From a virus (taxonomy: Duplodnaviria; Heunggongvirae; Uroviricota; Caudoviricetes), in IMG/VR virus record IMGVR_UViG_2695420792_000003: a DNA stretch of 4,999 bases, one strand, 5' to 3'. The translations under genes were made by a program, and so were the position numbers. This document shows positions 1 to 4,999 of this stretch, piece by piece. The notes beneath the pieces are model-generated. The model was not told the DNA's origin and did no database searches. It worked only from the letters and a program-made list of their open reading frames with translations. How positions within the stretch are numbered: position 1 is the stretch's first letter; each line of letters begins with the position of its first letter.

Positions 1-2
1 AG

Positions 3-155
3 AAAAAGCTTATTATGCTTCCATCGGAAACGATGATCTGGCAGCCTGAGTTCACAGATAAAACACTCTCCAGGAAACCCGGGGCGGTTCAACAGAGCGC
101 GAGCAATCCTCGCCAGAGAAACGGCACATGTAAAATTCCAGCCGTGGCTGGATGA
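3..155 (+). CDS. Possible 3-prime end of an upstream ORF entering the window (unknown product)
   Basis: Frame 3 is open from the window edge to a TGA at 153-155; a terminator-like hairpin follows about 70 nt downstream. No homology recognised; could be non-coding. Confidence 0.2.
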   Translation, partial: KKLIMLPSETMIWQPEFTDKTLSRKPGAVQQSASNPRQRNGTCKIPAVAG

Positions 156-223
156 TAAGTGGAGTCGAGTGTTACCATAATTCCGTCAGAATCTGTTCCA
201 ATAAAGTCACTAGTTAGAAATAC

Positions 224-262
224 TGCCAGCATTCTACGATGACGGAAGTGCTGGCATTTTTT
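224..262 (+). terminator. Candidate rho-independent terminator
   Basis: GC-rich inverted repeat, GCCAGCA at 225-231 pairing with TGCTGGC at 249-255 (extendable to about 10 bp with one G-U pair), loop of about 13 nt, followed by a T-run at 257-262. Confidence 0.45.
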
Positions 263-380
263 GGGTAATATGCGAGTCCATTTCATAAAATACGGGTGCT
301 GTAAACTGGACGATATAATCTAAAATATACCATTACCAGTAGCGTTCAAATCGCTATGTGCCGATACGGATAAAATTATA

Positions 381-409
381 TTGATTGTGCACATACCTTA
401 TTGGATATT
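381..409 (+). promoter_or_regulatory. Candidate sigma70-type promoter for the 439-948 gene
   Basis: TTGATT (381-386), 17-nt spacer, GATATT (404-409) in an AT-rich tract about 30 nt upstream of the start codon. Each hexamer matches consensus only 4 of 6; alternative hexamer pairs exist nearby. Confidence 0.25.
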
Positions 410-438
410 ACTGAGGGGTATTTATATAAGGTGTAACG

Positions 439-948
439 ATGATGTGGAACTTTGACAGTGCCGACTTAAGTGCAATAGCAGCAGGTATTTCTGCGTTTGG
501 CACATTAGCCGCAGCGGGGTCGGCGCTTGCAAGTTGGTACACGTCAAAAAAAGCGCTGCAGCTACAAAATAGAGTTTACCTTTATGAGTCTTTAAAGGCT
601 TGCGCTGAGAGAGCCAATTCATCAGCTAAAGATAAGCGCGGATCTGAATGGAGCGTTAATGATGCAGCGGATATCATCAGGTGCCTAGTACGGGCGATGG
701 AGATCATCAAGCAGGATAGCCAGCAGAAAGAAGGTAATCAGGCATTAATGTTGAAACAGTACTTTGTTAATCTGCTAATAATGGAACTGTACGAGGAAGT
801 TCATAACGGTGATGCGGCTGATTCTGTTTTTAAAAGTACGGAACCTACACAAGTACTTGATAACTTATGGAGCAAATGGCAGGAGGCTATAGCTTTTTTT
901 GATATTTGGAATTACCCAGTTGCGACTGAGGAAGACTTGGCAGACTAA
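439..948 (+). CDS. Hypothetical 169-aa protein with one N-terminal hydrophobic (transmembrane or signal-anchor) segment; unknown function, moron-like accessory gene
   Basis: Intact ATG-to-TAA ORF. SD-like AAGGTG at 428-433, 5 nt upstream of the ATG. Hydrophobic stretch DLSAIAAGISAFGTLAAAGSALASWY, then a charged soluble domain with an acidic C-terminus. Visibly lower GC than the downstream tail genes; upstream terminator and promoter-like elements. No homology recognised from memory. Confidence 0.75.
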   Translation: MMWNFDSADLSAIAAGISAFGTLAAAGSALASWYTSKKALQLQNRVYLYESLKACAERANSSAKDKRGSEWSVNDAADIIRCLVRAMEIIKQDSQQKEGNQALMLKQYFVNLLIMELYEEVHNGDAADSVFKSTEPTQVLDNLWSKWQEAIAFFDIWNYPVATEEDLAD

Positions 949-1044
949 TTTTCAGCACATTTGATTTCCAATAATCAACCAGCCATAATCATGCCATTGG
1001 GGCCTGAACAACTCCGGTGACTTCTGCGCTAAACGGGGACGTTT

Positions 1045-1146
1045 ATGCGCACATACAATCCAACCTCTCTTCTCCATTCACAGATGCAGAAATGCACCTG
1101 CGATATTTTGCATCCAGCGTTTGATCTCTGCGGAGGTGAAGCGTGA
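1045..1146 (+). CDS. Very short ORF (33 codons) whose stop overlaps the start of the NinB-like ORF (GTGA overlap); may be a remnant or leader peptide
   Basis: ATG at 1045 preceded by GGGGA (1035-1039); TGA at 1144-1146 overlaps the GTG at 1143-1145. Too short to judge coding potential; contains an inverted repeat. Confidence 0.15.
1084..1113 (+). repeat. Imperfect inverted repeat (ATGCAGAAAT ... ATATTTTGCAT) upstream of the NinB-like start
   Basis: Arms at 1084-1093 and 1103-1113 are near reverse complements, separated by GCACCTGCG. AT-rich stem, so unlikely to be a terminator; possible protein-binding site or RNA structure. Confidence 0.2.
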
Positions 1147-1397
1147 ACCTCCCACAAGATGGTATCAAATTGCATCGCGGTAACTTCACCGCTATCGGTC
1201 GGCAGATCCAGCCTTATCTGGAGGACGGCAAATGCTTTCGCATGGTGCTTAAACCGTGGCGCGAGAGACGCAGTCTTTCCCAGAATGCACTCAGCCACAT
1301 GTGGTACAGCGAAATCAGTGAATACCTCATCAGCAAGGGTAAAACGTTCGCCACTCCAGCTTGGGTATCCGCACCGGCGGGCGCGTGCTGGCGGTAA
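1143..1397 (+). pseudogene. NinB-like N-terminal fragment (lambdoid nin-region recombination protein family), truncated by fusion to J-derived DNA
   Basis: GTG start with GGAGG (1132-1136) 6 nt upstream. Translation contains RERRSLSQNALSHMWYSEISEYL, resembling the lambda/P22 NinB motif RNRSLDQNRKLWACLGDVSRQV at the same distance from the N-terminus. The frame ends at 1397 after reading into J-derived sequence; only about 65 residues look NinB-like. Confidence 0.5.
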
Positions 1398-2329
1398 ACA
1401 GCCAGACCCGGACGCTGACGCTCGACCGTGAAATCACGCTGCCATCTTCCGGCACCACGCTGATAAGCCTGGTTGACGGGCAGGGGAGTCCGGTCAGCGT
1501 GGAGGTTCAGTCCGTCACCGACGGCGTGAAGGTGAAAGTGAGCCGTGTTCCTGACGGCGTTGCTGAATACAGCGTATGGGGGCTGAAGCTGCCGACGTTG
1601 CGCCAGCGCCTGTTCCGCTGCGTGAGTATCCGTGAGAACGACGACGGCACGTATGCCATCACCGCCGTGCAGCATGTACCGGAAAAAGAGGCCATCGTGG
1701 ATATTGAGAACACCCCTGACGGCATGCAGAGTCAGGTGCTGCTGGCGGCGGACAGGATTGCGATGGTTAATCCTGCGAATGGCAACACAAAACCGATGTT
1801 TGTTGGTCAGGGCGATCAGATATTCATGAACGACGTGTTCCTGAAACGCCTGACGGCCCCCACCATTACCAGCGGTGGAAATCCACCGGCATTTTCCCTG
1901 ACACCGGACGGAAAGCTGACCGCTAAAAATGCGGATATCAGTGGCAGTGTGAATGCGAACGCCGGGACGCTCAACAATGTCACGGTAAATGAAAACTGTA
2001 CGATTAAGGGCATGCTGGAGGCGACTCAGGTCAGAGGTGACTTCGTTAAAGCTGTATCCAAATCATTCCCGAAACAGGCTGGTACGTGGGGTAATACGGA
2101 AACACCAAACGGGACGGTTACAGTCACCATCAGCGATGATCATAACTTTGACCGTCAAATCATTATTCCGCCCATTATCTTTAACGGAATAGCGTATAGC
2201 GATCCGGGAAGTGGTAATAACCGATGCTGCAGGCTCAGCACGTGCCGCCAGCACGTCAGCCGGACAGGCCGCGTCGTCGGCTCAGTCAGCGTCTTCCAGC
2301 GCAGGAACGGCATCGACAAAGGCCCGTGA
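1361..2329 (+). pseudogene. J: Fragment of the lambda J-type central tail fibre / host specificity protein, internally deleted and missing both its N-terminal part and its C-terminal receptor-binding end
   Basis: Frame 2 (open from 1343) encodes [95 protein letters not shown] and later [63 protein letters not shown], matching lambda J as I recall it. There is no ATG (the track start is a TTG). The last 36 codons before the stop at 2327-2329 are stf DNA read out of frame. Confidence 0.85.
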
Positions 2330-4999
2330 AGCAGCAAAAAGTGCTGCTGCAGAGTCCTCAAAAAGCGCGGCAGCTACCAGTGCCGGTGCGGCGAAAACGT
2401 CAGAAACGAATGCGGCAGCGTCACAACAATCAGCAGCCACTTCTGCATCCGCCGCGACCACGAAGGCGTCAGAAGCAGCCACCTCAGCCCGGGATGCGGC
2501 GGCCTCAAAAGAGGCAGCGAAATCATCAGAAACGAACGCATCATCAAGCGCCAGTAGTGCCGCTTCCTCGGCAACGGCGGCAGGCAATTCCGCGAAGGCG
2601 GCAAAGACGTCTGAGACAAACGCCAGGTCTTCTGAAACGGCAGCGGGACAGAGCGCCTCGGCTGCGGCAGGCTCAAAAACAGCGGCTGCGTCGTCTGCCA
2701 GTGCCGCGTCAACAAGTGCCGGGCAGGCCTCAGCCAGTGCCACCGCCGCCGGAAAATCGGCAGAAAGCGCCGCATCGTCTGCTTCAACAGCCACAACGAA
2801 GGCTGGCGAAGCCGCTGAACAGGCCAGCGCAGCAGCGAGGTCTGCATCCGCAGCGAAGACATCCGAAACGAACGCGAAAGCCTCGGAAACCAGTGCAGAA
2901 TCCTCAAAAATGGCAGCTGCATCGTCCGCCAGTTCGGCGGCGTCATCGGCATCATCTGCGTCTGCTTCAAAAGATGAGGCGAGCAGACAGGCATCAGCAG
3001 CGAAAGGCAGCGCCACGACAGCATCCACGAAGGCGACAGAGGCAGCTGGCAGTGCGACGGCGGCATCTCAGAGCAAAACTACTGCTGAATCCGCTGCGAC
3101 CCGTGCGGAAGCTGCTGCTGATCGTGCTGAAGAGATTGCCGGTGCAGTTGCGATGGAAGACGCAAGCCTTACAACTAAAGGTGTTGTGAAACTTAGCAGT
3201 GCTGTTGATAGCACCAGTGAATCGCTGGCCGCAACGCCAAAAGCAGTTAAAGCAGCCAATGACAATGCGAATAGCAGGGTGCCATCTAACCGAAAAGTTA
3301 ACGGAAAAGCACTGACTGCGGATATAACATTAACGCCGAAAGATATTGGTACTTTAAATTCAGTAACGATGTCTTTCTCTGGCGGGGCTGGGTGGTTCAA
3401 ACTGGCTACGGTTACCATGCCACAAGCGAGTTCCATCGTTTACATCGCATTGATTGGTGGCGCTGGTTACAACGTCGGTTCCCCACATCAGGCAGGCATT
3501 TCAGAACTGGTTCTACGAGCAGGCAATGGAAACCCCAAAGGAATTACCGGGGCTTTGTGGAAGCGTACAGCCGTCGGATTAACGAATTTCGCCTGGATCA
3601 ACACATCCGGCGATACATATGATATTTACGTTGAGATTGGCAATTATGCGACGAGTGTAAATATCCATTGGGATTGTACTGCAAATGCGTCAGTTTCTGT
3701 TTATACCTCGCCAACATATTCAGCGAGTAAGCCTTCCAGCGTTACCTATGGTGTTGTTTATACGATGTATAGCTCACATCAGAAACCTACACCATCAGAT
3801 ATTGGAGCACTGCCAACAACCGGAGGAACAGTTTCAGGTCCGTTGTCTGTTACAGGTGGATTAACTGGTTCATTGAATGGTAATGCAAGTACAGCCACGA
3901 AATTGCAGACGGCAAGATCTATCGGTGGAGTTGTTTTCGACGGTTCTGCAAATATTAACCTTCCAGGTGTAAACACTACGGGTAATCAGAACACCACTGG
4001 TAATGCTGCAACTGCTACAAAACTCCAGACTGCAAGAAAAATATCCGGTGTTCCATTTGATGGTTCCAAAGATATTACTTTAACCGCCGCGCATGTGGCT
4101 GCTTTTGCCAGAAGGGCAACGGATACATATGCCGATGCGGATGGTGGCGTTCCCTGGAATGCCGAATCAGGCGCTTACAATGTCACCCGCTCTGGCGACA
4201 GCTATATTCTGGTTAACTTCTATACCGGAGTCGGAAGTTGCCGGACCCTGCAGATGAAGGCGCATTACAGAAATGGTGGTCTGTTCTACCGTTCTTCAAG
4301 AGACGGTTATGGTTTTGAGGAAGGCTGGGCAGAAGTTTATACCTCGAAAAATCTTCCACCAGAAAGCTACCCAGTCGGCGCACCAATCCCGTGGCCATCA
4401 GATACCGTTCCGTCTGGTTATGCCCTGATGCAGGGGCAGACTTTTGACAAATCTGCTTACCCGAAACTTGCAGCCGCTTATCCGTCAGGCGTGATCCCTG
4501 ATATGCGTGGCTGGACGATTAAGGGCAAACCTGCCAGTGGTCGGGCCGTATTGTCTCAGGAACAGGACGGCATTAAATCGCACACCCACAGCGCCAGCGC
4601 ATCCAGTACGGATTTGGGGACGAAAACCACATCGTCGTTTGATTACGGAACCAAATCCACGAATAACACCGGGGCGCATACCCATAGTATTAGCGGGACC
4701 GCAAATAGTGCCGGTGCGCACCAACACAAGAGTTCCGGTGCATTTGGTGGCACGAACACGAGCATTTTCCCTAATGGTTATACCGCGATTTCAAATCTAA
4801 GCGCGGGGATTATGAGCACAACAAGCGGTAGTGGCCAGACTCGTAATGCAGGGAAGACATCATCAGATGGTGCTCATACCCACTCGCTGTCCGGCACTGC
4901 TGCAAGCGCAGGCGCACATGCACATACTGTCGGTATTGGTGCTCATACGCACTCCGTTGCGATTGGCTCACATGGACACACCATCACCGTTAACGCTGC
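2193..4999 (+). CDS. stf: Side tail fibre protein, Stf / StfR-like (lambda Stf family with T4 gp37-like C-terminal tip); 5-prime end replaced by the J fragment, 3-prime end runs past the window
   Basis: Frame 3 is open from the TAG at 2190-2192 to the window end. Translation [18 protein letters not shown]...AAKTSETNA...TATKLQTAR...[72 protein letters not shown]...[11 protein letters not shown] matches lambda Stf and E. coli StfR as I recall them. The only start-like codons in frame are a GTG at 2211 without a good SD and an ATG at 2910; the normal Stf N-terminus is absent. By my recall of the lambda Stf C-terminus, about 20 codons remain beyond the window. Confidence 0.9.
2230..3130 (+). repeat. 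Ala/Ser/Thr-rich low-complexity shaft repeat zone of the tail fibre (recurring AAK(T/S)SETNA units)
   Basis: Four copies of the AAK[TS]SETNA unit, at about 2389, 2514, 2599 and 2851, within GCN-rich sequence. The zone is free of stop codons in several frames on both strands. Confidence 0.7.
3885..4082 (+). repeat. Two tandem copies of a roughly 40-residue phage tail fibre repeat
   Basis: [26 protein letters not shown] (about 3885-3962) and [26 protein letters not shown] (about 4005-4082), period 120 nt. Conserved at the protein level but diverged at the DNA level. Confidence 0.7.
4581..4979 (+). other. C-terminal tip region with seven His-x-His motifs (gp37-like putative metal-binding receptor-binding needle)
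   Basis: In frame: SHTHS, AHTHS, AHQHK, AHTHS, AHAHT, AHTHS, SHGHT, between codons at 4581 and 4979. Confidence 0.7.

What the first reader, a model, noticed from the sequence alone, without database searches (positions are those of the whole stretch)
439..948. Unrecognised 169-aa membrane-anchored protein in a moron-like cassette
This is the only intact, well-initiated gene in the window. It has one hydrophobic segment (about residues 10-33) followed by a roughly 135-residue charged domain ending ATEEDLAD. It is AT-rich relative to the flanking phage genes, has an SD-like AAGGTG, a candidate promoter and an upstream terminator-like hairpin, and lies upstream of the NinB-like fragment where I would expect replication or ren-type genes in lambda. 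I recognise no homolog. Small single-pass membrane proteins carried as prophage morons are often superinfection-exclusion, abortive-infection or other host-conversion factors, so this is the best candidate for an undescribed function. That functional guess is inference only.
Basis: partly seen in the sequence, partly recalled or inferred. Interest (0 to 1): 0.62.

Follow-up and report, generated by a model that had tools for sequence, protein, structure and literature searches.

The report
Uncharacterised membrane-anchored accessory protein of lambdoid prophages
The ORF is a real, conserved gene of temperate enterobacterial phages (catalogued as PHROG 1779, function unknown) that probably encodes a small protein tethered to the inner membrane; it is a fair but unexceptional candidate for a phage-conflict function, and nothing here shows what it does.

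Summary
Window 439-948 (+) is an intact 169-aa ORF; the start conserved in other alleles is ATG 442. It has an SD, an upstream intrinsic terminator and low GC (43.9% against 53-55% in the flanks). The window is a decayed e14-like lambdoid prophage at icd in E. coli.

The protein is not an orphan. It matches PHROG 1779 (unknown function) over its full length. It occurs in about 3% of complete E. coli genomes, in two inducible phages, and in only about 35 clusters among 1.84 billion representatives. It is under purifying selection (dN/dS about 0.1). No Pfam, NCBIfam, PADLOC or PDB sequence match was found, and no fold match.

Every homologue has one Ala/Ser/Gly-rich hydrophobic helix with an acidic N-flank and a basic C-flank. 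A four-TM fusion relative supports an N-out/C-in topology, with a cytoplasmic helical bundle and an acidic C-terminal tail.

The gene always sits in variable accessory slots of early operons and is always co-oriented with them. A promoter-like element is conserved in the clade upstream of ninB.

The function is unproven. My best guess is a stand-alone membrane-tethered conflict protein of the exclusion or abortive-infection type. An early lytic host-takeover or counter-defence role is almost as likely. Interest is moderate to low.

The parts
1..91 (.). End of an IS3-family insertion sequence (context, not part of the gene). It interrupts the Rha/antirepressor remnant in this strain.
   Evidence: Window 1-95 matches 24,778 places in 4,073 E. 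coli genomes under 'IS3 family transposase'. All other copies of the cassette match the window only from base 89.
89..180 (+). 3' remnant of the upstream Rha / P22AR-C-terminal antirepressor-like gene (stop TAA 178-180).
   Evidence: Annotated 'P22AR C-terminal domain-containing protein' in identical genomes. Full-length 'Rha protein' lies at the same place in PhiR26_1 and PhiR5_1.
224..262 (+). Intrinsic-terminator-like hairpin plus U6, downstream of the Rha remnant.
   Evidence: Fold dG -20.3 kcal/mol, z -3.0, 0/200 shuffles as stable. Missed by the scanner because the loop exceeds 8 nt.
381..409 (+). Promoter-like element TTGATT-17 nt-GATATT. The left edge of sequence shared with a homologue in a different context (L045) is at about 363.
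   Evidence: The -35 TTGnnn and -10 GATATT (TATAAT in L005/L006) keep their register in 9 of 10 diverged leaders while the spacer varies. It is only 8/12 to consensus and was not reported by the scanner. There are no expression data.
428..433 (+). Shine-Dalgarno AAGGTG.
   Evidence: Read from the sequence; 5 nt before ATG 439 and 8 nt before ATG 442.
439..948 (+). ORF169 (WP_000990013.1; PHROG 1779). The conserved start is probably ATG 442.
466..537 (+). Residues 10-33: Ala/Ser/Gly-rich hydrophobic helix, predicted out-to-in membrane anchor, with a conserved stripe of small residues (A15, S18, A24, A29, S32).
   Evidence: KD and flank-charge analysis of 31 homologues; conservation; four-TM fusion relative P0042; AlphaFold helix 7-63.
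538..924 (+). Residues 34-162: basic juxtamembrane KK, conserved ALQLQ stalk and an all-alpha bundle (helices 73-94, 101-112, 115-123, 129-132, 138-154). Predicted to be cytoplasmic.
925..945 (+). Residues 163-169: conserved acidic C-terminal tail T-E-E-D-L-A-D.
   Evidence: Invariant T163, E165, D166, L167, D169 in A1. Kept in most distant members but lost in some.
960..1122 (+). Conserved 'pre-ninB' linker. In many E. coli prophages a second copy (85-91% identical) lies about 1.9 kb upstream, so the Rha+ORF169 module is bracketed by direct repeats.
1143..1367 (+). N-terminal fragment of NinB/YbcN, fused at about 1364 to a tail-tip (J) fragment. This marks the deletion that made the prophage defective (context).
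   Evidence: Annotation of identical genomes; ORF list.

Best explanation
ORF169 is a genuine stand-alone accessory gene of temperate enterobacterial phages (PHROG 1779).

**Product (predicted)**
- A bitopic inner-membrane protein.
- An acidic periplasmic N-tail of about 9 residues.
- One weakly hydrophobic Ala/Ser/Gly-rich transmembrane helix with a conserved stripe of small residues, which suits helix-helix packing.
- A basic juxtamembrane stretch.
- A cytoplasmic helical bundle of about 120 residues, of unassigned fold.
- A conserved acidic C-terminal peptide.

**Gene organisation**
- In the Escherichia/Enterobacter clade the gene travels as a compact unit of about 590 bp (promoter-like element plus gene), slotted immediately upstream of ninB.

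**Inferred mechanism (not shown)**
- It acts alone as a membrane-tethered conflict module.
- The cytoplasmic domain and tail bind a phage or host factor at the inner face of the membrane.
- The small-residue TM helices then self-associate, or engage a membrane partner, to block or abort a membrane-linked step of a competing phage's infection. This would be exclusion or abortive-infection type.

**Sub-claims and my confidence**
- Real gene under selection: 0.97.
- Membrane anchor with C-in topology: 0.7.
- Dispensable accessory/conflict role: 0.6.
- Exclusion/Abi specifically: 0.3.
For: - **Real and constrained.** Full-length PHROG 1779 match. All 31 aligned relatives hit that PHROG. dN/dS is 0.08-0.16. 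The ORF is intact in nearly all loci.
- **Sparse, patchy distribution typical of accessory genes.** 176 of 5,426 complete E. coli genomes, 2 of 50,697 phage records, 35 clusters in 1.84 billion representatives, 3 of 185,579 species representatives.
- **Membrane anchor.** The hydrophobic segment is conserved in 31 of 31 relatives. The N-flank is never positive (net 0 to -4) and the C-flank is always positive (net +1 to +4). The fusion relative P0042 has loop K/R counts of 5/1/5/1/>=3, which makes the family segment an out-to-in TM.
- **Self-contained unit.** Similarity to L045, which has a different upstream context, starts at window 363 and ends at the stop codon. The -35/-10 register is conserved. 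There is an upstream terminator and low GC.
- **Conflict-type neighbourhood.**
  - PD-lambda-1 lies in the same ren-ninB slot in PhiR26_1.
  - Abi_2, DinI and a cloacin/immunity pair lie near P0017.
  - A retron RT with SLATT lies near P0027.
  - phd-doc lies next to the P1-like plasmid homologue.
- **Survival in a decayed prophage.** The gene is intact here although Rha, NinB and J are truncated and an IS has landed 350 nt upstream.
Against: - No experiment or expression datum exists, and no paper mentions the protein.
- No match to any PADLOC defence model, to SieB or to any Pfam family.
- The gene is co-oriented with the early operon in every context. It is tightly packed or overlapping in distant members. 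Known defence genes in the same slot are anti-oriented.
- The promoter-like element is only 8/12 to consensus and is absent from distant members.
- The remnant prophage copies are 100% identical between strains, so intactness here carries no evidence of selection.
- Hydrophobicity of this particular allele is borderline (KD 1.59).
- Guilt by association in a cargo hotspot is weak evidence.
Confidence: 0.35

Rival explanations
1. Early lytic-cycle accessory factor. The gene is transcribed as part of the N-antiterminated pR (or pL) delayed-early operon. From the inner membrane it modulates a host process or neutralises a host defence, for example a membrane protease, the divisome, or a membrane-bound defence effector. 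This would be analogous in logic to lambda CIII, Kil, Ral or Gam.
For: - Co-orientation with the early operon holds in all 16 distinct contexts: the pR arm after replication genes, the pL arm between recombination genes and xis/int, and the P1-like plasmid early-type block.
- Intergenic gaps are -4 to about 110 nt in many members, including a 4-nt overlap with the upstream gene in L055.
- Neighbours are classic early 'ea/nin' accessory genes: Ead/Ea22, DUF551, DNA_pol3_theta/HOT, DinI, methyltransferases.
- Terminators inside this region (lambda tR2) are normal for N-dependent operons, so the hairpin at 224-262 does not by itself insulate the gene.
Against: - A conserved promoter-like element and a discrete module boundary at about 363 in the pre-ninB clade suggest independent expression.
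- From my own knowledge, described anti-defence proteins are mostly small and soluble; a membrane anchor is unusual for them.
- No similarity to any characterised host-takeover protein.
Confidence: 0.3
2. Not a membrane protein. The Ala-rich N-terminal helix is a soluble oligomerisation element (an Alacoil-type coiled coil) or only a transient, SAR-like membrane association. The protein would then work as a cytoplasmic oligomer.
For: - The segment is 71% Gly/Ala/Ser/Thr and only borderline hydrophobic in this allele (KD 1.59; summed biological-scale dG +2.7).
- AlphaFold draws one continuous helix 7-63 running into the bundle.
- Small residues recur with a 3-4 spacing.
Against: - Most relatives are clearly more hydrophobic (KD up to 2.5, dG down to -1.2).
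- The flank charge asymmetry holds in all 31 relatives: the N-flank is never positive and the C-flank is always positive.
- The relative P0042 places the same segment as the fourth of four hydrophobic segments, with alternating loop charge.
Confidence: 0.15
3. Lysis-related protein (holin, antiholin or spanin-like) that has been displaced from the lysis cassette.
For: From my own knowledge, an N-terminal weakly hydrophobic Gly/Ala/Ser-rich helix resembles SAR domains, and the size and helical content resemble i-spanins.
Against: - The gene is never found in a lysis cassette. In every locus the holin, endolysin and spanin genes are elsewhere and complete.
- The charge distribution predicts N-out/C-in, the opposite of SAR endolysins and i-spanins.
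- No Pfam or PHROG lysis family hit. One of 31 members gave a chance-level hit to a 'hol-like' PHROG at E 0.0065.
Confidence: 0.04

Closest known systems
Lambdoid 'morons' (e.g. lambda lom/bor, HK97 gp15), as defined by Hendrix and colleagues (my own knowledge)
   Same: - It is an extra gene between two genes that are adjacent in relatives (lambda ren-ninB).
- Its GC content is lower than its surroundings.
- It has a promoter-like element of its own.
- It is absent from most related phages.
- It encodes a small membrane protein.
   Different: - There is no convincing terminator of its own downstream.
- It is always co-oriented with, and in distant members embedded in, the early operon.
- Expression in lysogens has not been shown.
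P22 SieA (inner-membrane superinfection-exclusion protein; PMC10883804)
   Same: - Similar size: SieA is 162-164 aa.
- Phage-encoded inner-membrane protein that acts alone.
- SieA sequence types are very divergent, so lack of sequence similarity is not decisive for function.
   Different: - SieA is predicted to have three TM segments and works at the membrane/periplasm on the ejection-protein conduit (PMC10883804). ORF169 has one hydrophobic segment, and about 80% of it is predicted to be cytoplasmic.
- No direct comparison with a SieA sequence was made here; the scans of all Pfam-A families found nothing consistent.
- The genomic position is different.
Lambda/P22 SieB (abortive-infection-type exclusion, encoded inside the early-left region)
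   Same: - Encoded within an early operon region of lambdoid phages.
- About 180 aa, with N-terminal hydrophobic segments and a larger soluble part.
- Acts alone.
   Different: - The hhalign comparison of the family profile with lambda SieB gave probability 0.05%.
- No Pfam hit.
- Lambda sieB runs rightward, on the strand opposite to N and the rest of the leftward early genes around it. ORF169 is always co-oriented with its operon.
SAR (signal-anchor-release) domains of phage endolysins, pinholins and T4 RI (my own knowledge)
   Same: The N-terminal helix is dominated by Gly/Ala/Ser/Thr (71%) and is only weakly hydrophobic.
   Different: - Flank charges and the P0042 fusion indicate N-out/C-in, so the bulk of the protein stays in the cytoplasm.
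- It is not in a lysis cassette.
- It has no catalytic or holin partner.

Membership tests
PHROG 1779 (phage protein family of unknown function) | Full-length match to the family profile | tested here: met
   E 1.2e-102, residues 1-169 on profile positions 1-169 of 169. All 31 relatives also match.
Moron (autonomous extra gene in a lambdoid genome) | Lies between genes that are adjacent in related phages | tested here: met
   In lambda, ren and ninB are separated by 73 nt. Here, and in PhiR26_1 and PhiR5_1, the gene lies directly upstream of ninB/ybcN.
Moron (autonomous extra gene in a lambdoid genome) | Base composition differs from the neighbouring phage genes | tested here: met
   ORF 43.9% GC and leader 37.2%, against 53-55% in the flanks.
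Moron (autonomous extra gene in a lambdoid genome) | Own promoter, active in the lysogen | tested here: inconclusive
   An 8/12 sigma-70-like element at 381-409 has conserved hexamers and spacing in diverged loci. It falls below the scanner threshold, there are no expression data, and it is absent in distant members.
Moron (autonomous extra gene in a lambdoid genome) | Own terminator downstream | tested here: not met
   The only candidate is a weak 5-bp terminator-like site at 1085-1102, which lies inside the shared pre-ninB linker. The strong hairpin at 224-262 is upstream and belongs to the Rha gene.
Known anti-phage defence systems (PADLOC-DB v2.0.0) | Significant match to a defence-protein model | tested here: not met
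   No hits for the window protein at E<=10. Across 31 relatives there are only scattered, mutually inconsistent hits at E>=0.0018.
SieB superinfection exclusion | Sequence or profile similarity to SieB | tested here: not met
   No Pfam family at all for the window protein. hhalign of the family profile against lambda SieB gave probability 0.05%.
SieA superinfection exclusion | Polytopic (three-TM) inner-membrane protein of about 160 aa | tested here: not met
   There is only one hydrophobic segment; the rest of the protein has a KD maximum of 0.85. SieA features are taken from PMC10883804.
Lysis proteins with a SAR/N-terminal anchor (SAR endolysin, i-spanin, antiholin) | N-in/C-out topology and location in the lysis cassette | tested here: not met
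   The N-flank is acidic or neutral and the C-flank basic in 31 of 31 relatives. The P0042 fusion is consistent with C-in. The gene is never adjacent to holin or endolysin genes.
Any solved or predicted fold family | Structural match above noise | tested here: not met

The most novel reading that the evidence does not exclude
PHROG 1779 is a previously unrecognised single-gene, membrane-acting anti-phage (exclusion or abortive-infection) family with a new all-alpha fold. A cytoplasmic sensor domain would trigger oligomerisation of a small-residue transmembrane helix. The family is carried by lambdoid, P22-like and P1-like temperate phages.
Probability: 0.25. Interest if true: 0.6.

Novelty: new member of a known kind. 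Interest (0 to 1): 0.35.

Why it matters
If it has a conflict function, it would add a compact one-gene membrane module to the list of prophage-borne exclusion, abortive-infection or counter-defence determinants. It has no homology or fold match to anything known.

It would also mark the ren-ninB junction, and the equivalent pL-arm slot, of lambdoid phages as a place to mine for more such genes.

It is experimentally easy: 0.6 kb, two inducible phages carry it, and K-12 lacks it. If it proves to be an early housekeeping-type accessory gene, the result is of routine annotation value only. Thousands of PHROGs are in the same uncharacterised state.

Tried and rejected
**Sequence searches of the protein**
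- Pfam, NCBIfam and PADLOC found nothing.
- The same libraries run on all 31 relatives gave only inconsistent noise.
- PDB sequence and profile searches gave nothing significant. The single profile hit was a designed TM coiled coil at E 6.5, which is not evidence.

**Structure searches**
- Two AlphaFold models were made: pLDDT 71.6 with 14 sequences and 82.9 with 31 sequences.
- The afdb50 library was unavailable.

**Specific comparisons**
- The profile comparison with lambda SieB was negative.

**Literature**
- Searches by accession, PHROG id, phage name and peptide string all returned no papers.
- The lambdoid Chi-hotspot paper has no occurrence of 'PhiR', 'PV3405' or ninB, so it does not describe these phages.

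**Ideas considered and dropped**
- An obligate partner gene. Rha is the upstream neighbour only in the E. coli lineage, and other lineages have unrelated neighbours, so no conserved partner exists.
- A conserved RNA hairpin in the leader. The shared 3' arm GAGGGG pairs with differently placed 5' arms in different lineages, and the hairpin is weak in the window allele. I could not treat it as one covarying structure.
- Intactness in the decayed prophage as evidence of domestication. The remnant is 100% identical across strains, and the one 97.5% copy carries the identical protein.
- A cleavable signal peptide (A-L-A|S at residues 29-32). The n-region is acidic and Lys-Lys follows the site, so I rejected it on these established rules; no predictor was available.

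**Technical failure**
- The search for related loci with the wide alignment failed because it had no conserved stretch to search with.

Full report
**What the window is.** The window is 100% identical over bases 89-4999 to chromosomes of several E. coli strains. In strain E2 the region lies in a defective e14-like lambdoid prophage integrated at icd. The gene order there is:
- int, xis ... exo;
- an O fragment, P, Ren, EmrE, a small ORF and a serine recombinase;
- a 99-aa 'P22AR C-terminal domain' remnant and the 169-aa hypothetical protein WP_000990013.1;
- a 33-aa ORF and a NinB/YbcN N-terminal fragment fused to a tail-tip (J) fragment;
- side tail fibre, tail-fibre assembly protein and McrBC-like genes.

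In the strain that supplied the window, bases 1-91 are in addition the end of an IS3-family element.

**The observation.**
- The ORF at 439-948 is as described.
- AAGGTG is at 428-433.
- Codon 439 is ATA in other alleles, so ATG 442 is the conserved start.
- The ORF is 43.9% GC and its leader 37.2%, against 53-55% for the neighbouring phage DNA.
- A canonical terminator hairpin with a U6 tract lies at 224-262 (dG -20.3, z -3.0).
- The gene is the only complete sizeable gene inside the window, but frame 3 is open from 2193 to the window end (side tail fibre).

**It is a real gene family, already catalogued but uncharacterised.**
- The protein matches PHROG 1779 ('unknown function') end to end (E 1e-102).
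- The exact sequence is on at least 1000 contigs, always named 'hypothetical protein'.
- A word-indexed search of 5.8 billion proteins found 15 clusters.
- An exhaustive profile search of 1.84 billion representatives found only 35 clusters at E<=1e-3. The full-length ones are 153-179 aa, several are shorter fragments, and one is 288 aa.
- All 31 aligned relatives hit PHROG 1779 and nothing else consistently.
- Pairwise Nei-Gojobori estimates give pN far below pS throughout, and dN/dS of 0.08-0.16 where dS is not saturated.
- About 3% of complete E. coli genomes (176 of 5,426) carry the cassette.
- Two inducible phages, PhiR26_1 and PhiR5_1, carry it.
- Named hosts include Escherichia coli, E. 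albertii and E. marmotae, Enterobacter cloacae, E. hormaechei and E. asburiae, Scandinavium, Phytobacter and Raoultella.

**Anatomy of the protein.** The features below are conserved:
- a short acidic/aromatic N-tail (M-x-W ... D-W);
- a helix of about 20-24 residues rich in Ala, Ser and Gly, with S32 invariant and A15, S18, A24 and A29 nearly invariant among close relatives. Small residues recur every 3-4 positions;
- a basic S-K-K followed by A-L-Q-L-Q;
- motifs L-K-x-x-A-E-R-A-N and W-x-Φ-x-D-A-A-N-I;
- K-x-Y-F ... L ... E, then (P)-P-D-S-Φ-F, then W ... F-F;
- usually a terminal T-[DE]-[ED]-D-L-x-D.

AlphaFold2 with the 31-sequence alignment gives mean pLDDT 82.9. The model has one long helix (7-63) leading into an all-alpha bundle (73-154) and a short terminal helix (164-168). 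No structural neighbour rises above generic helical repeats.

**Is it membrane-anchored?**
- The hydrophobic segment is present in all 31 relatives (Kyte-Doolittle 19-residue maxima 1.5-2.5). No other part of any member approaches that value.
- The N-flank is never positive (net 0 to -4) and the C-flank is always positive (net +1 to +4).
- By the positive-inside rule this predicts N-out/C-in.
- An independent check comes from the 288-aa relative P0042. It has three extra, strongly hydrophobic segments in front, with K/R counts in successive loops of 5/1/5/1/>=3. This makes the family segment the out-to-in fourth TM and puts the conserved domain in the cytoplasm.
- The window allele is at the weak end (KD 1.59; 71% Gly/Ala/Ser/Thr). 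A soluble or transient association therefore cannot be excluded.

**Genomic context.**
- In PhiR26_1 and PhiR5_1 the order is O-P-Ren-[variable cargo, including PD-lambda-1 on the opposite strand]-Rha-ORF169-NinB.
- In lambda, ren is followed after 73 nt (tR2) by ninB.
- Homologues of 44-79% identity from Enterobacter, Scandinavium, Phytobacter and metagenomic prophages lie directly upstream of ninB/ybcN in most cases, behind quite different upstream genes. L051 has one small ORF in between, and in L050 the downstream gene was not identified as ninB.
- More distant members lie in four other settings:
  - after O/P-type replication genes;
  - in the early-left arm between recombination genes and xis/int;
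  - next to xis/int and a retron-SLATT pair;
  - in P1-like phage-plasmids immediately upstream of phd-doc.
- In every one of 16 distinct contexts the gene is co-oriented with the surrounding early genes.
- No partner gene is conserved.

**The mobile unit and its regulation.**
- In many E. coli prophages the roughly 1.9-kb segment [small ORF-Rha-ORF169] is bracketed by direct repeats (85-91% identical) of the 'pre-ninB' linker, window about 960-1122. This is the signature of modular exchange at a conserved junction.
- The smaller unit shared with L045, which has a different upstream context, runs from window 363 to the stop codon.
- Within it, TTGATT(381-386)-17-GATATT(404-409) aligns with TTGCTA/TTGCCT/TTGCTT-17-GATATT in diverged loci, and with TATAAT (TGATATAAT in L006) in the Enterobacter and Phytobacter loci. 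The spacer sequence changes.
- This conservation is the best evidence for a promoter of its own. It is only 8/12 to consensus and was not called by the scanner.
- An inverted repeat brackets or follows the -10-like hexamer in several lineages but is weak in the window allele. Its meaning is open.

**What it most likely does.** Shown:
- it is a conserved, dispensable, sparsely distributed phage gene;
- its product has one conserved hydrophobic helix and a helical domain of unassigned fold;
- it sits in cargo slots of early operons, where defence and toxin genes also accumulate.

Inferred: a bitopic N-out/C-in inner-membrane protein whose cytoplasmic domain and acidic tail bind something, and whose small-residue TM helix packs against itself or a membrane partner. 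I see two readings:
- I rank a stand-alone conflict function of the exclusion or abortive-infection type first (0.35 as a package, about 0.3 for that specific mechanism). My reasons are the membrane anchor, the self-contained promoter-gene unit and the neighbourhood.
- An early lytic host-takeover or counter-defence role is almost as likely (0.3). My reasons are the strict co-orientation and the tight packing in early operons, whereas the bona fide defence genes in the same slot are anti-oriented.

Less likely readings are a non-membrane oligomer (0.15) and a displaced lysis protein (0.04).

**Comparison with what is known.**
- It behaves like a lambdoid moron in position and composition, and possibly in having a promoter. 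It lacks its own downstream terminator, and lysogenic expression has not been shown.
- It is not SieB.
- It is unlike SieA in topology (PMC10883804).
- It matches no PADLOC defence model.
- It is not a lysis protein, by either topology or location.
- Its only demonstrable family membership is PHROG 1779.

**Verdict.** The gene is a legitimate, cheap-to-test candidate, but it is one of very many uncharacterised phage accessory families, and nothing found here is surprising to a specialist. Interest 0.35.

Noticed in passing
window 1-91: End of an IS3-family insertion sequence (multi-copy: 24,778 places in 4,073 E. coli genomes). Homology of all other cassette copies starts at base 89, so a 3-bp overlap (TCA) may be the target duplication. 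The IS interrupts the Rha/P22AR remnant about 350 nt upstream of ORF169.
   Followed up: partly
window 960-1122; second copy e.g. L008 4599-4750, L002 4653-4750: The conserved linker upstream of ninB is present twice (85-91% identity) in many E. coli prophages and brackets the roughly 1.9-kb Rha+ORF169 module as direct repeats. This looks like a junction used for modular exchange. The same linker occurs upstream of ybcN in DLP12 of K-12.
   Followed up: partly
window 388-425; L048, L051, L004, L005, L006 leaders: An inverted repeat/hairpin is associated with the -10-like hexamer. In L048, ATACCCTGA-N12-TCAGGGTAT has the hexamer in the loop (dG -15.3, z -3.5). In L005 and L006, CCCCTC-N8-GAGGGG lies just after TATAAT (z -3.5 and -7.0). 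It could be an operator, or a terminator that forms only in read-through transcripts. It is weak in the window allele.
   Followed up: partly
window 1143-1367 joined to 1364-2221: The N-terminal 75 codons of NinB/YbcN are fused to an internal fragment of the tail-tip protein J. This deletion removed the whole late region and explains why the prophage is defective.
   Followed up: no
L001 12567-14681 (NZ_CP104509 2038835-2040949): An emrE-like SMR efflux gene, a small ORF and a 508-aa serine recombinase sit between ren and the truncated Rha gene. This looks like further cargo, possibly a recombinase-borne insertion, in the same hotspot.
   Followed up: no
L045 6001-6510 (IMGVR_UViG_2778261465_000005) and protein P0002: An allele with 79% identity has a frameshifted N-terminal region that destroys the hydrophobic helix. 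It is either a pseudogene or a sequencing error.
   Followed up: no
L087 4920-5384 (pS51_2, NZ_CP015997) and nine similar 93-98 kb plasmids: P1-like phage-plasmids carry a 154-aa family member (35% identity) immediately upstream of phd-doc, inside a block of lambdoid-type early accessory genes (Ead/Ea22-like, DUF551).
   Followed up: partly
L050 3599-5929: Three co-oriented ORFs of 267, 213 and 282 aa lie directly upstream of the homologue in a metagenomic prophage. They were not annotated here and might be a defence-type cargo operon.
   Followed up: no
window 401-436: A short upstream reading frame (TTG 401 ... TAA 434-436) ends 2 nt before ATG 439. In L048-type alleles the equivalent frame is open and fuses to the gene, which explains the 177-182-aa predictions (P0003-P0006).
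   Followed up: no

Follow-up and report, generated by a model that had tools for sequence, protein, structure and literature searches.

Conservation of the prophage leader ORF ylcH and of the RNA hairpins around it, and its possible translational coupling to ybcN

Translational coupling of a prophage gene to a small upstream ORF was shown experimentally for orf45 and anrP in the isrK locus of the Salmonella prophage Gifsy-1, in which a ribosome-binding site is sequestered (Hershko-Shalev et al. 2016, PMC4825925). Short ORFs in structured leaders, the translation of which reshapes RNA folding, are also known from trpL, hisL, pheL and pyrBI. In phage lambda, the entry to the nin region between ren and ninB is occupied by the terminator tR2, a plain GC-rich hairpin with a U run in a 73-nt gap without an ORF. 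A diverged member of the lambda Orf/NinB family is ybcN (PMC4118853), and ylcH has been included in a published list as a hypothetical protein of the DLP12 prophage of E. coli K-12 (PMC2646356); no function for YlcH was found on record. Here, a 33-codon ORF directly upstream of a NinB-like gene fragment was analysed in the window, which is the whole stretch of 4,999 nt of viral DNA under study, and was compared with related loci and with the systems named above.

The two genes concerned are the following:

1045-1146, plus strand: ylcH (orf33 of phage 82), 33 sense codons and a TGA overlapping the GTG of ybcN
1143-1367, plus strand: ybcN' (NinB/Orf family; PRK09741, PHROG 72), N-terminal 75 codons only

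The ATG of ylcH (1045-1047) is preceded by a Shine-Dalgarno sequence GGGGA at 1035-1039, the frame is closed upstream by an in-frame TAA at 1030, and the TGA at 1144-1146 overlaps the GTG of ybcN at 1143-1145, while the ybcN Shine-Dalgarno sequence GGAGG (1132-1136) lies inside ylcH. The initial annotation had described the ORF, the stop/start overlap and both Shine-Dalgarno sites, and all of these coordinates were confirmed in the sequence. It had further considered the ORF too short to judge, a caution that was superseded by existing annotation (orf33 in X92588, YLCH_ECOLI): by its sequence, the ORF is the already catalogued prophage gene ylcH of DLP12. In GenBank entry X92588 of phage 82, orf33 (134-235) corresponds to positions 1045-1146 of the window and is followed by orf151 (232-687), and a putative -35/-10 pair and a 'possible regulator-binding site' are annotated upstream of it; its protein (CAA63326.1) is identical to the window peptide at 29 of 33 residues (87.9%). 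In K-12 MG1655 the same ORF is located between ybcM and ybcN in DLP12, the DNA identity to the window amounting to 93%, and the protein collection has the K-12 peptide, with 28 of 33 residues identical, under the name 'Uncharacterized protein YlcH, YLCH_ECOLI'. The window peptide itself is contained in that collection as 'hypothetical protein' from about 1000 contigs, and PGAP annotated the ORF as WP_072097297.1 in strain ML35, the window sequence being matched there at 100%. No Pfam, NCBIfam or PHROG family was found for the peptide. Two minus-strand ORFs (1029-1298 and 1043-1189) run antisense to ybcN and are carried by no annotation.

Positions 940-1400 of the window match 3469 of 5426 complete E. 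coli genomes, ML35 and others at 100%, and the 114-nt stretch of the finding alone has matches in 4204 of the 5426. In the form given to it by the initial annotation, the finding is an ordinary one, since the ORF has been catalogued since 1996 and is widespread, occurring in about 4200 of these genomes. The window is part of a mosaic element beside icd in ML35. Upstream of ylcH it carries an ORF of 169 aa (PHROG 1779) at the place where K-12 has ybcL-ybcM. Downstream, ybcN' runs at 1364-1371 into a partial lambda-J-like tail-tip gene, the alignment of genomes with intact ybcN to the window ends at 1367-1371, and both ybcN' and the J-like piece were marked as pseudogenes by PGAP. The NCBIfam model PRK09741 (YbcN subgroup) is matched by ybcN' over residues 1-76 of a 151-position profile (E = 3.8e-39) with a score of 134 bits against a cut-off of 164, so that a whole-protein match is not reached because of the truncation; PHROG 72 is matched with E = 1.7e-21, and the Pfam NinB match is weak (E = 0.14). 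Since ybcN is cut after about 75 codons, the leader device in the window is a relic.

For the comparison, loci were gathered from 80 viral contigs close to K-12, from 80 more divergent viral contigs and from 22 genomes of other species, down to 60% protein identity, including the genera Enterobacter, Citrobacter, Phytobacter, Raoultella, Scandinavium, Siccibacter, Pseudocitrobacter and Pseudescherichia, and the phages phi80, HK225, CobraSix and a Klebsiella phage were added. The counts rest on those YbcN-type loci for which sufficient upstream sequence was available, 186 in number and from at least nine enterobacterial genera. A TGA overlapping the ybcN ATG or GTG, in the form (A/G)TGA, is present in 186/186 loci, and an ATG-started open ylcH frame of 30-34 codons likewise in all 186, a few of them having an extra upstream ATG by which the frame is extended. 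The arrangement that had been taken as translational coupling in the initial annotation, i.e. the stop/start overlap with the ybcN Shine-Dalgarno sequence inside the ORF, is therefore conserved in every related locus, and neither a loss of the frame nor a loss of the overlap, either of which was said there to speak against it, was found among them. By itself, a 4-nt stop/start overlap is ordinary; judged from the aligned sequences, its conservation is not.

Among 95 unique ORF sequences, stop codons occur at no site in the ylcH frame versus 11 and 15 distinct sites in the other frames, and not one of 5000 column permutations of the alignment left every row open. One of the other two frames is likewise free of stops in 72 of the 95, and part of the openness of the ylcH frame is due to the constrained, G-poor sequence. 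The distance from the ATG to the hairpin H3 described below is 33, 36 or 39 nt and that from H3 to the end of the ORF is 60 or 63 nt, all length changes (indels) of ylcH being multiples of three. An ATG with a G-rich Shine-Dalgarno sequence 5-6 nt upstream is kept in every lineage despite a wholly changed sequence of the surrounding hairpin H2. The gene is carried by viable phages that have been isolated (phage 82, HK225, phi80, 4A7, the PhiR series and CobraSix). In a copy without ybcN, located beside fliE in about 1300 genomes and 77% identical, the ATG is changed to ATA, a stop is found at codon 6 and 1 nt is inserted; the ORF has decayed where ybcN is gone.

Selection on the peptide was compared with that on YbcN in 139 ylcH+ybcN haplotypes, both genes being taken from the same haplotypes. 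The pooled pN/pS was 0.92 for ylcH versus 0.31 for ybcN, and for close pairs it was 1.3-1.7 versus 0.11-0.21. The entropies at the three codon positions were 0.77/0.72/0.63 for ylcH, which is not coding-like, and 0.43/0.33/0.94 for ybcN, which is the usual coding pattern; an excess of change at third positions, as left by purifying selection on a product, was not found for ylcH in these haplotypes. In the hairpin parts of ylcH the ratio is inflated because structural constraint lowers pS, and the centre of the gene shows low divergence at all three codon positions. For the unstructured N-terminal part (codons 2-12) pN/pS was 1.15 at normal synonymous divergence. The three Cys and most other residues of YlcH are replaced in other lineages, and Cys is lost wherever H3 covaries (QKCTC to AKATG, LSGTC or AKVTC). 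Outside the E. coli group, a block (D/G)FLHSA shows almost no variation, variants that break it (DILHPA, NSLHLA, DILYPA) being found in E. coli, and its distance to the stop differs by one residue between types; the block is conserved at synonymous sites too and can therefore not be credited to the peptide. In the sequences compared, the YlcH peptide thus evolves almost neutrally, which suggests that the translation of the ORF matters and the peptide does not. A zinc-binding CxC...H...C motif was considered for YlcH and rejected, the Cys residues not being conserved. A weakly conserved 'LH' in the peptide is left without an explanation by the coupling model set out below.

Upstream of and within ylcH the following elements were delineated:

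961-989, plus strand: predicted sigma-70-like promoter (TTGATT, 17 nt, CATAAT; 9/12 matches)
993-1021, plus strand: hairpin H1, loop CCUGAACAA conserved, stem variable
1025-1051, plus strand: hairpin H2, UGCGCUAAACG-GGGA-CGUUUAUGCGCA
1051-1080, plus strand: G-free, C-rich, unstructured linker, ylcH codons 3-12, hypervariable at the peptide level
1078-1103, core 1081-1100, plus strand: hairpin H3, core CAGAUGCA-GAAA-UGCACCUG, from RNAalifold
1083-1114, plus strand: inverted repeat GAUGCAGAA...UUUUGCAUC, an alternative pairing to H3
1117-1144, plus strand: hairpin H4, GCGUUUGAUCUC-UGCG-GAGGUGAAGCGU

The element at 961-989, which is context outside the ORF finding proper, is the only promoter match in 850-1400, and a promoter with at least 8/12 matches and an NATAAT -10 element was found in 111 of 116 unique upstream segments. 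H1 begins 0-6 nt past the -10 element and carries the label 'possible regulator-binding site' in X92588. Its loop core CUG(A/G)(A/G)CA is kept and its stems differ wholly by lineage (e.g. GUCACCGGAG/CUCCGGUGAC versus UCUGCCAG/CUGGCAGA); the window copy has a left arm weakened by G-U pairing (-8.5 kcal/mol, z = -0.8). A nut/boxB identity of H1 was rejected, the phi80 nutL core CACG-UAAA-CGUG being unrelated, and a palindromic operator is unlikely because in H1 the centre is conserved and the arms vary, the reverse of the pattern of operators. The motif CTGAACA is not enriched in phi80 (11 matches versus 6 expected, with 11 or more in 4 of 100 shuffles).

By prediction and comparison, both start regions are occluded by conserved hairpins, H2 and H4, which were absent from the initial annotation. 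In H2, the tetraloop and its immediate surroundings hold the ylcH Shine-Dalgarno sequence (1035-1039), and the ATG forms part of the 3' arm. The fold has -14.4 kcal/mol in the window (z = -5.1), and among 29 unique versions with entirely different stems the median is -14.6 kcal/mol, the ATG being paired in 26 of them. Changes on both sides were found at 10/10 pairs of H2 in an alignment that was fitted to the model and hence leans towards structure. The same hairpin is annotated in phi80 as repeat IR4. H4 is located wholly inside the 3' end of ylcH and pairs the ybcN Shine-Dalgarno sequence (1132-1136) and the first two bases of the GTG (-14.2 kcal/mol, z = -3.5 in the window); in 46 of 48 unique versions 4-5 of the 5 Shine-Dalgarno bases are paired along with two or more bases of the start codon, and the median is -15.3 kcal/mol. 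Two register classes with different arms occur (e.g. GCGUUUGACCUC/GAGGUGAAGCGU versus GCGGUUUCC/GGAGGCCGU). By a single covariance model from H2 to H4, H2 and H3 were aligned well and the two H4 classes came out of register, so that H4 was analysed class by class; compensatory changes at 4 pairs were found in the second (ATGA) class. The fold of the whole leader in the window is not exceptional, with a z of only -1.6 against shuffles.

H3 contains a conserved A-C mismatch and a GNRA loop. Its pairs were counted in 105 distinct leaders, aligned with MAFFT without fitting to any structure; 98.1% of cells were paired, and both sides had changed at 7 of the 9 pairs, with 138 compensatory cells; this covariation was reached by none of 500 shuffles, and in controls with a slid structure at most 35% of cells were paired. 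The inverted repeat that the initial annotation had placed in this region does exist, with arms of 9 nt each (1083-1091 and 1106-1114) that are 89% complementary, and as RNA it is the local minimum-energy fold (-11.9 kcal/mol, z = -3.6 versus dinucleotide shuffles). As a conserved element it did not hold up: among the 105 sequences no compensatory change was found, 84.0% of cells were paired versus a shuffle mean of 84.3%, and the repeat is broken in 35-47 of them. Both pairings use the same 5' strand and are therefore mutually exclusive. The inverted repeat is more stable than H3 in the E. coli and phi80 types, where it may form an alternative conformer. From the alignments, it is H3, not the inverted repeat, that is kept by evolution, and among the four conserved hairpins the covariation support is strongest for H3 and H2. 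The linker between H3 and H4 is near-invariant (GAUUUUCUGCAUUCUGCG in most lineages), which the coupling model leaves without an explanation. A search of 850-1400 against Rfam returned only mir-33 on the minus strand (15.4 bits versus a threshold of 50, E = 1.4), a match at chance level that merely reflects H3. The known prophage small RNAs AgvB, AsxR, the Pas sRNAs and STnc100 were considered and rejected, being sited downstream of pR' or elsewhere.

We lean, by a small measure, towards ylcH being a translated leader ORF of the ybcN-type nin module, coupled to ybcN in that its translation unmasks the ribosome-binding site; we infer both the translation of ylcH and the dependence of ybcN on it. 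H4 would hold the Shine-Dalgarno sequence and the start codon of ybcN base-paired, and a ribosome on ylcH would melt H3 and next H4 and would terminate at the UGA overlapping the A/GUG of ybcN, whereupon ybcN would initiate on the exposed site. The leader would keep ybcN low until H2 is opened, because the start of ylcH would itself be locked in H2, and expression of the nin genes that follow ybcN may be restrained likewise, the leader occupying the position of the lambda terminator tR2. Several observations weigh against this reading. The ybcN Shine-Dalgarno sequence is strong (GGAGGUG, 6 nt from the GTG) and could act alone when H4 breathes, and H2, with about -14 kcal/mol over the ylcH ATG, would itself strongly suppress ylcH translation. 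The alternative frame open in 72 of 95 sequences, the inflation of pN/pS in the hairpin parts, the unexceptional fold of the whole leader (z = -1.6), and the near-invariant H3-H4 linker and the 'LH' of the peptide count against it as well.

The leader could instead gate transcription, as a functional equivalent of lambda tR2, a role that we consider unlikely and that could act together with translational coupling. The untranslated G-free, C-rich stretch 1051-1080 would then be exposed to Rho, or H3 and a U-rich tract would form a weak intrinsic terminator, with termination being suppressed by translation of ylcH or by N-modified polymerase. The position of the leader, the same as that of tR2, fits this proposal, as does the composition of the linker, with 0 G and 12 C in 30 nt in the window and 36% C and 6.5% G in 59 pooled unique linkers of varying sequence, although a rut site is not recognisable from composition alone. 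A terminator-like site is present at 1085-1102, followed by AUAUUUUG, but H3 is weak (about -9 kcal/mol) with its A-C mismatch, the U-tract is interrupted, and one such match is within the expectation from shuffles (mean 0.5). For adequate expression, the downstream gene rusA of DLP12 was reported to depend on a promoter brought in by insertion (PMC4118853), which counts for such a gate. It is improbable that the ORF is untranslated and the region a structured non-coding leader or a small RNA from the conserved promoter, the open frame being a by-product of a G-poor constraint. The four conserved hairpins, with their covariation strongest for H3 and H2, the promoter directly before H1, the absence of a coding signature and the alternative frame open in 72/95 sequences would all agree with it; the complete lack of stop sites in the ylcH frame versus 11 and 15 in the others, the start site retained in every lineage, and length changes that are all multiples of three with a stop that always overlaps the start of ybcN would not.

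That YlcH is a functional small protein the sequence of which matters, be it a partner or regulator of YbcN or a ribosome-stalling nascent peptide, is improbable. Its ORF, Shine-Dalgarno sequence and length are universally conserved, the block (D/G)FLHSA scarcely varies in lineages other than the E. coli group, and YlcH is listed as a protein by PGAP and UniProt. Against this stand a pN/pS of about 0.9-1.7 without a third-position excess, the equal conservation of the block at synonymous sites, its disruption in E. coli and its shift by one residue relative to the stop, the replacement of Cys where H3 covaries, and the lack of any Pfam, NCBIfam or PHROG family. The initial annotation had offered a leader peptide or the remnant of a gene that once preceded ninB, and the former is the better of the two, the ORF being of full length against every homologue. 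A remnant of a larger gene might be expected in a prophage as heavily rearranged as this one, with ybcN as well as the J-like gene reduced to fragments, but the same length and ends are found in phage 82, K-12, HK225, phi80 and 180 further loci, including complete phage genomes, and the chance of this origin is negligible.

Beyond the coupling of ylcH to ybcN, it is possible, if somewhat doubtful, that the about 190 nt of 961-1146 as a whole constitute an undescribed cis-regulatory RNA module of ybcN-type lambdoid phages, acting as a translation-dependent gate. Such a module would combine its own promoter and the conserved loop CCUGAACAA of the 5'-terminal hairpin H1, recognised by a factor or an RNA, with the start-codon lock of H2, a G-free stretch perhaps loading Rho, a translated ORF free to vary and the H4 lock on the ribosome-binding site of ybcN. 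Standing in for lambda tR2, the gate would determine whether transcription and translation continue through the nin genes towards Q. If the gate model is true, it would explain the persistence of ylcH despite the drift of its sequence, the way in which ybcN-type phages restrain entry to nin and Q without a lambda-type tR2, and the silence of the DLP12 rusA operon where no promoter has been brought in by an insertion downstream of the leader, and it would be a reason to list ylcH in annotations as a leader ORF rather than among the proteins of unknown function. The reported need of the rusA operon for an inserted promoter (PMC4118853) agrees with a restrictive leader. Whatever the mechanism, the comparison adds a clean example of an ORF kept open without selection on its peptide, and a four-hairpin leader, two hairpins of which are firmly supported by covariation, outside all Rfam families. 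The structured leader around ylcH appears to be undescribed, its proposed mechanism being of a known kind.

The closest counterparts of the ORF are YlcH of K-12 DLP12 and orf33 of phage 82, which are the same gene in the same position before ybcN or orf151, with 33 codons and the GTGA overlap; the window differs from both in the ybcN that follows, which is truncated and runs into part of a tail gene. The place in the gene order, before a gene of the Orf/NinB family at the entry to the nin region, is shared with lambda tR2. In contrast to that terminator, the ylcH leader has about 150 nt, four hairpins, a promoter-like element and a probably translated frame, and no good intrinsic terminator was found in it by scan; conversely, lambda gave no match to the covariance model of the leader and is without such a leader. 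With the attenuators trpL, hisL, pheL and pyrBI the leader has in common a short ORF in a structured RNA. It differs from them in that YlcH has no runs of regulatory codons, that there is no terminator/antiterminator pair supported by covariation, since H3 and the inverted repeat exclude each other and only H3 covaries, and that ylcH overlaps the start of the structural gene, whereas attenuator ORFs end upstream of the terminator.

In its architecture, the leader resembles the isrK-orf45-anrP locus of Gifsy-1: both are leaders carried by prophages, with a promoter of their own (predicted in the case of ylcH), structure in the 5' RNA and a small upstream ORF with a sequestered ribosome-binding site. 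No sequence relationship exists between the two. In Gifsy-1 the downstream gene is translated only via coupling to orf45, and by analogy the same would hold for ybcN and ylcH. A short terminated isoform of the Gifsy-1 leader opens the structure in trans, whereas for the ylcH leader neither a short isoform nor a terminator or trans-activator is in evidence, and the downstream gene is an anti-repressor in Gifsy-1 and a recombination mediator of the Orf family here. Two hallmarks of a coupled leader are found at ylcH, with the overlap present in 186/186 loci and, by prediction and comparison, the ybcN Shine-Dalgarno sequence and start sequestered in 46/48 unique versions.

The first predicted hairpin of the ylcH leader (H1) was found directly behind a promoter-like element, the gap between the two being 0-6 nt. 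The features of this region, its neighbours and the compared loci were as follows (coordinates are those of the window or of the named locus).

Window 439-948: 169-aa ORF with a full-length match to PHROG 1779, a family without assigned function (E = 1e-102)
Window 961-1021: sigma-70-like promoter (TTGATT, 17 nt, CATAAT), then H1
Window 1101-1119: linker between hairpins H3 and H4, GAUUUUCUGCAUUCUGCG in most lineages and GAUAUUUUGCAUCCAGCG in the window
Window 1364-1371 and about 2222: two recombination joints
L004 and L005 (E. coli AR_0374 and G749), 3037-5120: decayed copy of the module, between fliE and yedK
L001 (phage 82), 1496-1636: orf45; the counterpart region in K-12 is ylcG-quuD
L193 (lambda), 697-730 (lambda 40596-40629): terminator tR2, AGGCCTGCTGGTAATCGCAGGCCT then TTTTATTT

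Across lineages the loop core CUG(A/G)(A/G)CA of H1 was kept, while the stems were wholly different. A palindromic operator was considered for H1 and is unlikely, due to the fact that a conserved loop with variable stems is the opposite of the operator pattern; the same comparison of sequences suggests that H1 is an RNA element recognised by some partner. Moreover, tandem H1-type hairpins in two or three copies were present in three loci (L099, L102 and L105).

The linker between hairpins H2 and H3 (window 1051-1080) contains no G and 12 C in 30 bases, and 59 different versions of it from relatives, pooled, have 36% C and 6.5% G despite variable sequence. These base proportions would fit either the loading of Rho (a rut site) or a segment purposely kept free of structure. 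The linker between H3 and H4 was near-invariant across lineages, synonymous sites included; a pairing partner or function for it was sought and none was found. UUCUGCG, which resembles this linker, is also present 3′ of H1 (window 1019-1029).

Upstream, the 169-aa ORF occupies the cargo slot held by ybcL-ybcM in K-12, with its stop codon 13 nt 5′ of the promoter-like element. Downstream, the first joint connects ybcN′, the N-terminal 75 codons of ybcN, to a piece of a lambda-J-like tail-tip gene, and the second connects this piece to a tail-fibre gene, whose long Ala/Ser-rich repeat region (window 2224-3190) gives rise to long spurious antisense ORFs.

About 1300 E. coli genomes harbour the module a second time, in decayed form. 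This copy comprises emrE-ybcL-ybcM and a ylcH leader with 77% identity, adjoins an IS200/IS605 tnpA or TnpB gene and is without ybcN; in its ylcH the ATG is replaced by ATA, a stop codon occurs early and 1 nt is inserted.

Additionally, a second small ORF (orf45/ylcG) is located in the same nin operon as ylcH, and in phage 82 orf45 and the beginning of the Q antiterminator gene share 4 nt. Lambda tR2, immediately 5′ of the ninB Shine-Dalgarno sequence, corresponds in position to the ylcH leader.

Follow-up and report, generated by a model that had tools for sequence, protein, structure and literature searches.

The join between ninB-type and J sequence at positions 1363-1367 of the 4,999-nt stretch of phage DNA analysed here (the window) is interpreted, with a probability of about 0.9, as the scar of one internal deletion of ~24 kb in a lambdoid prophage at the icd site, by which codon 75 of ybcN was brought up against codon 488 of the tail gene J. 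The breakpoints, the microhomology, the gene content, the genomic site and the distribution of the element were observed directly; the scar itself is what suggests the mechanism, RecA-independent slippage or illegitimate recombination. The features of the window are listed below, with J codons numbered on the 1165-codon J gene of strain 22AR0750 (CDS 1541-5038 of locus L002).

1-91, no strand assigned: terminal ~91 nt of an IS3-family insertion sequence, ending ...CCCGGGGCGGTTCA
89-180, + strand: 3′ end of a P22AR C-terminal domain (Rha/antirepressor-like) gene, DLP12-like early-right region
439-948, + strand: intact 169-aa phage ORF, PHROG 1779 (unknown function), E=1e-102 over its full length
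1045-1146, + strand: 33-aa ORF, located directly upstream of ybcN in the annotations of E2, K-12 and B7A (DLP12-type prophages)
1143-1367, + strand: NinB′/YbcN′, codons 1-75 of 151, identified by DNA identity to ybcN and by PHROG 72
1363-1367: junction A, the ninB/J join
1364-1702, + strand: J′ fragment 1, codons 488-600 of J, frame 2, without a native start
1702/1703: junction B, an in-frame deletion of 933 bp (311 codons) in J, with a microhomology of 2 nt (TA)
1703-2222, + strand: J′ fragment 2, codons 912-1084, comprising part of the Phage_Tail_Tip domain and the initial third of the receptor-binding domain
2222/2223: junction C, a deletion of 1,417 bp that shifts the frame
2223-4999, + strand: stf′ (side tail fibre) from codon 147 onward, frame 3, leaving the window at its right end

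Junction A was placed to the base by local BLAST against intact relatives and by three-way alignments in which four alleles each of ybcN and J were used. To its left, DNA of the NinB-family gene ybcN continues with 92-97% identity up to position 1367; to its right, J homology with identity of up to 99.7% begins at 1364, and with some J alleles one base earlier, at 1363. The BLAST E-values, 1e-135 to 1e-175, are far beyond chance. The two homologies overlap by 4-5 nt, GGTA (1364-1367) or GGGTA (1363-1367), with zero filler. In the three-way alignments, with a slash at the breakpoint, ybcN alleles have the sequence ...CCAGCTTGGGTA/AAAGATG..., J alleles have either ...TATGCC/GGTATCCGCACC... or ...TATGCG/GGTATCAGC..., and the window has ...CCAGCTTGGGTATCCGCACC... 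across the junction. Each of the three close ybcN alleles, like each of the four J alleles, contains GGTA/GGGTA, of which the junction kept one copy; the divergent ybcN allele L014 has GGGTG at the repeat position. The chance of a microhomology of at least 4 nt at a random blunt join is 0.016, and of at least 5 nt 0.005, the overlap of 4-5 nt presupposing parental alleles as deduced from the relatives. G+C content changes from 0.50 (1051-1350) to 0.64 (1351-1650) across the junction.

The first-pass annotation had placed a join between a nin-region gene and J within 1330-1400, and the join proved to be real. The changeover is direct, as had been proposed, but it is abrupt and overlapping rather than spread over ~60 nt. 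The reading frames had been given correctly: NinB′, whose GTG is at 1143, is in frame 3, and J′ is in frame 2, open from 1343 after TAA 1340-1342, so that the fragments do not share a frame. The microhomology that the annotation had suggested looking for was found in GGTA/GGGTA. It had also allowed that ORF 1143-1397 might be something other than a nin-region gene and that J homology might begin far from the join; neither is the case, the ORF being identified by its PHROG 72 match and its DNA identity to ybcN, and J homology being adjacent in both BLAST and the three-way alignments.

A deletion mediated by an adjacent insertion sequence would leave that element at the junction, and at 1363-1367 there is no IS sequence, IS remnant, inverted repeat or target duplication, only two homologies that abut with their 4-5 nt overlap. 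Such an origin is extremely improbable, IS3-family and IS2 copies active in and around the element being what could be cited for it.

ORF 1143-1397 (84 aa, frame 3, GTG start at 1143, stop at 1395-1397) begins with 75 residues of NinB′ that finish ...TFATPAWV and continues with nine out-of-frame J codons (SAPAGACWR). The 75 residues match PHROG 72, 'NinB/Orf homologous recombination mediator', with E=2e-21, and thereby satisfy the family profile, but the match covers positions 7-82 of 161 only and full-length NinB/Orf proteins have about 146-151 aa; NinB′ is a gene fragment and no functional member of the family. Pfam finds nothing in the 84-aa ORF at its default threshold (NinB 12.4 bits versus a cut-off of 23.8), because the ORF is truncated and the Pfam NinB model is weak; full-length YbcN also scores under the cut-off, at 21.6 bits. 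The position of the fragment is that of a nin-region gene, since the order in strain E2 is ′O, P, ren, emrE, ybcK, P22AR, two hypothetical genes and NinB′, as in DLP12 and B7A. PGAP describes window 1143-1367 as 'NinB/YbcN family protein, incomplete, missing C-terminus'.

On the other side of junction A, window 1363-1703 aligns with positions 3001-3341 of the 22AR0750 locus, and J′ fragment 1 is 99.7% identical to J of DDG206. At junction B, window 1703 corresponds to position 3341 and window 1702 to position 4273 of the same locus; the same 933 bp are absent relative to locus L005, and J codons 601-911, both Ig-like domains among them, are taken away. At junction C, where window 2222 corresponds to position 4793 and window 2223 to position 6211, codons 1085-1165 of J, the lom gene and the first 438 nt of stf were lost, so that J codon 1084 is joined to stf codon 147; no perfect microhomology at this junction appeared in alignments with relatives. 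ORF 1361-2329 (322 aa, frame 2) runs past junction C for 107 nt out of frame in stf to a stop at 2327-2329, and its start is a TTG at 1361 alone, with no obvious ribosome-binding site. In intact J all six domains (FNIII-A, Phage-tail_3, two Ig-like domains, Phage_Tail_Tip and the C-terminal receptor-binding domain) were detected. The translation of 1364-2221 matches Pfam Phage_Tail_Tip (E=7e-18, profile positions 41-138) and Ig_GpJ_C (E=1.5e-11, positions 1-47 of 135), and J′ lacks the full series, with codons 1-487, 601-911 and 1085-1165 gone. PGAP names window 1364-2221 'phage tail tip domain-containing protein, missing N-terminus and C-terminus'.

NinB′ and J′ thus belong to the NinB and J families by descent and are not full-length members of either. 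That the NinB(1-75) peptide or the 322-aa J′ ORF has been kept for a function, in recombination control or superinfection exclusion, is highly improbable. Both reading frames are still open, junction B is in frame, and the junctions persist in a lineage whose flanks are ~1.25% different (Z1323CEC0014), as might be expected of functional fragments; however, NinB′ is without half of the protein, and J′ has lost residues 1-487, the two Ig domains and the greater part of the receptor-binding domain, and has only the TTG at 1361 with no obvious ribosome-binding site. Further loss elsewhere, of window 1372-1632 in Z1323HEC0011 and of the whole region in 98-3133, argues against selection. The pieces of the scar are already annotated as 'incomplete; partial' pseudogenes in RefSeq/PGAP. 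ORFs 1143-1397 and 1361-2329 are pseudogene fragments and should not be called as genes.

The extent of the deletion was measured on PhiR26_1 (PV340555.1), an intact DLP12-like lambdoid phage that shares with the window region the order and orientation of P22AR/Rha, the 169-aa ORF, ybcN, J, lom, stf and tfa, with 96.7% identity in the left arm and 89-92% on the J/stf side. PhiR26_1 differs in being complete, at 48.2 kb, and in that its breakpoint positions are separated by 23.7 kb, occupied by nin, Q, lysis, head and tail genes. Window 1367 corresponds to its base 13,777 and window 1364 to its base 37,499, and the breakpoints are 23,725 bp apart. Relative to PhiR26_1, the missing genes are, in order, the 3′ half of ybcN, ybcO, rusA, ylcG, Q, a porin moron, S/R/Rz and bor; then Nu1/A, W, B, C/Nu3, D, E, FI, FII, Z, U, V, G and T; and finally H, M, L, K, I and the first 1,460 nt of J. 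The loss of the whole late region, put at tens of kb in the first-pass annotation, is borne out by this distance, and the collinearity of PhiR26_1, the 4-5 nt repeat and the lack of filler support the reading of the join as the scar of a large deletion or of illegitimate recombination.

The ybcN and J endpoints are collinear both in PhiR26_1 and in a partly intact prophage of strain FREC5 at icd, neither of which is the exact progenitor. The closest relatives of the left arm are B7A and PhiR26_1 (96-97.6% identity), and those of J are DDG206 (99.7%) and 22AR0750 (96.5-98.8%), which are prophages other than the left-arm relatives. An exact undeleted progenitor was not found in the collection, in which three loci with McrBC-like cargo at the right end were inspected: 98-3133 is a smaller remnant, 504239 a differently rearranged remnant and FREC5 a more complete prophage. 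At icd, FREC5 has a normal M-L-K-I-J-lom-stf tail module upstream of the same McrBC-like cargo, with 83-94% identity. Full lambdoid prophages of the FREC5 type do occupy the icd site; as the direct progenitor, FREC5 was rejected on account of this identity to the remnant.

The different prophages, at different chromosomal sites, in which the best relatives of the left and right sides are found, and the high mosaicism of lambdoid phages, would also fit illegitimate recombination between two phage genomes, such as a DLP12-like icd remnant and an infecting or co-resident lambdoid phage, with no intramolecular deletion. This origin is judged unlikely. Mosaic best matches are expected for any lambdoid phage however the scar arose, intact phages have both modules collinear, and the flanks of the element are collinear as well, with int next to icd and the icd′ pseudogene at the opposite end, indicating no rearrangement between prophage sites. 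The collinear flanks and the collinear intact phages make a join between two phages less likely than a simple deletion.

In the favoured course of events, a lambdoid prophage would have integrated at the icd attachment site of E. coli, and a RecA-independent microhomology deletion, by illegitimate recombination or replication slippage at the GGTA/GGGTA direct repeat, would have taken out the remainder of ninB, together with ninE, ybcO, rusA, Q, the lysis cassette, the terminase and head genes and the tail genes as far as mid-J. The leftovers would have been dead, NinB′ being half a protein with a nonsense tail of nine residues and J′ having neither its own start nor a ribosome-binding site. 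J′ would have been hit again by the deletions at 1702/1703 and 2222/2223, either before or after junction A was formed. Together with a further deletion between the exonuclease gene and O, these events would have produced a grounded remnant, passed on with the chromosome. Illegitimate deletion at microhomologies is a standard route of prophage erosion.

The window region belongs to a grounded prophage at icd, where phage 21 and e14 are documented to integrate (PMC12803456). A remnant of ~17.6 kb was found there in all five carrier loci inspected, namely those of E2, NCTC9100, Z217-2 and Z1323CEC0014, which are among the 17 genomes with junction A, and that of the further-decayed Z1323HEC0011. 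In E2 the element is bordered by icd and iraM, and the DNA on either side is collinear with that of a normal chromosome. Its gene order begins with integrase, excisionase, DUF4222, TraR/DksA, a DGQHR protein, DUF1317, exonuclease, ′O (a pseudogene), P and Ren, continues with EmrE, a YlcJ-like ORF, a YbcK-type recombinase, the P22AR-C protein, the 169-aa ORF and a small ORF, and ends with NinB′ and ′J′ (pseudogenes), Stf′, Tfa, an AAA-ATPase/McrC pair and an icd′ pseudogene. This layout and site are repeated in NCTC9100, Z217-2, Z1323CEC0014 and Z1323HEC0011. In all five loci int and xis adjoin icd and the icd′ pseudogene is at the opposite end; the window stops short of both.

Of at least four deletion scars carried by the element, three are within the window. 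The scar outside it, at 16265-16266 of the E2 locus (L001), connects the exonuclease gene with the 3′-terminal 237 nt of O, with the equivalent of ~4.9 kb missing (bet, gam, kil, cI, cro, cII and the 5′ part of O). The element is accordingly without a repressor or cro, intact O, Q, lysis, terminase, head and tail-shaft genes; Q, the lysis, terminase and head genes and every tail gene upstream of J are absent from all five carrier loci. The earlier description of this DNA as a defective prophage remnant holds, since no immunity region, intact O, late regulator, lysis genes or virion genes are left. A Rac-like origin was rejected: the left arm is DLP12-like and the integration site is icd. Since annotations show int and xis to be intact in most carriers, the remnant may still be able to excise. 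Two groups of cargo genes accompany the phage genes: emrE, which encodes a multidrug SMR transporter, and the ybcK-type serine recombinase gene are located at 17567-19681 of the E2 locus, arranged as in DLP12 of K-12, and the AAA-ATPase/McrC (McrBC-like) pair, at 25917-28990, adjoins the icd′ end.

The comparison with known elements shows how ordinary the remnant is. DLP12 of E. coli K-12 has the same left-arm gene order, ren-emrE-ylcJ-ybcK-...-ybcN-ninE-ybcO-rusA-quuD, with 92.6% DNA identity over the ybcN region (window 960-1367), and both are defective lambdoid prophages in which cargo such as emrE was kept. DLP12 differs in being at argU instead of icd and in having a complete ybcN as well as the remaining nin-region genes, Q and the lysis genes; in the icd remnant, by contrast, ybcN breaks off after codon 75, where J sequence takes over. 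With e14 and phage 21 the remnant shares the integration site, int next to icd and a duplicated 3′ fragment of icd (icd′) at the far end. It resembles e14 also as a decayed lambdoid remnant that ends in tail-fibre genes and a restriction-type cargo gene by attR; in contrast to the pin/mcrA region of e14, it has a DLP12-like early-right region, J and stf fragments and the McrBC-like pair. A direct repeat of a few nucleotides, one copy kept, no filler and nested deletions are what is seen in short-homology chromosomal deletions and in prophage domestication, and nothing about the present case is distinctive. The ninB/J scar is ordinary cryptic-prophage decay, which is known biology, and has little importance beyond annotation.

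When window 1000-1700 was used as a megablast query against 5,426 complete E. coli genomes, left-only or right-only matches were found in thousands of genomes, and matches spanning junction A in 17 only. The left part (query 3-368, window 1002-1367) is annotated as 'ybcN: DNA base-flipping protein YbcN' together with the small upstream ORF, and the right part (query 364/365-701, window 1363/1364-1700) as 'gpJ: phage attachment tail tip protein J'. The three junctions, A, B and C, are always found together, in this one set of 17 genomes. The set includes E2, ML35, NCTC9100, TUM3755, RM10410, Z217-2/-4, TB4019/TB4328 and a series of Korean chicken isolates, and its members match window 89-4999 at 97.5-100% identity. 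Exact-match scans with the 34-nt sequence of junction A gave two metagenome contigs, and zero matches in GTDB contigs with one genome per species. Because the junction recurs independently, an assembly artefact is excluded: a chimera of assembly or sequencing, conceivable a priori as for any unexpected junction, has a negligible probability when the identical junction is found in 17 independently assembled genomes from several countries and hosts and in the two metagenome contigs.

No intermediate with junction B or C and without junction A was found among the 5,426 complete genomes. Z1323CEC0014 has the same junctions with 2.5% divergence in the window region and ~1.25% divergence in its chromosomal flanks over 24.9 kb, from which it follows that the scars are not recent in that comparison. 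Therefore, either the scars are older than the split of the Z1323CEC0014 lineage or they were transferred with flanking DNA by homologous recombination.

Decay has continued in several strains. Z1323HEC0011 (L006 11995-12007) has lost an extra 261 bp between 7-nt GTATCCG repeats at window 1365-1371 and 1626-1632; the first of these copies straddles junction A and was created by it, so that one scar seeded the next deletion. The same strain is also without ~2.7 kb, from about window 2220 to about 4933, and Z217-2 is without ~519 bp of stf, roughly window 3985-4501. In the O157:H16 strain 98-3133 the exo/O scar was kept, P′ is joined to the last 129 nt of stf, and the whole window region is gone. 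The nested deletions across strains make a small, clean example of stepwise prophage decay by short-repeat deletions around kept cargo, a process that is already well described.

The McrBC-like cargo was found beside attR at icd in 289 complete genomes (at least 80% coverage), attached to remnants at very different stages of decay (L013-L015), and it may be the selected cargo that holds the remnant in place. An extended reading is considered improbable: the icd remnant would represent a single stage of a nested series of decay, spread over hundreds of E. coli genomes and held by selection for cargo, and the scar would have survived lineage divergence only through its position between selected genes. 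The selected genes would be the McrBC-like restriction pair, emrE and possibly a truncated Stf-Tfa module translated from GTG 2211. If this were true, the truncated tail-fibre module would be functionally retained, for instance as a recombination reservoir for incoming phages.

At the left end of the window, bases 1-95 have 24,778 matches, spread over 4,073 genomes, at places annotated 'IS3 family transposase'. Placed side by side with the uninterrupted sequence of E2, the IS3-family end is seen to interrupt the P22AR C-terminal-domain gene, which PGAP annotates at 19793-20092 of the E2 locus (window -119 to 180) and which is also present in the DLP12-like prophage of B7A. All 17 copies of the remnant in complete genomes match the window from base 89 onward only, and the insertion at window 1-91 is in none of these 17 copies nor in either of the two metagenome contigs. 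The IS3-family end is separate from the junction A scar.

The intact 169-aa ORF (439-948) is annotated as WP_000990013.1 and is also found in PhiR26_1, at 12849-13358. It has no Pfam match and no PADLOC match. It has a hydrophobic N-terminal segment and a G+C content of 0.38-0.47, and is kept upstream of ybcN in DLP12-like phages.

At the right end, stf′ is 99.2% identical to stf of 22AR0750, with matches to Pfam Collar and Phage_fiber repeats. Its frame 3 is open after a stop at 2190-2192, with candidate starts at GTG 2211 and ATG 2910; PGAP sets the start at ATG 2910 in E2, and upstream, near junction C, in Z217-2 and Z1323CEC0014. Over the Ala/Ser-rich repeats of stf, where AT skew is 0.3-0.4, an antisense ORF of 248 aa occupies window 2282-3028 on the - strand and is called 'hypothetical protein' in some RefSeq genomes, for example WP_021570482.1. 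This ORF is most likely an annotation artefact, called where the start of stf was set at ATG 2910 and not upstream.

Follow-up and report, generated by a model that had tools for sequence, protein, structure and literature searches.

The window, which is the whole stretch of DNA analysed (4,999 nt), is part of an element integrated at icd in Escherichia coli. The annotation of this element (L001) contains int, xis, exo, P and ren, with exo adjoining a truncated O gene, and it contains no head, tail-shaft, lysis or Q genes. A McrB/McrC-like pair is located downstream of tfa, and neither a Pin invertase nor an opposed copy of stf is annotated after tfa. The element is a heavily decayed, defective lambdoid prophage. 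Fragments of ninB, J and stf follow one another in the window, with at least three deletion joints (1363–1367, 1702/1703 and 2219–2222). The features considered here are the following:

961–989, + strand: promoter-like site (TTGATT-17-CATAAT) preceding orf33 and ninB', obtained by consensus scan
1143–1367, + strand: ninB' fragment, about 75 N-terminal codons from a gene of the NinB/Orf family, read in frame 3
1363–1367, + strand: joint 1 (ninB'/'J), with GGGTA common to both parents and the two genes out of frame
1364–1703, + strand: 'J segment 1, codons 488–600 of the 1165-codon J gene, in frame 2 and without its own start
1702–1703, + strand: joint 2, inside J, with TA common to both sides and a 2-nt overlap of the adjacent BLAST blocks
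1702–2222, + strand: J segment 2, codons 912–1084, 100% identical over 521 nt to the J gene of NCTC9008
2190–2192, + strand: TAG closing the stf frame on its 5' side, within J-derived DNA (translation)
2211–2213, + strand: GTG, the first canonical in-frame start of stf, within J-derived DNA and with GGGAA only 0–1 nt upstream (a poor ribosome-binding site)
2219–2222, + strand: joint 3 (J'/'stf), with AACC common to both parents (alignment and overlap of BLAST blocks)
2220–4999, running off the window end, + strand: 'stf, which starts at codon 146 of the side tail fibre gene and is 99.0–99.2% identical to intact stf
2222–2329, + strand: stf DNA read out of frame by the J frame for 35 codons (RCCRLST...IDKGP), then TGA at 2327–2329 (translation and codon list)
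2910–2912, + strand: internal ATG without a Shine-Dalgarno sequence, from which PGAP begins a 716-aa 'phage tail protein' in strain E2

The ninB' fragment matched phrog_72 (E = 1.7e-21) at profile positions 7–82 of 161, and PGAP calls it a pseudogene without a C-terminus. Joint 1 was placed where its DNA homology to phage nin regions stops (1367) and that to J begins (1363/1364). The ninB' reading frame continues into J DNA as far as a stop at 1395–1397, and J is entered out of frame from it. Stops of the J frame are situated just upstream of 1361, and neither an initiation codon nor a ribosome-binding site was found upstream in that frame.

The first J segment showed 96% identity by BLAST to positions 6001–6341 of L003 and 2797–3136 of L004. 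Joint 2 is an in-frame deletion of 933 nt, by which J codons 601–911 (311 codons, including two Ig-like domains) have been lost. In the second segment, Pfam searches recognized positions 41–138 of 139 of PF09327 (Phage_Tail_Tip) and 1–47 of 135 of PF12421 (C-terminal receptor-binding). An intact homologue carries all six domains, namely FNIII-A, Phage-tail_3, two Ig-like domains, Tail_Tip and the C-terminal receptor-binding domain, whereas only a partial Tail_Tip and a partial receptor-binding domain are left here, most of the latter having been removed by the deletion at joint 3. PGAP also marks 'J as a pseudogene. The J pieces are dead fragments without a start.

An earlier note on this DNA had described an out-of-frame join of J to stf within 2180–2330, with lom and the first part of stf absent. 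Both points were borne out by translation and by BLAST comparison with intact J-lom-stf loci. J DNA extends to 2222 and stf DNA begins at 2219, and frame 2, that of J, meets frame 3, that of stf, within 2180–2330 as described. The window matched the intact locus in only three collinear blocks, lom and the stf 5' end being missing. Intact loci with the order J-lom-stf-tfa (prophages of NCTC9008 and 22AR0750; phages ev099, mEp332 and phi458) have the same gene order and 93–100% nucleotide identity in the parts kept here. Identity of intact J-lom-stf prophages to both flanks of joint 3 was 99–100%, and one NCTC9008 prophage contains the two flanks, 1702–2222 as J at 100% and 2219–4999 as stf at 99%. 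In the alignment, the shared AACC is preceded by AAT and followed by CGGG in J, and is preceded by GC and followed by GATG in stf. Relative to NCTC9008 the deletion at joint 3 comprises 1416 nt, covering the last 81 codons of J (1085–1165), the whole of lom and stf codons 1–145; J codons 1–487 and 601–911 are also absent from the window. The length of this deletion is divisible by three, but since the parental frames of J and stf differ, the two are joined out of frame.

Some details of the earlier description had to be corrected. The end of J homology had been placed near 2185, but it runs to 2222 at 100% identity with the NCTC9008 J gene; the stop of the J frame at 2327–2329 was confirmed, with 35 out-of-frame codons before it. 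An 11-residue peptide at the join had been proposed, with the reservation that it might be a coincidence, as a remnant of lom. This was ruled out, since the peptide belongs to an uninterrupted run of J, with 100% identity at the nucleotide level, and intact J continues through it in an 18-residue stretch; the likeness to the Lom C-terminus is coincidental.

The stf remnant retains a shaft rich in Ala and Ser, a collar domain and a tip of His-rich fibre repeats, and Pfam detected Collar (E = 4.8e-12) and Phage_fiber repeat. It is devoid of phage_tail_N (PF08400), the N-terminal domain through which the fibre is attached to the virion and which covers residues 1–134 of the NCTC9008 Stf protein (E = 7.6e-70). 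The stf stop comes 61 nt after the window ends, and an intact tfa, an assembly gene, lies directly downstream (in L001, the stf ORF ends at 16972 and tfa spans 16972–17556). In most genomes carrying joint 3 the frame remains open for 955 codons. As the earlier note had observed, GTG 2211 is a start with a poor Shine-Dalgarno sequence, GGGAA lying directly against it, and the only other canonical in-frame start before position 3000 is ATG 2910. In carriers other than strain E2, PGAP starts the gene at the equivalent of 2196 (ATA). Because these choices differ (2196 or 2910), the annotated start of stf is arbitrary. The stf remnant is a long frame that has stayed open but has no credible start for translation. 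The shaft region also carries an antisense 'hypothetical protein' annotation, probably a spurious one.

The identical out-of-frame joint was found in 17 of 5426 complete E. coli genomes (0.3%), coming from different laboratories and hosts; ML35, NCTC9100 and E2 are among the carrier strains. As the three joints occur together, a single origin of the scar is expected. Sixteen of them were 100% identical over 200 nt spanning joint 3, and the 17th aligned without gaps and had the same joint. It was further present in two IMG/VR contigs and two metagenome contigs, the latter with coverages of about 110x and 208x according to the contig names. A search pattern allowing 0–4 nt at the joint gave the same spacing only, and no in-frame variant was found. 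None of the matching phage records had the joint, and every one of them has an intact J-lom-stf. The joint was not found among GTDB representatives, a set with one genome per species that includes one E. coli genome only, which makes this result uninformative. As the joint is base-for-base the same in 16 complete genomes, and the 17th genome and four contigs share it, it is not a chance feature. Matching genomes gave a median of two places each for the 200-nt query, and most E. coli genomes contain several homologous copies.

The locus has continued to decay in some carriers. Strain RM10410 has an IS2 insertion in stf and Z217 a 519-nt deletion in the same gene. Strain Z1323CEC0014 has the same three joints and differs from the window at 0 positions in 89–1250 versus 121 positions, mostly synonymous, in the J/stf-derived part (1250–4999). 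This pattern fits patches imported from other J/stf copies, in an apparent gene conversion between the dead remnant and live prophage copies.

We consider it very probable that the J-stf joint is a microhomology-associated deletion scar in a defective lambdoid prophage. The earlier note had offered a pseudogene scar as one of its two alternatives, and this is the one that holds: the flanks are collinear with intact loci and the genes between them are missing as a single 1416-nt deletion, the joint has a 4-nt microhomology, the window contains two more joints, and all other structural genes of the element have been lost. The parent prophage had the usual J-lom-stf order. A break-and-join event or a replication slip from AACC to AACC would then have eliminated the end of J, lom and the start of stf, the likely mechanism being microhomology-mediated illegitimate recombination, and the remnant is presumably not expressed. 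The finding is already known in kind, being an ordinary deletion scar and not a hidden chimeric fibre gene.

Truncated stf genes are found in the cryptic prophages of E. coli K-12, such as stfE/stfP in e14, stfQ in Qin and stfR-tfaR in Rac (PMC12529663, PMC3945230). Like these prophages, the present one is a defective lambdoid or e14-type element that has kept the distal stf-tfa part and lost other structural genes and, like e14, it lies at icd. However, the remnant is bounded on its 5' side directly by a J'/'stf deletion joint, the annotation includes no Pin invertase or invertible segment after tfa, and the stf allele is a long Ala/Ser-rich one (about 1092 aa) with 99% identity to those of intact prophages. 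The e14 StfE2 type is switched by a recombinase, a Pin-family invertase and opposed stf/tfa copies accompanying an invertible segment (PMC12529663); the present element departs from it in that McrB/McrC-like genes come after tfa, with no invertase or opposed stf annotated.

The remnant could also act as a passive store of tail-fibre sequences that are exchanged, through homologous recombination, with lambdoid phages residing in or infecting the cell. Such a role, which we regard as possible but rather doubtful, would be a consequence of the scar and not another origin for it. It is favoured by the abundance of homologous copies in most E. coli genomes, by the confinement of the Z1323CEC0014 differences to the J/stf-derived part, and by the experimental acquisition of stf-tfa DNA by lambda from the Rac and Qin defective prophages (PMC3945230). 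Nevertheless, exchange does not imply selection for the remnant.

Far less likely is that the truncated Stf protein is translated alone, from GTG 2211, ATG 2910 or a non-canonical start, and serves the host together with Tfa, for instance by blocking phage receptors. In its most explicit form, which we judge equally improbable, truncated Stf and Tfa would be transcribed from a nin-region promoter and translated from a weak or non-canonical start, and the host would have kept them as a factor that masks receptors or acts against phages in another way, beside the McrBC-like system in an icd-site defence island. The promoter-like site at 961–989 is the only candidate source of transcription into the remnant. 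It could drive transcription through the region, and no strong terminator was predicted between it and stf. The promoter and terminator scan gave site counts no higher than in shuffled sequence, and this site alone gains some support, by coinciding with putative −35 and −10 sequences annotated in the phage 82 record X92588. In such an arrangement, the ninB'/'J deletion would have brought the nin-region promoter within about 1.2 kb of the remnant. The 955 open codons, the intact tfa and the protein call made here by PGAP in every carrier agree with expression, and there is a precedent in StfE2 of e14, which also lies at icd: a chimeric fragment of Stf from this cryptic prophage, produced from a plasmid, lowered T2 adsorption (PMC12529663). 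Against it, both canonical starts lack a credible ribosome-binding site and the PGAP starts disagree, no Pin invertase or invertible segment follows tfa in the annotation, and the gene is disrupted or shortened in two carrier lineages. The dN/dS of 'stf against intact alleles was 0.06–0.16, but that of the dead J fragment was equally low (0.07–0.22), and therefore the low value is no sign of selection on the remnant; it goes back to functional alleles or was brought in through gene conversion.

The other alternative put forward in the earlier note, a chimeric fibre that would combine a J trunk with the shaft and tip of Stf through a one-nucleotide correction or a frameshift, proved untenable. 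A programmed +1 (or −2) frameshift or transcriptional slippage would have at its disposal a zone of 137 nt (2193–2329) that is open in both the J and stf frames. However, this zone has neither an X XXY YYZ heptamer nor a homopolymer exceeding 3, nor, at four rare-codon or stop contexts, any P-site codon able to re-pair in +1. In addition, the upstream J frame begins at codon 488 without an initiation codon or a ribosome-binding site and bears the internal deletion of 311 codons, so there is no trunk to give. The arrangement is not conserved either, as it arose from a deletion present in only 17 of the 5426 genomes, and all the matching phages have separate J, lom and stf genes. The chance that frameshifting operates here is therefore close to nil. 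A sequencing or assembly indel near 2180–2230 hiding a single in-frame J-Stf gene, whose sole basis is that a one-nucleotide change would join the frames, is just as implausible and can be taken as excluded, because the 17 complete genomes and four contigs have identical joints with no other spacing, no homopolymer run at the joint favours indel errors, and the J part would anyway have neither N-terminus nor start.

The laboratory strain lambda PaPa is without side fibres owing to a 1-nt deletion in stf. As in that phage, a frame problem inactivates the side fibre gene of the present element, and tfa is kept (PMC3945230). However, the lesion of lambda PaPa is a single-base frameshift in an otherwise complete gene of a viable phage, and one nucleotide restores it, whereas 1416 nt are missing here and changing one nucleotide would do no more than fuse two fragments.

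The deletion scar matters little beyond annotation: what is called 'phage tail protein' and 'phage tail tip domain' at this locus are pieces of a single decayed J-lom-stf module. The locus offers a clean, datable case of a prophage decaying step by step, three microhomology joints having been followed by hits from an insertion sequence and a deletion. It would be of wider interest only if the truncated fibre were expressed and protective; a truncated Stf kept by the host would then be a non-invertible counterpart of e14 StfE2.

Translation of the window showed that frame 2 is open from 1361 to the TGA at 2327-2329, encoding a J-like part and then 35 unrelated codons, and that frame 3 opens past the TAG at 2190-2192, becomes side tail fibre sequence and leaves the window end still open. 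GTG 2211 and ATG 2910 are the only canonical in-frame starts of the stf frame before 3000, and no usable Shine-Dalgarno was found at either of them. Therefore, the core observation of the earlier note, that the J and stf frames meet out of frame and that stf lacks its own start, was correct.

In other E. coli genomes this DNA is present in intact form: a J gene of 1165 codons, then lom, an stf of 1092 codons and tfa. BLAST comparison of the window with two of these intact J-lom-stf loci gave three collinear blocks:

1364-1703, first block of the truncated J ('J), J codons 488-600, 96% identity
1702-2222, second block of J, J codons 912-1084, 100% identity to NCTC9008
2219-4999, truncated stf ('stf), stf from codon 146, 99.0-99.2% identity

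At the J'/'stf joint, J reads ...GGTAATAACC followed by CGGGAGG and stf reads ...CATGCAACC followed by GATGCTG, the tetranucleotide AACC at 2219-2222 being common to both parents. With respect to the intact prophage copy of NCTC9008, 1416 nt are missing, comprising J codons 1085-1165, lom with the spacers on either side of it, and stf codons 1-145. Although 1416 is divisible by three, the joint is out of frame because the parent J and stf genes lie in different frames. The collinear blocks and this deletion with AACC microhomology support the pseudogene scar that had been proposed as one alternative.

The losses are also evident at domain level. Intact J contains FNIII-A, Phage-tail_3, two Ig-like, Tail_Tip and C-terminal receptor-binding domains, of which the window keeps no more than positions 41-138 of Tail_Tip and positions 1-47 of the 135 in the receptor-binding domain. 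Intact Stf begins with a prophage tail fibre N-terminal domain (residues 1-134, E 7.6e-70); the Stf product of the window is devoid of it and retains the shaft, collar and fibre-repeat tip.

The region is part of an element that in strain E2, one of the E. coli genomes carrying this remnant, is inserted beside icd. Its genes are int, xis, exo, P, ren, emrE, a ybcK-type recombinase, the J/stf fragments, tfa and a McrB/McrC-like pair, and no head, tail-shaft, lysis or Q genes are annotated. According to PGAP, the truncated ninB (ninB') and the J piece are both pseudogenes and incomplete. The element is a strongly decayed lambdoid prophage. Since exo directly adjoins a truncated O gene, this boundary suggests a fourth deletion joint in addition to the three of the window. 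The remnant, which takes up the icd attachment site of the E2 chromosome, also bears a DGQHR-domain gene; its ybcK-type recombinase is of the serine type, and its McrB/McrC-like pair (AAA ATPase/McrC) lies at the right end beside the duplicated icd fragment. Within the window, a 169-codon ORF at 439-948 (GC 0.44, preceded by a stretch at 0.37) lies after the antirepressor remnant and before the nin region; it matches phrog_1779, of unknown function, over its full length, gave no Pfam match and may be an accessory gene.

Some observations might suggest that the truncated stf is still alive. Most carriers have an uninterrupted frame of 955 codons, tfa is intact, and dN/dS of 'stf against intact alleles is 0.06-0.16. 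However, this low value is uninformative of function because the J fragments, which are unable to function, give 0.07-0.22; it reflects variation that came from functional alleles by inheritance or import. The phage 82 record has a putative promoter ahead of orf33-orf151, and at the same place the window has a promoter-like site (961-989), from which transcripts could run through the stf remnant; the promoter scan overall gave no more sites than in shuffled sequence. Other observations speak against a living remnant. The carrier Z1323CEC0014, with the same three joints, has no differences from the window in 89-1250 and 121 in 1250-4999, mostly synonymous and all in J- and stf-derived DNA. From the sequence comparison, this pattern suggests that a dead remnant has undergone gene conversion by other prophage copies of J/stf rather than diverging slowly. 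In RM10410 the stf remnant is interrupted by IS2 at ~3648-3652, with flanks overlapping by 5 nt, and Z217-2 has a 519-nt in-frame deletion (3985-4501, 2-nt overlap). The start that PGAP assigns to the remnant is arbitrary, as it differs between carriers: some have ATG 2910, others an ATA equivalent to 2196.

The repetitive Ala/Ser-rich shaft (2223-3150) seems prone to in-frame length changes, and at 2345 the window differs from ML35, Z1323CEC0014 and the intact alleles by 3 nt (one Ala codon). The same shaft contains, on the minus strand at 2282-3028, a 248-codon antisense ORF. In E2 and ML35, PGAP lists most of this ORF (equivalent to 2282-3016) as a hypothetical protein. The ORF is probably spurious, a mirror of the GC-rich repeats in this region (GC 0.62).

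A chimeric fibre with a J trunk and an Stf shaft, produced by frameshifting, was rejected. No initiation was found for the J frame, stops being present just upstream of 1361. The preceding gene is the truncated ninB (75 of ~151 codons, phrog_72), which is in another frame and ends at 1395-1397. The overlap of NinB homology, which extends to 1367, with J homology, which starts at 1363/1364, marks a second deletion joint, where GGGTA is common to both parents and the 75-codon ninB' is placed out of frame with J codon 488. A third joint, inside J at 1702/1703, shares TA and is an in-frame 933-nt loss of codons 601-911, corresponding to the Ig-like domains. The J piece is therefore two disconnected internal fragments without a start. 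The frameshift-site check of the overlap at 2193-2329 identified neither homopolymers longer than 3 nor X XXY YYZ heptamers, and +1 re-pairing was allowed at none of four rare-codon or stop contexts there. Thus, there is no signal joining J to stf.

The 11-residue peptide at the join, taken as a possible lom remnant, is uninterrupted J sequence, which in intact J goes on ...NNPGGTRYTGYGF; its resemblance to Lom is therefore a coincidence. The Lom C-terminus IAYEGSGSGDW falls inside the deleted stretch.

A sequencing indel as the cause of the frame break is excluded. Window positions 89-4999 were found in 17 of 5426 complete E. coli genomes (97.5-100% identity), whose assemblies have differing laboratories, hosts and countries of origin. 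A 200-nt query over the joint was fully covered in exactly these 17, sixteen at 100% and one at 98% ungapped. The 40-nt joint sequence is also in two IMG/VR contigs, and a pattern search in which 0-4 nt were permitted between the two sides recovered no spacing other than that of the window, in these and in two metagenome contigs (~110x and ~208x coverage according to the contig names). No in-frame version was found in any of these genomes or contigs, nor was the joint found in phage records, J, lom and stf being separate in all matching phages. The 17 carriers and the four other contigs match from position 89 only, and positions 1-88 are similar to the termini of IS3-family (IS1203-like) elements sited elsewhere in E. 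coli; judging from this sequence likeness, an IS appears to adjoin the P22AR-domain remnant in the window's own strain.

Decayed prophages keeping the distal stf-tfa module are familiar; K-12 offers e14, Qin and Rac as examples. Both Qin and Rac have been shown to donate stf-tfa DNA to lambda (PMC3945230), and T2 adsorption is claimed to be blocked by a chimeric e14 Stf fragment when this is made from a plasmid following inversion by Pin (PMC12529663). In contrast to that e14 system, the locus of the window has no annotated invertase or opposed stf copy, and the analogy would leave only a slight probability of the host making use of the truncated fibre. The J'/'stf join itself is an ordinary microhomology-associated deletion scar in a defective prophage.
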